Positions 1 to 64,000 of a stretch of 64,000 nucleotides of DNA are shown here, piece by piece. A model generated the notes under the pieces. The model was not told where the DNA came from. It saw only the letters and a list, made by a program, of their open reading frames with translations, and did not search any database. Origin of the DNA: Promethearchaeota archaeon. GTDB taxonomy: Archaea; Asgardarchaeota; Lokiarchaeia; Sigyniarchaeales; SOKP01. Each line of letters starts with the position of its first letter. The first letter of the stretch is position 1. The stretch spans positions 1 to 64,000 of the forward strand of contig JAEOTS010000110.1 of NCBI GenBank assembly GCA_016839745.1. Reading direction: 5' to 3'. A program made the translations under genes and the position numbers.

Positions 1-639
1 ATAAATCTGATTTTAAGCCCAATTGCGTCTGCTATAAATGCGGAACTGTTCCAGTATAAACGTAGTTTTTTAGTTGATAAACGAGAAAAAAAGATTGGCT
101 CAGAACATTTGACTCTTGAAGATAATGCGTTAATCAATGGCGCAGTAGGATCAAGTATATTCGATGGAGAAGGAGTTCCGTGTAAAAATAAAAGAATCAT
201 AGAAAGTGGAGTTTTTTTGAAATCAGGTTTATTGCATAACAGTTATACAGCAGGAAAGGAAGGGGTCGAAAGCACTGGCAACGCCACTAGAAGGTCCTTT
301 AGTTCCGTTCCATCTATAGGTATATCCAACTTAATCTTAAAATCGGGAAAAGTCTCTCAAGAGGAAATAATAGGAGATGTTAAAGAAGGAATATTGTTAA
401 ATTCTACAGCAGATTCTCCAAATATAGCCACTGGTGATTTTTCCGGGTTGATTTCTCAAGGAAATTTGATTATCGATGGAGAAGTTAAGCAAGCTTTAAA
501 TGAGACTATGTTTGGTATAAATTTATTAGAACTTTTTAAAAATATTATATTGATTTCAAAGGAATTTAAAGTTTATGGCTCGTTCTACGCTCCTTTCGTA
601 AAGGTTGACAATGTACAAATAATTGGCTCTAAAGATTAA
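1..639 (+). CDS. TldD/PmbA family protein, C-terminal part (5'-partial; frame open from base 1)
   Basis: Frame has no stop from 1 to 639; FDGEG, STGNA and ATGDFS motifs typical of the PmbA/TldE C-terminus. Confidence 0.85.
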   Translation: MNLILSPIASAINAELFQYKRSFLVDKREKKIGSEHLTLEDNALINGAVGSSIFDGEGVPCKNKRIIESGVFLKSGLLHNSYTAGKEGVESTGNATRRSFSSVPSIGISNLILKSGKVSQEEIIGDVKEGILLNSTADSPNIATGDFSGLISQGNLIIDGEVKQALNETMFGINLLELFKNIILISKEFKVYGSFYAPFVKVDNVQIIGSKD

Positions 640-676
640 GATTTATTATATTATCGTTGTTTTATCTTCACGATTT

Positions 677-1201
677 TTAAGAAGTAATATTTAATTTCAT
701 AGTTACCACATCATAAAATCTTCTAATACCTACAGAAGGGTTTTCCCATAATTCCGCAATTATAATTTGATTCGTTCCGACCTGCGAAAAAGAGACATTA
801 AATGCACTTGAAATCCAATTTTCTCCGTGTGGTAAAGTAATTGTCGACGAATTTATATATGAGGTTGCGTTTATCGAGGGGAATGGGCCTAGTACAGTAT
901 CGTTATTTCCCTGCAAAATTTCTATACGGAATGAAAAATCCCGATTTAAATAATTTCCAACAGAAATGTAAAAAGTAATATTATCATCAACTGCAGCATT
1001 TGTAGGATAATCTTCTGCTTTTTTGTCAGAATTCAAAATACCAAGATACCAATAACCCGGTTCGGGGGTTAATAAGGCGTAAATTATGAACCCAGATATA
1101 ATAACTATACCAATAATTAAGAGAATCTTGAGGATATTTTCAAACTCTTTATAATTTTTTTTTAAACTATTAAGATCTTTTGTATTATCCATTTTTGACA
1201 T
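677..1201 (-). CDS. DUF1616-like membrane-anchored protein
   Basis: Single N-terminal TM helix, then 'LGILNSDKKAEDYPT' and a beta-rich Ig-like domain with many N-x-S/T sequons. Confidence 0.6.
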   Translation of the reverse strand: MSKMDNTKDLNSLKKNYKEFENILKILLIIGIVIISGFIIYALLTPEPGYWYLGILNSDKKAEDYPTNAAVDDNITFYISVGNYLNRDFSFRIEILQGNNDTVLGPFPSINATSYINSSTITLPHGENWISSAFNVSFSQVGTNQIIIAELWENPSVGIRRFYDVVTMKLNITS

Positions 1202-2255
1202 TATATTTGAACCAAGCTATAGTTTTCATTAGACCCTCTCTTAAAGGAGTAGTAGGTTGCCAATTTAGAATCCTTTTTGCTTTACTTAAGTCAGCACATC
1301 TTCTTACAGGATCATCAATAGGTAAAGGCTTAAAAACGATTTCTGACCTAGAGTCTGCTAACTCTTTAATTATTTTGGCTAATTCTAGGATTGTATATTC
1401 TTTATTGTTACCTAAGTTAATAACTTCTCCAAGAGCTTCTCTTTTATGAGCGATCTTTAAAATCCCTTCAATCTCATCAACAACATAAATAAAAGATCGA
1501 GTCTGTGTACCATCTCCAAAGATAGTTATCTCTTCGTTATTCAATGCTTGATGTATAAAGTTAGGAATAACTCTTCCAAATTCGGGGCCATATCTAATTC
1601 TTGGCCCTGATGTGTTAAAAATTCGCACTATTTTAGTTTTAATTCCATGTTGGAGTTCGTAAGCCTTAACAAAAGCTTCTCCAGCCCGTTTAGATTCATC
1701 ATAGCAGCTTCTTGGCCCTACAGGGTTTACATGTCCGAAATATGTCTCTGCTGTTGGAATTGCTTCATCAGGAGGATTGCCATACACTTCAGATGTGCTT
1801 GTATAGAAAAATAGAGCATTATGTGCTTTGGCAACACCTAATGCGTTCATAGTTCCAAGAGTGTTACTTTTTAGTATCGGAATTGGGTATTTACTAAACT
1901 CAAATGGAGACGCTCTGCTCGCCATATGCATAACGATATCAATTCTCTTAATATCACCGATACAAATCCCGTTTGGATGATGAGTTAATCCAAAAAACAC
2001 CGGTTTCGAGATGTCGTGATTTATAAAACGAAAATTATCTTTCTCCATTAAATGAGTAATGTTTTCAAATCTTCCTGAAGAAAGATTATCTAAACATACA
2101 CAATTAGCTCCTTGCTTTACTAAGATATCACAAACCCACGAGCCTAGGAAACCCGCTCCACCAGTTACTAGGATTGTTTTAGCTCGAAATGAAATGCTAT
2201 CCTCCTTTAAACGGTTTAAGATTTCGTCGAGATCTTGCTTAAAGTCGTAATTCAA
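1185..2255 (-). CDS. UDP-glucuronate decarboxylase (UDP-xylose synthase)-like SDR
   Basis: VTGGAGFLG, HMASRASP, STSEVYG, CYDESKR, RIFNT, GDGTQTRSF, DDPVRR motifs; TTG start. Confidence 0.85.
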   Translation of the reverse strand: MNYDFKQDLDEILNRLKEDSISFRAKTILVTGGAGFLGSWVCDILVKQGANCVCLDNLSSGRFENITHLMEKDNFRFINHDISKPVFFGLTHHPNGICIGDIKRIDIVMHMASRASPFEFSKYPIPILKSNTLGTMNALGVAKAHNALFFYTSTSEVYGNPPDEAIPTAETYFGHVNPVGPRSCYDESKRAGEAFVKAYELQHGIKTKIVRIFNTSGPRIRYGPEFGRVIPNFIHQALNNEEITIFGDGTQTRSFIYVVDEIEGILKIAHKREALGEVINLGNNKEYTILELAKIIKELADSRSEIVFKPLPIDDPVRRCADLSKAKRILNWQPTTPLREGLMKTIAWFKYNVKNG

Positions 2256-2362
2256 AATAAATAACCTACTAAATTTAGATTAATATTTTTGTTAAGAGTT
2301 TTATTTTTTAAAAAGATATAGTTTCTTTCTTCTGATTATTCAAAAAAAAGCGATTGATAGAA

Positions 2363-2953
2363 TTAACGAGTTTTCTGTCCACAATATTGACAATATTTGA
2401 GTTCTAAAGGGTAAAATTTACCGCAGCTAGTGCATTTTTTTAATGAATTCTTGATAATCTCTCGTCCAAGCATCTCAAAAACATTTTCGACGTTTTCTCC
2501 AGTTTTTGAAGATACTCCATGAATATCTCCTTTGAATTTGTATTTGTCAAAAACGGCTTTGGCTTCATCATGTTTGACCTCTCTCTGCTTTTCTAAATCG
2601 ATCTTTGCTTCAATCAATAATTTTGTTTTTGGGTGGTTAGGAACAGAAGTAATAACATTTACCCAATCATGAAGATCATCCAGAGATTCTCTATTAGTAA
2701 TGTCATAAAGAATTAAAGCTCCAGAAGCACCCGAAACATAGGAGGGGAGCAGAAGGCGAAATTTTTTTTCACCAGCAAAATCCCAGATATTGAGGAGTAT
2801 TTCAGTATCATCGACTACCACTTTCTTTGTTTCGAAATCTACTCCTATCGTTGATAAAGTTGATCTATCAAACTTCCCAGTTGCATACCGCCTAATGAGA
2901 GAAGTTTTTCCCACATTTTTAGCACCCGCAACGATTACTTTAAATTTGATTAT
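2363..2953 (-). CDS. Rab/Ras-like small GTPase with C-terminal zinc ribbon; start extended to probable ATA at 2953
   Basis: Frame extends upstream of the tracked GTG (2914) to give IKFKVIVAGAKNVGKTS (G1); STIGVDF (G2), WDFAGE (G3), EAKID (G4), VSSKTG (G5); C-terminal CTSC...CQYC. Confidence 0.85.
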   Translation of the reverse strand: MIKFKVIVAGAKNVGKTSLIRRYATGKFDRSTLSTIGVDFETKKVVVDDTEILLNIWDFAGEKKFRLLLPSYVSGASGALILYDITNRESLDDLHDWVNVITSVPNHPKTKLLIEAKIDLEKQREVKHDEAKAVFDKYKFKGDIHGVSSKTGENVENVFEMLGREIIKNSLKKCTSCGKFYPLELKYCQYCGQKTR

Positions 2954-3158
2954 AGTAAATCACATCAAGTTTTTTTAATGACATTCTAATTATATTACTC
3001 TTAAAATAAAATATTAATCTTTAATCATAAAAATTTTGTTATTAATATTAACTAATCGTTTTTAGGTTAATTTTATCAATTTTTACAGAAGGAGAATTCT
3101 TTTAGTAAAAGATTAAATATTATAAATATTTTAATGGAAAAAAAAATTCTGTAAAATC

Positions 3159-4466
3159 ATGAAAGACGTTTCAGATAAGAAGTTTTTTGGAACTTTGTCT
3201 CAGAAAGAACTACTGAAATTATACGCAACGCATGTGAATTCACCAAAAGTTCGCTTTTTTAAAGGAGCAGGTATTGGAGTTATCCCTGGTAAGAGGTGGG
3301 GTGTTAAGATTAATACATTGGAAGGACAAAAACCCACCGATCCACCAATGGAACTTTACAATTGCCACACATGTGGAGGAGTTTATAATTTAGGTCATGG
3401 TAACCGAAAAATTGTGCAAACCCTTAAGGACGCTTTAGATAGTGGATTAGATATAGGTGATCACCTACAATTATCAGAATGGAGAGCTATATTAGGAAAA
3501 AAATTAGCAGAACTTATGCCACCAGGAATTACTAAGACTACATTTGGAGTTAGCGGTGGTGAAGCAGTTGATACTGCTATTAAATTTTCAAGGGCGTATA
3601 CAAAACGGAAAAAATGCATCTCTGCAATTGGAGGGTATCATGGCCATACCGGTTTTGCGTTAGCAACTGGAGATCCTGACTTTAAAGAAAATTTCCTTTG
3701 GAATCTCTCGGATTTTAAGCAAGTTCCTTTTGGTGATGGTGATGCCTTGAAAAAAACCATATCGGACGATGTTGCGTGCGTCATTTTGGAAACAATTCCC
3801 GCAACGGGGGGTGTATTAATCGCTCAAGAGGGCTACTTTTCAGAAGTTCGAGAACTATGCGATGATCATGGAGTTATGATGATAATTGACGAAGTTCAAG
3901 TGGGACTTGGACGTACTGGTCATTTTTGGGCTATATACGGGGGACTCTATGAAAAAGAAAAAGTTATCCCTGATTTTATGGTTTTAGGAAAAGGTATGAG
4001 TGCGGGAATTTATCCAATTTCTACTTGCAGTTATAAACCATTTATTGAGAAAGCAGTTTTTAAAGACGACCCATTCATTCATATTTCTACAACAGGTGGA
4101 TCCGATTTAGGTTGTGTGGTTGCTTGTGAGATGTTAGATATTCAATCTGATCCTGAGTTTTTAAACCATGTAATAGAAATGGGAAAATTATTTAGCAGTG
4201 GTCTAGAAGAAATTGCTGAGGATAATTCTGAACTAATAAAAGAAGTAAGAGGAAGAGGCCTAATGTGGGGTATGGAGTTTACTAACGAAACATTAGGACA
4301 ATTAGCTATGCTTTCTATAATAAAAGAAGGCGTTCTTCAAAACTATTGCGGAAACAAAAAGGATACGCTTATAATGATGCCACCATTAGTCGTACAAGAG
4401 GAGGAAATCGAAGAGATCATAAAAAAAATAGGTGAAGGTGTTAAGAAGATTAAACACTTAGCTTAA
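3159..4466 (+). CDS. Class III PLP aminotransferase (putrescine/acetylornithine type)
   Basis: SGGEAVD, GGYHGHT, DEVQVGLGRTG, GKG (PLP Lys), RGRGLM, MPPL. Confidence 0.9.
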   Translation: MKDVSDKKFFGTLSQKELLKLYATHVNSPKVRFFKGAGIGVIPGKRWGVKINTLEGQKPTDPPMELYNCHTCGGVYNLGHGNRKIVQTLKDALDSGLDIGDHLQLSEWRAILGKKLAELMPPGITKTTFGVSGGEAVDTAIKFSRAYTKRKKCISAIGGYHGHTGFALATGDPDFKENFLWNLSDFKQVPFGDGDALKKTISDDVACVILETIPATGGVLIAQEGYFSEVRELCDDHGVMMIIDEVQVGLGRTGHFWAIYGGLYEKEKVIPDFMVLGKGMSAGIYPISTCSYKPFIEKAVFKDDPFIHISTTGGSDLGCVVACEMLDIQSDPEFLNHVIEMGKLFSSGLEEIAEDNSELIKEVRGRGLMWGMEFTNETLGQLAMLSIIKEGVLQNYCGNKKDTLIMMPPLVVQEEEIEEIIKKIGEGVKKIKHLA

Positions 4467-4484
4467 ATATTAACTATACCCAAT

Positions 4485-6821
4485 TTAGGAGTTATTTTGG
4501 TATTTAAATCTACTTAGCTTATAAATTTCTTGAGCAATTTTCTTTCCAACATTTTCAACTTTTATTAATTCCCCAATATCAGCGTTAAAAATCTCTTGGA
4601 GCGAATTTAATTCTCTAAGTAAGTTTTTAGCTCTAAGAGCATTTATACCCGGAATACCTGCAACGATATATTCTAACAAACTTGAAATTTCTATTGGTTT
4701 TTTATCAAACCTTAATTTTAAATCCATTTTTGAATCCGTTTGCTCCTTTTTCGCAAGCTGATAAATAAACGTTGCAGATTCAGATGGATCTTTTGTTTTA
4801 TATACAGTAATTCCTAAATTCAGAATAATTGATGTGATCGCGCCGTAGAGTGCATTTTGGTTAATATTTGAATTTATAAAAGGGTCTCCTTCTAAAATTA
4901 ATATAGGTCTAACAAAATTGTTCTTTAACTCAAATAATTCGTTAAATAATCTCCCATCTTTGACCGAATCGTTAAAGTCTTGTGCTGATTTTCTTTCGAT
5001 CCCAACTCTTTCTGAGATGATATAGTCTGCAACAGTTAATTGTTTTAGTTCTAAACTAACTCCCATTAAGGACAATGCTCTGACAACAGCAGAGGCTGTT
5101 TCTCTGTTATCACAAATTATTGTGTAATCCTCAGCCCCCTTAATCTTCTGGATAAACGATAAATCTGAAGTTATTTTAAGATTGCTGGAATCCTTACTGG
5201 TTTCATCTTTTTTTACAAAATTTAAAAGGTTTGATTGTCCTGCTTTAGAACCTGAACCATGGTCTTTCATGGATTTTAAACTTTGATTCATAACCCGTTC
5301 CTTACCTTTTTCAGCCCAATAATATCTTTCATCACGAGTTCCTTCAGCCATTAATATGAAAACTTTTCCTTCCTTCTTTCTCCCGGTTCTTCCACGACGT
5401 TGAATAGAACGCACAGCACTTGGTACAATGTCGTAAAATATTACTAAATCACATTCCGCTATATCTAAACCTTCTTCTCCAACACTCGTAGCAATTAAAG
5501 TGTTATAAATTCCTTCCTTGAAATCTTCAAGTAGTTGTATTTGTTCTTTTTGAGTTAGACCTTTATCTAAAGATTTGGTGACTTGTCCTACGAATTTATG
5601 CGCCTTTATAACTTCGTCTCTTTCAACAAATTTAACTATATTGTTGACGGAGTCTCTAAAATGACAAAATACCAAAATTCTCGAGTCTCTATTTTGATTG
5701 ATCTGATTATGTAAAATTTGTGCTAATTTTTCTAGTTTAGGATGAACAATACCATTCTCTTTGTTAGTTTCAATTAATTTAAGAACGCGTTTTATGCCAG
5801 AATCTTGAAAAAGTTCTCTTAGTGATTTATTTGCAGTGTTTTGTTTTATTTTTTTAATGTTTTTTTTCATGTAATCATCTAATGCGCTTATTCCTTGAGT
5901 CTCAATAAGCTCATCCATATGGGAAAGCCTTATCGCATTTGCTACAAATTTTTTCGCACTAAATAGTAGTAACTTCTCCTCATCTTCTCTTGAGGCTGAG
6001 ATCTTCCCGTTAATTATTTTATCTAACGCAAGCAAATCTTTTCTAGTAACCTTAGTAACATCTGACGAATTTAATAATTCCTGTTGTTTTAACCATTTGT
6101 ATATTGTTCTTAATTTATCTGTCATTATTTTTTTAATATCCATAAATTCCCTTGGAAGCTTAACCTTTATCCATTCGTTATCAACTTTATAGATGTAAGG
6201 TTTTACGTCTGAATCTTGGTCTGTTCTAATTTCGACACGATCAACGAATAAATTTTCCTTTATTTCGTTAATCTTCCCTTCCGTAGATCCTGGACTTGCG
6301 GTAAGGCCTAAAATTTGGTGGTTCTTGGCGATTTCCATGTATTTCTTAGCAATAAAACAATACGCATAATCTCCTACACTCCGATGACATTCATCAAAAA
6401 TAACTAAAGATACATTCTCTAACGAATAAAGATTTGAAATTATATCATTTTGAAGTACTTGTGGTGTCATAAAAGCAATTTTTAAGTCCTTCCAAATATC
6501 TCTCCTTTTTTCCGGTGATGTAGTTCCAGTAATTGCTATTAAGTTTTCTTCAGGAATAACTGTTAAATCTAAAAAAGATTTATAATGTTGATTTACAAGA
6601 GGTTTGGTTGGAGCTAAGAAGATAATTTTAGAATTAGGCATTTCTGATAATCTGTGTATAGCTAACATTAAAGCTATAACTGTTTTTCCTAATCCCGTAG
6701 GAATAACTACTAAACAATTAGTATTAAGACAATTTATAAATATATTCTCTTGATACGCCCTTCTTAAAATAAAATTTTCCTTAAGTAAAGGGTGCGATAT
6801 AAATTGCTCCTTATTTGACAC
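4485..6821 (-). CDS. hef: Hef helicase-nuclease (FANCM/ERCC4 family)
   Basis: PTGLGKT, DECH, TASPG, EEGLDI, QRRGRTGR helicase motifs; C-terminal ERCC4 nuclease (DNRE, ERKS..DF) plus HhH. Confidence 0.93.
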   Translation of the reverse strand: MSNKEQFISHPLLKENFILRRAYQENIFINCLNTNCLVVIPTGLGKTVIALMLAIHRLSEMPNSKIIFLAPTKPLVNQHYKSFLDLTVIPEENLIAITGTTSPEKRRDIWKDLKIAFMTPQVLQNDIISNLYSLENVSLVIFDECHRSVGDYAYCFIAKKYMEIAKNHQILGLTASPGSTEGKINEIKENLFVDRVEIRTDQDSDVKPYIYKVDNEWIKVKLPREFMDIKKIMTDKLRTIYKWLKQQELLNSSDVTKVTRKDLLALDKIINGKISASREDEEKLLLFSAKKFVANAIRLSHMDELIETQGISALDDYMKKNIKKIKQNTANKSLRELFQDSGIKRVLKLIETNKENGIVHPKLEKLAQILHNQINQNRDSRILVFCHFRDSVNNIVKFVERDEVIKAHKFVGQVTKSLDKGLTQKEQIQLLEDFKEGIYNTLIATSVGEEGLDIAECDLVIFYDIVPSAVRSIQRRGRTGRKKEGKVFILMAEGTRDERYYWAEKGKERVMNQSLKSMKDHGSGSKAGQSNLLNFVKKDETSKDSSNLKITSDLSFIQKIKGAEDYTIICDNRETASAVVRALSLMGVSLELKQLTVADYIISERVGIERKSAQDFNDSVKDGRLFNELFELKNNFVRPILILEGDPFINSNINQNALYGAITSIILNLGITVYKTKDPSESATFIYQLAKKEQTDSKMDLKLRFDKKPIEISSLLEYIVAGIPGINALRAKNLLRELNSLQEIFNADIGELIKVENVGKKIAQEIYKLSRFKYQNNS

Positions 6822-6928
6822 GAAAATTACCAGAAAATATCAGATTATTATATCTTTTAAGAGAAAACTTTCTCAGATATGATTTAAAGTAACAGAGTCT
6901 ATAGAATCTCTTAAATTATATTAATACC

Positions 6929-6938
6929 TTTTTAATAA
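6929..6938 (+). promoter_or_regulatory. Probable TATA box of the tRNA gene
   Basis: TTTTTAATAA ~30-40 nt upstream of the tRNA 5' end; weak because the background is AT-rich. Confidence 0.35.
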
Positions 6939-6968
6939 TTATTGTTAGTGTTTATTTCACATCAAATA

Positions 6969-7136
6969 GCGCGAGTGGTTTAGACGTATAACGACACTTT
7001 CACGATAAAAAATTCGTGTAAAGCGTTAAACGCTCACACCGTGTAAATTTTCGCTAATTTAAAGCGATAATCTCGACGGTCGGGGGTTCAAAAGTTTGAA
7101 ATTTTCTTTCAAATTGAAAAATTCCCCCCTTGCGCA
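6969..7136 (+). tRNA. tRNA-Val(CAC) with three introns (28/29, 44/45, ~58/59-59/60)
   Basis: Acceptor GCGCGAG/CTTGCGC+A73; anticodon arm ACACG-CTCACAC-CGTGT after removing 6996-7029; variable AGGTC after removing 7046-7077; T arm GGGGG-TTCAAAT-CCCCC after removing 30 nt (~7093-7122); spliced length 72 nt. Confidence 0.85.
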
Positions 7137-7248
7137 TTAATTTTGAGCAGATAAAAATATTGAACTTACTTGATTTACGATAAAAAACAAAAAAGTTTTA
7201 TTTTATATTACATTTTACCACTCAATTACTAATTCTTAGGATTAAGTT

Positions 7249-7551
7249 ATGTCTTCTTTTTTAGAGTCTCGTGAATTAAGAAAGTTGTATAAAGAAGTTC
7301 GAAAAACCATCAAAATTGGTTCGATTTTCCTTACTAGATACGAAAAAGCTCGCATCACGGGAGCGCGTGCTCTACAGATAAGTTTTGGAGCACCAATTTT
7401 GATCGAAAAGCCTAAGAATGTTATTGATCCTATAAAGATAGCTTTATTAGAATTAAAATCTAAAATCTTACCATTAACAATAAGACGAGAGTACCCTAGT
7501 GGAGAACATCAAGATATTTCGATTAATAAATTAATTCTTAAAAAAGATTAA
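7249..7551 (+). CDS. rpoK: DNA-directed RNA polymerase subunit K (Rpo6)
   Basis: LTRYEKARITGARALQISFGAP and PLTIRR signatures. Confidence 0.95.
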   Translation: MSSFLESRELRKLYKEVRKTIKIGSIFLTRYEKARITGARALQISFGAPILIEKPKNVIDPIKIALLELKSKILPLTIRREYPSGEHQDISINKLILKKD

Positions 7552-7554
7552 ATA

Positions 7555-8016
7555 TTATTGAATTCTGTATTTCCCTCTTTCTGTAAGAATGTATACATTG
7601 TTACCTTCAACCTGTTCTACTTCTAGATAACCTTTAGAAATTAAAGTATCCAAAATTTTTTCTAACTCAGCTTTTTTAAAAGGTTCAATGCCTAGAGGAA
7701 TTCTACTTTGATTGGCAACGATAGCAATACGCGATAGTAACATTCTTTTATTATTAAATGATTCAAGAATTGTAAGTTCGTCGTTAGAAAGGCGTTCAAA
7801 TTGATCGTGTTCCAACAATTGCTCTTTAAGGGTGTTTGCGAGATCTAATGTTTCAGGACTAATTTTTTGCTTCTTTACTTCGACATGTTTTAATTGGACA
7901 AGGTCTCTTGCAACAGGTGACTTCTTAGATTGAGCCATTTGCTCTAAATAATTACGAATTTTTTCTTTATCCCCTAATTCTTTTTTTTTATCCTTATCTT
8001 CTTTTTCATTCTCCAT
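7555..8016 (-). CDS. Hypothetical protein with C-terminal winged helix
   Basis: ILDTLISKGYLEV...VYILTERG is a wHTH recognition helix and wing; charged N-terminus. Confidence 0.55.
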   Translation of the reverse strand: MENEKEDKDKKKELGDKEKIRNYLEQMAQSKKSPVARDLVQLKHVEVKKQKISPETLDLANTLKEQLLEHDQFERLSNDELTILESFNNKRMLLSRIAIVANQSRIPLGIEPFKKAELEKILDTLISKGYLEVEQVEGNNVYILTERGKYRIQ

Positions 8017-8061
8017 AATAATACGATAAGGAATTTAATTATAAAAATTTATATTTAATTA

Positions 8062-8628
8062 ATGAAAGAAGTCTTAAAGTTAAAAACCGGAGAAAAAATT
8101 GTCATTAGGCATATAAATGAATTAGATATTGATGGAGTTTGGAACAATTTCAATGAAGTTGTTGAAGAAGGGATATATCTTCCTGTTTTATTTCCTGTTA
8201 AATCAAGATTTGAAAAACAATCATGGTATAATAATATTAAAAAAGAAAGAGAAATTTGCATCGTCGCTGTTCACCCAAAATTAAAAAGTCCTTATAATAT
8301 CCTTGGACAATGTGAGATATCAAGTTTAGACTGGGACGCTGCAACTCATGTCGGTAGTTTAGGTATAATTGTGCAAAAAAAATATCGAGATTTAGGAATA
8401 GGTTTTCACATAATTGATATGGCTATTCGAGAATCTAAAAAACTAGATAATAAAGAAAAAATCATTCTAAGCTGCTTTTCAAATAACAAAAGGGCTCTCT
8501 TTCTATATAAAAAATTGGGTTTTAAAATGATAGGTAGAAGAGAAAAACAATTTTATATGGATTCTAACTATTACGACGAAATATTGATGGAATTATGGAT
8601 TAATGACTATTTAACTAATAATCCTTGA
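8062..8628 (+). CDS. GNAT family N-acetyltransferase
   Basis: LGIIVQKKYRDLGIG (acetyl-CoA motif A), NNKRALFLYKKLGF, DEILM. Confidence 0.9.
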   Translation: MKEVLKLKTGEKIVIRHINELDIDGVWNNFNEVVEEGIYLPVLFPVKSRFEKQSWYNNIKKEREICIVAVHPKLKSPYNILGQCEISSLDWDAATHVGSLGIIVQKKYRDLGIGFHIIDMAIRESKKLDNKEKIILSCFSNNKRALFLYKKLGFKMIGRREKQFYMDSNYYDEILMELWINDYLTNNP

Positions 8629-8967
8629 TTTTCATAATATACAAAAATTCATTTGTATACACAAATCTTTACTGTTGAGGCTTCAAAAAACTAGATTTTG
8701 TTTACACCCATTTCTATATAAATAAGCTAGCAATTGCTTTTGTTTTGCTTAATCTTAACCAGAAAAAATTATTTTTTCTAAAAAGATGTTCTTTTGTATC
8801 GCTTTTTTTTTGTAATAAAAAAAATTTATATATGTCAAATTTATTATTATGATAATTTTAATTTGTTATAAATTATCGATATTATTATACACTAAAAAAA
8901 TAATATAGATAATAGTATTTCAAATGAAATAATTTTATAAGAACTATAAATTAAAAAGCTGAATATT

Positions 8968-10113
8968 ATGGCAGAAGAAGAAAGTTTTTTAAACGCGAAA
9001 GCCTTAGTAGTCGACAATGGAACTGGAATTTCCAAAAATGGATTTGCCGGTGAAGACCAACCTCGTTCTGTGTTTCCAACTCTTATAGGTTATCCCAAAT
9101 ACGAATCGATAATGACCGATGTAGAACATTACACTCGTGAATACTACATAGGAGAGGAAGCTATGCAACTTAAAGGTGTTCTAAAGTTAATGTTTCCCGT
9201 AGAACATGGCATTATCGAAGATTGGACTGCTATGGAAAAGATTTGGCATTATACATTTTATACTGATTTAAGAATCGATCCTAGCGAACATCCAGTCCTT
9301 CTAACTGAAGCCCCATTGAACCCAAGACCAAACAGAGAGAAAATGGCAGAGATAATGTTTGAAACATTCAATGTTCCAGCCCTTTATGTTGCAATGCAGG
9401 CTGTCTTGTCTCTTTATGCCTCTGGGCGAACGACGGGATGCGTAATAGACATTGGAGATGGAGTTTCTCACGTAGTGCCCATTTTCGAAGGTTTCGCTTT
9501 AAGTCATGCTATCCAAAGAATCGATCTTGCTGGCCGTGATATCACAACCTACTTACAAAGATTACTCCGTCAAAAGGGATACTCATTTACAACTTCTGCA
9601 GAGAAAGAAATTGTTAGAGATATCAAGGAAAAACTCTGCTATGTAGCAATAGACCCAGAAAAAGAGATGATGCTCTCTAAAAAAGTTGCTGGGATGGAAA
9701 AAAGCTACATGCTTCCCGACGGAGAGACAATTAATGTAGGTGTTGAAAGATTTTTAGCACCCGAATGCTTCTTCAATCCATCTGTAATCGGGAAAGAATT
9801 AGAACCTCTCGATGATGTAATAGTCGGTGCTATTTCAGAATGTGATGTCGACCTTCGTAGAGACCTTTATGGTAATATTGTGCTTTCTGGTGGCTCAACA
9901 ATGTTCCCTGGAATTAAAGAACGCTTAACGAAGGAAATCAAAGAACAAATTCCAGAGTCAGTTGATGTAAAGATTATAGCTCCTCCAGAACGTATGTATT
10001 CCGTATGGATTGGTGGTTCTATCTTAAGTTCCCTGAAAACTTTCCACAGAATGTGGGTTACAAGGCGGGAATACAAGGAAATGGGACCTCAAGTTATACA
10101 TCGTTGCTTTTAA
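8968..10113 (+). CDS. Actin (Lokiactin-type Asgard actin)
   Basis: [68 protein letters not shown]-terminal IHRCF; very close to eukaryotic actin. Confidence 0.97.
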
Positions 10114-10166
10114 GCCCATATGGGCAACCTCTAAAATTTTTTGAATTTTTTTATTTTTCTTTTTTT
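10114..10166 (+). terminator. Palindrome plus T-tracts after the actin stop codon
   Basis: Perfect palindrome GCCCATATGGGC (10114-10125) directly after TAA, followed by several oligo-T runs. Confidence 0.5.
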
Positions 10167-10316
10167 AATTCTTACTACTTTATTCAAACAATAACTTTTA
10201 AATATCTAAAATATAATCATAAATTTGATTGTAGTATTGAATTTTAGAATAACCTTTAAGATATTTTAGGCTTTTATCCAAAAGAGATTTAATTAACAAT
10301 ATTGAAGTGATCATAT

Positions 10317-11291
10317 ATGCCCGAAAGTAGTGTCATTTTAAACGATCTTAACAAAGTCTTTATACCTTGTAGAACGGTATTGGAGATGGAAGCATTAACT
10401 TCTTTGTTTTTAGAATACTATAATTATGATCTCATTAAAGAAATACCAAAAAGTCAACCCACAAGCCAACAAATTATTGAAGTTTTCCGAATTTTAGACT
10501 GTCAACCTCTCGAAAATATTATAAAATATTTTATAGATGGTGTTGTCCAAAAACTAAAACCCATAACTATGTATGAAAGAGATCATCACGATCGATTTAG
10601 AATGGGAAATGTCGTGGCTTATACGAAAACACGCGTTTGTCTTTATTTAGCATTACATAGACTTAAGTTAAAATTTATGTTCATCAAACATTTTATGACT
10701 AAATTTAAAGAAAATGGATTTAAATTAAATTTACCGGAAGAACAAGGAGATTTAGCACCTCATTTGTTTATTTCTTCCTTTTATAAAGACTACACTCATA
10801 AGAATAAGATGAATCTTAAAATGATGCTTTCTTCTAAAAGGGTTTCTGAAAGAGTTAGTAAATTAATAGATCTCAAGGATATTATAACTAACGAGGATAT
10901 TATCAACGCAATAACTTTTAAGAGATATTTAGACGACATTAATCGAATTAAATTTATAATGAGAGAAATTAAAGCCTCGATTTTCGTATGTAAGGTGATG
11001 TTTGCTCAAATGGATGTATTTGATCCGTTTTCTGAAGGAAAAGAAATCATGGTCGATGCTGAAGAATTTATGTTGAACCAAGATTTTATTCCAGTATTAA
11101 TCCCCGCAATATCAAATGCTTATTCTGGTAGTAATAAGGCTCAACTTGAAGATTTATTCCAAGCTTATGAATTTATGATGAAAAGAGTATTAGGCGGTAT
11201 TAATTACGCTATTGAAATAGCTTCAGGTGGACAAATCCTCTTGGATTTAGAAGGTACAATATACAACTCTGGTAATATCTTCGACATATGA
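10317..11291 (+). CDS. Hypothetical protein (predicted mostly helical)
   Basis: 324-aa ORF with GAAGTGAT SD-like motif before the ATG; no recognised motif. Confidence 0.75.
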   Translation: MPESSVILNDLNKVFIPCRTVLEMEALTSLFLEYYNYDLIKEIPKSQPTSQQIIEVFRILDCQPLENIIKYFIDGVVQKLKPITMYERDHHDRFRMGNVVAYTKTRVCLYLALHRLKLKFMFIKHFMTKFKENGFKLNLPEEQGDLAPHLFISSFYKDYTHKNKMNLKMMLSSKRVSERVSKLIDLKDIITNEDIINAITFKRYLDDINRIKFIMREIKASIFVCKVMFAQMDVFDPFSEGKEIMVDAEEFMLNQDFIPVLIPAISNAYSGSNKAQLEDLFQAYEFMMKRVLGGINYAIEIASGGQILLDLEGTIYNSGNIFDI

Positions 11292-11418
11292 GTCAGGATT
11301 TTGAAAAATACTCGTTTTTACCTCTGCCTCATTCAATTAAAGGCCATTATTAAAAATGTTAAAAAATAAATTAGATTAAATATTAATGAAGGAATAAATA
11401 CACAACTTTCAGATTTCT

Positions 11419-12699
11419 ATGCCAAGAAGAGAAATTGATAAGACTCGTTTTACGCCAGATTTTAACCATATGTTAAATATTGTTATTTTGAATAGCTTAG
11501 GGTTTTTTTTTATTGGTTTTTTAGTCCCAATAATTGCCCGATATAATATGATCGCATCTGCAATACAAATTAGTTTGATCGTTTCCTTTCAAGTATTAGG
11601 TCGAGCTGTTAGTGGTACTATCACAGGATTTTTAACTGATCGAGCTACATCAAGGAAAATACTCGTTTTAATCGGATCAATCGGGAGAGGAACCTCATAT
11701 TTCATAATTTATACCGCTATAGTTTTGAACTATTTACTACTGCTTGGAATAGGAACATTTACTTTAGGTTTTATGGCGGGTGTGTTTTGGGTTCCGTTTA
11801 ATACACTAATTGCAGAAAAATCCAATAAAGATAATCGTTCTGAAGCTTACGGAAAAAGAAATTCTGCAAATGCTATAGGTCAAATGATTGGAGGTGTTAT
11901 AGGTTTTCTTCTTCTAATGCTACTTGAATACTTCACTGTTAATCCTTTCCTTTTATATGCTAGTATCCCAATCTTTGGTATTGCTAACTTCTATGCGGGT
12001 TTTAAGTTCAATCGGGAGGTAGATGAATCAATTAAATTTGCCAATCCTTCAGATCATCTCTTTAATCCTCAAAATAATGAAAATAACACTGACAAAACAA
12101 AATTTGTAGGTCCCATCATATTTGGATCAATTTTCCTAATGATAGTGTTACTTCTAAGTAATATTAACGGTTCAATCGCAAAACCTTTTTTGAATATTTA
12201 TGTTATTGAAACAATTGAAAGTGACATCCAATTAGTCACATGGGCATATCTACCCGCGGGAGTAGTAGCAACACTGTTAGCTCCAAAATTGGGAGTAATT
12301 GTAGATAAATTACGACCTGCTATAGGTATAACAATTACAAGCTCACTGGGTGCATTGGTCACGTGGTTATTAATAAATTCGGCCAATATTTGGGTTTTTT
12401 CTTTTCTTTTATTAATCGATCTCACCATTATGATTGGATCAGGATTAATTTTTCAGAATTTGCTGAGTAGGATATCATTGAAAAATCGTGGCAAAATTAT
12501 AGGCTCAGGTGAATTCTTTCAATTTCTTGGAAGTTTTATTGGCCCAATTCTAGGAGGAGTAGTATGGGATTTTATCGACCCAAGTTACCCTTTTATTATA
12601 TCAATCTTCGTCGAACTATCGCTTATACCACTTTACTTGGTCGTTGTATATTATTTAATACCCCATCTAGCTGAAACTTTTGCGATAAAAAAGAAATAA
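11419..12699 (+). CDS. MFS transporter
   Basis: ~12 hydrophobic segments; GFLTDR..R motif A; NRGKIIG and GPILGG. Confidence 0.9.
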   Translation: MPRREIDKTRFTPDFNHMLNIVILNSLGFFFIGFLVPIIARYNMIASAIQISLIVSFQVLGRAVSGTITGFLTDRATSRKILVLIGSIGRGTSYFIIYTAIVLNYLLLLGIGTFTLGFMAGVFWVPFNTLIAEKSNKDNRSEAYGKRNSANAIGQMIGGVIGFLLLMLLEYFTVNPFLLYASIPIFGIANFYAGFKFNREVDESIKFANPSDHLFNPQNNENNTDKTKFVGPIIFGSIFLMIVLLLSNINGSIAKPFLNIYVIETIESDIQLVTWAYLPAGVVATLLAPKLGVIVDKLRPAIGITITSSLGALVTWLLINSANIWVFSFLLLIDLTIMIGSGLIFQNLLSRISLKNRGKIIGSGEFFQFLGSFIGPILGGVVWDFIDPSYPFIISIFVELSLIPLYLVVVYYLIPHLAETFAIKKK

Positions 12700-12721
12700 G
12701 AAAAAATCTAAAAAAGTCAGA

Positions 12722-13609
12722 TTAATGCTCTTTAGGCATTTGTTTTAATTCTGCAAGAGAGAAGACTGGTCCATCGATGCAAACATATTTATCACCAATA
12801 TTACATCTTCCACACTTTCCAATACCACATTTCATTCTCATCTCTAATGAATTAAGAATTTGTTCGTCCTTCCAATTCAACTTTTCTAATTCGTTTTGAG
12901 CTGTTTTAATCATAATTGGAGGACCGCACACAACCGCTACTGCATTATCAGATGATGGGGCAACCTCTTTAACCACTGCTGCAACAAAACCCACCTTCCG
13001 CGTCCAATCTTCTTCTTCGCGATCAATGGTCAAAACCACATCAATATCGTCTCGTTTTTCCCATTCTTCTAAGACATCGCGATATAACACTTCTCCAGAA
13101 TTTCGATTTCCATAAATTACCGTTATATTTCCGTAATCCTTCCTATGTTTCTCGTCTAGAACATACAAAATTAAAGAACGCAAAGTTGAAAACGCAAAAC
13201 CTCCACCAATCACAACGATGTTTTTTCCTTTTAGCTCTTCCATTGGCCAACCGTTCCCTAACGGACCTCTTACGCCAATAGTGTCTCCAATATCGCTATT
13301 ATGAAACGAAGAAGTAACCGTTCCCATTTTTTTAATCGTGAATTTGATAGTCCCTTCTTCGGTCGGAGACGAAGCTATTCCGATCGGGCATTCCCCCTTT
13401 CCGATAAAACTTATTTCAGCATATTGGCCAGGAATATAATTAAACTTCTTATAATCTTCTTCTTTTATAAATTCTAATTCGAAAGTTTTTATGTCGTTAA
13501 CCTCATTTTCTGATATTATTGACTTTATTTTTGTAAGCATTGGTATATAAGGATTAGGCACTAACTTTCTCACCCTCTTCTTTTTCTTCAATTTCGAGAA
13601 TTTTATCAA
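12722..13609 (-). CDS. flxA: FlxA/HydG/AsrB-like FAD/NAD(P)-binding oxidoreductase with 2Fe-2S (true start probably ~13561-13573)
   Basis: PGQY, RGPLGNG, GGGFAF, CGPPIM, MKCGIGKCGRC...VCIDGPVF. Confidence 0.85.
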   Translation of the reverse strand: MIKFSKLKKKKRVRKLVPNPYIPMLTKIKSIISENEVNDIKTFELEFIKEEDYKKFNYIPGQYAEISFIGKGECPIGIASSPTEEGTIKFTIKKMGTVTSSFHNSDIGDTIGVRGPLGNGWPMEELKGKNIVVIGGGFAFSTLRSLILYVLDEKHRKDYGNITVIYGNRNSGEVLYRDVLEEWEKRDDIDVVLTIDREEEDWTRKVGFVAAVVKEVAPSSDNAVAVVCGPPIMIKTAQNELEKLNWKDEQILNSLEMRMKCGIGKCGRCNIGDKYVCIDGPVFSLAELKQMPKEH

Positions 13610-14615
13610 TTATCAATCTGAGTTCGTTATTAACGGGGCACGCGATAATGCATCTTCCGCACCCTACACACCCTAAACAATCGTAATTTGACGGATAATA
13701 GCTAAATTTGTGCATTATTCGATTTCTACACCTCTGTATTTTTTCCGGGCGTGGATTGTGACCGCTCGTTTCAAGCGTGTAAAGGCAAGACTGGCAGGTG
13801 TCCCAGATTCTTATTCGCCTACCTCGGTTATTATATTCGTCGTTTTCGTCGATAACGTCAAAACAGGTACATGTGGGACAAAGGAACGTACACGAGCTAC
13901 ATCCGATACAGCTTTCGCTAATTTCTTGCCAGACGGGATGCTCGAAGTTTTCGTCTAACACTTTTGTAACTAAATCGAAATTGAATTTTGTCGTAAACGA
14001 ATCCTCCGCTTGCTTTGCTAACTCTTTGGATTTATCAATGTCCGCCTTTTTCGCGACAGTAAGCCAGGATAATTTTTTTACGAGGTTCTTGCCTTTTTCG
14101 CTTATGGCTTCAACTAAATAGTTATCTCCTAAGTCAGATAGGAATACATCTGTGCTTTCTTTTTGGAAAGGATGACCGCCAACAGACGTACAGAAGCACG
14201 ATTGCCTTGGATTATTACACCCTATGCCGACAATTGTCGCGTTTTCCCGTTTTTTTAGAAACACATCGTCTTGGAAGTCACCTGAGGCAAAAAAATCCTC
14301 TAATAGTTTAAAACTATACGCATCGCAAGGTCTAACTCCGAAAATTAAAATTTTATCCTCTAAATCTTTTCTCTCTTCAATTATGACGTCTTTCCCTTCG
14401 TATCTATACTCAAAAATAGTTTCTTTTTGAGGAAACAGTACGTCTTTTGGGGGAACCTTTGAGTTCAAGAAATCTAATTCAATCTCTTCCGAATTTGAAA
14501 TCTTCTTAAAAGATATATTGCCCTTTACTTTAGTAGGAGCGTAGAACTTGTATTCTTTTACAAGTTCGTTATAGAGCTTACTAATTTCGGTTTTTTTTAA
14601 TATTTTTTCTTCCAT
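13554..14615 (-). CDS. flxB: FlxB/AsrA/HydB-like 4Fe-4S protein
   Basis: GVRPCD, CFCTSVG, CIGCSSCTFLCPTCTCF, RIWDTC, CVGCGRCIIACP. Confidence 0.85.
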   Translation of the reverse strand: MEEKILKKTEISKLYNELVKEYKFYAPTKVKGNISFKKISNSEEIELDFLNSKVPPKDVLFPQKETIFEYRYEGKDVIIEERKDLEDKILIFGVRPCDAYSFKLLEDFFASGDFQDDVFLKKRENATIVGIGCNNPRQSCFCTSVGGHPFQKESTDVFLSDLGDNYLVEAISEKGKNLVKKLSWLTVAKKADIDKSKELAKQAEDSFTTKFNFDLVTKVLDENFEHPVWQEISESCIGCSSCTFLCPTCTCFDVIDENDEYNNRGRRIRIWDTCQSCLYTLETSGHNPRPEKIQRCRNRIMHKFSYYPSNYDCLGCVGCGRCIIACPVNNELRLIIDKILEIEEKEEGEKVSA

Positions 14616-14631
14616 ATTATAACCACTTTAG

Positions 14632-15663
14632 TTAATCCTCTTCTAGCATAAATTCTTCTGCATCTTCCATTTTGAAATCTACCATTGGTGGTAAAACATC
14701 TGGGTCGAGACCAGAAGTAAAATCAAATCTTTCCTTTACAATCTTTTCTAATTTTCTGTTTATGAGGTTTAGATCGATTCCCATAGGACACACTAACGAG
14801 CACGCACCACAGGCTACACACCTACCCGCCATGTGCATCGCGCGGATTAAATGATACACTATAATGTCTGGTAAATCCGTTGTCTTCCCAAACCAGATTG
14901 GTTTGTTCTGATCGACGAAACAGAGATTACAATAACACATAGGGCACGCTTCTCTACACGCGTAACACCTCGTACACACGCTTAAAGCGTCTGTAATATA
15001 TTCCCATTTTTCTTCGGGAGTTTTCGATTCGAACTCTTCAATATCGGTAAACTCGTCCACAATATGTGAATACTCTTCGCATTCGCCAACGCACAAATCA
15101 GGATACTTAGATACTATAGGAGGTTTTCTAATTTTACATCCTTTGCATAATTCATTCATGTTTTCATCGAATGGAAACTCCTTTTCAAAATCTTTTCCCT
15201 TAACGATAATGTTGCTACCCGATACGGAGACTTCAAGTATTTCCTTTTCACCGATTTCCATCTCTATCCGTTGCCGGTTAACAACTCCGTTACACGGAAT
15301 TCCAATAATCGTTATTTCGTCTAAATTAATCTTGTTTTCTGAGGCTAAATGAATTAGCGCTCTTCCAACGCACCCTTTAGAAACAACGCCAACTTTTAAG
15401 TTACCCTTTTCGGGATCCACGAACTTTGGTACCCGAGGAACAAGATATTTGGCTAAATTTACGTAGCACTTATTGTTCCATAATAACTTATCTACTTCTT
15501 CCTCTTTATCTATGATAATTGGTTGCGTAAGCAAGGGTAACGATCCTTTCTCGTAGCCAATAATCACGTCTACCTTCTTTTCTTTAAGCAAGCCCCTTGC
15601 GATTTCTCTCAGGTTATTTTCTATATCTTTATTTTCGGTTTCAAGTCCCACGATCATCACCAT
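14632..15663 (-). CDS. flxC: FlxC/FdhB-like 4Fe-4S dicluster protein
   Basis: CTRCYACREACPMCYC and RAMHMAGRCVACGACSLVCP; position in flxDCBA order. Confidence 0.75.
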   Translation of the reverse strand: MVMIVGLETENKDIENNLREIARGLLKEKKVDVIIGYEKGSLPLLTQPIIIDKEEEVDKLLWNNKCYVNLAKYLVPRVPKFVDPEKGNLKVGVVSKGCVGRALIHLASENKINLDEITIIGIPCNGVVNRQRIEMEIGEKEILEVSVSGSNIIVKGKDFEKEFPFDENMNELCKGCKIRKPPIVSKYPDLCVGECEEYSHIVDEFTDIEEFESKTPEEKWEYITDALSVCTRCYACREACPMCYCNLCFVDQNKPIWFGKTTDLPDIIVYHLIRAMHMAGRCVACGACSLVCPMGIDLNLINRKLEKIVKERFDFTSGLDPDVLPPMVDFKMEDAEEFMLEED

Positions 15664-16112
15664 TTTTTTTCAAATTTTTTGTTTGGACCGAGTTTTTTTA
15701 CAATTTCGGTCGCTTTTCGAATTAACACGGCAAATCGCTCGCCCTCTGCGGCAGAAGCCCACATAAAGTTAACTCTTCCGGGTTCTATGCCGAAGAATTC
15801 TAATAGCTCTTTTAATATCGCAAACCTTCTTCGGGCAACCAAATTTCCGCTAATATAGTGGCAGTCACCAGGGTGGCATCCAGAAACAACGACCCCGTCC
15901 CAGCCGTCGGTTAAACTTTTTATAATAAAGTAAGCGTTAATTCTTCCAGAACAAGGAACTCTTACGATTCTAATGTTTGGGGGATATTGAATCCTACTCA
16001 CGCCCGCTAAATCAGCTCCGGCGTAAGAACACCAATTACACAGAAAAGCGATAATTTTTGGCTCCCATTCTTTACTTTCAGATTGTTTTGTTTCAACAAT
16101 AGGTTCAGTCAT
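15657..16112 (-). CDS. mvhD: MvhD/FlxD iron-sulfur subunit
   Basis: FLCNWCSYAGADLAG, RVPCSGR, GCHPGDCHY, WASAAEG. Confidence 0.92.
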   Translation of the reverse strand: MTEPIVETKQSESKEWEPKIIAFLCNWCSYAGADLAGVSRIQYPPNIRIVRVPCSGRINAYFIIKSLTDGWDGVVVSGCHPGDCHYISGNLVARRRFAILKELLEFFGIEPGRVNFMWASAAEGERFAVLIRKATEIVKKLGPNKKFEKKW

Positions 16113-16114
16113 TT

Positions 16115-19100
16115 TTATAACCTCCCTGTTATCATAGCATATATTTGTTCAGATGAAAAACCTGCTACATCTATTGCAGCACATCTACAATTTCCTGAGC
16201 AGGCCCCACACCCTTTACATAGAGCGGAATTAATAACAGCAACGGTACCAAATCTTCTATCTTCAATTAATTCTATCGCATTATAAGCACAGTTGTCTAT
16301 GCACATTCCACAACCACTACATCTAGCAGGATCAACAGTAGCTATTTTACCTTCAGCTTCTATTTCGTCTTTTGAAAGAATTGTACACGCTCTTGAAACC
16401 GCAGCATTTGCTTGAGAAATAGAATCCTCAATTGTTTTTGGGCAGTGGGCTAAACCTGCGACGAAGACTCCTTCCGTAGCAAAATCAACTGGTCGAAGCT
16501 TTACATGAGCTTCTAAGAAAAAGTTATCGTCGTTTAAAGGTACTTTTAAAAGTTTGCCCATTTCCTCGTTTTCTTCTTTTTGGGCTACTATTCCAACACT
16601 TAATACTAGTAAATCTGAGTTTATTTGAATTTTGTCTTTTCTAGGGGAAACAACAGTCACTCTTAATTTCGAGCCTTCTGGCACAATTTCTGGAGGATTA
16701 TTTTCATCGTAACGAATAAAAACAATTCCTTCTTCACGTGCCATTCTATAGTATTTTTCTTTAAATCCATAAGTTCTAATATCTCTAAATAAAATCACAA
16801 TCTCAGTGGAAGGACTCTTCCTCTTAGCAACTATTGCATTTTTTATTGCTTCCGCGCAACACATCTTACTACAATAAGGATGTTCTTCGTTTCGAGATCC
16901 TACGCACTGAATCATAACAATTGATTTTTTATCTTTAATATCATCAGTAGTGTTTATATACTTCTCAAATTCAGATTGAGTAATCACTTTATCGTTTTTA
17001 CCATATAAATATTCATTCGGTTCATATTCTTTAGCACCTGTTGCTACAACTACAACCCCATGTTCAAATTCTACTTTATTCTTTTCTGAACCAAAAGTTA
17101 CTGATGATTTGAAATTTCCAATATAACCATCAATGGTTTCAATTTCCGCCTCTGTGAAAACATGTATATTGGCGTGTGTTTTTACTTTTTCTATCAATTC
17201 TGTTAGGAAATCTTGCACATTTCCACCTTCAAGCGTAGTATAAATGTTTCGGGCAAAACCTCCTAATTCTTTTTCCTTTTCGATTAAAAAAGTCTCATAA
17301 TTTTGATTCGCAAAATTCAGAGCTGCAACCATCCCAGTAATGCCACCTCCTATAACCAGAGGTTTAGGAGTTACTCCCAATTTTATTCTCTCTAATGGCT
17401 GTATGTTTCTCGCTTTATTTACTGCCATTCTTACGAGGTCCTTTGCTTTATCTGTAGCCTCCTCTGGTTGGTTCATATGAACCCAACTACATTGATCGCG
17501 TATGTTTGCCATTTGAAATAAGTATCTATTTAACCCTGCTTCTCTAATAGTTTCTTGAAACAATGGTTCGTGAGTTCTGGGGGTACAAGACGCTACAATA
17601 ACTCTATTAAGGGTATAATCCTTAATCATATCCTTGATTATCGTTTGAGTGTCAGCTGAGCAAGTATATAAGTTCTGATCCGCTAAAACTACATTTGGAA
17701 GTGAACTTGCATATTTTACTACTTCAGGAACATCAACATATCCTCCAATATTTACACCGCAATGACAGATAAATACTCCAATCCTTGGTGGTTGACCCGC
17801 GACAAATATTTCTGGTGGTAATGTTTTCTCTGTAATTAATGTATCTCTCTGATCGTATAACAGCGTATTTACGCAACCTGCAGCTGCGCTTGCTTGAGTG
17901 ACTGTCTCAGGAATATCTTTCGGTGAGGAAAAAGCACCACAAACAAAAACACCTGGTTTAGTTGTCTGAACAGGGTTAAAAATATCCGTTTTAGCGAAAT
18001 TAAATTCGTTCAATTCAATTCCAAATTTATTGGCTAAATATTTAGCATCATCTGGAGGGTTTAAGCCAACCGAAAGTACTACCATCTCAAAATTTTCTTC
18101 AATAATTTCCCCGTTTTCTGTTTCGTATTTTATTATCAGATCTTTGGTATCTGGATCCTCTTTAACTGAAGAAATCCGACTTCGAATATAGCGTACACCA
18201 TATTCTTCTTGTGCTCGAATGATATATTTATCAAAGTCTTTTCCGTACGCCCTTATATCCATGCTGAAAATTGTTGGTCTTATTTGATGCATATGTTCGT
18301 GAGCGATTACTGCTTCTTTTGCCGTATACATACAACACACTGAAGAACAATAAGGTTGACCATTTCCCGTAAAATCACGAGATCCAATACACTGTAGAAA
18401 CGCGACTTTTTCTGGGATATCTCCATCAGACGGTCGTAATACTTTTCCTGCATAAGGGCCACTCGCGCTTAATATTCGCTCGAATTCAATACTTGTGACA
18501 ACATTTTTATACTTCCCATATCCATACATATTACCCTCAGGAGGGATATATTCATCGAAACCAGGGGCTAATACAATTCCACCTACCTTTATCTCAACTA
18601 TCTCATCCTCTAAATCGTATTCTACAGCATTTGCTTTACACACACCCCTACAAATGCCACACCCTATACAATAATCTTTATTTATCGCGTAAACAAGAGG
18701 GACTGCTTGTGGATACTTAACAGATGTTGCTGCAAATTTAGATAAATTCTCGTTGAAAACATCAATTGCCTCTACTGGACAAGCTCGACCACATACACCA
18801 CATCCTGTGCATTTATCCGTATTCACATATAATGTTTTCTTTAATAATTTAACTGTAAAATTACCTGCTTCTCCTGAAACATCCAAAATTTTGCAATTTA
18901 TACTCAGATCAATATTATGATGCCGACCGGTCTCTACAAGCTTAGGACTTACAATGCACATAGCACAATCGTTAGTTGGGAAAGTTTTATCCAGCTGAGC
19001 CATCACGCCACCTATGCTCGTTGTTGATTCAAGTAAATAAACTTTAAATCCAGCATCACCTAAATCTAGAGCCGTTTGAGAACCTCCAATTCCTGCTCCT

Positions 19101-19129
19101 ACTACTAATACTGCTCCTACTTTTTCCAT
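16115..19129 (-). CDS. hdrA: Large HdrA-family flavoprotein (two HdrA FAD modules fused, 1004 aa)
   Basis: GAGIGG, LDKTFPTNDC, QCIGSR...YCSSVCC, VASCTPRTHE, GGGITG, QCVGSR...YCSKMCC, EAHVKLRP, ferredoxin motifs. Confidence 0.92.
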   Translation of the reverse strand: MEKVGAVLVVGAGIGGSQTALDLGDAGFKVYLLESTTSIGGVMAQLDKTFPTNDCAMCIVSPKLVETGRHHNIDLSINCKILDVSGEAGNFTVKLLKKTLYVNTDKCTGCGVCGRACPVEAIDVFNENLSKFAATSVKYPQAVPLVYAINKDYCIGCGICRGVCKANAVEYDLEDEIVEIKVGGIVLAPGFDEYIPPEGNMYGYGKYKNVVTSIEFERILSASGPYAGKVLRPSDGDIPEKVAFLQCIGSRDFTGNGQPYCSSVCCMYTAKEAVIAHEHMHQIRPTIFSMDIRAYGKDFDKYIIRAQEEYGVRYIRSRISSVKEDPDTKDLIIKYETENGEIIEENFEMVVLSVGLNPPDDAKYLANKFGIELNEFNFAKTDIFNPVQTTKPGVFVCGAFSSPKDIPETVTQASAAAGCVNTLLYDQRDTLITEKTLPPEIFVAGQPPRIGVFICHCGVNIGGYVDVPEVVKYASSLPNVVLADQNLYTCSADTQTIIKDMIKDYTLNRVIVASCTPRTHEPLFQETIREAGLNRYLFQMANIRDQCSWVHMNQPEEATDKAKDLVRMAVNKARNIQPLERIKLGVTPKPLVIGGGITGMVAALNFANQNYETFLIEKEKELGGFARNIYTTLEGGNVQDFLTELIEKVKTHANIHVFTEAEIETIDGYIGNFKSSVTFGSEKNKVEFEHGVVVVATGAKEYEPNEYLYGKNDKVITQSEFEKYINTTDDIKDKKSIVMIQCVGSRNEEHPYCSKMCCAEAIKNAIVAKRKSPSTEIVILFRDIRTYGFKEKYYRMAREEGIVFIRYDENNPPEIVPEGSKLRVTVVSPRKDKIQINSDLLVLSVGIVAQKEENEEMGKLLKVPLNDDNFFLEAHVKLRPVDFATEGVFVAGLAHCPKTIEDSISQANAAVSRACTILSKDEIEAEGKIATVDPARCSGCGMCIDNCAYNAIELIEDRRFGTVAVINSALCKGCGACSGNCRCAAIDVAGFSSEQIYAMITGRL

Positions 19130-19140
19130 TTTTTTTACCT

Positions 19141-19902
19141 CTATATTCTCATATATAACGGAGTATTTCCGTCAATACTTTGATAATCTATTTCTCCTCT
19201 ACTCTTTAAAGTTAGCATGTTTTCTAAAATTTCACTGGGATCCAGTTTTAGCTCAGTAGCTAAATCTTTAACTGAAAGGACTTTATTACTTAATGAAAGT
19301 AAGATTCTTTGCCTAACAAATTCATCGTGAATTGCTTCATCAAAAATAGCGTTAAATTCATCCACAGGGACACGCTCTCCATATTCATTTTCAACTTCAG
19401 TAATCTTCCTCTGCCGTCCTACTAATGCTCTAATCCTATCGCTTGAAATAGCATTTTCCATAGCTTTTAAATTATTGAATAGCCCTTGATCGATGTTTTC
19501 TCCGCTAAGCGGAGATGGTCCTTGTTCTCGAATTGCTTCAATAAACTCAGTAACTACTTTAGCAAATCTTGCTCCTTCAGAAGCAGAAACCCAATCCAAT
19601 CGTATTCTCTTATCAAAATCGACCATTCTAAGAAATTTTTGTACCATGTTAAACTTCTTTTCAGCTTCGTAATTTCCCTCTAAATAATGGCAATCTCCAG
19701 GATGACAACCTAATACAAATACACCATCTATTCCTGTTAAGAGAGCCTTAAAAATGAATACAGGATCAACTCTGCCACTGCACATAACCCGAATAACTCT
19801 CATATTGGGGGGATACTGTATTCTACTAACTCCTGCTAAGTCTGCTCCCGCATAGGAACACCAGTTACACAAAAAACCCAATATTTTTGGTTCAAACGTC
19901 AT
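19141..19902 (-). CDS. MvhD-domain protein with C-terminal winged-helix extension
   Basis: FLCNWCSYAGAD, RVMCSGR, GCHPGDCHY; C-terminal LSVKDLATELKLDPSEILENMLTLKSRGEI. Confidence 0.85.
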   Translation of the reverse strand: MTFEPKILGFLCNWCSYAGADLAGVSRIQYPPNMRVIRVMCSGRVDPVFIFKALLTGIDGVFVLGCHPGDCHYLEGNYEAEKKFNMVQKFLRMVDFDKRIRLDWVSASEGARFAKVVTEFIEAIREQGPSPLSGENIDQGLFNNLKAMENAISSDRIRALVGRQRKITEVENEYGERVPVDEFNAIFDEAIHDEFVRQRILLSLSNKVLSVKDLATELKLDPSEILENMLTLKSRGEIDYQSIDGNTPLYMRI

Positions 19903-21587
19903 TATACTACTTTACCTCCATAAGCGTATATTTCAGAAAGAATTTGTTCATCTGTAAAATGTCTTATAATAATTGCATGGTTGGTACATGTAGCACCACA
20001 CAAACCACACCCTTTGCACAATACTTGAGTTATTTCTATCTCATCTTTATCATTTTTAATAATAGCGTTGTATGGACAAACTTTTATACAGACCTCACAA
20101 CCGGTGCATAAACTTTTGTTATATTCAGGTAAAAATGATGTAGCACCCTCAACTTCTATCGTATCGTGAGATATTATCCTACTAGCTCTTGCTGCTGCCG
20201 CATAACCTTGAGAAATGGACTCTGTAATATCAACAGGCCATTTTGCAGAGCCACAGACATAAACACCGTCAGTAGCGAAATCCATTGGCCGCAATTTTAC
20301 GTGTGCTTCTAAAAAGAAACCATTTTCCTCTAATGGAACTTTTATCATTTGTGCTAGAGCTTTATTATCATTATTTGAAACTAACGGGGTGGAAAGAACA
20401 CAAAGATCATAAGGGATAATCATATCCTCTCCTAGATATTCGTTGTGCACTTTTATCTGCTTTTCTTCAACAATAGGTAGTTTTTCAGGGGAATATTCAA
20501 TAAATATAACCCCTTCTTCTCGAGCTCTTCTATAGTAATCCTCGTAATGAGTGCCTGGTGTATAAAAATCTCTAAAAAGAATCGTAACATTTGTTTCAGG
20601 ATTAGTTTCCTTTATAATAAGAGAATTTTTTAAAGCTGTCATACAACATACATTTGAACAATAAGCCCTCTCTTCATTACGAGATCCAACGCATTGTATC
20701 ATAACAACATCTTTAGGTTGGATTTCATTATTCTGTAATTTACTCTCCAGTTCATGTTGAGTAATTCTTATATTACCGTCATAACCGAAATATCCACTTG
20801 GTGTCAAAAGTGAGGCTCCAACAGCCACAACAATAACACCAATAGTTAAATCGATATTAGTACCATTTTCCTCTACTCTCACTTCATAGTTACCTATAAA
20901 ACCTTCAATATTTTTTACTTGTGATGAGGTGTGGACTTTCAGGTTTTTATTACTTTCGACGTTTTTCTTAAGATTCTCTAATAAAATCTGGGCATCTTGG
21001 TCATTTGGGAAGAGTTTATACAATGTCTTAAGTCTACCACCTAACTCCGTTTCTCTTTCAATTAAGTGCGTCTCAAATCCTTGATTTGCCAAACTAAGTG
21101 CAGCTGTCATCCCTGAAACACCTCCACCAATTATTAAAGCAGTAGGAGTTGCATCCACGGTAATATTTTCAAGTGCCTCGAGCTTAGATGCTTTTGCTAC
21201 ACCCATACGAATTAAGTCTTTAGCCTTGTCAAATGCTTCCTCTGGAAATTTCTGATGGCACCAAGTGTTTTGATCTCGAATGTTCACAAAATTAAAGAGG
21301 TACTCATTTACGCCCTCTTCTTCAACGCAATGACGAAATAGGGGTTCGTGGGTTCTTGGAGTGCATGATGCTACAATTACTCTATTCAAATTATGGTCTT
21401 TAATTCCATTTTTGATTTGTGCTAATCCTGTTTCTGAGCATGTGTAGAGATTATCCTCAGTAAATACTACATTTGGAAGGTTTTTAGCATACTCTGCGAG
21501 AGCTTTAACATCTATGAGTCCTCCAATATTGCTTCCACAAGAACAAACAAAAACTCCAATTCTAGGTTCTTCTTCTTTTTCATTCAT
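19902..21587 (-). CDS. hdrA: HdrA-family protein (matches C-terminal half of the 1004-aa HdrA)
   Basis: RIGVFVCSCG, VASCTPRTHE, GGGVSG, QCVGSR..YCSNVCC, EAHVKLRP, two 4Fe-4S motifs. Confidence 0.9.
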   Translation of the reverse strand: MNEKEEEPRIGVFVCSCGSNIGGLIDVKALAEYAKNLPNVVFTEDNLYTCSETGLAQIKNGIKDHNLNRVIVASCTPRTHEPLFRHCVEEEGVNEYLFNFVNIRDQNTWCHQKFPEEAFDKAKDLIRMGVAKASKLEALENITVDATPTALIIGGGVSGMTAALSLANQGFETHLIERETELGGRLKTLYKLFPNDQDAQILLENLKKNVESNKNLKVHTSSQVKNIEGFIGNYEVRVEENGTNIDLTIGVIVVAVGASLLTPSGYFGYDGNIRITQHELESKLQNNEIQPKDVVMIQCVGSRNEERAYCSNVCCMTALKNSLIIKETNPETNVTILFRDFYTPGTHYEDYYRRAREEGVIFIEYSPEKLPIVEEKQIKVHNEYLGEDMIIPYDLCVLSTPLVSNNDNKALAQMIKVPLEENGFFLEAHVKLRPMDFATDGVYVCGSAKWPVDITESISQGYAAAARASRIISHDTIEVEGATSFLPEYNKSLCTGCEVCIKVCPYNAIIKNDKDEIEITQVLCKGCGLCGATCTNHAIIIRHFTDEQILSEIYAYGGKVV

Positions 21588-21593
21588 TGTTTT

Positions 21594-22907
21594 TTATCCT
21601 CCTTTTATTACTTCTGCTGCTCTTGCTGCTGCACCACTTGCTTCAGCAACAGAACGAGGTATATCCATCGGTTCCCGAGCGCAACCGCATGTGTAAATCC
21701 CTTCTACACTCGTTTCAACAGGCAAAAATGGATGTGTTTTCACAAAATCATAATGATCTAAATCAATACCTAAAACATCTGCTAAATTATTAATCCCTCT
21801 CGATGGGATAATACATGTTGCTAAAACAGCTAAATCTACAGTTAATTGTTTTATTTCAGATGTTTCGTAATCTTCATATGTGATTATTGGGTTATCATTC
21901 TCATCAACTTCTAGATGAGAAATTTTACTTTTTATATATTTGATATTATACTCTTCAGCGCCCCTTTGTAGAAACTTTTGAAATCCCTTGCCTCCAGCTC
22001 TCATATCAATATAAAATACAAAACATTCCAACTCATTGTCGTGTTCATATGCGATCATAGCTTCTTTTGTAGTATACATACAACAAACAGAGGAACAATA
22101 CATTTGACCTTTCTGAGAGCGTGAATCAATACATTGAAGAAAAGCAACTTTTTTAGGATGTTTTCCGTCAGTTAATCTACTTAAATGGCCAGCCTGTGGA
22201 CCTGAAGCACAAATTAATCTCTCAAGTTCCATTGCTGTGACTACATTACCATACTTTTGATAACCATAGATATTTAAAGTATGTATATCTTCTGCTAGAT
22301 CCAAACCAGTTGCAACAATAATTGCTCCAACATTATCTAAACTAAGTACTGTATCTTTTTGCGTGAAGTCAATCGCATCCGCACCACAATTTTGATAGCA
22401 TAACCCACAAATTTCGTAATTTAAATATAAACATTTACTCGGATCAATACGATATGTTGCAGGCACTGCAGCTGGAAAGGCAATTTGTGCTGCTGATTGA
22501 GTAGCTAAATTTGCATCAAAAAAGTTAGTAATTCCTCTAACAGGGCATATAGCTCCACAATCTCCGCAATTGGTACATACGCCCTCTTTAATATAACGGG
22601 CATGTTTTAACACATCGACAGAAAAATTACCTACTGAACCTCCTATTTTTTGGATCTCTGAAAGAGTATGCAGTGTTATATTAGGATGTCTATAACACTC
22701 TGAAAGTTTAGGAGCGAGGATACAAATTGAACAATCAAGTGTAGGGAATGTCTTGTCTAATTGAGCCATTCTACCTCCAATACAAGGCTGTTTCTCAACT
22801 AAATGTACTTGTATTCCCATATCCCCTAAATCTAAGGCAGATTGAATGCCAGCAATTCCTGCTCCAATAATTACAACTGATTTTGAATTTTCTCCCAAAT
22901 TTTTCAC
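21594..22907 (-). CDS. hdrA: HdrA-family protein (matches N-terminal half of the 1004-aa HdrA)
   Basis: GAGIAG, LDKTFPTLDCSIC, CTNCGDC, QCIDSR..YCSSVCC, PMDIPRSV. Confidence 0.9.
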   Translation of the reverse strand: MKNLGENSKSVVIIGAGIAGIQSALDLGDMGIQVHLVEKQPCIGGRMAQLDKTFPTLDCSICILAPKLSECYRHPNITLHTLSEIQKIGGSVGNFSVDVLKHARYIKEGVCTNCGDCGAICPVRGITNFFDANLATQSAAQIAFPAAVPATYRIDPSKCLYLNYEICGLCYQNCGADAIDFTQKDTVLSLDNVGAIIVATGLDLAEDIHTLNIYGYQKYGNVVTAMELERLICASGPQAGHLSRLTDGKHPKKVAFLQCIDSRSQKGQMYCSSVCCMYTTKEAMIAYEHDNELECFVFYIDMRAGGKGFQKFLQRGAEEYNIKYIKSKISHLEVDENDNPIITYEDYETSEIKQLTVDLAVLATCIIPSRGINNLADVLGIDLDHYDFVKTHPFLPVETSVEGIYTCGCAREPMDIPRSVAEASGAAARAAEVIKGG

Positions 22908-22911
22908 CTAT

Positions 22912-24033
22912 TTAAGATTTTTTTATTTTATTATTTGTCATTCTCCTAAGCAAGTCAATTTTACTTGCCTTCCATTCCGTAATTGTAGACTTCTTAGGAG
23001 TAAATCTATCAATATAACCTGAAATCAGTGCATTTTTCATAAGTTCTTCGCCTTTTTCCGTGCGAATTACAACCATTGAATTTTGCTGAACTGCTCCGGA
23101 GCCACCAAAACTGATATCAGCAAATCTACTTGTAAACTCATCACAATCGTGACAATGATTCCTTACAGCTTCATCAAACTTATGAAGTTCAACTTCATAA
23201 ACTTTATTTTCTTTATTAGTTATAAAGAAATTCTTTTTAATGTTCATTTTAGTTATGTTCGCAGGATCCTCGTTAGTCTCTTTTTTCACTAACTGGAATA
23301 ATTTTTCATAATCAAAGTTTTCCATACAGAACAAACCAAAGACATATTTAATAACATGAGCAGGGCTTATGTTTAGAAGTTGCATTTTTCGGACTGCTCT
23401 ACACTGACAAGGAGTTCCTACAAAAGCCATACGAATTTGATTTATATCATAAATTTGATGATGATTTTCAATGATTTCTTGAGCAATGTTATAAAGCTCT
23501 GTTAGAGGTAAAATATTTGAGGATATAGAATATCGAGTCCCCGAAGACTTCAATAGCTCCTCTTTGTTGTATATGATTTTTGGAATAGGTTGTAGTTTCT
23601 CGTCGTATTCAGACACTATCGCAGCATCAATTTTGTTTTTATCAAATAAGTAAGTTAGCAGTGTAGTTACTAAGCCCCCATCTTGCCCCATTTCTTTAAT
23701 TTTATCATCTGTTGTTTTAGCAGCAACAATATCTTGAATATATCCCATCTCATCTTTAATTCGATAATCCTCATTCAAGTGTTTCATCAACGGTTCTGTT
23801 TGAGGGCAGATATAGTAGCACAATCCGCACTCTTTACAATTGTCAACATTCGCATCTGAAATGTATTGGGGTGTATATCTTTCCATTTTAATAACATCAA
23901 ACTTTTGGCTTGAGCAGTAAGCAACGCACGCCCCACAAGCGCAACATTTGTTAGTTTTAATTATTTCTTCTTGAAGGTCCTTAAATATTTTAACATCCTT
24001 TAATACAGTTTTTTTGGGTAAAACATCTGCCAT
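22912..24033 (-). CDS. Coenzyme F420 hydrogenase/dehydrogenase beta subunit (FrhB/FdhB/FpoF family)
   Basis: N-terminal CCACGAC and CKECGLC..ICP; GQDGG.VT, VGTPCQ, GLFCMENF, CHDC, ADISFG. Confidence 0.88.
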   Translation of the reverse strand: MADVLPKKTVLKDVKIFKDLQEEIIKTNKCCACGACVAYCSSQKFDVIKMERYTPQYISDANVDNCKECGLCYYICPQTEPLMKHLNEDYRIKDEMGYIQDIVAAKTTDDKIKEMGQDGGLVTTLLTYLFDKNKIDAAIVSEYDEKLQPIPKIIYNKEELLKSSGTRYSISSNILPLTELYNIAQEIIENHHQIYDINQIRMAFVGTPCQCRAVRKMQLLNISPAHVIKYVFGLFCMENFDYEKLFQLVKKETNEDPANITKMNIKKNFFITNKENKVYEVELHKFDEAVRNHCHDCDEFTSRFADISFGGSGAVQQNSMVVIRTEKGEELMKNALISGYIDRFTPKKSTITEWKASKIDLLRRMTNNKIKKS

Positions 24034-24085
24034 TTTATATCAATTCCTCTCATTGGTCCTATTTTTTTTTTATTCGCTGTGAATT

Positions 24086-24961
24086 TCAAACTGTGAAGTT
24101 AATACTTTCAAATAAATTGCTTGGTTTAACCCTATGAAATTTGAAACCTAAATCATCAGGATTGAAACCAAAAGCTAACGCAATTAATTCTGAGAGATAA
24201 AATATTGGAAAGTTGTAGTCTGTGTTGTTTTTTTTGTTAAGTTCTCTCTGGTTAAACTCGAATTGTTGATAGCAGGCAGGACATACAACAGCAATGCAAT
24301 TAGCTCCTGACTTTTTTATGGCTTTAAATTTATTATCTATCATTTGCAAAGCTAAATCCTTATCAGACTTTTCAACAGGATTTCCACAGCATTCCATCTT
24401 CAAATCGTATTCAACAGACTCAGCTCCAAGAGTTTTAACAATTTCATCTAGAGTAACTGGTTCGAAAGGATCGTCCCATTCAATAATTTCTGAAGGTCTT
24501 AAATAGTGACAACCATAATGAACTGCTACCTTAAAACCATTCAAATGTTTTTCTATAGTATTTTTAACTTTATCGAGATTTTCATATAATACCTGAGCAA
24601 AATGCTTTACATCTACTTTACCGTCGTAAGCTTTACCTACTTTACCTAAGTAATCGTTTATCTCTCTCTTTACTTTTTCGTCCTTATTAAGACTGTAATT
24701 AACACCTTTTAATGTTTCAACACATCCAGAACAAAATGATATTATCCCGCCATTGCTATTGCATAAACTTAAGTTTCTTGCGCCTAAAGTCAACCATGTT
24801 TTGTGATCTATTTGCTCAATCCCTGTAGGATCAGGACAACAACTGAAACCGTCAACATCGTGCAGTTCTATTCCAAGCTTTTCAAAAATTTTTCTTGATG
24901 ATACTTCTAAATAAGGTAATCGTGCGGGTATAACGCACCCGAGAAACAAATCAAATCCCAT
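24086..24961 (-). CDS. hdrB: Heterodisulfide reductase subunit B
   Basis: FLGCVIP, SCCP, CSGC, HYGCH, CCG, CPAC: two CCG domains. Confidence 0.92.
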   Translation of the reverse strand: MGFDLFLGCVIPARLPYLEVSSRKIFEKLGIELHDVDGFSCCPDPTGIEQIDHKTWLTLGARNLSLCNSNGGIISFCSGCVETLKGVNYSLNKDEKVKREINDYLGKVGKAYDGKVDVKHFAQVLYENLDKVKNTIEKHLNGFKVAVHYGCHYLRPSEIIEWDDPFEPVTLDEIVKTLGAESVEYDLKMECCGNPVEKSDKDLALQMIDNKFKAIKKSGANCIAVVCPACYQQFEFNQRELNKKNNTDYNFPIFYLSELIALAFGFNPDDLGFKFHRVKPSNLFESINFTV

Positions 24962-24962
24962 T

Positions 24963-25478
24963 TTATTTAGCCCCCTCTAGAATGTTTTTTTCAAAATTAG
25001 TTTCCTTCAATAAGGTTTTTATTTCATCTATTGGCGCTGTTTTAATTTCTGGAAGACCCAGAGTTTTTCTTCGAGTAATTATTGCGTTTGAATATGGAAT
25101 CGCAATTCCACTTTCGAAAACGGAGTGACCTTGTAAATAAAACGCTTCTGGATATTTATTCTTTTCAAAACATCTATTTTTAATCAGAGTAAAAATCTCT
25201 GTCAATTCGACTTTTTGAGGACAAAGCTCAACACATTTCTGGCATGTTGAACATAACCACGGATTGGGATCTTGGCGCTCAATTAATTTATCTTGCAACC
25301 CTAAAATTGCTTCTTCGATTATTTTTCTTGGGTTATATTCTCCTTTGGTAAGTAAAGCGATAGGACATCCTCCAGAACAAGTCGAACATTGATAACAATA
25401 ACTCAAAGATGCGTTATGTTTGAGGACTTCATTCCTAAACTCAAAATTAATGACACTCATTTCAATAACTTTTTTCAC
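24963..25478 (-). CDS. hdrC: Heterodisulfide reductase subunit C
   Basis: CYQCSTCSGGCP and WLCSTCQKCVELCP. Confidence 0.92.
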   Translation of the reverse strand: MKKVIEMSVINFEFRNEVLKHNASLSYCYQCSTCSGGCPIALLTKGEYNPRKIIEEAILGLQDKLIERQDPNPWLCSTCQKCVELCPQKVELTEIFTLIKNRCFEKNKYPEAFYLQGHSVFESGIAIPYSNAIITRRKTLGLPEIKTAPIDEIKTLLKETNFEKNILEGAK

Positions 25479-25587
25479 ATTTCTTATGTTTCGTAATTAT
25501 ATATCTAATATAAATTTTAATTGATCTTTTACACATTTATCTAAATTTTATTGCGAGATTATAAAATCTGTCCTTCATGCGTTTTGT

Positions 25588-25866
25588 TTATTCGAGGTGC
25601 TTTTTAAGATCGATATAAATAGGTAACTCTTCTCCCTTTGCCTCTATTACCACCCTTAAAAGACTACCCTCGATAGAAGAACTAATAAGTTTAAACTCTA
25701 CTTCAGAAACCTTTGAAATAGTCTTCTCCTCAAGATGTGTTGTTTTAGTTAATAAACATGTATGAGTTTCGTCATAAAGAAAACAATGGGAGCAACAAAA
25801 ACCGATTGGGAGGTAACCTACTATAGAACATCTATCGTAACCGTCGCAATTACAATTATTACACAT
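25588..25866 (-). CDS. Small Cys-rich hypothetical protein
   Basis: MCNNCNC...C...CCSHC...HTC N-terminus; ATG start; same strand as and upstream of hdrC. Confidence 0.65.
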   Translation of the reverse strand: MCNNCNCDGYDRCSIVGYLPIGFCCSHCFLYDETHTCLLTKTTHLEEKTISKVSEVEFKLISSSIEGSLLRVVIEAKGEELPIYIDLKKHLE

Positions 25867-26084
25867 TTTTTAAGTCTTATCTTGAATTGTTTTTAATTGT
25901 TAAGTTATTCTCACTTTTTTTTTAACATACATTGACTAACAATTAATGGTTATATTAATATATTGATGTTATCAAGATCAACCAAAAAAGACTAAACCGA
26001 TTATAGAAGATCGAAAAAGATAATTTATAACTAAAAGGCAGTTTTAGTTAACCATTTTTTATTTTGAACTTTACATTGTATAAT

Positions 26085-26100
26085 TTCACAACCTTGTGAA
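26085..26100. promoter_or_regulatory. Inverted repeat TTCACAA-CC-TTGTGAA, candidate operator
   Basis: Perfect 7-bp arms in the divergent intergenic region between the Cys-rich ORF/hdr cluster and the Lrp gene. Confidence 0.35.
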
Positions 26101-26219
26101 CAATTTGATATATCGATGTATCGAATTTCGTAATTTATTTAAATTATTTTTGCATATTTTGATCATATTATTTGATTAAATAATAAAAAAAATAAAACTG
26201 AGTGATAAGGTATATTAAA

Positions 26220-26648
26220 ATGGGGACTGTAGATCCAATAGATATAAAGATTTTAGAAGAATTGAAGAAAGATGGCAGAAAGTCATTCGCAGATATAAGT
26301 AAAATTATAGATAAAACCGAAGCAACAGTCAGAAGAAGAGTATCCAAAATGCAGGATGAAAGAACTATCAAGCGTTTTACTGTGGAATATGAGCTTGATA
26401 CAAAACCCAAAACATCCGCAACTATAAAAGTTGAGCCAGATTTCAAAGAAATTAAACGGATTCTCGTTGAATTAAGGAAAATTGATGAAATTACGGCCAT
26501 TTGGAGATTATCTGGAGATTGTGGGCTTTTTATGAAAGTAGATATTGAATCTATAGAACAATTCAATCCACTCATAGAAGATAAAATCTCTCAGATTGCA
26601 GGAATAAAAATCGTTGAGACTTGTTTTATCACCGATATCATAAAATAA
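26220..26648 (+). CDS. Lrp/AsnC family transcriptional regulator (start at ATG 26220)
   Basis: DPIDIKILEELKKDGRKSFADIS...ATVRRRV HTH plus RAM domain (LSGDCG). Confidence 0.9.
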   Translation: MGTVDPIDIKILEELKKDGRKSFADISKIIDKTEATVRRRVSKMQDERTIKRFTVEYELDTKPKTSATIKVEPDFKEIKRILVELRKIDEITAIWRLSGDCGLFMKVDIESIEQFNPLIEDKISQIAGIKIVETCFITDIIK

Positions 26649-26851
26649 TAAAACTCTTTTTCTTGTTCCAATTAATAAAAGGAAAATCCTTTTTACTTCT
26701 AAAAATACTACTTGACTCATTAAGATAGGTAGGTAAACGTAAGAAATTAATAATTTCTCGCACTCAGCTTTTTTTAATTATTTTGGGATAGTATAACGGA
26801 CATAAGAAATTTGTATTTTTCTTTAATATCGATGAAAAGTTGGTATAAATA

Positions 26852-27025
26852 ATGATTAGTGAATTAAATTATAACCTTGAAAGGAACATTTTATCATGCC
26901 CTTTTTCGCACAAATGTACCCTTCCTAAGATTGAAACCTTATGTAATTTTCCCGAATATAAAATTTGTCCAGAATACGATTCGAATTTAAAAAGATTGAA
27001 AGCCTCTATAAAAGTACTGCATTAA
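26852..27025 (+). CDS. 57-aa Cys4 micro-protein (not in ORF track)
   Basis: Hand-translated MISELNYNLERNILSCPFSHKCTLPKIETLCNFPEYKICPEYDSNLKRLKASIKVLH*. Confidence 0.55.
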   Translation: MISELNYNLERNILSCPFSHKCTLPKIETLCNFPEYKICPEYDSNLKRLKASIKVLH

Positions 27026-27070
27026 ATGGATTTCTATTTCTTTTTCTATAGCATTAAGTGTAAATAAACT

Positions 27071-28258
27071 TTAGACATATTCAATTGTAGCTGGTGGTTT
27101 CGGTGTAATATCAAAGTAAATATCCTTTGTGTCTGGGAACTCTAGCAATTTATATTTTAATTCTTCAATTAAATCTATCGGTAAATTTGTAACACTTGCC
27201 GTTCTTGCATCTATGCTATTTATTGAGCGAATAATTACGTCATATATACCCTCATGGCTTTCATGAAGCTCGTAAAAGATTCTAGCATATCCTTTCACCT
27301 GTGAAGCAAAACGGACTAATTTTTCAAAATCCCATTCACCCTTAATCGATAATGGAACTTCGTAAGTTCTATGACCATTAATAATACCCGTTACTTTTCT
27401 CAATAGTACATCAGTAGTTGTTGCAGCAAACGCTTGAAACGGTTCTTGTTCTCCTTTGTCATTAATAATCATGGGTTTTCCATATTTTTCGGTGTAATAA
27501 TCGTTGATAGTGGATTCTACGACATCATGGACTTTTTTCTCGTAGTTTAAGTTATCCATTGTCACTGGACCTATAATTCTCGCTGAGAGCGCAGGTCCTG
27601 GAAATGCTTTCCTAAATACTAATTCTTTAGGCATATTGAAGTATTCAAGAGTTTTTCTAACTTCTGGTTTGGTTAGACTAGCAACAGGTTGAATAGTAGC
27701 TTCAACATTATATTCAATCTCTAAATTATGCTGACTTTTAACAAAACCTTGGGGATTTTTTGCCTTTAATGAAAGCTCTTCTTGCAATGACATAGTTTCT
27801 TTCAGATCCGAGATTTTCACTCCAAAACTTTCCTCTATATCTGGTAAAATGGTGCCATCGGCTAATAATTGGCAATTCTCTTCTTTAATTACTCTGCTTA
27901 TGGTATCAGAGTAAGCATTTTTGAATAATTTCCTTTTACCTTCAGCATCTTCTTCTCCTAATATCTTAGGTAGAAATGTGTCTCTAATATCTACAATTAA
28001 AACATCAGGAAATAGTTTTTTTATATGTTCTCTTTCTTCTTTACCTCTGATTATTCGCATAAGTCCGTGATCTATGAAAACTGGAATAGTTTCGATTTCA
28101 GCTTCTTTGAGCAGTAGATAGGTTGCAGAGCTATCTATCCCTCCAGAGAGAGCACAGAACACTTTTTTATTTTTCGCATGTTTTTGTAAAAATTGAACAG
28201 CTTCTTTGACAAACTTTTCGGGCTCACGGGGAGGATCTATTAATCTATGATTTAGCAT
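27071..28258 (-). CDS. guaAB: GMP synthase subunit B (ATP pyrophosphatase)
   Basis: ALSGGIDS, DHGLMR, GTILPDIEES, VKSQHN, FPGPAL, DITPKPPATIEY. Confidence 0.9.
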   Translation of the reverse strand: MLNHRLIDPPREPEKFVKEAVQFLQKHAKNKKVFCALSGGIDSSATYLLLKEAEIETIPVFIDHGLMRIIRGKEEREHIKKLFPDVLIVDIRDTFLPKILGEEDAEGKRKLFKNAYSDTISRVIKEENCQLLADGTILPDIEESFGVKISDLKETMSLQEELSLKAKNPQGFVKSQHNLEIEYNVEATIQPVASLTKPEVRKTLEYFNMPKELVFRKAFPGPALSARIIGPVTMDNLNYEKKVHDVVESTINDYYTEKYGKPMIINDKGEQEPFQAFAATTTDVLLRKVTGIINGHRTYEVPLSIKGEWDFEKLVRFASQVKGYARIFYELHESHEGIYDVIIRSINSIDARTASVTNLPIDLIEELKYKLLEFPDTKDIYFDITPKPPATIEYV

Positions 28259-28399
28259 AAAATATATTAAGCTTGTTCATAAAAAAAAAGTATTTATTAA
28301 TTGGTTATGATAAGCCTAATTTTTTATATAAGTACTAAGATATTCTATATAATTTTACTGTTTCATAGTCGCGGAAAGCGGACAATAAAGGTTTTAAAT

Positions 28400-28672
28400 A
28401 TGGAAGAAGAGATCTCTCCCCAATTAAGACAAAAAATTGATAATGGAGTCGAAAAAGTTTTTGCGTTATTTATAGATAAGGCTTCGAAAGGTGGTTCATT
28501 AGAGGAACTCTTGAAAAATTTGATTACCGAAAGAGTATATGGCAAGCTAGGTCCTAGAATGAATAGGTACGCAGTTAAAAAAATCGCTAAAAAGGTTATA
28601 AGAAAAACAGTTGATAGGGTATGGGAAAGACATAAAGATAAACTTATTTTGAAATTGCAAGCTCTCAATTAA
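28400..28672 (+). CDS. Small basic hypothetical protein (start probably ATG 28400)
   Basis: MEEEISP... helical, Lys/Arg-rich; fills the gap between guaAB and msrA. Confidence 0.55.
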   Translation: MEEEISPQLRQKIDNGVEKVFALFIDKASKGGSLEELLKNLITERVYGKLGPRMNRYAVKKIAKKVIRKTVDRVWERHKDKLILKLQALN

Positions 28673-28682
28673 TAAATTAAAT

Positions 28683-29153
28683 TTAAAGAGAAAATACTGA
28701 CTTCTTATTTTTTTCGTTGTACTTTTGATGATATTCTTCTGCTTTATAATACTCCACAGCAGGAACAATTTCAGTAACAATTGGCTTCTTATACTTTCCG
28801 GATGTATCCAACTTTTCCTTTAATTTTATTGCAGACAAGCGTTGTTCTTCATTAGTGTAAAACACAGCAGACCTATATTGAGTTCCAATATCCCAACCTT
28901 GGCGATTAAGCGTAGTTGGATTGTGGATATCCCAGAAGATTTCCAATAACACTTCATATGATACAACTGAAGGATCAAATGTAACTTTAACAACCTCGGC
29001 ATGTCCTGTTTTATTAGTACAGACGTCTCTATAAGTCGGATTTTCTGTACTCCCTCCAGTATATCCAACTTCAGTTTCAACTACACCTTCTACCTTACTA
29101 AATTTATATTCGACTCCCCAAAAACAACCTGCTCCAAATATAGCTTCTTCCAT
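28683..29153 (-). CDS. msrA: Peptide methionine sulfoxide reductase A
   Basis: GAGCFWG, TGHAEVV, GTQYRS, AEEYHQKY. Confidence 0.96.
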   Translation of the reverse strand: MEEAIFGAGCFWGVEYKFSKVEGVVETEVGYTGGSTENPTYRDVCTNKTGHAEVVKVTFDPSVVSYEVLLEIFWDIHNPTTLNRQGWDIGTQYRSAVFYTNEEQRLSAIKLKEKLDTSGKYKKPIVTEIVPAVEYYKAEEYHQKYNEKNKKSVFSL

Positions 29154-29315
29154 AATTAATACTATTAAAATAATCTAAGTTAAAAAAAATATTGATAATT
29201 CTTTATAAAAAAAAAGAGTTAAACGCAAATAATTTTAATAGAAATGATGAATCTTATTTGGTTCATAAAGATTATTGATTTTTAAATGAAATTCATAAAT
29301 CTCTTAACTAAATAC

Positions 29316-30956
29316 TTACTTTTTCAACGCTTCTAAATCTTTTAATTCCCGATGTAACACCTTTCCAACTATTGTCTTCGGAATTTCATCAATAAACTCC
29401 ACAAAACGAGGATATTTATCAAACGCCATATTATCTTTAGCCCAGTTAATGATATCCTTTTCACTGATTCCTTTGTCTTTAAGTTCTTCCTTTAATACAA
29501 CGTACGCTTTAATATTTTCCTTTCCTTCATTATCAATTATTCCAATAACGCCACATTCCTGAATAGCTTCATGATAATACAAGAGATCTTCTACTTCAGT
29601 AGGATAAACTGAATGTCCTTTATACTTTATCAAGTTCTTTAACCGATCCTTAATAACAAAATATCCATCTTCGTCCATTAATGCTAAGTCGCCGGTCCAT
29701 AACCAGCCATCTTTGATTGTGTTTTCCGTTTCTTCCTCACGTTTGTAATACCCTTTCATCATCTGTGGACCTCTTGTCACTAGTTCTCCAACTTCTCCAA
29801 TCCCAAGCGTATTACCGTTAGAGTCGCAAATTTTTACATCTGTATTAGGGAACGGCATGCCAATCGTACCTGGTTTGAAATTATCTTCGAAAGGATTTGC
29901 TGTGACGGCTGGTGACATCTCTGTTAATCCATACGCTTCTCGAAGTTTGGATCCCGTCAATTTTTCAAAAGTTTTTCTCACATCATCTGGAAGGGGTCCT
30001 GCTGAGCTTAAACAATATTTTATACTCGACAAATCGTGATTTTGGATTCCTTCGTAATTATTTAGGTTGTTATAGATAGCAGCTACTCCAGGAAATACGG
30101 TAACCTTAGTTGCTTCGATTACTTCTATAACTTCGTGAGCTTCCCGAGGATTGAAAACACACGCTAGTTTCCATCCATTATGGACACACATGTTCATCAT
30201 AAAACCCATGTATATGTGGTAAAAAGGTAAGGCGGCTAGTAATACTTCTTTACCTAATTCTTTTTCAACAAACCACGATTCAGCTTGAAAAATGTTAGCA
30301 GCAATACTTCCGTGAGTCAACATTGCTCCCTTAGGGAATCCTGTTGTTCCACCCGTATATTGCAATTGAGCTAAATCGTCTTGAGTAATTTCCACTTCTG
30401 GTGGATTTGGTGTTGTTTCCCGTATTAAATCCTCGATCATAGGATCGCCTCCCATGGGAAATTCAGGAGGCGCCATAGGATTAGGCGATAAATAAGGCGA
30501 TAGGTTGCTATAAAACTTGTGCTTTACACCGGTTTCACCAATAATAGGATCTACTAGTCCGGAAAAACCTTCCCAACCGATATAAACTTTTGCGTCACTG
30601 TCGTTTAATTGTCGTTTTATCTCAAGCTTTTTAAATAATGGCGAGATTGGAGTAACAACTCCACCAATTTTTAAAATACCGTAATAATATGCAATAAACG
30701 CCGGGTTATTGGTAAATTGGATTGCTATACAATCACCTTTCTTTATACCAAGTTCGGTTAATTTTGTTGCTACACGATAAACAATATCAAGTAACATAGA
30801 ATAGGTGAGTTCGAATCCCATAAAATATGTTACAACATTATTAGGATACATATTCGCAGAATCTTCTAGAAAATCAATTAAATTCTTATTTGGAATCTCC
30901 ACTTCTTTTGGAACTCCATTTGGCCAATATTTATAGTAAATTTTTTGATCTGACAT
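29316..30956 (-). CDS. Long-chain fatty-acid--CoA ligase
   Basis: YTGGTTGFPKG, YGLTEMSP, TGD, DRLK, PKTIVGKV. Confidence 0.92.
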   Translation of the reverse strand: MSDQKIYYKYWPNGVPKEVEIPNKNLIDFLEDSANMYPNNVVTYFMGFELTYSMLLDIVYRVATKLTELGIKKGDCIAIQFTNNPAFIAYYYGILKIGGVVTPISPLFKKLEIKRQLNDSDAKVYIGWEGFSGLVDPIIGETGVKHKFYSNLSPYLSPNPMAPPEFPMGGDPMIEDLIRETTPNPPEVEITQDDLAQLQYTGGTTGFPKGAMLTHGSIAANIFQAESWFVEKELGKEVLLAALPFYHIYMGFMMNMCVHNGWKLACVFNPREAHEVIEVIEATKVTVFPGVAAIYNNLNNYEGIQNHDLSSIKYCLSSAGPLPDDVRKTFEKLTGSKLREAYGLTEMSPAVTANPFEDNFKPGTIGMPFPNTDVKICDSNGNTLGIGEVGELVTRGPQMMKGYYKREEETENTIKDGWLWTGDLALMDEDGYFVIKDRLKNLIKYKGHSVYPTEVEDLLYYHEAIQECGVIGIIDNEGKENIKAYVVLKEELKDKGISEKDIINWAKDNMAFDKYPRFVEFIDEIPKTIVGKVLHRELKDLEALKK

Positions 30957-31205
30957 AATTTTACTTTTATTCTAAATGTTATTTATTATTTTTCTTCTGT
31001 AACAATGCTTTATGAAATTGAAAGTATAATTGTTCTACATATTAGAAGATTTTTTTATTAGAAGTTAAAAATATAATTTAATATACTAGAAATATTAATT
31101 TTAAAATAAGACGTTAAATATATTATGAAATAAATTATTCTCATATAGACTGACACACAAAGTTAGAGGAAAATTAATATACATTATATAGATGAGGTTT
31201 AAAAA

Positions 31206-31745
31206 ATGACAGATCGTGAAGGTGCGTTTAAGTTATGTATTTTTGGAGATGGAGGCGTAGGAAAAACTACTCTTGTTAATAGATATCTTACAAAAGTGTT
31301 TGATGAAGATATAAAAATGACCGTTGGTGCTGATTTTTATGTGAAAGACTTAGAAATAGATGGAAAAAAAGTGGTTATCCGAATTTGGGATTTTGGAGGA
31401 GAACAACGTTTTAAAGTGCTATTACCTAGCTTTGCTAAAGGTGCTGATGGGGGAATATTTATGTTTGATATAACTCGATATACAAGCGTAAAAAATATAG
31501 ATGATTGGCTTTCTATTTTTGAGAAAAATGTCAGAGAAAAAGAAATACAAATACCGATTGTTATGGTGGGAGGTAAACTAGATCTCCAAGAAAAACGATC
31601 TGTTGAAACCGAGGACGCTGTTGAGTTGTCTGAAAAATATAATTTACAAGGTTATTTTGAATGTTCTTCCAAAACTGGTGATAAAGTAGAAGATATTTTC
31701 GAATCCGTAACTCGAAAAATGATGAAATTTACAGGATTACTATAA
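31206..31745 (+). CDS. Rab-like small GTPase
   Basis: GDGGVGKTT, TVGADF, WDFGGEQRF, GGKLD, ECSSKTG; no prenylation motif. Confidence 0.93.
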   Translation: MTDREGAFKLCIFGDGGVGKTTLVNRYLTKVFDEDIKMTVGADFYVKDLEIDGKKVVIRIWDFGGEQRFKVLLPSFAKGADGGIFMFDITRYTSVKNIDDWLSIFEKNVREKEIQIPIVMVGGKLDLQEKRSVETEDAVELSEKYNLQGYFECSSKTGDKVEDIFESVTRKMMKFTGLL

Positions 31746-31779
31746 TCACTTATATTTAATTTTTGTTTAATTCTTTTTG

Positions 31780-32388
31780 TTAAAAATGCTTGTATAGCAT
31801 ATAAGAGGAAATTACCCACACCCACAGCATTATTGATAAAGTCATAATCCATTGTGTTATTGAGCTAAGAACAGTCAAGTGTAGTAAGAACGTCCCAGCA
31901 ATAACAAATCCAAAAAAAGTAATCGATTTTGGAAATCTCTCATCTTTTAGCATTAGAATACTAAAAAGGCTTATGAAGATTAAACCATCAACCCAGCATA
32001 GAAATGCGCATAAACCATGGATAAAAGAAACCACAATATTATTTCCCCAAAAGTAGCCAACAAAAGTTAACGAGATACAATAAATAATTGATCCTATTAA
32101 TGCTAATTTTCGGATAGGTTCGTCCGTATCTTCATTATCTAAGGATTTTCCTAAATAAAAGCAGAATGGAATGCCTATAATCCCAGATAAAATTAACCCA
32201 ACACGGTAGATTATCCCACCATATCCATCTCCTAAAAAACTTATTGCCATACTTGTCATATCGTAGTTAGGATAAAGCAGAACTCCTATTAAATGCGTGA
32301 ATAGACTTATCCCAATAGAAATCAATCCAAAAACGCTTCCCGGAAATGAAGTAATAAATTTTTTAAAAAAGTAGAACTCTTTTTTCAT
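31780..32388 (-). CDS. DUF998-like membrane protein
   Basis: ~6 TM helices; YPNYD...AISFLG and conserved His. Confidence 0.6.
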   Translation of the reverse strand: MKKEFYFFKKFITSFPGSVFGLISIGISLFTHLIGVLLYPNYDMTSMAISFLGDGYGGIIYRVGLILSGIIGIPFCFYLGKSLDNEDTDEPIRKLALIGSIIYCISLTFVGYFWGNNIVVSFIHGLCAFLCWVDGLIFISLFSILMLKDERFPKSITFFGFVIAGTFLLHLTVLSSITQWIMTLSIMLWVWVISSYMLYKHF

Positions 32389-32428
32389 GATAGTTATACT
32401 TAAAAAGAAGTTAGATTATTGTTTCTCA

Positions 32429-32965
32429 TCATTCAGATGTTCTCTTAATAACTTTAACTAAGCCTTTCTTTCTTAATTTATCTAACATATCTTCGATTTT
32501 TTCGACAGGCTCCTGCGTTATCTCAGCACATTGTCCTACTGAATTCATTCCATCACACACTTTCAAAAGTTTAAATTCTTCCATAGAAATCATTCCTAGT
32601 TGAACGCTCATAGGTTGTACTTCCTTTACTACAATTGGAATTCTCACTTCTCCGCCTGGTTCGACGCTAGGTCCTCCAACATCACTCATACTTGGTGAAT
32701 CTCCAAAAAACGATCTTACCCCCGTGATGTCGTAATTTTCGTCAATGTATATGTAAACCGTATGCTCTTGACTGGAAACATCATCTACATCTTCAGGATC
32801 AGGATACGGATTTAAATGTTTATGTTCTTTTGTGTAAATCCCCATTTTTAATCCAGCCTTAATTTCCTCCTTATCTACCCTAATATTGACCATTTCGGTA
32901 CATATTTCGCACCAAGCCCATGCCTCTATTAGGCTAAAATATTTCTTCACTTTATTCTCTGGCAT
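32429..32965 (-). CDS. Hypothetical protein, N-terminal CxxC/His metal site and C-terminal HTH
   Basis: WCEIC...HKH...H; CDGMNSVGQCAEIT...LDKLRKKGLVK. Confidence 0.6.
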   Translation of the reverse strand: MPENKVKKYFSLIEAWAWCEICTEMVNIRVDKEEIKAGLKMGIYTKEHKHLNPYPDPEDVDDVSSQEHTVYIYIDENYDITGVRSFFGDSPSMSDVGGPSVEPGGEVRIPIVVKEVQPMSVQLGMISMEEFKLLKVCDGMNSVGQCAEITQEPVEKIEDMLDKLRKKGLVKVIKRTSE

Positions 32966-33159
32966 CTTACTTCTAAAAAAAAACTTTTGTATAAAATAAA
33001 ATAAGCTTTATAATTATTATGTTGTGAATTAATATAAATATTGATTACGATTATTTCCTTGGAAACTTAGATAGAAATTAGTTTTTAAAATCGAAAATAA
33101 TTAAAGTTATAAGATATTTTATTATCCATTACAGTTAACCAAGACTAACAATAATAACC

Positions 33160-33336
33160 ATGTCAAGTTATAAAAAAAACATGTGTTTCTCTTGTGGACG
33201 GCCTATAGCCCCTTATGAAGCTGCAGTCCATTTTCCTTGTCCCCAGTGTGGAGATGTTACTATTTGGAGATGTGAACGGTGCAGAACTATGGGAAACACA
33301 TATAAATGTCTTCGTTGCGAATTTAAAGGGCCTTAA
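33160..33336 (+). CDS. HVO_2753/DUF1610-type zinc-ribbon protein (not in ORF track)
   Basis: Hand-translated MSSYKKNMCFSCGRPIAPYEAAVHFPCPQCGDVTIWRCERCRTMGNTYKCLRCEFKGP*; four CxxC; the usual archaeal position upstream of EF-1beta. Confidence 0.92.
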   Translation: MSSYKKNMCFSCGRPIAPYEAAVHFPCPQCGDVTIWRCERCRTMGNTYKCLRCEFKGP

Positions 33337-33362
33337 ATAAAAGTTTAGAGCGTATACCTAAA

Positions 33363-33629
33363 ATGGGAGAATTTGTAGCACTAATTGATGTAGTACCAGA
33401 AGATATTGATATAGATTTTGAAGATTTCGTTTTAAAATTGAAAAATGTACTTCCTGATAATGTTGTTATTGAGCATTACGAGATAAAGCCCGTGGCATTT
33501 GGTTTGAAAAAAGCAAGAGTGCGAGTTAGGTATCCTGAGGAATGGGGTGGTACCGATAGGGTTGAAGAATTACTTGGACAAGTAGAAGGCATCCAGGGAA
33601 TTGAAGGAATTGCATTCAGTAAAGCGTAA
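33363..33629 (+). CDS. ef1b: Translation elongation factor aEF-1beta
   Basis: PVAFGLK motif, GGTD..EE, 88 aa, synteny with the zinc-ribbon gene. Confidence 0.9.
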   Translation: MGEFVALIDVVPEDIDIDFEDFVLKLKNVLPDNVVIEHYEIKPVAFGLKKARVRVRYPEEWGGTDRVEELLGQVEGIQGIEGIAFSKA

Positions 33630-33680
33630 TCTTCTAACCAAAGATTCTAAAAAAGATTTGCTATTAGTATTTTTACACTA

Positions 33681-35591
33681 TCATACTGTTCTTTTAAAAA
33701 GTTTATCCAACTCTTTAAATGAGAAAAATTTAAGCGTTGGTCTTCCATGTGCACAATGGAACGAATCCTTGCAGTTTGCTAAATCGATAATTAATTTTCT
33801 AATGGATTGTAACGACAGATCATCTCCTCCTCGAATACTTTTGTGACACGCTAAATAATTTATAATTTCTTCTAATTTATCTGAAAAGCTCTTATCCTTT
33901 CCAATATCGGTGATATCGCTGATGATCTCTTTGATAATATGTAAATTTGGAGTTCTTCCCATGATTATAGGAACTGCTCTTAAAATAAATGAATTCCCTC
34001 CGAAATGATCAAAATCAAAACCTAATCTAGTGATTTCTCTTATATTACTTTCTAAGAAGAATTTCTCGCTTGGGCTAACCTCAATTTTAAGAGGGTTAAT
34101 TAATTTTTGTTTGGTCTTTTTAGAATTCTTGTAAAAATCGTAAAAAAATTCTTTATTAACGCGTTCTGAGGCTGCGTGCTGATCTAATATGTAGAAACCC
34201 TCTTCGCCATTTTCATTAATCCCCTCTAAAATAATATATGTTTTGTTACTTAACTGACCTGTTCGAGAAATTAATCGCAATTTAGGAAAATTTTTCAAAT
34301 CGATGTAATTTCCTCTTAAAACTGAATCTGCTGATGGCAAATCGTTGGTTTCAGTAACAATATCGCTGCTTGTTAAATTTAACTGAACGGTTTTTTCTAA
34401 CACTTCTTTCTCTACTTTTGAAGTTTGACGAGTAAGAATATTTTCAATGAGCTCAAGTTTTTCATTATGGCCTTCAATATATCTTTTACTATCACCAATT
34501 GAACTTTCGGATTCTTTGTATAGTTCTTCTTTGTCTTTGTCGAGTTCAGGTGATGCAAATTCCCTGATTTCTGAATAAGTATAAGTATCTTCTTTTTCTA
34601 TAAACTTTTCTTCTACAAATTTACGGACGATGTTGTAAACTTTATTGGATATGTAATCTTCATTTTCAAACCGAACATGCAACTTTTTTGGGTGAACATT
34701 AAAATCTATTATGGAAGGGTTAATTTCAAGATTTATGATGAAAAACGGAAATTTTCCAATCATTAAGGTTCCTTTATATGCCTCTTGAATAGCCCTAAAT
34801 ATAAGGTCACTTATAACATACCGCCTATTTAATAAGAAACTTGAATGTGTTCTACTGTTTTTACATATCTCACTATGCCCAATCAACCCATAGAGCTTAA
34901 AGTCGTCTTCCCTATAATTAATGGACTCCATCAAACTTGCTACTTTTTTCCCATAGATATGAAAAACTGTCGTTCTCAAATCATTTGAAGAGGGACAATT
35001 TAGGATGGTCAAATCATTATGTGAATAGATGAAATGATGTTGAGGATATGCCAAAGCGTATCGTTGGATAATGTCAGAAATGTGACCCAGCTCGGTAGGG
35101 TCCTTTTTTAAAAACTTTAATCTAGCTGGGATATTATAGAATAAGCTCTTAACCTTAATATCCGTTCCTATTGGACAAAAGACCTCTTTCCTCTCTATAA
35201 TTTTGTCCTCTTCTAGAGTTAACTGCACTCCTCTTTCTCTTTCTTTAATTCTTGAAGTTATTTCAACTTTGCTTACTGCTGAAATACTAGCTAAAGCTTC
35301 CCCTCTAAAGCCCAAAGTAGATAAATGTTCTAAATCCTCTATATTTACAATTTTACTACTGGTGTGGCGCTCAAACGCGACACCAATCTCATCAGGAGGG
35401 ATACCAATGCCATCATCTATTATCTGGATTAAACCTTTTCCGGCTTTTTTGACTATTATTCGTATTTCTTTCGCTCCAGCATCTATACTGTTTTCAATTA
35501 ATTCCTTTACAATGTTTGCTGGTCTTTCTACGACTTCTCCTGCCGCTATCTTTTCTGCGTCAACTATTTTCTTTATTTTGCTTCTTTTCAA
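33681..35591 (-). CDS. mutL: DNA mismatch repair protein MutL (endonuclease type)
   Basis: IAAGEVVERP, ELIENSIDAG, GFRGEAL, NVHP, DQHAASERVNKE, ACHKS, CAHGRP. Confidence 0.95.
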   Translation of the reverse strand: MKRSKIKKIVDAEKIAAGEVVERPANIVKELIENSIDAGAKEIRIIVKKAGKGLIQIIDDGIGIPPDEIGVAFERHTSSKIVNIEDLEHLSTLGFRGEALASISAVSKVEITSRIKERERGVQLTLEEDKIIERKEVFCPIGTDIKVKSLFYNIPARLKFLKKDPTELGHISDIIQRYALAYPQHHFIYSHNDLTILNCPSSNDLRTTVFHIYGKKVASLMESINYREDDFKLYGLIGHSEICKNSRTHSSFLLNRRYVISDLIFRAIQEAYKGTLMIGKFPFFIINLEINPSIIDFNVHPKKLHVRFENEDYISNKVYNIVRKFVEEKFIEKEDTYTYSEIREFASPELDKDKEELYKESESSIGDSKRYIEGHNEKLELIENILTRQTSKVEKEVLEKTVQLNLTSSDIVTETNDLPSADSVLRGNYIDLKNFPKLRLISRTGQLSNKTYIILEGINENGEEGFYILDQHAASERVNKEFFYDFYKNSKKTKQKLINPLKIEVSPSEKFFLESNIREITRLGFDFDHFGGNSFILRAVPIIMGRTPNLHIIKEIISDITDIGKDKSFSDKLEEIINYLACHKSIRGGDDLSLQSIRKLIIDLANCKDSFHCAHGRPTLKFFSFKELDKLFKRTV

Positions 35592-35792
35592 CTTATTCCT
35601 AATCCATCATTAATCATTATAATTTTAAAAAGGTTATATGGATCAAATAACCATCAAATATAAAATAAAACTCTATTAAGATTTAAATAAAAACAGCATT
35701 TTGAAATAATGAAAGGCGACAACAAAATTCTTTTAAATTTCGATTAATACTTAAAATTATCCATCTCAATTAAATTAATTTTTAACATTATA

Positions 35793-36713
35793 ATGAGCGA
35801 AGAAACACACTATACTATTCATACCAACATGGTTTATCTACTGATTTCCATGACAATATTTCTTATCATTACCAGAATCATTGTAAATTTAATCGACTTA
35901 CCATTATTTTTAGATGGATCTAGAGATGTGGATTTTAGAATTCTTTTATTAGGATTAAAAAATGGCTTAATAGATTTTTACGATCCGATTATTGTACCCG
36001 AAGGAGTACCGGATTGGCCTCCTTATTACCTCTATTTTTGGTACTTCATCTTTTATCCAATGGGTTTTATTCCTTTCGAAATTGGTGTGTATATATGGGA
36101 TATATTACGATTAGTACTCTCTAGCTATATTGTTCTGAAAGGATTTAAAATAATTAAAAATAGAACAAATTTGTTGTGGTTTTACTTTACTATAGCTGTT
36201 GGTTTTCTCATAGATGGGTGGTATAATAATTGTAACTTCTTAATCATATTCTTCTTATTAATATCTTACACATCTTTAGAAAAAGATAAAATGTGGGTAT
36301 CAGGGATATTCTTTGCCATCTCAACTATAAAAATAAATTCAGTTCTATTTATCCTCGTTTTACTACTTATTAAAAAAATCAAATTTAAAGATTTAATTTA
36401 TTATATTATCCCTTTCTTTGTATTGTGTTTGCCTTATATTATTTTTCCAGATTATCTTTTCCAAATGCTTAATAATTGGTCAAACAGCACCCCCGGTATT
36501 CAGGGTTTGACTTTTCTCGATCCAATAATATGGAAAGCAGTGCAACCTTCACACTTAATGTTTTTAGGATTTATGTTTGTAATGCTATTTGAGCGCCTTG
36601 AGCATTATGAGAAAGGACACAAAATCAGAACTATTATGGTGTATATCCTAATATTTTTCTATATCTATATAAGTATTACAGTTTGGATAATGCCACTTAT
36701 CCTTAATCCTTGA
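35793..36713 (+). CDS. Polytopic membrane protein, GT-C/GT87 (DUF2029)-like glycosyltransferase
   Basis: DF..., Y.P, WPPY loop, ~8 TM helices, G....A.S.IK motif. Confidence 0.55.
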   Translation: MSEETHYTIHTNMVYLLISMTIFLIITRIIVNLIDLPLFLDGSRDVDFRILLLGLKNGLIDFYDPIIVPEGVPDWPPYYLYFWYFIFYPMGFIPFEIGVYIWDILRLVLSSYIVLKGFKIIKNRTNLLWFYFTIAVGFLIDGWYNNCNFLIIFFLLISYTSLEKDKMWVSGIFFAISTIKINSVLFILVLLLIKKIKFKDLIYYIIPFFVLCLPYIIFPDYLFQMLNNWSNSTPGIQGLTFLDPIIWKAVQPSHLMFLGFMFVMLFERLEHYEKGHKIRTIMVYILIFFYIYISITVWIMPLILNP

Positions 36714-39642
36714 TATTTGATAATTTCTCTTTTATTAATATCAGCTTTTTCATTGCTTCAATTGGTGTTAGCGAATTAATTTCAATTTCATCAATAATTT
36801 CAATTAATTCTTTGAAGTACTCCTCATTTGCTGTTTCTTTTACGATTGTTGGCTTAAAAAAAGTAGTCTGTACGTATTTTTTTTCTTTTCTGTTGTTTAA
36901 ATTTGATATTTTATTTACTTCTGATTGTGTTCTGAAATTTGCCAAAGTCTCTTTTTTTTTCTCAACTTCAGAGGATCTAATAGATATTTCTTTTTTTATC
37001 CTATATAGATCATCTTCATATTTATTTAATTCTTTTTTTTTCATTTCTACATTTGAATTTACACGATCAAGTACAGTCATTTTCTCCTGGATAATTTTGT
37101 CATGGTATTTCCCCTGAGTAATTCCATTACCATTTTCTTTTACTGTGGCTTTAAAAGGATCTTTCTCTTCAATTTGATCGAGTATCTCAAATGCTCTTAT
37201 GATAACATCGTCTGGAATCCCTGCTAATTTTGCAACATGAATTCCATAAGATTTGTCAGTGCTTCCAGGTTGTAGTTTGCGAATGAAATTTATGCTACCG
37301 TCGTCATTTTCAATAATGTCAAGATGATAATTTTTTATTCGTGGTAAATCTATTTCAGTTAATTGGTGATAGTGAGTACTAAATAGCGTTTTTGCTTTTA
37401 ATTCATGTAATTTTTCAAGAGTCGCCAAGGCAATACTTTGACCATCACTCGTACTCGTCCCTCTTCCAAGTTCATCTATAATTACAAGGCTTTTCTTTGT
37501 GACAAAATTCAATATTTTTGCGGTTTCGGTCATTTCAATCATAAAAGTGCTTAACTTTCTTGCTAAATCGTCAGATGCGCCAATGCGTGTGAAAATGTGG
37601 TCAATTATACCGAGATTTGCTGATTTTGCCGGTACGAAACAACCCATTTGAGCTATAATACAAATTAATGCAACTTGTCGGAGATACGTACTTTTACCAG
37701 CCATATTTGGACCTGTAATTATTAAGATTTGCTCTTTATTCGTACCCAAATAACAATCGTTAGGGATAAACCTTTCAGAAATATTAATCTGTTCTATAAC
37801 AGGATGTCGTCCTTCCTTGATTATAATTGTATCTCCATTATTCATCTTAGGGCGACAATAGTTGTATTTCTCTGCTATTTCAGCAAAACAGGCTAACACA
37901 TCAATATAAGCGATATTTCTAGCAGTTTCTAAGACGAATAAAGTTTTATCTACAACCTTTTCTCGAATAGTACTAAAGACTTCGTATTCCATTTCATTTA
38001 TTTGTTCTTCAGCATGAATTATTTTTTCTTCAAGTTTTTTTAGTTCGCTGGTAGTATATCTTTTTGCATTTTTCAATGTTTGGCGTTCTATGTATTCATC
38101 TGGTACTTTAGGGATCTCTTTTAATGTTCTTAGAGTAATTTGGATGTAGTAACCAAGTATATTATTATGTCCCACTTTGAAACCGGAATTTAATTTCCAT
38201 CTCTTCTTTTGTTCTTTCTCATAATCAAGAATGTAACTTTTGCCATTCTGAAGTATGTCCCTTAAATCATCGATCTTCTCATTAAAACCCGATTTAATTA
38301 AATTACCCTCTTTAATTGTGGTTGGAGGATTTTCTTTGATTGAAACCTCAATTATACTTTGAATGTCTGTAAAATCTTCAATTTTTTTATTAAAATCTGA
38401 GATTTCTGGAATTTTAGTTTCTTCTAATATATTTTTAATTTTCGGTATCCTTTCTAAAGCTTGCTTTATGTTAATCAAATCACGAGCGTTACTGTTCCTA
38501 GAGTAATTGATTCGGTTGATATATCTTTCAAGGTCACCTATAACCTTTAATTCTTCCCTTAACTCCGATCTTAAGAAAACATCATCTTTAAACTTATGAA
38601 CTATATTAATTCTTTGGTTTATTTCATTTAGATCTGTTAACGGCTGTAGAATGATTTTTTTTAATAATCGAGCTCCCATTGGTGTGTGAGTCTGATTAAA
38701 TATTGAGTACAAAGTTGTATCCTTCCCTTTTTCCCAAAGAGAGTTAACTAATTCCAAATTCCTCTGTGTGATATAATCTATATGTAAAACGCTCTCTTCT
38801 CGAATAAATCGTATCTTGAAAATGTTAGGAATCACATCTCTCTGGGTTTCTTTTAAAAATGCTAATAATCCTCCTGAAGCTTGAACTGCCATTTCACTAT
38901 TTTCTAAACCGAAGCTATTCAAATTAGAAATTTCGAAGTGCCTTTTAATTAGATTATACGATTCATCGTAATCAAAAACTAAATCCTCATAAGTTTTAAT
39001 TAGAGCATCGTTCAAATCAGTTAACAACATAAAGAGATGGTCATCTTTTTTTAATTCAGTAGGTACGATTACTTCAACTGGATCATATTGTGAAAAGACG
39101 CTTAGTATTTTTTCTAACGGATCTTGGTCGATCTTTAAAAATTCCGTTGTAACAAATTCACCCGTTGAAAGGTCAGCGAAAGCGATGCCAAAACCCTTTC
39201 TTTCCTTAACAATTGAGCATATATAGTTATTCTCGTTAGATTTCAACATATCCAATTCTGTAATGGTTCCGGGTGAAAGTATTTTTACTACACCCCGTTT
39301 AACTATCCTTCCTTTTACAGTAGAGGGATCCTCTAATTGGTCAACGACGACAACAGTTTGACCTAAATTTACCAAGTTTTTTAGATAATTCCCTGCATGA
39401 TGAGGAATTCCAGCAAGTGGGTATGCATCGCTTCCTACTTTTCGTTTCGTTAGTGTAATTCCTAATAGTTTAGAAACTCTTACAGCATCGTCATAGAAAA
39501 ACTCATAGAAATCTCCCATTCTATAAGCAATTATATGGTTTGGGTATTTTTTTTTATGATTTTCTTTTACACTGTACCAATGTTTCATCATAGGAGTTAA
39601 ATCCTTGAATTTCCTATCCTCTATCGAATCTTTGTTAGACAT
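36703..39642 (-). CDS. mutS: DNA mismatch repair protein MutS (MutS1)
   Basis: TPMM, RMGDFYEFF, GIPHH, GRHPV, TGPNMAGKST, DELGRGT, THYH, SYGIHVA. Confidence 0.96.
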   Translation of the reverse strand: MSNKDSIEDRKFKDLTPMMKHWYSVKENHKKKYPNHIIAYRMGDFYEFFYDDAVRVSKLLGITLTKRKVGSDAYPLAGIPHHAGNYLKNLVNLGQTVVVVDQLEDPSTVKGRIVKRGVVKILSPGTITELDMLKSNENNYICSIVKERKGFGIAFADLSTGEFVTTEFLKIDQDPLEKILSVFSQYDPVEVIVPTELKKDDHLFMLLTDLNDALIKTYEDLVFDYDESYNLIKRHFEISNLNSFGLENSEMAVQASGGLLAFLKETQRDVIPNIFKIRFIREESVLHIDYITQRNLELVNSLWEKGKDTTLYSIFNQTHTPMGARLLKKIILQPLTDLNEINQRINIVHKFKDDVFLRSELREELKVIGDLERYINRINYSRNSNARDLINIKQALERIPKIKNILEETKIPEISDFNKKIEDFTDIQSIIEVSIKENPPTTIKEGNLIKSGFNEKIDDLRDILQNGKSYILDYEKEQKKRWKLNSGFKVGHNNILGYYIQITLRTLKEIPKVPDEYIERQTLKNAKRYTTSELKKLEEKIIHAEEQINEMEYEVFSTIREKVVDKTLFVLETARNIAYIDVLACFAEIAEKYNYCRPKMNNGDTIIIKEGRHPVIEQINISERFIPNDCYLGTNKEQILIITGPNMAGKSTYLRQVALICIIAQMGCFVPAKSANLGIIDHIFTRIGASDDLARKLSTFMIEMTETAKILNFVTKKSLVIIDELGRGTSTSDGQSIALATLEKLHELKAKTLFSTHYHQLTEIDLPRIKNYHLDIIENDDGSINFIRKLQPGSTDKSYGIHVAKLAGIPDDVIIRAFEILDQIEEKDPFKATVKENGNGITQGKYHDKIIQEKMTVLDRVNSNVEMKKKELNKYEDDLYRIKKEISIRSSEVEKKKETLANFRTQSEVNKISNLNNRKEKKYVQTTFFKPTIVKETANEEYFKELIEIIDEIEINSLTPIEAMKKLILIKEKLSNIKD

Positions 39643-39841
39643 TATATGAAAGGAATCAATTTTTGGAATTAAATATTACAAGACTATAAGTTTTTAAAAG
39701 AAATTTATAATATTTATTAGAAAATTAATAATATGTAGTTTTATTAAATCCAAATAAAGTAATTCTCGAGCAATTCTCTAAAAATTTTTATTTCTTATAA
39801 CATGATAAAATTTAAATTTATTAATATGAGTTTGAGATCCT

Positions 39842-40627
39842 ATGAGTAATCAAGATTTAATCATGTACGAAGTTAAAGGTCGTATAGCTACAATTACTAT
39901 AAATCGACCAGAAAAAGCACACGCTTTCAGTATCGGTATGCTCCAGATGATGCATAGTAGGTTATTAGAAGCAGATGAAGATGAATTGGTAAAATGTATT
40001 TTAATAAAGAGCACTGAGCAGCGTTTCTTTTCGGCAGGATATGACCTAAAAGAAATCCAAGGGGCTCCTGAAAAGATTTCTGAAATTACAGAATGGGGTA
40101 GAAAAGTAAATGAAACAATGCTTATGATAAAGAAACCAATTATCACACAAGTTCAAGGCATAGCCGTGGGTTTTGGAGTTTTGATGATATTAGCGTCTGA
40201 CCTAAGAATTTTTGCGGATAGACCAAAGGAAGAATTATATTTAAGACTTCCGGAGATTGCAATTTCAGCATTTCCGCAAACGGGAGCAACTCTTCTACCT
40301 TTATTAGGTTTCGGGTTAACTTATGCCAAAAATATGTTATTTACTGCCGATAAAGCGGGATTAAAAGAACTAAAAAATATAAATTTTCCAACACGCATTT
40401 TTCCTCTTGATTCCATCGATCTGGAAACAAGAAAATTCCTAAAAATTTTAACTAAACACCAAACTGAATTCTTATTCTTCATAAAATCCATGTTAACAAT
40501 TATGAACAAAGCTTACATTAAATCCTGCTTCGACTTAGAAGATGAGTGCGGAAAAGTAGCTTTTGCAAAAAAATCTATGAGAGAATTAGACGATTTTATA
40601 AAGGATTTGCATGAAAAATTTCCATAA
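39842..40627 (+). CDS. Enoyl-CoA hydratase/isomerase (crotonase) family protein
   Basis: ITINRPEKAHA, FSAGYDL, KKPII, LPE. Confidence 0.85.
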   Translation: MSNQDLIMYEVKGRIATITINRPEKAHAFSIGMLQMMHSRLLEADEDELVKCILIKSTEQRFFSAGYDLKEIQGAPEKISEITEWGRKVNETMLMIKKPIITQVQGIAVGFGVLMILASDLRIFADRPKEELYLRLPEIAISAFPQTGATLLPLLGFGLTYAKNMLFTADKAGLKELKNINFPTRIFPLDSIDLETRKFLKILTKHQTEFLFFIKSMLTIMNKAYIKSCFDLEDECGKVAFAKKSMRELDDFIKDLHEKFP

Positions 40628-40649
40628 TTGACTGAACTATTTAAAAGAA

Positions 40650-41522
40650 TTAACTTTTTTGATGTTTTTCTAGCCATACAAACATATCTTGAAAAACTTG
40701 TGCTCTACTTTTTTCATTCCATAATTCATGAAGAAGCCCATCGTATTCCCTGTATGTCTTATCTTTAGTTTTAATATTTTCAAAGAATTCTTTATTCGCT
40801 TCCTTATCCACTATTTTATCGTTTCCCGCTTGTAAAACCAATGTTGGACATAATAAGTTAGCAGCGTTTTCCATAGTCCATTTCATCGAACTTTCCATTT
40901 CAGCAGCGGATCTCAAAGAAATCTTTTCGATTTTTTTAGTATCAGAAATATGTTTACGAAGAATTTTGATGTCACTTGTTAACAGGTTTTGTTCTATCAT
41001 CATATCTATAGTTTTATTGGGAGAAATTTTAGAAATTGGTCCTGTAATTTTCTTACCCAATCTTTTACTTAAAGATAATTTTTTAGAAAATCTCAGTAAC
41101 GGAGAGGATGCTATAACGCCAAGTAAACCTGGATGATTAATTGCAAAAATTAAAGATACTAAACCGCCAAACGATTGACCCATTAAAAATATCCTCTTCT
41201 CCTTAGCAGTTTTTTTTATTAAATCTATAAATAGAACTATATCTTTCTGAATATGATCCATGCTATCAATGTGCCCAGGATTGTTACCTGCATTTCTCCA
41301 ATGACCTCTGATATCAAATGCGTAAATAGCGTATCCGTTTTCTGTGAAATATTCCGCAGGGACTTCCATTCTGTCGGAATGAGCCCCCCAACTATGCAGA
41401 GCTATTATATATGCTTTAATATTTCCAGAATCAGGTAACCAGTATTGATAAAACAACCTTTTAGTCTCTCTACCTTCAAAATAACTTTTTTCGTTAATCA
41501 TTATACATAGCTCATTGAACAA
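40650..41522 (-). CDS. Alpha/beta hydrolase, monoacylglycerol lipase/lysophospholipase type
   Basis: D.RGH, GQSFGG nucleophile elbow, D.IV, HELWNE. Confidence 0.88.
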   Translation of the reverse strand: MFNELCIMINEKSYFEGRETKRLFYQYWLPDSGNIKAYIIALHSWGAHSDRMEVPAEYFTENGYAIYAFDIRGHWRNAGNNPGHIDSMDHIQKDIVLFIDLIKKTAKEKRIFLMGQSFGGLVSLIFAINHPGLLGVIASSPLLRFSKKLSLSKRLGKKITGPISKISPNKTIDMMIEQNLLTSDIKILRKHISDTKKIEKISLRSAAEMESSMKWTMENAANLLCPTLVLQAGNDKIVDKEANKEFFENIKTKDKTYREYDGLLHELWNEKSRAQVFQDMFVWLEKHQKS

Positions 41523-41703
41523 TTTTCAATTGAATACTCTTATTTATGAAGTATACTCTTTATACTTTTCATCACATTGGAAGCTATTTAATGAAGTATT
41601 AAGTGTTAAAACCAAAAATAACAAAAGTTTTTAATTTTTTAATGAACTCTTTAAAAATAAGGTTTCTTCCAAACCTAATTGTTAAATTAAGGTGATCTTT
41701 ACT

Positions 41704-42291
41704 ATGAGCGAATTGGATTTGATTAAAATAGTTTTACTTGGTAGAGGGGGTATGGGCATAGTAACAGCTTGTGAAATAATAGCAGAAGCAGCATATTTAA
41801 GTGGTAACTTTATTGATGTCCAAGCATATCCCTCCTTTGGTGCAGAAAGAAGAGGTGCCCCTGTCCAGGCGTATGTAAAATTATCTAGAGCGGAAAAAAT
41901 ATATGATCGTTCTCAAATTGAAAACCCGAATATCTTAATCGTTTTTGATGATAGCGTTTTAGAAAAAGACATCACTCAATCATTAGAAAAAAATGGAGTG
42001 TTTATTGTAAATTCAGATAAAAACCCAGAACATTTTGTTGCTGAATATAATCTTAATGATTCTATTAAAGTAGTTGTTGCAGATATCAGTAATTTAGCTC
42101 TCGAAAAAAATTTAACTATAGATGGAAATCCTGTAATTAATACTCCAATTTTAGGTCTTCTTTCAAAGGCATTACCCGATCTGAATTTAGAGAATTTAAA
42201 AGATGTTTTATTCAATAAAATGGGAGAAAAGTTAGGAAACATTAACTACGATTTAATCGAGAAAGGTTATAATCTGGCTAAATTACTATAA
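41704..42291 (+). CDS. porC: Pyruvate/2-oxoacid:ferredoxin oxidoreductase gamma subunit (start ATG 41704)
   Basis: GRGGMG, PSFGAERRGAP, INT.ILG; AGGTGAT SD upstream of ATG 41704. Confidence 0.88.
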   Translation: MSELDLIKIVLLGRGGMGIVTACEIIAEAAYLSGNFIDVQAYPSFGAERRGAPVQAYVKLSRAEKIYDRSQIENPNILIVFDDSVLEKDITQSLEKNGVFIVNSDKNPEHFVAEYNLNDSIKVVVADISNLALEKNLTIDGNPVINTPILGLLSKALPDLNLENLKDVLFNKMGEKLGNINYDLIEKGYNLAKLL

Positions 42292-42314
42292 CCTTGAGTT
42301 TTTCATCTTAGGTA

Positions 42315-44567
42315 TCAAGAAATTGGCAACTTAACTATAAATATGCTTCCTTTATTTCTGCCTGCGGATTCAGCTCTAATTTCCCCTTTGTGTGAATCCA
42401 CTATTTCTTTAGAGATGTATAGTCCTAATCCCGTTCCCTGGATATCGATATATTCATAACCTTCACCATACCGTTCTAATTTGCCAAATCTTGTAAATAA
42501 CATATCCATCTCCTCTTGAGAGATACCTATTCCCGTATCTTTTATAGAAAATTCTGCCATATTTTCTTTTTTCTCTAAGTTTACCTCTATATCCCCATTC
42601 GGAGGTGTATTTTTAATGGCATTTGAGAGTAAATTCATTATTACTTGCTCGATCCTTACTTTATCCAATTCAATAAGAAAAGATTTTGGAAGTACCAGAT
42701 TCAAATTAATATTTCTTTCTTTTATTGAATACATTAGTTCATTAGAAATTTCTCGTATTATTTCGCTCAAATCATTTTTTTCTTTTACAAGTTTGAACTT
42801 TTCATATTCAATTCGAGAAATATCAATTAAATTATCAACTAAATGTTTTAATCTTCTACCTCCTTTCTCAATAAGTTCTATTATTTCGAGTTCTTCTTTT
42901 TTCAATTTATCACCATAAACTGTCATAAGTAGCTCACAACCTCCACTAACGGAAACGAGAGGTGTTTTCAATTCATGTGAAACCCTAGAAATCAAATTTT
43001 TTCGCAGCTTGTCAAGTTCTTTCAATTTTTTGACTTCTTCGGTTATTAAAAACTCAGCTTCTTTTTTCGTTGTTATATCTGTAAATAACGCTTGAACGAA
43101 TGTTTCATCGTTGATTTTCATCAATGCTGCTTGTAAATTTGTCCAAATTATTGTTCCATCCTTATTTTGTATTTGGACATCTATTCTATGGATTCTTTCT
43201 CCTTTTATAAACTTTTTAAAAACTTCTAGAATTGTAGATAAATGGTCTGGATGAATAACTGAAAGATCCATGAACTTACGACCAAGTATTTCTTCTGGGG
43301 TATAACCAAACATTATTTCTGCTTTCGGGTTCATATCTACAACCACTCCTTGAGTATCGGTTAGTACTACCGAGAATGGTGTGTTATCATAAAGATTACG
43401 ATATTTTCTCTCTGATTCTCTTAATTTTTCTTCTAAATTATATCTTTCTGTGATATCGATAAAAGTTCCTTCAATTCCATGCGGATTTCCTTGTTTATCT
43501 AGCATTAAATGTGAGTTTAATTGAACAACAACTTTCTTGCCATTTTTAGTCAAAGATGGACATATGTAATTCGTAGCATAATTATCTCGTAAAATCTGCT
43601 CTAAATACTGCTCTCGATCTTCGGGAAATTGCCAAAAATCTGTTACTTTTTTACCTACTAAACTTTCTGAAAGGTCGTAATCTAAAATCTTATTATGAGC
43701 GGGATTATGGTTTAACATTGTTCCATCTAAAGTCACTTGATAAAAACCAACATCAAGGTTATTAATCATATTGCGGTATTTAAGCTCGGATTCTTTTAAC
43801 TGCTCTTCTGCTTTCTTTCTCTCCGTAATGTCTTCGGTACGTACTACTATCAAATCGGGATGCACATAACCGTAATTTACAAGAAGATATTTTTCCTCAT
43901 TAGTATATTGAAATCTATAATTAACTTCTCGCTTAATATGAGTTTTATCATTCAAACATAGGTTCAAATCATTTAAAATATCTTTCCGATCCTTGTACAT
44001 CTCAGAAGCTTTATTTCCTAAAAAATTTTCTACGCTTCCTTGTGTAATCTTTGCCGCGGCGTTGTTATAATCGATTAAAACAAAGTGTCCATCCACATTT
44101 TGCCAAATATAAGCAGGTATCGATCCCTCTTTGAACAAAGCCTTGAACATGTCTGCTGATTCTTTTAATTTTTCTTCTGCTTTTTTACGATCCGTTATAT
44201 TCTTAGCTACTCCCAATACCCCATATATCTCTCCTTTTTCCTTAAGCGGAATTCCATAAGTTTGTATGTAGATGTGCTCACCCATTTTTGTTTTTAGTTT
44301 ATACTCGCTCTGGGCAGATTGTTTCCCTGTTTTTCTTATTTCCTTCGTCACTTTATACGCTTTAATCAAATTATCTCTATCTAGTAAATCAATAAAAGAG
44401 ATATTAGGGATATCTTTTCTTTCTATACCAAGAGTAATTAATGTTAAATCACTAGCATCAAGGAAATTTCCATTCATATCATTCACATAAATTAAATCTA
44501 ACGAGTGTTCAAATAGTTCTTTGTATTTTTCTCTAACTTTTTCCTTATTATACTCTATCTCTATCAC
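42315..44567 (-). CDS. Multi-PAS sensor histidine kinase (cytoplasmic)
   Basis: Four PAS/PAC repeats (DITERK..E..L.ESE); SHELKTPL H-box; NLLSNAIK, DTGIG, GTGLGL. Confidence 0.93.
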   Translation of the reverse strand: MIEIEYNKEKVREKYKELFEHSLDLIYVNDMNGNFLDASDLTLITLGIERKDIPNISFIDLLDRDNLIKAYKVTKEIRKTGKQSAQSEYKLKTKMGEHIYIQTYGIPLKEKGEIYGVLGVAKNITDRKKAEEKLKESADMFKALFKEGSIPAYIWQNVDGHFVLIDYNNAAAKITQGSVENFLGNKASEMYKDRKDILNDLNLCLNDKTHIKREVNYRFQYTNEEKYLLVNYGYVHPDLIVVRTEDITERKKAEEQLKESELKYRNMINNLDVGFYQVTLDGTMLNHNPAHNKILDYDLSESLVGKKVTDFWQFPEDREQYLEQILRDNYATNYICPSLTKNGKKVVVQLNSHLMLDKQGNPHGIEGTFIDITERYNLEEKLRESERKYRNLYDNTPFSVVLTDTQGVVVDMNPKAEIMFGYTPEEILGRKFMDLSVIHPDHLSTILEVFKKFIKGERIHRIDVQIQNKDGTIIWTNLQAALMKINDETFVQALFTDITTKKEAEFLITEEVKKLKELDKLRKNLISRVSHELKTPLVSVSGGCELLMTVYGDKLKKEELEIIELIEKGGRRLKHLVDNLIDISRIEYEKFKLVKEKNDLSEIIREISNELMYSIKERNINLNLVLPKSFLIELDKVRIEQVIMNLLSNAIKNTPPNGDIEVNLEKKENMAEFSIKDTGIGISQEEMDMLFTRFGKLERYGEGYEYIDIQGTGLGLYISKEIVDSHKGEIRAESAGRNKGSIFIVKLPIS

Positions 44568-44832
44568 CTAAAGATGTGATATTTATTAAAAACTGATGTT
44601 TTTCTAAAAAGATAATGAAAGTGTTGGATATAAATTTCTTTCGATTTCCAAATGCCAAAACCCAATTTCTTCTTTTGGGGAATTATATCTTCAGTTTTTT
44701 TCTAGTTTAAAACGAAAATGATATTTTATATATTTCTTGATGTAGATCCCTATTTCAATTAATAGGAAGAGTTTTATTACAATAGATACTAGTTCTTATA
44801 TTGGTTATTATTCATTAAATTGTGAGATATCT

Positions 44833-45132
44833 ATGGTTAATGCTAAAAAAGATTATCAAAAAATCCTCGGATCAGTGCAAAAACCTGTTAAGGGTGAAGC
44901 TGGAAAAACAGGAACATGGAGTCCTAAGAAACCTATAATAGATTTAGAAAAATGCATTCCCGTAAAATCTGGAAAACCAAGTTGTTTTAATTGTTGGTTA
45001 TATTGCCCAGAAGCAGTAGTAACAAGGACAATACCTCCAGAAATAGATTTAGAATATTGTAAGGGATGCGGAATCTGCCAGGAAGAGTGTCCCGTGAAAG
45101 CAATTTCAATGGAAGAGGTGAAGATTGAGTGA
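44833..45132 (+). CDS. porD: 2-oxoacid:ferredoxin oxidoreductase delta subunit
   Basis: KTGTW, CFNCWLYCPE, YCKGCGICQEECP. Confidence 0.9.
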   Translation: MVNAKKDYQKILGSVQKPVKGEAGKTGTWSPKKPIIDLEKCIPVKSGKPSCFNCWLYCPEAVVTRTIPPEIDLEYCKGCGICQEECPVKAISMEEVKIE

Positions 45133-46424
45133 CAGTTACAGAAAAGAAACCGGAAATTAGTGATAAAAAAACAAAAATTTTAACTGGAAATCACGCGGCA
45201 GCGCATGCTCTCAGACAAGCAAGAGTTGGGGTTATAGCTGCTTATCCGATAACTCCACAGAGTCCTGTTGTTGAGAAAATCGCAGAGTTTGTGTCTAAAG
45301 GTGAATTAAAAGCCCGATTTGTGAAAGTAGAATCAGAGCATTCCGCACTTGCCGTATGTTGTGCAGCTTCCGCTACGGGTTCTAGAGTTGGTACAGCAAC
45401 TTCCTCCCATGGTCTAATGTTGATGTATGAAATGCTGCCATGGGCTTCTGGAAATAGATTGCCGATAATAATCAACTTAGCAACCAGAGCTACTGGTGCT
45501 CCTTGGTCAGTTTGGACAGATCATCAGGACTTTATAACAATACGCGATGTTGGCTGGATTCAGATGTTTTGCATGGATAATCAAGAGATTTACGATACCA
45601 ACCTACAAGCATTCAAAATAGCAGAAGATTCAAGGGTTTTTCTTCCAGCTATAGTTGCTTATGATGGTTACATCTTATCTCATACGATGATGCCAGTTTC
45701 TATAGAAAATCAAGATGACATTGATAGTTTTTTACCTCCATTAGAACATCATTACAATCTTTCTGATGTTTCTGTCGTAAAAGGGATTGATCCAGTGACT
45801 ACTCCCCATTTAAGAGATAGAGGGTCTGAAGGTACCGCTCCAGGATATTTTGAATACCGATACGCAATGCAAAAAGCTCTTGAAAATTCAATTGATATCA
45901 TAATGGAAGTTCACGATGAATTTTCAGAAAAATTTGGACGATCTTATGGAAATGGTATTTATAAAACGTACTTAACCGAAGACGCTGACATATTAATATT
46001 TGCAATGGGATCCGTCGCTTCTCAAGCGCGGAATGTTATCGGTCAGCTTCGGAAAGAAGGATTAAAGGTTGGTTTAGTGAGTCTGAAGTTATTTAGACCT
46101 TTCCCCGCTTCACAGTTACGAGAATTGTTTAAAGATGCAAAACTCGTGGTAGTATTTGATAGAGATATTGGATATGGTTATGAAGGGGTCTTATCGTACG
46201 AATTAAAAGCAGCTTTATACGGTTTAAAACAAGCTCCGTTTATTAAAGGTTTTATTGTAGGATTAGGCGGTAGAGATGTAACCGATCAGCATATAACCAA
46301 AGGAGTGACCAGAGCAATAAAAGAATCAGAAAAAGGAATTATATCTCATGAAACAGATTTTATTGGTTTAAAATTAGATGATTTAGGTGATTATGACGAG
46401 AAAGATTATTTTAAGGGAGGATGA
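45129..46424 (+). CDS. porA: 2-oxoacid:ferredoxin oxidoreductase alpha subunit
   Basis: AYPITPQS, VESEHSA, TATSS.GL, FRPFP, GLGGRD. Confidence 0.92.
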   Translation: MTVTEKKPEISDKKTKILTGNHAAAHALRQARVGVIAAYPITPQSPVVEKIAEFVSKGELKARFVKVESEHSALAVCCAASATGSRVGTATSSHGLMLMYEMLPWASGNRLPIIINLATRATGAPWSVWTDHQDFITIRDVGWIQMFCMDNQEIYDTNLQAFKIAEDSRVFLPAIVAYDGYILSHTMMPVSIENQDDIDSFLPPLEHHYNLSDVSVVKGIDPVTTPHLRDRGSEGTAPGYFEYRYAMQKALENSIDIIMEVHDEFSEKFGRSYGNGIYKTYLTEDADILIFAMGSVASQARNVIGQLRKEGLKVGLVSLKLFRPFPASQLRELFKDAKLVVVFDRDIGYGYEGVLSYELKAALYGLKQAPFIKGFIVGLGGRDVTDQHITKGVTRAIKESEKGIISHETDFIGLKLDDLGDYDEKDYFKGG

Positions 46425-47329
46425 AAAAAATGGTTAAACTTATGGAAATTCCGGAAGAAGAATACATATTTCCAGGCACTAGAGCGTGTGCGGGATGTTC
46501 AATGGCATTGATATATAGAATTGCTCTTAAGGCTTTAGGACCAAAAACGATAATTACTGTTCCGGCATCGTGCTTAACCGTTCTACACGGAATGCAAGGA
46601 TTTTGCACTACTAAAGTTTCGGTACTTCACACACCGTTTGCTACTACAGGTGCTTCAGCGTCGGGAATCGTTGCTTCACTTGAAGACAAAGGTTTAGCTG
46701 ACGAAGTTAATGTGCTTGCATTCGCAGGAGATGGAGGTACCGTAGATATTGGAATTCAGAGTTTAAGTGGAGCTGTTGAAAGAGGTACTAATTTTATTTA
46801 CGCTTGTTACGATAATGAAGCATACATGAACACGGGGGTTCAAAGGAGTGGAAGCACGCCACCAGGTGCTTATAGTACTACTACTCCTAATGGTAAAAAA
46901 GGATATAAAAAAAATATGGCGAAAATTCTAGAGGCTCACGGTATTCCATATGTTGCTACAGCTATTTCTTCCTACCCTCTTGATTTATTCGAGAAATTTA
47001 AAAACGCTCAAAAAATCAATGGACCAAAATATATTCATATTCTTGCTCCATGCCCACCCGGTTGGGGGTATAATCCTAAAGATTCAATTGAGATTGGGAG
47101 ATTAGCAGTTCAGACGGGTTTCTGGCCATTATACGAAGTGATTGAAGGTAAATTCATTTTATCAAAGGATAGTCAAAGATTTTTAGATCCCTCAAAACGC
47201 AAACCTATCAGCGAATATCTAAACATCCAAAAAAGATTTAATAGTATTTCTAATGAAGATGTTAAGATACATGAAGACTATATAGAAGAACAATGGAAAC
47301 AGATTAAAAAAAGAATTGAGGACGAATAA
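46421..47329 (+). CDS. porB: 2-oxoacid:ferredoxin oxidoreductase beta subunit
   Basis: ACAGC, GDGG..DIG, YDNEAYMNTGVQRS, PCPPGW. Confidence 0.92.
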   Translation: MKKMVKLMEIPEEEYIFPGTRACAGCSMALIYRIALKALGPKTIITVPASCLTVLHGMQGFCTTKVSVLHTPFATTGASASGIVASLEDKGLADEVNVLAFAGDGGTVDIGIQSLSGAVERGTNFIYACYDNEAYMNTGVQRSGSTPPGAYSTTTPNGKKGYKKNMAKILEAHGIPYVATAISSYPLDLFEKFKNAQKINGPKYIHILAPCPPGWGYNPKDSIEIGRLAVQTGFWPLYEVIEGKFILSKDSQRFLDPSKRKPISEYLNIQKRFNSISNEDVKIHEDYIEEQWKQIKKRIEDE

Positions 47330-47450
47330 TATTAATTCTTCGCATAAGTTGTGAAATTCCCATTATCATCTTTTTCTGTTTTCTCTAACAAAGTAGTTTA
47401 GATATAGAAAAAAATATAAATTAATTAGAGTTAAAAATACTTGAATCTCT

Positions 47451-48233
47451 ATGCTAAAAACATACATTTTCGACGAAGCTAACAAAAAATGGATTGAAGA
47501 AGATAAAAGTTTACTGTACCACGATCTGTGCGCTATTTTGGATGAAGAGCGCAATATCATTTACCTATGGAATGGACCAAAAAGCTCTCAAGAAAAATTG
47601 AAAAAGGGATATGGACTGTTAGAGTCCCTAATGTCCTACTACCCAACTATAAATTTTCAACTGTTAGTATTAAAGAAAAAAGTACCAAGTCATATTCAAG
47701 AAAGGATAGATATAATGTTATATGAAATAAAGCATGAAGATAAAAAAGATTATTATAAGTTTTCCCGATTTATTTCAATAAGGTTATATCTAATTTTTTT
47801 GTTAGTTTCGATAATTTTACCTATCTTTTCTTTTGTAAACCTTATTTCTTCATTATCGTGGATAAAAATTGACGCAAATTTTGAAATTGGAGCTGAAGCA
47901 TATAACAATTGGTTATTAATTTCTTATATATTAATAGTTATATCTTTAATTTTCTTTAGTATCATTATACTTATAGGAATTATTGAAATTGAATACCAAG
48001 TTATAGTTTTTTCCTTGTTAGGGGTATTAGTTTGCGGTGGTTTAATTGCTTATTTACAGCAAGGGATATTTTTGTTTTTGTTTCAAGAGGGATCTTCTTC
48101 AATCTATTATATCAGACAAAATGATATAATTGAGTTTCTGATCGTAGTTGCATTGGGAATTATGGTTTTTGAAATACCAAATGTGATAAAACTTATCTCA
48201 TCCATAAAGATTTACAGAAAATTCGTTTTTTAA
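47451..48233 (+). CDS. Gelsolin-like domain fused to four transmembrane helices
   Basis: SLLYHDLCAILDEERNIIYLWNGPKSS.EK matches the gelsolin-repeat consensus (L...D..ILD...IY.W.G..S); four hydrophobic segments at ~aa 112-135, 154-178, 183-202, 226-245. Confidence 0.7.
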   Translation: MLKTYIFDEANKKWIEEDKSLLYHDLCAILDEERNIIYLWNGPKSSQEKLKKGYGLLESLMSYYPTINFQLLVLKKKVPSHIQERIDIMLYEIKHEDKKDYYKFSRFISIRLYLIFLLVSIILPIFSFVNLISSLSWIKIDANFEIGAEAYNNWLLISYILIVISLIFFSIIILIGIIEIEYQVIVFSLLGVLVCGGLIAYLQQGIFLFLFQEGSSSIYYIRQNDIIEFLIVVALGIMVFEIPNVIKLISSIKIYRKFVF

Positions 48234-48280
48234 AAACCTTTATTAAATTACAAATATAAGAAGATTTTCAAGATATCAAT

Positions 48281-49162
48281 ATGGCTGAAGCAGCACACAT
48301 TCTTCCAGATATGGAAAAAGAAGACTTAAGAATTTTAATGGCAATTGAAATAGGAATGAAAAGATCTGAATATGTTACAGTAAATAATATAAGATTTTAT
48401 TCCAGATATCCAATGGAAGAAACCCTGTTTCGTCTAAAAAAAGTACATAAATGGAATTTAACAATAAGAGACTCTTCCAAAAGCGAGGTGGCTTATACAC
48501 TCAATTCAATTGGTTATGATGTGCTAGGGCTTCACACTTTGGTTGAGAGGGAAATAATAGATCAATTAGGACCATTAATCGGTAAAGGGAAAGAATCAGA
48601 TGTTTATGGGTGTATGGATGACAAAAAGAACATATTCGCTTTAAAAATATATAGGATAGGTAGAACCAGTTTTAAGAATATCAAAAAGCTAAGAAGTTTT
48701 CAAGGGGAACGAAAGCACATATCTTGGTTGTATGTAAATAGACTTGCCGCTAAAAAAGAATTTGACGCTTTAAGTAAAATCTACGAACTTAAATTAGATA
48801 CCCCTAAACCAATAGGATTTAATCGACATATAATAGTAATGTCATACTTAAGAGGAAAAGAATTAGCGTTTTATCAAAATCTTAAAAATCCAAGTAAGAT
48901 TTTTAACAAGATCATCAAACAACTTAAAGTAATTTATCAAAAAGCGAACATGATCCATGGAGATCTAGGAGAATTCAATATAATAGTAGATAATAAAGGA
49001 AATATATTAATAATCGATTGGCTACAATGGATTCCGTCAGATCACCCAAACGCAAGATCAATTTTAGAAAGAGATATTGAAAATGTGTGTAACTTCTTTC
49101 AAAAGAAATACCATATAGAAAGCAACCCTGTAGAGATTATTCAATCATTTAAAAAAAAGTAA
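48281..49162 (+). CDS. rio2: RIO2 atypical Ser/Thr kinase
   Basis: N-terminal wHTH (GYDVLGL), GKGKESDVY, GRTSF, IHGDLGEFNI, IIDW.Q. Confidence 0.92.
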   Translation: MAEAAHILPDMEKEDLRILMAIEIGMKRSEYVTVNNIRFYSRYPMEETLFRLKKVHKWNLTIRDSSKSEVAYTLNSIGYDVLGLHTLVEREIIDQLGPLIGKGKESDVYGCMDDKKNIFALKIYRIGRTSFKNIKKLRSFQGERKHISWLYVNRLAAKKEFDALSKIYELKLDTPKPIGFNRHIIVMSYLRGKELAFYQNLKNPSKIFNKIIKQLKVIYQKANMIHGDLGEFNIIVDNKGNILIIDWLQWIPSDHPNARSILERDIENVCNFFQKKYHIESNPVEIIQSFKKK

Positions 49163-49297
49163 ATTTGGAATTAATGCTTATATTTGTTACTATTCTGGAT
49201 TCGTCTGGATATCCCCTCTGTTGACCTGTAACTAAAGGTCTTGATCATTGCGTATAGACAATAGTCAATTTGAATTATAAAATTTAGACATTATAAT

Positions 49298-50176
49298 TTA
49301 ACTATAATTATGGTCAGCAATAATTAATACCTGATGTTCTGGAACAAGGGGTTCACTAATTCCAATATATTTAGTTTCAATCACATTAAATCCAAATAAT
49401 TTCAGAATTTTTTTCCATCCTTCCACCCTAAGAAAATTAAGAGGTACGTTGATATCTTCATCTCCAATTACTCGATTGTAAAACCAATCAAAAAAGCTAT
49501 TAGTTATACTTATGTCATCTTCCTCAATATAGGCTTCTATAATTACTAAGCGTTTTTTGGTTATTCTCGTTGCTTCCTTCAATAGATGTTCGGGGTCACT
49601 CGCATGATGCAACACGGTATATAAAATGGTAGTATCTACTTCCTCATCCGCTAATGGTATCTTTTCCTCTGGATTATATAAGATTAATGGTAAGTCTGTA
49701 TAATTATAATCTACAATATCAACCAACACAACTTCTTTCTTAAGTTGTTTTTTTATTTCTAACGCTAAAAGCCCATTTCCTGCACCAAGATCAAGTATTT
49801 TCTCTCCTACGATGTAGTCTTCTACTAATTCAAAACTCCTTTTAACACATTCGAATGCATAAGCCTTTCGATCTTTTTCATTATCGGCACGTTTTCTGAT
49901 AAACTTTCGCAATGTTTCTTCAACTTTAATAAGAGGTATTCCTTTTTTCAGACCTATAGTTATGGTTCTGTTTACATATAACCAAAAAATATATCTTTTA
50001 AAAAAATTTAAATTAGCATTTTTCATGGTAGATAAAAATAATGACCGGATCTCATTCCAATAGTGCTTATCTTTTTTATTTTCCTTAGAAAATATTGGAT
50101 ATATGAGACTTTCCACAACATCCATATCGTTTTGATTAGCAGGTTTGTAAAATTTAATTATTTCTTCTTGAATCAT
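49298..50176 (-). CDS. Class I SAM-dependent methyltransferase
   Basis: ILDLGAGNG, VLHHASDPEHLLKEA. Confidence 0.85.
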   Translation of the reverse strand: MIQEEIIKFYKPANQNDMDVVESLIYPIFSKENKKDKHYWNEIRSLFLSTMKNANLNFFKRYIFWLYVNRTITIGLKKGIPLIKVEETLRKFIRKRADNEKDRKAYAFECVKRSFELVEDYIVGEKILDLGAGNGLLALEIKKQLKKEVVLVDIVDYNYTDLPLILYNPEEKIPLADEEVDTTILYTVLHHASDPEHLLKEATRITKKRLVIIEAYIEEDDISITNSFFDWFYNRVIGDEDINVPLNFLRVEGWKKILKLFGFNVIETKYIGISEPLVPEHQVLIIADHNYS

Positions 50177-50204
50177 TTATTTGTCATAACTATTCAATTT
50201 TTAA

Positions 50205-50251
50205 ATAAGTGAGTATTTACTCACTTATAAACTTTATGAGTAATTACTCAT
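50205..50251. promoter_or_regulatory. Twin palindromic operator sites (TGAGTA-N2-TACTCA)
   Basis: ATAAGTGAGTA-TT-TACTCACTTAT (50205-50228) and ATGAGTAATTACTCAT (50236-50251) between the divergent methyltransferase and TetR genes. Confidence 0.8.
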
Positions 50252-50265
50252 TTAATATTACTATA

Positions 50266-50880
50266 ATGTCAAGCAAAAAATTTTCACGAAATAAACAAGA
50301 AAAAATTAATCAGATTTACGGTACATTTTTTAAACTAATTTTAAAACAAGGATATCACAAAACAAGCACAAATCATGTTGCAAAATCAGCTAAGATTAGT
50401 ATTGGTACGATTTATAAATATTTTCCGAAAGGGAAAGAAGATATTATAAGAAAATATTTTGAAGAATCGATGGAAACTTTTTTGGAGAGTCAGAATTTAA
50501 GTAACATGAATGAAGAAAATATAAGAGATTATCTCAATCATTTTGTTTTAGATTTATTTAAGAATCACGAGGAAAACAAAGGATATAATCTAGCTTTTAG
50601 GTCTGCTATACAATCTGATAAAATATTGCATGATGCATACAAAGAGAAGGTTTTCAATTTTTTTAAAGATAAAGTGCAGAAATTAAGGAAGACAAATGAA
50701 AATTTTAAACAAGTATCCGAGAAAAGATTAGTCGATGTATTTATCTTCGTGTATAATCTTGTTAATGCGATTTTGTATCATCATTTATCTGTAATGGAAT
50801 TATTTGATACAGATGATAAATTTGTTGAATATCTTTCAAATTTAGTAGCTTTTTCATTGGGATATTATCTTAAAACATAA
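50266..50880 (+). CDS. TetR/AcrR family regulator (start probably ATG 50266)
   Basis: GYHKTSTNHVAKSAKISIGTIYKYF.GKEDI HTH. Confidence 0.9.
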   Translation: MSSKKFSRNKQEKINQIYGTFFKLILKQGYHKTSTNHVAKSAKISIGTIYKYFPKGKEDIIRKYFEESMETFLESQNLSNMNEENIRDYLNHFVLDLFKNHEENKGYNLAFRSAIQSDKILHDAYKEKVFNFFKDKVQKLRKTNENFKQVSEKRLVDVFIFVYNLVNAILYHHLSVMELFDTDDKFVEYLSNLVAFSLGYYLKT

Positions 50881-50891
50881 CGTAAAAGCTT

Positions 50892-51512
50892 TCAAATGTT
50901 TTCCTCAATAATATTTTTTTTATTTAGACTTCCTTGAATAAGTACATCTTCTACTTCTTCTAAATTCTCTGTCCTCAGATTGATTGTATGTGAATTCAAA
51001 TAAGTAATCACTTCCTCTAACTTTAAATGTTTCCGCAAAATTGATAATTTCAAAGCAGTCTTCTCTTTACCTACTCTAATTATTTCTTTTAACCCCTTCT
51101 TTAAATCATGTAAATTTTGGAGAGATGTGATTGAAAAAATTAGATTAAATTTGTCTTCTCTAAAAGGTAAATTTTCTATATCTCCCAAAATTAAATTAGT
51201 ATTTACTTTATTCTTAATTTTTTTTGTTTTGTTATAGAAATGCTTAAGCATTTTCCAAGAAATATCTATTCCGATATATCTTAATGTTCTACCTAAATTA
51301 TTACTATTCAAGCTAGAAATATACTCAAATAAAAGACCGGTGCCACATCCCGCATCTAAAAGAGTTTTACAATTAAAATTGGTATTTTGAAAATGAAGCT
51401 CAAACTTCTCATTTTGGATTTTCCTATATCTATCGTCGTAGAAGCTTGAAGTTGAATTATATTTCTCAACAATTATTTTTTTCTTGTCTGATTCTTCATT
51501 TAAAGGTTTCAA
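50892..51512 (-). CDS. Class I SAM-dependent methyltransferase (UbiE-like)
   Basis: LLDAGCGTG, GIDISWKML, GDIENLPF. Confidence 0.85.
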   Translation of the reverse strand: MKPLNEESDKKKIIVEKYNSTSSFYDDRYRKIQNEKFELHFQNTNFNCKTLLDAGCGTGLLFEYISSLNSNNLGRTLRYIGIDISWKMLKHFYNKTKKIKNKVNTNLILGDIENLPFREDKFNLIFSITSLQNLHDLKKGLKEIIRVGKEKTALKLSILRKHLKLEEVITYLNSHTINLRTENLEEVEDVLIQGSLNKKNIIEENI

Positions 51513-51605
51513 TATTCTTAGAAAGGTTTTAATTGAAAAAAGTTTTTCTTTAAATTATCTTTTCAATAATTATAATATAAATGTTTTTTTGAAAAAGGTT
51601 ATAAT

Positions 51606-51860
51606 ATGTCAAGTCAGAACAATAGAAATAAAAACCCATTACACATTCTACAAGCCGCACAAAACAGTGAGATATTGCTTAGGCTAAAGGATGGGACGGA
51701 ATATAGGGGTTTATTAAAAGAAATCGACGCTTATATGAATATGATTCTAGAAAATGCTACTGAGATTATGGATGGTAGCCCTGTGGCTAAGTATAATGAA
51801 ATATTTATTCGTGGTAATAATTTACTCTTTATAAAACCGGATGCTTCTCAAATCACTTAA
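51606..51860 (+). CDS. Sm-like archaeal protein (SmAP/Lsm)
   Basis: Sm1 LKDG.EYRG.L...D.YMN.IL and Sm2 IFIRGNN. Confidence 0.93.
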   Translation: MSSQNNRNKNPLHILQAAQNSEILLRLKDGTEYRGLLKEIDAYMNMILENATEIMDGSPVAKYNEIFIRGNNLLFIKPDASQIT

Positions 51861-51874
51861 ATTGAGAGCTAGTA

Positions 51875-52318
51875 TTGAATGTAAATAATTCAACGAGTTT
51901 TAATCTCATTTCAATTGTTGGTTACGGTACTTTCATTACTCGGAATCTGTGGAAAGATAAAGCTAATGTTGAGGTTTGTCTTGTAACAAATTTTACAAGG
52001 ATTTACCCTAATAATAGTTGGTTCCCTTACGTTTTAAGATCGAAAGGCTCATTTAAAGCTCTAAAGTTCGATGTTAACAAGCAAGAATTAGAAACTTTAG
52101 ATCTAATCGAAGGAGTTAAGGAAGGATTATTTGAGCGAGTAAACACAGAGATTTATCTAAAAAACAACAAGAAATCATTTGCTTTCATTTTTATTCCTAC
52201 AATTAAAACAATAAAATCTCAAAACTTATCTCTAGAATTAGATAAAAAAGATCGATGGAAAGAAGAAATATTAAAATCTGCTGAAATTATAAACAAATTT
52301 CCTGAACTGGTAACATAG
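51875..52318 (+). CDS. Gamma-glutamylcyclotransferase (AIG2-like) family protein
   Basis: VGYGT, LDLIEG...F.R. Confidence 0.75.
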   Translation: MNVNNSTSFNLISIVGYGTFITRNLWKDKANVEVCLVTNFTRIYPNNSWFPYVLRSKGSFKALKFDVNKQELETLDLIEGVKEGLFERVNTEIYLKNNKKSFAFIFIPTIKTIKSQNLSLELDKKDRWKEEILKSAEIINKFPELVT

Positions 52319-53206
52319 TTATTCTAATAGTATTGGTATTACGGAGGTATTTTTTATAATAGCGTAGGATGCTGGATTTCTAGCTCGATAATTTGCAGAA
52401 GAAAAGATAGATAATAGCTGCTTCTTGAAAAACCATTTAAAACCTTCAGGGAATAATTCATGACTCCTTATTAAGTGTTTTAACTTATTTTCTCTCATAA
52501 AGGCGTTAAAAACATCCTCTCCAAAATTTTTGATGTTTATTCCCCTAAAACTATCTGAAAAACCATTTAATTTAGATTTCGGGTCATTCCACATAATTTG
52601 CATAAGACTTTTATACGTATTTTTGAAAATTAGGTCCAAATCTCGCGTTTTTATGCCTTTTAACTTCGTTAAAATATCGTTATCTTCTGGAATCCCCCCA
52701 TGTAGGCATAATATGGACCTATTTACCAGTGCACAGATAGGGAGAACCTTATATAATGCTAAAACATCTTCAAATTTTTTCTGATCTTTAAATTTGCTTA
52801 TAAACTCTTGGTAAAAACCATAGTATTGGTTAATTTCTAATGACTCATGGTTTCCTTTAAGAAAGAAAAATCTATCTGCTTGCTGTATTTTTAACGCAAG
52901 TACTAAAATTAAACACTCTAATTGAAATGGGCCTCTATCAACGATGTCACCCAAAAATACTACAAATTTAGGATTAGTTCCTACAATAATTTCAATTAAT
53001 TTTTGCAAACTCGCCAAATTTCCATGGATATCTCCAATAACAAAAATCTCACTATTTATGTCATCAACATTTAACTCCAAAAGCAAATTTTCTTCTTTCA
53101 GAATATCTACTGCTTGCTGCAAAATCTGTGAAATGCTGTGAAATTCTAGCCCAGATATTATATATGGATTTGTAATAATTTCTTTTAATAATGAATTTTC
53201 TCTCAA
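52319..53206 (-). CDS. PPP family Ser/Thr protein phosphatase
   Basis: GDIHG, GDIVDRG, GNHE, LHGG, MWNDP, RG, RSHE, IFSSANY. Confidence 0.92.
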   Translation of the reverse strand: MRENSLLKEIITNPYIISGLEFHSISQILQQAVDILKEENLLLELNVDDINSEIFVIGDIHGNLASLQKLIEIIVGTNPKFVVFLGDIVDRGPFQLECLILVLALKIQQADRFFFLKGNHESLEINQYYGFYQEFISKFKDQKKFEDVLALYKVLPICALVNRSILCLHGGIPEDNDILTKLKGIKTRDLDLIFKNTYKSLMQIMWNDPKSKLNGFSDSFRGINIKNFGEDVFNAFMRENKLKHLIRSHELFPEGFKWFFKKQLLSIFSSANYRARNPASYAIIKNTSVIPILLE

Positions 53207-53362
53207 TTTTCGAGTATAACTCCCAGTAAATTTTTAATCTATTTCTAATACTTATTTTATAAGTTTTAAATTAATACCTTACAGTTTTATAAATAAAGGA
53301 TATGAATATAACAATAAATAGTAATAAAAAGCTATAATTGAAAGGATTTATAATTAATTTCC

Positions 53363-55348
53363 GTGAGTAATTCGTCGTCTAATAACATTCTGACTACTTT
53401 GGAAAACATCATATATGGATTCGAAAAAAAGAGTTCTATTGAGAATAAAAATTATCGTGAACGAGGAGTGACTTATACCCCTCAACCAATTGCTCATTTC
53501 ATGGTGTTGAATATTTTTAGAATCTTTTTTGACGATATTCCTGAGATAAGCAAATATTTCAGAAATATTTTTGATTATGTTGGTTTAAAACAATTAATCA
53601 CAAAAAACAGAAATTTAAGAAGTTTTTTTTGGAAAAAGATTAACAATATTAAAGTATTAGATCCATCCTGTGGTACGGGGAGATTCTTAATTAGTATTGC
53701 GAATATCCTTTTTAAGGCTTATAAAATATTTGATTCTGAATATACTGACTATGAAATTAAGAAATCTATAATTCAAAATCACATAATAGGAATAGAAATT
53801 GATAAATCTTCGTATCAAGTATCAAAATTAAGATTGATAAAGTGGCTTTACGAAGATAACCTTCTCCCATTAAATAAAACTATATCTGAATACCCACAGC
53901 TAGAAGAAATTGAAGACTTTATAAGTAGAATCGGCTTAAACTTTAATTTATTTAATCAAGAATACCTCATTGATTATGAAGGCGAGGATGTTGATATTAT
54001 AATCGGTAACCCTCCCTATGTAGAAAATAAAAAAATTCAGGATAAGGAATTCAAAAATAAAATACAAGAGAAATTTGAAGCTGCTTATAAATTGTATGAT
54101 CTCAGCGTAATTTTTATCGAAAAATCTTTAAAATTACTAAAGAGTAATGTTGGATGTCTTTCCTTTATAATGACCAATAAATTTTTATCAGCTGATTATG
54201 GTGTGAAAATAAGAGGGATACTATTACAAAATACTGAGATTAGAGAAATAATTAATATATCATCATTACCTATATTCAAAAATACGGCGGCTTATCCAAT
54301 TATATTACTCCTTAAGAAAGAAAACAATGGTGCTAATGTGATTTCAATTAAAAAATACGATTCTATTAAAAATATTAACAAGAATATCTATAAGAATATC
54401 GCTAAATTCCCTCAAAAATCAATATATAAATTTCCATCTCAAGTAATTCCTTTATCTGAAAAAATTGAATTAATTGGAGAGTTATTTTCTAAATTTAGTG
54501 TTATTTCAGAAACTTTTAAAGATTTAAAGATAATTTATAGACCTTTTGGCTTCATAGAATGGGCGAAAAACTCTAAGTATATAAGACAGAAATTTTCTTC
54601 TACTAAGGATTTGGCACTACTTAGTACTGGAAATGTTGATAGATATTTCATTAATTTTGACAAGAAAATAAAGATATCTCAAAATAGGTATCATCGTCCA
54701 TATTTCCAATATAATGAGGATTATAGGGAAATTTGGAAAGAACTCTCAAATGAAAAATTAATTTTTAGAGAAATTGCTAAAGACCTTTCTTTCGTTTATG
54801 ATCCTGGATTATTTGCCAATCTTACGGGATTATACTTTCTCAGAATCCCTTCATTAAGCACAGATCAATTATTTAGTCTACTAGCAATTTTAAACTCAAG
54901 TTTGGTTAATCATATTTTTAAAGCCCTTTATGGGACTTTACATATGTCTGGTGGTTATTTAAGAATAAACGGAAGCTTCATTAAAAGATTACCCGTTCCA
55001 AGTTATTTACCCGTTTCTCTTTCTTATCTCAGCAAAATTCTTCAATTTTTATCCCAATTGAGATATGAACTTCTTCAAAAACCAATCTTACCTTCACCTC
55101 ATAAAATAAAACTTAACGAAATTGAGAAGTATATAGAATTTTATGAAAAGATCTCTAATTCTATAGTAAATCAGCTCTATTTCGATACTCAAAATAAGGA
55201 TGGGATTATTAATGCAAAGGGTTTACCCAATATTAAATTTAAATTTATCAAATCATATTATGAATTCCCTCGATTTGAATCGTATAGTAATGAAGAATTG
55301 GTCCTAAATTTGAATAAAATTAGCTTGTTTTATGATTTAGAAAAATAA
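53363..55348 (+). CDS. N6-adenine DNA methyltransferase (gamma class, TaqI/Eco57I-like)
   Basis: G.TYTP, LDPSCGTG.F, IIGNPPY, DL...FIE; C-terminal target-recognition domain. Confidence 0.88.
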   Translation: MSNSSSNNILTTLENIIYGFEKKSSIENKNYRERGVTYTPQPIAHFMVLNIFRIFFDDIPEISKYFRNIFDYVGLKQLITKNRNLRSFFWKKINNIKVLDPSCGTGRFLISIANILFKAYKIFDSEYTDYEIKKSIIQNHIIGIEIDKSSYQVSKLRLIKWLYEDNLLPLNKTISEYPQLEEIEDFISRIGLNFNLFNQEYLIDYEGEDVDIIIGNPPYVENKKIQDKEFKNKIQEKFEAAYKLYDLSVIFIEKSLKLLKSNVGCLSFIMTNKFLSADYGVKIRGILLQNTEIREIINISSLPIFKNTAAYPIILLLKKENNGANVISIKKYDSIKNINKNIYKNIAKFPQKSIYKFPSQVIPLSEKIELIGELFSKFSVISETFKDLKIIYRPFGFIEWAKNSKYIRQKFSSTKDLALLSTGNVDRYFINFDKKIKISQNRYHRPYFQYNEDYREIWKELSNEKLIFREIAKDLSFVYDPGLFANLTGLYFLRIPSLSTDQLFSLLAILNSSLVNHIFKALYGTLHMSGGYLRINGSFIKRLPVPSYLPVSLSYLSKILQFLSQLRYELLQKPILPSPHKIKLNEIEKYIEFYEKISNSIVNQLYFDTQNKDGIINAKGLPNIKFKFIKSYYEFPRFESYSNEELVLNLNKISLFYDLEK

Positions 55349-55502
55349 TTTGAAAAAAATTAATAAACATCTCTATAACAATACAATTTAGATTTAATAA
55401 TCCAAGTTTATTATTTAAAAAATACAGAAACCTTAATAAAATTTAAAATTGAATATTAATACAACATTTAATTTAATCAAAAACTATTAAAGGATATTAA
55501 AG

Positions 55503-56915
55503 ATGGAAGCACCAAAATTTAGTTCAAAATATAGAATTTACTGGGGATTAGCGAGTTTAGGCGGTGCTATTATAAGTGGTACTTACGCCTCACTTTTAAC
55601 AATATTTTACACTGATTACATGGGTCTCGTTGGTCAGTGGGCTTACTTAATCGGAATAATGAGTTTTGTTTATGCAATTTGGAATATGGTAAATGATCCG
55701 CTTTTTGGTATTTACTCCGATAGGTCAAAACTGAAAAAAGGACGAAGGATACCTTTTATGCGATATACTGCGCCCTTTTTAGGGTTGTTTTTTATAGTTG
55801 TCTGGTTCGCCCCAGGGGGTTCAGATAAAATCGCAATCTTCTGGTGGATGTTAATAACTACTCTCCTCTACGATACCGGCTATACTATTGTTTTTTTGAT
55901 TTATTCAGCATTACTTCCAGAAATAACTGAAAGTGAAGAAGAAAGAAATAAATTATCAGTTTTCGCTTCATTCTTCTCTCTTTTAGGTACTATTATTGGT
56001 TTTCTTATCCCTGATTTTTTTAGACGTGAACAAGGATTATTACCATTACAATTATCGATGATAAGTATTGGAATCGTTGGTACATTATTAATCCTCTTTA
56101 CAACCTTAAAATTTAAGGAACGACCAGAATTCACAAAAGTTGATGAGCCCTTAAAAATTGGTAGCGCATTAAAATTCACCTTCAAAAACAAATCATTTTT
56201 AATCTTAGCAATTGGCAATTTCATGAGTATATTTATTCAACAAATGCTTTTAGGAGGAATGTTTTTCTTAGCCGATTATGTCGTACAAGGATCATCTATA
56301 ATATTACTTGTTGCGTTGTTTATTCCACTTGTTTTAGGTGTTTGGCTTACTCCTAAATTGATAAAGAAGTTTGGAGTAGTAAGAGCAGATCAGATATTAT
56401 TAACTATTGGAGCAACAGGATTATTATTACTTACATTCGTCCCTCCCGTATTCATGTATGTAAGTTTAGCTTTAGCAGGCTTAGGGCTAGTTGGACCTTT
56501 AGTTCTAACTAACGTCATGTTTGCGCAAATCTGTGATGAAGATGAATTGAAAACCGGGGTTAGAAGAGAAGCAGCATATTTTGGAATGAACGCGTTTTTC
56601 ACTAAACCCGCTCAAAGTGTAGCAATAGCGTTGCCCACTCTATTACTCACATTAGCCCATTTTGTACCTCGAGATGCTTTAGGTATTATTCAACCTCAAA
56701 CACATCCTACAGAAGTTGATTTTGCTATTAGAATATTCATGGGTTTAATCCCCGCTATAGCACTTTATCTTGAGGTACTAATTCTGCAATTTTATCCTCT
56801 AAAGGGGGATTATTTAGCAGAGGTACAGGAAAAAGTATTAGTTTTGCATCAAGAAAAACGTGCTAAATTGTTAGAGATGGATAAGAAACAAAGACCCGAT
56901 ACAGATCAACAATAA
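55503..56915 (+). CDS. MFS glycoside-pentoside-hexuronide (MelB-like) transporter
   Basis: NDPLFG..SDR, GRR.PF, DEDELKTGVRREAAYFG, FYPL. Confidence 0.9.
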   Translation: MEAPKFSSKYRIYWGLASLGGAIISGTYASLLTIFYTDYMGLVGQWAYLIGIMSFVYAIWNMVNDPLFGIYSDRSKLKKGRRIPFMRYTAPFLGLFFIVVWFAPGGSDKIAIFWWMLITTLLYDTGYTIVFLIYSALLPEITESEEERNKLSVFASFFSLLGTIIGFLIPDFFRREQGLLPLQLSMISIGIVGTLLILFTTLKFKERPEFTKVDEPLKIGSALKFTFKNKSFLILAIGNFMSIFIQQMLLGGMFFLADYVVQGSSIILLVALFIPLVLGVWLTPKLIKKFGVVRADQILLTIGATGLLLLTFVPPVFMYVSLALAGLGLVGPLVLTNVMFAQICDEDELKTGVRREAAYFGMNAFFTKPAQSVAIALPTLLLTLAHFVPRDALGIIQPQTHPTEVDFAIRIFMGLIPAIALYLEVLILQFYPLKGDYLAEVQEKVLVLHQEKRAKLLEMDKKQRPDTDQQ

Positions 56916-57163
56916 ATTATAACAAACCTTTTTTTTTCTTAATTTAACAGAACGTTAAATTGTATTAAATTAGGTTTTTATCAAGCTTCCTTGTTATTAA
57001 AAACCGAAATATTCTCTACAAAATTGAAATCTATGTATTAAATTGTAATTTCCAAATTCTTTAGGTTTATTAAACCCTCATTTTAAAAATAATAAAACCT
57101 AAATTTTAATGTATTAAATATATCTTATAACGAATTTGAAATAATTTTAGAAATGTGAAATTA

Positions 57164-57481
57164 ATGGCTAAAAAAAAGAAAGTACCAGATGAACCAGACG
57201 TTGAAGATGTTCCCCTTGGAAAAGTAGATGACGATGGTGACGAGATTCTGGACTTGTATGATGAAAAAGATAATTTGGAAGAGGATCTTGATTACGATTT
57301 GAACGAAATTGAGGATGAAATGTTAGCGGACGAAACAGAAGATGAAGAATTTGGAATGGAAGTTGATGATGTCGTAAAAATGTTACGAGGGGTTAAATGC
57401 GATCCGTGTCCCGGTTTAAAGAGTAAACCTGGTTGTCAAATTGCTCATGACCATGGTTGTCCAAAACCTAATAAGCCATAA
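57164..57481 (+). CDS. Highly acidic small protein with C-terminal Cys/His cluster (start probably ATG 57164)
   Basis: MAKKKK, long D/E tract, CDPC...C..H.H.C. Confidence 0.7.
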   Translation: MAKKKKVPDEPDVEDVPLGKVDDDGDEILDLYDEKDNLEEDLDYDLNEIEDEMLADETEDEEFGMEVDDVVKMLRGVKCDPCPGLKSKPGCQIAHDHGCPKPNKP

Positions 57482-57561
57482 TTAAAAAAATTTATTTCCT
57501 TTTATTTTTTTATTCAAATTTACAACATTTCATAGTATGAAATAATAGTTAGGGATAATCA

Positions 57562-58563
57562 ATGCTTACTAAAACTCACAAACGTATTATCCTAATTATC
57601 TTTGATCTCATCTTTAGCGCGTATATATGGGATGTGAATGCTTCGTGGGGAAACACTTTTAATATTTGTCTAATTTTATCAACCACAACGTTTTTAATCA
57701 TCTACACTCCGTTTGAAATATATTGGAGTTTTAGAGATATATATTTTGATAGATGGATGCCAATTAAATTCAAAAACATAAAAACTTCTAAAATAAAAAT
57801 TGAAGTTGGTAAAAGCAGAAAAGGAAAAAGTAAATACATTATAGGACTTTTAATTTCTTCAATCGATAATGAAATTGTTAAAGCCAAAAGCTCTCTAGTA
57901 GTAATCTGTCATGGATTTTCAGATAAAAAAGAGACGCTTCAGTATTATTATCTTCCACTTGTCCTTCAAGGATTTACAATTTTAGTTTATGATGCTCGAG
58001 GAACTGGAGAATCTAAAAGAGTAGGAAGAAGAAGTCAATTTTTAAAAAGAATAGAAGACTTTAAAAAGGTTATTGATTGGATTAAAATTCACAACCAACT
58101 TAAAAACTATAAAGTAAGCTCTGTGGGGTTCAGTATTGGGGCTATAACCGTTTTATGTGGTGGTTTTTCAGATGAAACTATCAATAAAATAATTGCTATT
58201 TCTGCTATGTCTAATTATAAGCAAAACCTACCAAAATACAATCCAATCATTATGCTTAGTTATCTCCTAAAGGGAGTAAAATTATTTCCAAACAAAATAG
58301 AAAATAATAAGTTATCTCCTTACTCAATTATAGAAAGCTCTAAGGACTCGCTTTCAGAAGACAGCTGGCGAAAGCTTTCAAAAAAAGTTTCTCTTATTCA
58401 TGCTAAAAACGATAAGGTAATTAAATTTAAAAATTTTCAAGAAAATGTTAAATTACTTAATTTATCCGCACAGAACACCTTAGTCTTGAACTATGGTGGT
58501 CATACCCAAAAGAAAAATGAATTACTATTAGTTGCAGCCTCTCTAAAGTTTTTGAACTCTTAA
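57562..58563 (+). CDS. Membrane-anchored alpha/beta hydrolase
   Basis: Two N-terminal TM helices; CHGF, YDARGTGES, GFSIGA, D.VI, GGH. Confidence 0.85.
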   Translation: MLTKTHKRIILIIFDLIFSAYIWDVNASWGNTFNICLILSTTTFLIIYTPFEIYWSFRDIYFDRWMPIKFKNIKTSKIKIEVGKSRKGKSKYIIGLLISSIDNEIVKAKSSLVVICHGFSDKKETLQYYYLPLVLQGFTILVYDARGTGESKRVGRRSQFLKRIEDFKKVIDWIKIHNQLKNYKVSSVGFSIGAITVLCGGFSDETINKIIAISAMSNYKQNLPKYNPIIMLSYLLKGVKLFPNKIENNKLSPYSIIESSKDSLSEDSWRKLSKKVSLIHAKNDKVIKFKNFQENVKLLNLSAQNTLVLNYGGHTQKKNELLLVAASLKFLNS

Positions 58564-58647
58564 AAGTATCCCCCAACTATATTTGTTAATTGTTTACTTT
58601 AAATATGTTATTTTTAAATTACTCTAAATAGTGTAGAGTGATTTTTA

Positions 58648-58833
58648 ATGATAAAATGTCCTATTTGTAAAGATGAAATAAAGCTTCAAAATTTAAATAA
58701 ACACTACAAGATTACTTTAGGTGATATTATTAATGGTAAATTTAGGGGTAAAAACACATTATACTATCATAAAGATTGTTTATGCAACAAAAATCTTTAT
58801 GAGAAGAGACTCGTTTCACCAATGACAGAATGA
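58648..58833 (+). CDS. Small CxxC...HxxC zinc-finger protein
   Basis: CPIC...YYHKDC; GAGTGAT SD-like motif upstream. Confidence 0.65.
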   Translation: MIKCPICKDEIKLQNLNKHYKITLGDIINGKFRGKNTLYYHKDCLCNKNLYEKRLVSPMTE

Positions 58834-58864
58834 ATTTTAGGAATTTTTTTGGTTTTATCCTTTT

Positions 58865-60307
58865 CTAGCTAATAATCTTATCCCAATCTGAAAATTCCAT
58901 AATTTTATTATAATTCTCAATTATAGTTTTAAAGATTACGGAACCTATACAAAAGGCGTTGACAAAATCCTCGAATGTTAGATCCAACAACCTGCTATTT
59001 TTTTCCGAAAAACCTACACCACGATTAACTTCAATTTTACCATCGTATCCTGATAAGTTTACGACAAATTCCTGTTTATTTAATCCTTTAACAAAAGTCC
59101 CTCTAGCAATCCGAGCTAAACCTCCAATTGGGATGATTAGATTATTAGATTGAGCTAAATATATTCGTAAATCGAATGTATGCAATCCACCTTCCCAGTT
59201 AATTAATGAAAAATCTGCTTTCTCTTGGATTGTGTACGGAAAAGGTTCTCGATTTCTCGAAAATTTAGCAAAAAATTCTTCTTTACTTTCCTTAATAATT
59301 TCTTTAATTCTTTTAGGTTTTTCGTCCTTAAGGATCGGAATTACTCCTGCACCACCAGATCCCCCACTAGGTTTTATTATAAAAGACTTATTGTAATTTT
59401 TTATTAAATATTTGGCTTTTAGAATTAATTCCTTCTCATTATATGCTTTTGTGAAGTGTAAATATGCTAAACCATATTCTTTAAGCACATTTTTGTTTAA
59501 AAAGCTTGATACATACGTGAGAGATTTATCATCGGTAATTCTAAAAATCGGATTTACAATAAGGGTGTTAATTCGCCGAAAATCTTTACGAATTAGCTCA
59601 TCAAAATTCTTATCATAGAGGCGCCGTGCTATACCGTCTCCTATCAAAACATTTACTCTTTCTCCTAGATACCAAACCCATCCATTTGAAAAAGTTAAAG
59701 CCTGACTTAATTGCTTATAATCAGATATTATAAATACAACTTTTGCTTTATGTTCCTTGTCATAATTGTCTGAATTAAAAATCTTTAATGAATATCCCTT
59801 AGATTTAATTTTTTTCCTTAAATATTCAACCATAATTACTTTTTCATGGATTAAACCATCGTTTATGGGGACACCTACTAACACGAGAATTTTTCCTTTA
59901 CCCCCTTCTATGGCTTGGGAGATTGATTCAAAATAGCCATCATACAAGAGCGCTTGTTGTTTTTTGGTAAGTATTGATAAACCCCGATTTGAACCGCCAT
60001 TCGTTTCGAGAAGATAGAATTTTTTACTTTCAGATTCATTACTCACCATAAAATCAATGCTTCCGGCATAAAACGAGTAATTATTACCAACAACATTATC
60101 TTTACGCTTAGCGAGCCTCTTTAAAGCCTCTTTTCTTACGCGATCAATAAAATTATCCTCTTGGGAAGCACGGAGTTCTGAAAAAGAGATCAAGTCTAAA
60201 CCTAAAGATCTTCCTAATGGAACTAATTCTAAATCAGACTCGGATATGTCTTTTGACATTAATTTTAGGAATTTAGTCAGTAAATTCTCTTCCAAGCGAA
60301 TCACCAA
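58865..60307 (-). CDS. Circularly permuted ATP-grasp peptide ligase
   Basis: N-terminal IDF...LLETNGG (ExN); C-terminal IIKPSGGSGG.G, IQE, FDLR, GGLAR, VVNLS. Confidence 0.7.
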   Translation of the reverse strand: MVIRLEENLLTKFLKLMSKDISESDLELVPLGRSLGLDLISFSELRASQEDNFIDRVRKEALKRLAKRKDNVVGNNYSFYAGSIDFMVSNESESKKFYLLETNGGSNRGLSILTKKQQALLYDGYFESISQAIEGGKGKILVLVGVPINDGLIHEKVIMVEYLRKKIKSKGYSLKIFNSDNYDKEHKAKVVFIISDYKQLSQALTFSNGWVWYLGERVNVLIGDGIARRLYDKNFDELIRKDFRRINTLIVNPIFRITDDKSLTYVSSFLNKNVLKEYGLAYLHFTKAYNEKELILKAKYLIKNYNKSFIIKPSGGSGGAGVIPILKDEKPKRIKEIIKESKEEFFAKFSRNREPFPYTIQEKADFSLINWEGGLHTFDLRIYLAQSNNLIIPIGGLARIARGTFVKGLNKQEFVVNLSGYDGKIEVNRGVGFSEKNSRLLDLTFEDFVNAFCIGSVIFKTIIENYNKIMEFSDWDKIIS

Positions 60308-60373
60308 AATGTGATTTTAAAAATTGAATCGTCCATTTTTAAATTATTATAATTATCTATTAAAAGCTAATAA

Positions 60374-61579
60374 TTATAAATAAAGATATCCTTGGTGATT
60401 TCCTTTAATACTTAGCCTTAGGCTTCCAAGCAATATTTTCTTTATTTTCCTTTGTTCCTTGAAATTTAAATCGGAAAATAGTAGAATGTAGTTCTTTTCA
60501 ATATTTATTACGAATAAAAGACCAATTCTTATGAGCTTAGAATCTTCTGTCAGTAAAGCGATAATGACATAATGATATGGGAGAGTAATTAAATTGTTAA
60601 TATTAATTTCTTCTTCAATGATTTTATCTTCCTCAACATCATAACCCGCTTTTATGAATTTAATTTCATTTAGAGGGATTGATATCTTTCTAAAGTTTTC
60701 TAAAACCTTAGCAAATTGACTTTGGCGAATAAATCTTCTATCATCTTTATCCTTTTCGTAGAAATAATTATTCTTTTCCTTCAAAAATAATATTTTTCTC
60801 TTCTTCGATTTAGATGCGTGTTTTTCAATTTCATCTAATTCTTCGATGCTGTCGTCATGAAATACAATCAATATATCAGGATCGACAGTATCTATAAAAA
60901 AATTCTTATATACAATTCCCGCTTCAGTTTTTATCCATCCATCACTGTCGATAAGAATAATATCTGTATCTTTATGCGTTGAATGAAAATTATTAATTAG
61001 ATCATTACAAGAGTGTGATACAATAAATTTAAAATTCGCTTTTGGAAAAGTACTTCCAATAAAAATAGTTTCTTCAGTATCAATATCAGCACTTGAAACT
61101 ATGTTTTCTTTTATTTCTCCTATATTGAGCGTTGTTGGAAGGTACAATAATTGCTGTCCTAAATCCGAATCTAAAAAGGATGCTTTAAACCCTTCTCTAA
61201 GAACATTATTAGCTAAATACTTTATAAGAGTAGTTTTACCACTACTTAACCCTAAAACCATTACTTTGAGAGGTTTTTTATCTTCATTTTTTCGAAGAGC
61301 ACTGATAACATCATCCTTAATTTTAACCCATTCTTTATTGATTGTGTTTTCTTCGACAATTTGTAGGTTATTTTTGTTATTAGTGAATATCTCTAGTTTC
61401 GATGATTCCAAAGCATATAATGGATAATTATTAGCGCTTGGTACTATAATTTTGCCTTCTTGTTCACTTTTTTCAGGTACGAATATTTTACCAAAAACTT
61501 CTATTTTTCCCTCTAATAATTTAACCCTTGAAGGGCCTTTAACTAAGAGAGTTTGTTCCTTTTGCACTTCTTGTATCAT
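60374..61579 (-). CDS. Clp1/Grc3/Nol9-family polynucleotide 5'-OH kinase
   Basis: TLLVKGP...LLEGKIEVFG N-domain; SSGKTT, LDSDLGQ, IDSDGW, RR.IR. Confidence 0.8.
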   Translation of the reverse strand: MIQEVQKEQTLLVKGPSRVKLLEGKIEVFGKIFVPEKSEQEGKIIVPSANNYPLYALESSKLEIFTNNKNNLQIVEENTINKEWVKIKDDVISALRKNEDKKPLKVMVLGLSSGKTTLIKYLANNVLREGFKASFLDSDLGQQLLYLPTTLNIGEIKENIVSSADIDTEETIFIGSTFPKANFKFIVSHSCNDLINNFHSTHKDTDIILIDSDGWIKTEAGIVYKNFFIDTVDPDILIVFHDDSIEELDEIEKHASKSKKRKILFLKEKNNYFYEKDKDDRRFIRQSQFAKVLENFRKISIPLNEIKFIKAGYDVEEDKIIEEEININNLITLPYHYVIIALLTEDSKLIRIGLLFVINIEKNYILLFSDLNFKEQRKIKKILLGSLRLSIKGNHQGYLYL

Positions 61580-61741
61580 ATGTTCCTCAAATCATCCTTT
61601 ATAAAAAAATAATAACTATTTCTTTTCTTACATTTATACTTATTAACTAAAAGAAATATACTTTTTCTTTCCGATTCTGAAATTTTTATTTGTAAATGTG
61701 TTTTATATCTCTAAAGGGTATTTCGTAAACATTATTGATTT

Positions 61742-62269
61742 TTACTTCTTAAATTCTTTATAACAAGGGATGCACATAATTTTACCTTGATAATTCATCA
61801 TGCGACTGTCCATTGTAAGTTCACCACAAATATTGCATAGCACCGATTCTTCTATTTGAGCCATCCTAGGAGGATCGTATTCAATATCTCTAATTTCAAA
61901 AACATTTTCAGGTTCCAAACCGAGAAGTTTTTGAATTTTCTCATCTCTCGACAATTTTTTCTTTTCTAAAATAGTCTTTTTTAAAGCTAATCTAACTCCT
62001 TTTTTACTTTTTCTACTATAGATGTTATAATTACTCTTGCCATAATCTTTATGTATTAAATTGCCTTTTCCATATGTAGTTCCCAATAAAGCTTGGAGCG
62101 CATCAACACTGCAGTTGTCAGTTTCAACGACAGCAACAAGTTCTTCATCAGGGGAGTGCTCAAAGCCATGCTCTAAAGCATATTTAGCAACCAATACGCC
62201 AATAGCAATTCCAGGGCATATATGTCCATGAAACATCGTTGCTTTTTTCATTAACTCTCTAGTGTCCAC
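61742..62269 (-). CDS. FmdE/FwdE family protein with C-terminal zinc finger
   Basis: FHGHICPG, ETDNC..DALQ, GKGNL, C..CGE...CIPC. Confidence 0.88.
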   Translation of the reverse strand: MDTRELMKKATMFHGHICPGIAIGVLVAKYALEHGFEHSPDEELVAVVETDNCSVDALQALLGTTYGKGNLIHKDYGKSNYNIYSRKSKKGVRLALKKTILEKKKLSRDEKIQKLLGLEPENVFEIRDIEYDPPRMAQIEESVLCNICGELTMDSRMMNYQGKIMCIPCYKEFKK

Positions 62270-62353
62270 AATAAATCAGCTTTCTATTTTAGATTTAATA
62301 AAAATATCAAATATATTAATTTATTTAATGACTTAAATTTAATTGTAATAGAT

Positions 62354-62845
62354 ATGAAATTTCTTGTAGATGCGATGTTAGGAAAACTCGCGCGATTCCT
62401 AAGAATCTTTGGTTACGATACAATATATGCTAGTGATCTAATAGATCATTATCGCACTAATCCCGTTCCGGATAAAAAATTAAATGAATATGCTGTATGG
62501 AGCAATAGAATTGTAATAACGAAAGATTTACCATTCTATAATGAAATTAAAGAAAACGCTATATTACTAGAAGGGGAAGGAGTTTACAACTACTTAAATC
62601 AACTTAAACGAAAGTCTAATTTAGTTTATGATTTTAACATGGAAAAAGCAAGGTGCTCTGTTTGCAATACAATGTTAAAGAGGGTTAATGAGAAGAATTC
62701 AATAAAAGAATTTGTTAAACATGAAACTTTTAAGACTTATAATGAATTTTTTCAATGCAATAATCCAAGATGTCTGAAAGTATTCTGGAATGGACCACAC
62801 ATAGCTGATATCATTAAAAAACTAAGAGATGAGATGAATTACTGA
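62354..62845 (+). CDS. Mut7-C (PIN-fold) RNase domain protein
   Basis: FLVDAMLGKLARFLRIFGYDT, RC..CN, C...C.KVFW.G.H. Confidence 0.9.
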   Translation: MKFLVDAMLGKLARFLRIFGYDTIYASDLIDHYRTNPVPDKKLNEYAVWSNRIVITKDLPFYNEIKENAILLEGEGVYNYLNQLKRKSNLVYDFNMEKARCSVCNTMLKRVNEKNSIKEFVKHETFKTYNEFFQCNNPRCLKVFWNGPHIADIIKKLRDEMNY

Positions 62846-63075
62846 TTATTTTTTTTAAAGAAGGTTTTCTTAATATCATCAAATTTTAATTTAACTTTCT
62901 CTGCCTCCTCTTTTGCCCCTCCCTTTTCAAACATACCATGTGCTTGAGAGAGCAATTCAAGGCACTTTTTATACTCCTTGTTCTTGAAGTGATTTTCTGA
63001 AAGTTCAACTAAGTAATGCCCTTTTTTAATATAGAATTCAATGAACTGCTCAGATGTATCAATTTTTCTACTCAT
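62839..63075 (-). CDS. Small helical TPR-like protein
   Basis: 78 aa; Y..CLELL..A...F...G pattern; convergent overlap with the Mut7-C gene. Confidence 0.5.
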   Translation of the reverse strand: MSRKIDTSEQFIEFYIKKGHYLVELSENHFKNKEYKKCLELLSQAHGMFEKGGAKEEAEKVKLKFDDIKKTFFKKNNQ

Positions 63076-63151
63076 ATTTAATGAAATGCATTTTTTTTAG
63101 TATATCTATCTAATAAAGGTAAACTAATTAAAAATTTGTTTTATTCAAATT

Positions 63152-64000
63152 TTAATCTATATTTCGAAAATTTTCCATATCAATTACTTTTGCTTGCAAA
63201 CGTGATTCATTAGCTGCAAAAGCCATAAGATGGCTTTCTAAAGTTTCGTAAGCGTTTGTTAAAGGTTGAGATTTGTTATTATGAAGCGCTTCTAAAAAAG
63301 CATCAATTAAAGCAAAATCACCTCCACCATGACCAGAACTATCAATTGTTAATTTTTGAGAAAAAATTACTTTCTTAGTGCCAGAAAAATGATCGAACAA
63401 TGTAATTTCTTGGCCGGAATCAAAGAATTGACCTATTAATGTTGCTTTAGTACCATCAATTCTTAATGTTCGCCCCTCCCGTTCACTAAATCCATGCATG
63501 ATTAAATTTGCGGTCACATTATTCTCAAATTCGATATTTACGACTTGATGGTCAACTACATCGTTATCGCATTTATAAACGCATCTACCGTAAGGGCTTG
63601 TTTTTAGAATCTCCATTTTCGTTTCGTCGGAGTAATCTTCAATAGCCTCTTCAGGAAGTCCTGAATAAAGCGGCACCACTGGCCATTCTCTCCAATATCG
63701 CAAACGGTGTACAAGTTTAATTAGCTTACTTAAGTTAGTTATTAGTCTTACATGGTTTTTTCTTAAATTGGCCAGAACCTTAAATCCAAATTGATTACTT
63801 TTTTCTAAGATTTGGATTACAGGAACGATATCTATATATATTCTTGGAGCGTAGTACAAGCAAGTATTTTCTATAGGGCATCCTTCTACACAGTAATATG
63901 GAGAATCTTTAGGTGCGTTAGAAGGTGTAAAATGTTTTAAGCCTCCGAAGGAGCTTATTTTTTTTGGTTTTTCTCCAACCATCCAATAAAGTAAATCTAA
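63152..64000 (-). CDS. Gfo/Idh/MocA family oxidoreductase (5'-partial)
   Basis: Frame open to the window end (LDLLYWMVG); PYGRCVYKCDNDVVDHQ, GHGGGD, SHLMAFAANESR. Confidence 0.85.
   Translation of the reverse strand, partial: LDLLYWMVGEKPKKISSFGGLKHFTPSNAPKDSPYYCVEGCPIENTCLYYAPRIYIDIVPVIQILEKSNQFGFKVLANLRKNHVRLITNLSKLIKLVHRLRYWREWPVVPLYSGLPEEAIEDYSDETKMEILKTSPYGRCVYKCDNDVVDHQVVNIEFENNVTANLIMHGFSEREGRTLRIDGTKATLIGQFFDSGQEITLFDHFSGTKKVIFSQKLTIDSSGHGGGDFALIDAFLEALHNNKSQPLTNAYETLESHLMAFAANESRLQAKVIDMENFRNID

Follow-up and report, generated by a model that had tools for sequence, protein, structure and literature searches.

Interrupted tRNA genes have been described in Asgard archaea on a large scale. 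Introns were reported in 92-95% of Asgard tRNA genes, and several introns in over half of them (Valentin-Alvarado et al. 2024, PMC11291895). A 2026 preprint (Goswami et al. 2026, doi 10.64898/2026.10.13.758758) describes as many as five intervening sequences in one gene, introns gained repeatedly, an enrichment at bulge-helix-bulge (BHB) borders and a miss rate of 30% by tRNAscan-SE. Multi-intron Asgard tRNA genes are already published, and the phenomenon itself is not new. These publications focus on Atabeyarchaeia and Jordiarchaeia/Freyarchaeia, the text of the preprint is without Lokiarchaeia or Promethearchaeia, and one Lokiarchaeota metagenome-assembled genome (MAG) was included by Kaneta et al. 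2018 (PMC5829648), by whom an (alpha-beta)2 type of the splicing endonuclease EndA with a specificity loop was already reported in Asgard archaea. Outside the Asgard group, tRNA genes with three introns have long been known from Thermoproteales, an example being tRNA-Pro(UGG) of Pyrobaculum islandicum, which is interrupted at 25/26, 37/38 and 56/57 (Sugahara 2007, cited after PMC4090602). For the enzyme, the Crenarchaea-specific loop and its Lys44 were found to confer a broad substrate range on the EndA of Aeropyrum pernix (Hirata et al. 2011, PMC3241643; PDB 3P1Z).

The locus analysed here lies at 6969-7136 on the + strand of the window (the whole stretch of DNA analysed, 64,000 nt in length), and very probably represents, as judged from the sequence and its comparison with relatives, a functional tRNA-Val(CAC) gene, the only one of its Promethearchaeia (Loki-type) host, with three EndA-type introns that would be spliced without a required order. 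It resembles the published Asgard cases in its multiple short non-canonical introns with BHB or relaxed borders, which annotators miss, in a two-subunit EndA with an L1 loop and in an intron presence that varies among relatives. It differs from them in intron length (30-34 nt here, a median of ~22-23 nt in the preprint) and in that one orthologous locus was traced here through ~60 genomes. With the Thermoproteales gene it shares three EndA-type introns, sites in the D/anticodon junction and in the T loop, and an (alpha-beta)2 EndA with loop, whereas the phylum is another one and the 37/38 intron of P. islandicum has no counterpart here.

Gene anatomy and the mature tRNA

The assembly comprises 3.53 Mb in 192 contigs, with a G+C content of 32% and a completeness of 89%. 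The tRNA gene is flanked at its 5' side by hef (4485-6821, - strand), encoding a Hef-like protein with DEAD helicase, ERCC4 nuclease and HhH2 parts, and at its 3' side by rpoK (7249-7551, + strand), encoding RNA polymerase subunit K (Rpb6). The features of the locus are as follows.

6927-6938, + strand: upstream box CCTTTTTAATAA, ending 31 nt upstream of the 5' end of the mature tRNA
6969-6995, + strand: exon 1, tRNA positions 1-28 (acceptor 5' strand, D arm and anticodon-stem bases 1-2, after the ARAGORN cloverleaf)
6996-7029, + strand: intron 1, 34 nt, site 28/29, relaxed HBh' type
7030-7045, + strand: exon 2, tRNA positions 29-44 (remaining anticodon stem, loop CUCACAC, 3' strand and A44)
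7046-7077, + strand: intron 2, 32 nt, site 44/45, near-strict hBHBh' type
7078-7092, + strand: exon 3, tRNA positions 45-59 (variable loop, T-stem 5' strand and T loop U54-A59)
7093-7122, + strand: intron 3, 30 nt, site 59/60, in the T loop
7123-7136, + strand: exon 4, tRNA positions 60-73 (U60, T-stem 3' strand, acceptor 3' strand and A73)
7141-7144, + strand: terminator-like T run

Excision of the three introns leaves 72 nt, which were called as tRNA-Val(CAC) by ARAGORN, and the intron sites were numbered by a Sprinzl count on the spliced cloverleaf, in which 37/38 is unoccupied. The spliced tRNA has an acceptor stem of 7 bp (one G-U), a D stem of 3 bp plus a U-U, an anticodon stem of 5 bp, a variable loop of 5 nt, a T stem of 5 bp (GGGGG/CCCCC) and the T loop UUCAAAU; CCA is not encoded at the 3' end of the gene. 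Recognition by ValRS depends on A35-C36 and A73 as the identity elements of tRNA-Val. Both were found here, the former within an NAC anticodon (CAC, 7035-7037) and the latter as the discriminator base (A73, 7136).

Of the two conserved D-loop bases G18 and G19, only G19 was found. The D loop reads AGACGUA (6982-6988), and by alignment with congeners carrying AGUGGUA, the usually invariant G18 is replaced with C. The deviation appears to be tolerated, because it is conserved in about 19 species. The same C pairs with G31 in the precursor, beside intron 1, and a similar D loop, AGUCGUA, is present in another tRNA of the same genome (G000:C181:13472-13562). A coevolution of the G18-to-C change with intron 1, through a new outer-helix C-G pair, was considered and dropped, with intron 1 being kept alongside an intact GG in 5 genomes and with only 2 independent contrasts underlying the linkage.

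The unspliced locus was matched in the raw window neither by ARAGORN nor by any Rfam model, which is expected because the gene is split in the anticodon stem and the T loop. The unspliced 168 nt fold with a minimum free energy (MFE) of -56.5 kcal/mol (z = -5.9; 0/200 shuffles as good), and no ORF of >=60 aa overlaps the locus. The first-pass annotation, made from the sequence alone, had proposed a tRNA-Val(CAC) with three introns at these borders and sites, none of them at 37/38, and had allowed that standard annotation may miss such genes; the ARAGORN call on the 72 nt together with the exact junctions in the orthologues, the Sprinzl count and the silence of ARAGORN and Rfam on the raw locus agree with it in these respects. 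Its suggestion that another tRNA-Val(CAC) be looked for was followed through the whole 89%-complete assembly. None was found by ARAGORN -i or RF00005, a regex for an uninterrupted CAC anticodon arm with a 5-bp stem gave two matches, neither with a T arm nearby, and the spliced sequence used as a blastn-short query matched only the T arms of other tRNAs. A Val(CAC) gene with anticodon-arm introns, or one in the absent 11% of the genome, would be missed by these searches, and within this scope 6969-7136 is the only tRNA-Val(CAC) gene found.

The box CCTTTTTAATAA is kept in most orthologues of the genus within otherwise variable sequence, at a distance of ~30 to 45 nt from the gene. It is probably a BRE/TATA promoter element, since its position matches that of an archaeal TATA, and this putative element may also serve hef, which is oriented divergently. 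The T run downstream was read from the sequence as a candidate terminator and is absent in some orthologues.

Intron-lacking orthologues as junction controls

With the DNA of the locus as the query, orthologues were sought in 41 relatives and then in the 42 genomes of the genus. The 15-nt anticodon-arm core, which lies in exon 2, was afterwards used on 121 genomes of the order and was found in 76/101 other genomes of the family searched. The orthologous gene occurs in the same hef-tRNA-rpoK setting across the family, and this gene order persists into the neighbouring family. The intron states at the three sites were distributed as follows.

No intron: 0/33 genomes of the genus; 4/23 genomes of other genera of the family
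Intron 1 only: 0/33 of the genus; 6/23 of other genera
Intron 2 only: 1/33 of the genus (G017); 3/23 of other genera
Intron 3 only: 1/33 of the genus (G024); 1/23 of other genera
Introns 1+2: 3/33 of the genus; 2/23 of other genera
Introns 2+3: 11/33 of the genus; 3/23 of other genera
Introns 1+3: 0/33 of the genus; 0/23 of other genera
Introns 1+2+3: 17/33 of the genus; 4/23 of other genera

Seven of the eight possible states were thus seen at three fixed sites in ~60 genomes, and only the combination 1+3 was unseen. Wherever an intron is absent, in the genus as well as in the other genera, the joint coincides to the base with the predicted junction, an agreement far better than chance would give. 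Intron 1 is exactly missing in 13 genomes of the genus (G017, G024 and the 11 that carry 2+3) and across many other genera, intron 2 in G024 and several other genera, and intron 3 in G010, G006, G016, G017 and other genera, where the T loop left is UUCAAAU or UUCGAAU. The joints in the intron-lacking orthologues read ACGAC/ACGCUC at the site of intron 1, GUGUA/GGUCG at that of intron 2 and UUCAAA/UCCC at that of intron 3 (the slash marks the joint). The intron-free orthologues were called as tRNA-Val(CAC) by ARAGORN and scored 61-65 bits on RF00005. The motif-free junction test that is recommended by the 2026 preprint therefore gave the predicted junction at all three sites.

The gene of the neighbouring family is compact, with 73 nt. 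A different insert, before the anticodon stem, was seen in one genome of that family (G028, locus L132). Two genomes of the genus carry two Val(CAC) matches each on different contigs, G046 (C149:15418-15552 and C108:18110-18244) and G016 (C41:45-59 and C2:143207-143308), and the two matches of G016 apparently differ in intron state; these double matches could be due to a real duplication, a strain mixture or contamination.

Splice motifs, splicing enzymes and the order of splicing

The strict motif (hBHBh') was defined as a 4-bp central helix with two 3-nt bulges on opposite strands, each cut after the second bulge base, and with an outer and an inner helix. In intron 1, the central helix AACG (6990-6993)/CGUU (7024-7027) is accompanied by the 5' bulge ACA, by an unpaired AAA at the 3' side and by an inner hairpin. 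No outer helix is stacked on the central one, the nearest pairing being CGU (D loop)/ACG (exon 2) across an internal loop. The borders of this intron are ambiguous by up to 2 nt (an AC repeat) by comparison alone, and the BHB bulge rule places them at 6996-7029. In intron 2, an outer helix of 2 bp (AC/GU), the central helix CGUG/CUCG with one U-U mismatch, the bulges UAA and ACG and an inner hairpin of 9 bp were found, and the central helix is perfect (CGUG/CACG) in 9/27 aligned sequences that bear intron 2. In intron 3, the T stem serves as the outer helix, and a perfect central helix UUCA (7087-7090)/UGAA (7115-7118), a canonical 5' bulge AAA and an inner hairpin of 8 bp are present. Its 3' bulge has 5 nt (AAAUU) versus 3 nt in the strict motif, and the cut lies one base before the T stem. 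By these pairings, introns 1 and 3 are classed as relaxed HBh'-like motifs and only intron 2 is near-strict.

The first-pass annotation had called the motif of intron 1 a clean BHB, of which the AACG/CGUU helix and the unpaired ACA and AAA stand and the stacked outer helix does not. Its relaxed BHB with CGTG/CTCG at intron 2 was recovered, whereas its imperfect register for intron 3 applies to the 3' bulge next to a hairpin that is indeed there, and not to the central helix or the 5' bulge. It had also supposed a permissive EndA, with which the two-subunit enzyme and the conserved Lys/Arg of the specificity loop, as read from sequence, are in line.

Two EndA paralogues of 200 aa and 202 aa, both with an N-terminal and a C-terminal endonuclease domain (PF01974+PF02778), are encoded on different contigs (G000:C86 and G000:C93, respectively), and the RtcB ligase is encoded in the genome as well. 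The alpha paralogue (G000:C86) was aligned over its full length with the A. pernix catalytic subunit (3P1Z_B, E 1.4e-33), without a gap through the Crenarchaea-specific loop, and its K-P-R corresponds to K44, P45 and R46 of A. pernix; the catalytic His is kept, and the region of the catalytic Tyr/His/Lys is present. In the beta paralogue (G000:C93), the catalytic His is replaced with Lys and the 8-residue loop is missing, as would be expected of a structural beta subunit. The likeness to the (alpha-beta)2 enzyme of A. pernix thus lies in the retained K44/P45/R46 and catalytic His, and in a separate His-less paralogue in the beta role. The difference is that the heterotetramer and its activity are predicted here from sequence, and that the beta subunit is unlike crenarchaeal beta subunits, being closer to the EndA of M. 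kandleri and M. jannaschii. The nearest relatives of the EndA of this genome all come from Promethearchaeota/Promethearchaeia MAGs (Loki-type Asgard). Relaxed motifs can be cleaved by an (alpha-beta)2 EndA with specificity loop (PMC3241643, PMC5829648), and the EndA of this genome is predicted to be of the same broad-specificity type and able to cut relaxed motifs.

From the anatomy, the junctions, the conservation, the covariation and the enzyme genes, we infer the following course of transcription, cleavage and ligation in the cell. Transcription would yield a precursor of about 170 nt, in which each insert, together with the exon bases next to it, would form a bulge-helix-bulge or a relaxed HBh' motif. 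The (alpha-beta)2 EndA would cut every insert at its two ends, RtcB would join the four exons, and the 72-nt product would refold into the cloverleaf before the addition of CCA. The three motifs lie on different strands of the precursor and could form simultaneously, and no order of splicing would be required.

A fixed order, in which the motifs are mutually exclusive or need a part-spliced intermediate, is improbable. It would be suggested by the motifs of introns 1 and 2 each borrowing one strand of the anticodon stem, and that of intron 1 also the 3' strand of the D stem, which makes them incompatible with the mature cloverleaf. The motifs do not compete with each other, however, and all three intron hairpins are held together with the acceptor stem in the MFE fold of the full precursor; in addition, genes with only one or two of the introns occur naturally, which means that the removal of one intron does not depend on the presence of the others. 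Since the motifs use different strands and subsets of the introns exist in nature, an order would not be needed, and the possibly ordered splicing of the first-pass annotation was abandoned as a requirement. The conformer in which all three strict motifs are formed has -41.8 versus -56.5 kcal/mol for the MFE fold, i.e. it is 14.7 kcal/mol less stable in the nearest-neighbour model. This difference is not counted against splicing, since the model penalises bulges and the motif is bound by protein.

It is very unlikely that a functional gene is otherwise processed, for example with a 3' cut of intron 3 after 7120, as the strict rule of a 3-nt bulge would have it, and a resulting T loop of 9 nt. 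With the UUCA/UGAA helix as the reference, the 3' cut does fall two bases upstream of 7122/7123, but the cut at 7122/7123, deduced from the intron-free orthologues, takes the canonical position when measured from the outer helix (the T stem), and a 7-nt T loop is found in all of the orthologues that lack intron 3. Furthermore, the 5-nt bulge recurs in most of the orthologues read by eye, with a 6-nt bulge being needed in G024. Three introns removed at 6996-7029, 7046-7077 and 7093-7122 in no required order are kept as the preferred reading of the locus.

Conservation, possible exchange of introns and other tRNA genes

Exon 1 is identical or near-identical among the 33 genomes of the genus, and exon 2 is invariant at 16/16 positions in 28 aligned sequences of the genus, the exception being a congener outside the alignment (G051, locus L125) with C32 changed to U. 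While the exons are almost invariant, identity in the flanking Hef fragment drops to 64-91%, and the intron sequences are divergent or can no longer be aligned. Covariation was scored in the 28-sequence alignment for the acceptor stem and, in each intron, for the outer, central and inner helices. Pairing was found in 91.7% of the cells in the proposed motifs versus 39-53% with the partners slid by 1-3 columns, and two-sided changes in 19/50 pairs versus 5-9 in the slid controls; the observed covariation score was reached in 0/500 shuffles. The central helix of intron 1 covaries (AU 12, GC 2, GU 2) and its inner helix shows CG to UA changes, and two-sided changes were found at 7/9 pairs of the inner helix of intron 2 and at 5/8 pairs of that of intron 3. 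In species that have G instead of A at exon base 23, the partner in the mature tRNA (base 12) has C instead of U. The partner in intron 1 is likewise changed from U to C in two of these species; in two more, it remains U, which leaves a G-U pair. Near-invariant exons between diverging flanks and introns, together with compensatory changes in the intron helices, indicate that the gene is under selection.

A decaying pseudogene with insertions, with GUG being read by another tRNA, e.g. Val(UAC) by wobble, is hardly credible: the D loop without G18, the relaxed motifs at two of the three introns and the existence of Val(UAC) and Val(GAC) genes (C4:30294 and C35:24665, respectively) would fit it, but the exons are near-invariant in the 33 congeners and in other genera where flanks and introns diverge, the changes in the intron helices are compensatory, and the D loop with the G18-to-C change is itself conserved.

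Introns of this gene may have been exchanged among species. Intron 1 of G023 (contig C121; L016:1496-1662) is identical at 32/32 positions to that of the distant G011/G056 lineage, within an identical tract of 57 nt. The loci and flanks of G023 and G011 (L006:1501-1666) are only ~70% identical, with 5/29 differences in exon 1 and no relationship between their introns 2 (17/32) or between their introns 3 (17/30). Intron 2 of G023 is identical to that of a nearer relative, G006 (L017), with ~81% identical flanks, and G006 carries a different intron 1 of 28 nt. The shared tracts that flank the mosaic segment of G023 are 10 and 16 nt long, which is probably too short for a mosaic made by the assembler, given typical k-mer sizes. 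As a second case, the gene of G048 (L120:77-242) is identical to that of G002 (L007:1501-1666) at 165/166 positions, versus ~81% in the flanks and 78% in the Hef fragment; G011 and G002, which are the closer pair, differ at 3 positions in the gene. The tree built from the flanking Hef fragment implies at least 4 changes in the state of intron 1, and the G011-type intron 1 was found once per genome, at this locus only.

It is possible, and we hold it somewhat short of probable, that homologous recombination among alleles from different species, and not a new insertion each time, accounts for intron gain, replacement and loss at this locus; the near-invariant exons would then be the homology arms. 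This reading draws on two cases (G023 and G048) and on draft MAGs, and such a route of intron exchange is not discussed in the preprint of Goswami et al. 2026 (doi 10.64898/2026.10.13.758758). Introns of Thermoproteales look as if transposed between genes; in this genome, a blastn-short search returned no copy of any of the three introns elsewhere, the best chance matches being <=17 nt. Transposition of introns between tRNA genes has no support, because the introns are without other genomic copies.

About 25 tRNAs each were reported in the assembly by ARAGORN (introns allowed) and by RF00005. An acceptor-plus-T-arm chain scan gave ~30 genes, a number from which genes with introns in the T stem or the acceptor stem escape. 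Of the roughly 46 tRNA genes expected, only ~25-30 can be recognised in the assembly. With 168 nt, tRNA-Val(CAC) is the longest of the ~30, followed by two-intron genes of 133-160 nt, and three introns are the maximum among them. An insert of ~30 nt in the T loop, like intron 3, was also seen in four more tRNA genes (C4:36225-36327, C85:18776-18910, C127:24437-24538 and C164:328-450), which were missed by ARAGORN/Rfam or reported only in a shortened form without the insert; the gene at C85:18776-18910 has a D-loop insert too.

For the annotation of MAGs, the locus means that multi-intron genes have to be looked for, as otherwise tRNA-based completeness and inferences on codon reading will be wrong. 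For the lineage, the locus adds a Promethearchaeia case to the Asgard tRNA genes already published as heavily interrupted, and a syntenic gene with three sites and seven of the eight intron states in ~60 genomes offers a compact natural experiment on the arrival and loss of archaeal tRNA introns.

Follow-up and report, generated by a model that had tools for sequence, protein, structure and literature searches.

Cultured Lokiarchaeia form dynamic, actin-filled protrusions and crawl (PMC9834061, PMC13716822), and a gene at 47451-48233 on the plus strand of the window (the whole stretch of 64,000 nucleotides analysed here) raises the question of whether a gelsolin-type protein built into the membrane could connect that membrane to Lokiactin. 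The initial annotation had described the gene product as a gelsolin domain fused to a four-helix membrane anchor and a candidate actin-membrane linker, on the premise that the Asgard gelsolins known so far are soluble and that no membrane tether for Lokiactin has been identified. Both premises agree with the literature open to full-text search, in which the Asgard gelsolins are ProGel, 1DGelX and 2DGel proteins only, no membrane-embedded gelsolin is described and no Lokiactin-membrane tether is named. The authors of one preprint consider their own co-immunoprecipitation to be probably biased against membrane proteins (10.1101/2025.11.30.690169).

The open reading frame starts with ATG and runs for 260 codons plus a stop, encoding a gelsolin-homology (GH) domain, a linker and a module of four transmembrane (TM) helices. 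More than 170 homologues of 255-262 aa match the window protein from end to end, and a six-frame search recovers an intact frame of the gene in 126 of 400 genomes of the phylum. Median dN/dS (Nei-Gojobori, 36 orthologue pairs) is 0.13 over residues 1-95 and 0.19 over 105-260, a constraint on the GH domain no weaker than that on the membrane part; the gene is real and is evolving under purifying selection. The idea of a chance open frame, or of a mis-assembled chimera between a gelsolin gene and a membrane-protein gene, has as its sole point in favour a Pfam score below threshold (given below), and is refuted by the recurrence of the same intact architecture in those 126 genomes, closed ones included, by the synteny kept among loci and by dN/dS values well below 1 in both halves, so that we regard it as virtually impossible. 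The read sets covering window positions 46421-49162 are marine sediment and soil metagenome DNA, with no RNA set among them. By eye, an A/T-rich stretch with AAAAATATAAAT is present at 47405-47450, roughly 30-40 nt ahead of the start codon, and a similar stretch precedes the downstream gene for a Rio2-type kinase; the two may be separate archaeal TATA-type promoters.

Residues 1-95 (47451-47735, +) form a gelsolin-homology fold, as had been proposed from the letters alone. Every element of the gelsolin-repeat motif quoted in the initial annotation is there (L21/L22, D25, I29-L30-D31 and I37-Y38-L39-W40-N41-G42-P43-K44-S45-S46-Q47-E48-K49). Within it, the 'WxG' signature W40-N41-G42 (47568-47576, +) makes up a D..WxG pattern with D31; D31, W40 and G42 are invariant in an alignment of 29 sequences, and across the order G42 is invariant and the W of WxG becomes Y in 3 of 37 sequences. 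The AF2 model of the protein has a mean pLDDT of 81, with values of 81-89 for residues 1-90, and contains strands at 3-8, 13-16, 26-31 and 36-41, a long helix at 47-62 (47589-47636, +; assigned by DSSP on the model and by comparison with soluble paralogues), a strand at 70-73 and a helix at 80-89. This is the mixed beta-sheet between a long and a shorter helix that characterizes GH domains.

The Pfam model PF00626 falls below its gathering score of 21 bits on this protein, with 17.2 bits for the full sequence and 19.1 bits for aa 1-110 (19.1 bits also in the genome scan). When the profile of the 29-member family is compared with all PDB sequences, 24 of the 27 matches belong to the gelsolin family, led by Thorarchaeota ProGel (7c2f_B, E 4e-4) and followed by villin, gelsolin, CapG and adseverin; the three exceptions, RbcX chains and one gelsolin row without a passing stretch, have E-values of about 1 or higher. 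ProGel is also the top Foldseek match of the AF2 GH model (7c2f_B, E 1e-5, TM-score on target 0.69, 87 of 88 residues), with more than 30 further matches behind it that are all gelsolin-family domains, and VIA-align superposes the model on ProGel with a Z of 10.3 and an rmsd of 2.6 A over 85 of 88 residues. Alignment of the family by hhalign to soluble Asgard GH domains (nine domains, from seven proteins of the window's own genome and two from related genomes) gives 97.7% probability and an E of 1.7e-12 over 90 columns, gap-free between the WxG motif and the long helix. In the language-model Atlas, residues 1-100 have as their nearest named clusters Asgard gelsolin-type proteins of ~100 aa (score 0.85), which is taken as a lead only.

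ProGel of Thorarchaeota (PDB 7C2F chains B/D; Akil et al. 2020, PMC7444086) resembles the window GH domain in being a single gelsolin/cofilin-type domain of ~90 residues with a D..WxG pattern and without calcium sites, and is its best match by sequence profile, Foldseek and VIA, at an identity of only about 18-20%. ProGel is free and soluble, however, whereas the window protein continues into four TM helices. The repeats of eukaryotic gelsolin, villin, CapG and adseverin (PF00626) have the fold and the WxG core in common with it, and the weak matches to eukaryotic gelsolin-family proteins fall mainly on the third repeat. Those proteins consist of several repeats and are soluble or secreted and calcium-regulated, in contrast to the single repeat, missing type II glutamate and membrane module of the window protein. 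Its overall layout is closest to that of Asgard 1DGelX proteins, which also carry a non-gelsolin C-terminal part behind an N-terminal GH domain, and whose C-terminal domain X is thought to add function (PMC7444086, PMC9433394, bioRxiv 10.1101/2025.11.30.690169). Domain X is described as coiled-coil or disordered and the whole protein as soluble, and domain X has no detectable relation to the four TM helices found here. The fusion of a GH domain with four TM helices is a new architecture of a known domain family.

Behind the GH domain lies a charged, K/R/D-rich linker (aa 96-106; 47736-47768, +) that adjoins the membrane on the predicted cytoplasmic side and is modelled with a pLDDT <50 at residues 97-102. 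The four long hydrophobic helices reported after it in the initial annotation are reproduced by AF2/DSSP at residues 107-136, 148-178, 182-208 and 223-259, with which the hydropathy scan agrees. TM helix 1 (aa 107-136; 47769-47858, +) leads into outer loop 1-2 (aa 137-147; 47859-47891, +), a beta-hairpin by DSSP that is low in K+R and begins with W137, invariant in the 29-sequence alignment. TM helix 2 (aa 148-178; 47892-47984, +) is joined by a short, putatively cytoplasmic turn, E179-I-E181 (47985-47993, +), delimited in the family alignments, to TM helix 3 (aa 182-208; 47994-48074, +), a helix evident from hydropathy, AF2 and conservation. Outer loop 3-4 (aa 209-222; 48075-48116, +) holds the conserved F209 and Q212 and a strand at 218-222, and the last segment (aa 223-260; 48117-48230, +) comprises TM helix 4, with D225 and E241-x-P243-N244, and a basic amphipathic C-terminal end closing on K..YRKFVF. 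The most conserved stretch of the module across the order is TM3 and the loop after it (G197, Y201, G205 and F209), in which Y201 never varies and G197 and G205 hardly do. A separate model of residues 101-260, built on 12 aligned sequences from across the order, is a confident four-helix bundle (pLDDT 88, pTM 0.83), in which the loop 1-2 hairpin pairs with the loop 3-4 strand to give a small sheet on one face.

No N-terminal hydrophobic signal sequence is present in the window protein. Among 88 members, lysines plus arginines number 3.9 per sequence over the 17 positions ahead of TM1 and 6.9 beyond TM4, against 0.7, 0.9 and 0.8 in the three loops. By the positive-inside rule this distribution argues strongly for an N-in/C-in topology, with the GH domain and the C-terminus in the cytoplasm and the small sheet outside, in line with the N-in arrangement of four TM helices that had been suggested for this protein.

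The membrane module occurs only behind a GH-sized N-domain. A TM-only profile run against 1.84 billion representative proteins gives 69 matches; every full-length protein among them is 255-384 aa long and has the match starting between residues 92 and 118, the remainder are fragments, and the most distant matches still keep the GH core pattern. No soluble relatives of the module were found in this search. Pfam has no match for the module, and the only Atlas match is an uncharacterised Promethearchaeota cluster (score 0.85). In Foldseek against the PDB the best E-value is 0.44, with nothing <0.4; this match is a cornichon chain at a TM-score of about 0.5, and connexins lie above an E of 1. A VIA-wide comparison finds generic helical bundles only (designed proteins, chemoreceptor sensor domains, talin/vinculin bundles), an arrangement that is common. 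Claudin/PMP22, connexin and cornichon proteins have four TM helices, both ends in the cytoplasm and short beta structure in the outer loops, as in the window module, but the likeness is one of plan and does not speak for kinship, and neither these families nor tetraspanin or MARVEL give a significant fold or sequence match to the module in Foldseek PDB, Pfam, VIA or Atlas. As the module is both as conserved as the GH domain and private to the family, the term 'mere anchor' may undersell it.

Of particular interest in the GH domain is the exposed face of the long helix, which was compared in 37 membrane-family sequences by anchoring on the W of WxG, in a register that the hhalign alignment bears out. 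In the window protein a hydrophobic stripe of L50, Y54, L57 and L60/M61 faces the core and the rest of the helix is rich in Lys, Glu and Gln; the positions W+13/14, 17, 20 and 24 form such a core stripe in the soluble and the membrane families alike. Elsewhere the two groups differ. In soluble single-domain Asgard GH domains and Thorarchaeota ProGel, W+7 is V or L, W+11 is F or L and W+12 is I or M, whereas in the membrane family W+7 is mostly K/Q, W+11 is K/R/E/N and thus polar in 37 of 37, and W+12 is K/E/Q/R in 34 of 37; W+15 is K/E/G/R there. Conversely, W+10 is K/R and W+14 a small residue in the soluble domains and ProGel, and both are hydrophobic members of the core stripe in the membrane family. 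At the hydrophobic W+7/8 and W+11/12 of ProGel the window protein itself has Q/E and K/K. Plotted on a helical wheel, W+7 and W+11 come out across from the core stripe and share a face with I103 (W+15) of gelsolin G1, one turn earlier, which fits the published shift of ProGel on actin by one helical turn relative to G1 (PMC7444086). This helical geometry, taken with the ProGel shift, suggests that W+7, W+11 and W+12 are the positions that would contact actin.

An exposed hydrophobic contact for the actin cleft, as supplied by I103 in G1 and one turn earlier in ProGel-type domains, was not found on the long helix in the 37 sequences, and the alignment points to a greasy patch replaced by charge throughout the membrane family. 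Since polar or basic residues occupy the putative contact positions in all, or almost all, members, the canonical gelsolin/ProGel grip on the actin cleft is doubtful. The overall reading of the initial annotation is partly supported: it holds for the GH fold, the four TM helices and the N-in/C-in topology, and is weakened at W+7, W+11 and W+12. The acidic residue of the type II calcium site (E97 of G1, equivalent to W+9) is also missing; W+9 is K or R in 28 of the 37 sequences, which makes calcium control unlikely. The 2DGel paralogues of the window's genome have D-E at W+8/9.

Asgard gelsolins with one or two domains bind actin and regulate it in vitro (PMC7444086, PMC9433394), and in L. ossiferum co-precipitation with Lokiactin brings down five GH proteins (PMC13716822). 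The reading of the window protein as an actin tether is plausible but loses strength through the altered helix face, and is put at slightly under an even chance. In this mechanism a ProGel-like single GH domain would sit in the cytoplasm on a linker of ~10 residues, fused to a private bundle of four TM helices with a small beta-sheet on its outer face. The gelsolin-type module would thereby be held at the inner membrane surface, where it could engage Lokiactin as a monomer or at a filament end or side, and this engagement would couple the actin skeleton to the membrane. The interface would be calcium-independent and more electrostatic than the hydrophobic plug of gelsolin G1 and ProGel-type proteins. 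A complex prediction of Lokiactin with aa 1-100 scored 0.00 in both runs, a result that counts neither for nor against binding. A more far-reaching version, in which the protein would be an integral-membrane tether or nucleator that fixes Lokiactin to the protrusion membrane, with a non-canonical, charge-based gelsolin interface and a conserved outer sheet that couples outside events to actin, is unlikely; if true, the outside events would be contact with partners or surfaces, and the protein would represent an archaeal forerunner of transmembrane actin linkage. A conserved membrane-embedded protein with a gelsolin fold is an obvious and directly testable candidate for the link between Lokiactin and the membrane, and antibodies, proteomes and cryo-tomography exist for Ca. 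L. ossiferum.

The same charged helix face that weakens the tether also favours a GH domain that has been repurposed and does not bind actin. Here the four-helix module, as a scaffold, small pore or unit that binds a lipid or ligand, would do the work, and the GH domain would serve it as a cytoplasmic regulatory or docking domain, much like the gelsolin-like domain of Sec23/24, which is not known as an actin binder. The module is highly conserved, with polar or charged residues in or near the bilayer (E179, E181, Q212, D225 and E241), is private to the family and models very confidently alone. A gelsolin-like domain, that of Sec24c, is among the weaker Foldseek matches. The GH long helix (aa 46-59) and the TM2-TM3 turn (aa 178-184) are also anti-correlated in net charge (r = -0.50 in 88 sequences, without correction for phylogeny), a hint that the helix face may dock on the membrane module instead of on actin: members of the window's clade mostly combine a net basic GH helix, reaching +8 over 14 residues, with an acidic turn (E-x-E), and those of the sister clade a basic turn ([ST][KR][KR]) with a neutral or acidic GH helix. 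This pattern is treated as a lead, as it rests essentially on two clades and has counter-examples (L020: helix +5, turn +1). On the other hand, the closest relatives in sequence and fold are all actin-binding gelsolins, and the membrane part lacks the fold of a known channel, transporter or enzyme in Foldseek and VIA. Weighing these points, repurposing of the GH domain is a real possibility but falls well short of probable. Absence of actin binding would make the window protein the first case of an Asgard gelsolin fold taken over for a different role, and would bear on how freely function can be deduced from 'eukaryotic signature' domains.

The basic helix invites one further explanation, that it binds acidic, phosphoinositide-like lipid head groups and marks or organises membrane patches, touching actin only indirectly. 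Eukaryotic gelsolin is regulated by phosphoinositides. Asgard profilin is regulated by them as well (PMC13716822). In most of the window's clade the exposed helix face is strongly basic, and it lies within a short linker of the bilayer. The sister clade, which includes the orthologue in genome G138, has a neutral or acidic helix, which excludes lipid binding by this face as the conserved function, and we give the explanation little credence.

The GH-TM family is confined to one order of Lokiarchaeia. A survey of its architecture across Asgard genomes, of the kind that the initial annotation had pointed to, supports this range: carriers number 110 of 134 genomes in the window's own family, 11 of 14 in one sister family and 3 of 4 in another, and the gene is essentially absent outside the order among the 400 genomes of the phylum. 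Some homologues bear NCBI names (Thor-, Odin-, Hod- and Hermodarchaeota) that would imply a pan-Asgard range, which is outweighed by the genome survey. The gene was found in none of four genomes, 89-100% complete, of genus g6 in the same taxonomic family; its absence from complete genomes there indicates that it is dispensable in that genus. A closed single-contig genome (G138; 6,035,313 bp) encodes an orthologue of 283 aa with the same GH and four-TM plan (G138:C1:2924513-2925364, minus strand). The Pfam Gelsolin model does not match this orthologue even at an E of 1, and domain-based lists of Asgard gelsolins may have missed it for that reason.

In the window's taxonomic family the conserved downstream neighbour is the Rio2-type kinase gene (48281-49162, +; Pfam RIO1 and Rio2_N). 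The order porD-porA-porB, GH-TM, Rio2 kinase and methyltransferase (window 44833-49162), in which porD-porA-porB encode a pyruvate/2-oxoacid:ferredoxin oxidoreductase, is kept across four genera, whose GH-TM proteins share only 34-50% identity with that of the window, and the porDAB - GH-TM - Rio2 order is seen in 16 loci of these genera (L001-L012, L020-L023). The start of Rio2 lies 11 nt past the GH-TM stop codon in one genus, and the genes overlap in L021. Because the neighbours differ in the sister clade, Rio2 and the oxidoreductase were set aside as a functional clue; in that clade the GH-TM gene follows a TFB gene and overlaps by 11 nt a gene for a 1,000-aa Eco57I-like methylase, with a hydrolase gene next after it. 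Neither gene context speaks to actin.

The actin gene named in the initial annotation is a Lokiactin gene (8968-10113, +; Pfam Actin, 443 bits) whose product is the presumed partner of the GH-TM protein, and Lokiactin is 88-100% identical across the order over the aligned full-length copy. The caution that its presence in the window is no evidence was well placed, as the distance between Lokiactin and the GH-TM gene in other genomes varies from 17 kb to about 1 Mb, which rules out linkage. The window's genome (G000) also encodes a second actin, 82% identical to the window Lokiactin, and two actin-related proteins at 39-43% identity, together located on contigs C190:3313-4440, C5:47408-48493 and C93:46658-47602. 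Eight GH-domain genes were found in this genome, only one of which encodes TM helices. A closed 3.7-Mb genome of a sister family has its GH-TM gene (L018:4811-5566, -) 1.3 kb from a divergently oriented gene (L018:6861-8126, +) for a 1DGelX-like protein of 422 aa, in which one GH domain (Pfam, 18.6 bits) is joined to a long Glu/Lys-rich, coiled-coil-like region.

Several members of the family vary beyond TM4. Proteins of the sister clade, to which the G138 orthologue belongs, carry cytoplasmic C-terminal tails of 44-49 aa (L013:5517-5648, L014:5800-5934 and L016:4092-4229, all minus strand; also P0129, P0138, P0163, P0166 and P0170) with an amphipathic [LI]xE[MI]R followed by [SA][KR]P[TS]IL[RQ]DK..V.[LM].EI. 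By eye the tail resembles a WH2 motif (a helix and L[KR]xx); Pfam scans of these tails detected neither WH2 nor another motif, and the window protein is without the tail. Proteins of a more distant clade end in TPxI[VI]DLRK. P0128 (384 aa) has a C-terminal extension of 137 aa beyond TM4 that is Lys/Glu-rich and coiled-coil-like, and L023 has a Lys-rich tail of 67 aa. In another family of the phylum, L019 (G058:C98, minus strand, 1826-2962) retains a GH remnant from the residue equivalent to I37, and its TM1-like segment continues into an EamA-like transporter sequence of roughly ten helices; the first GH strands are not encoded in the upstream frame, and truncation or recombination of the copy, or a chimeric contig, is the probable explanation. 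Elsewhere in the window, the ~12 kb at 12001-24000 have a G+C of 0.34-0.38, compared with about 0.30 in the remainder, and a strongly negative GC skew, down to -0.27, which may point to large genes on the minus strand or to a region of another kind, for instance rRNA.
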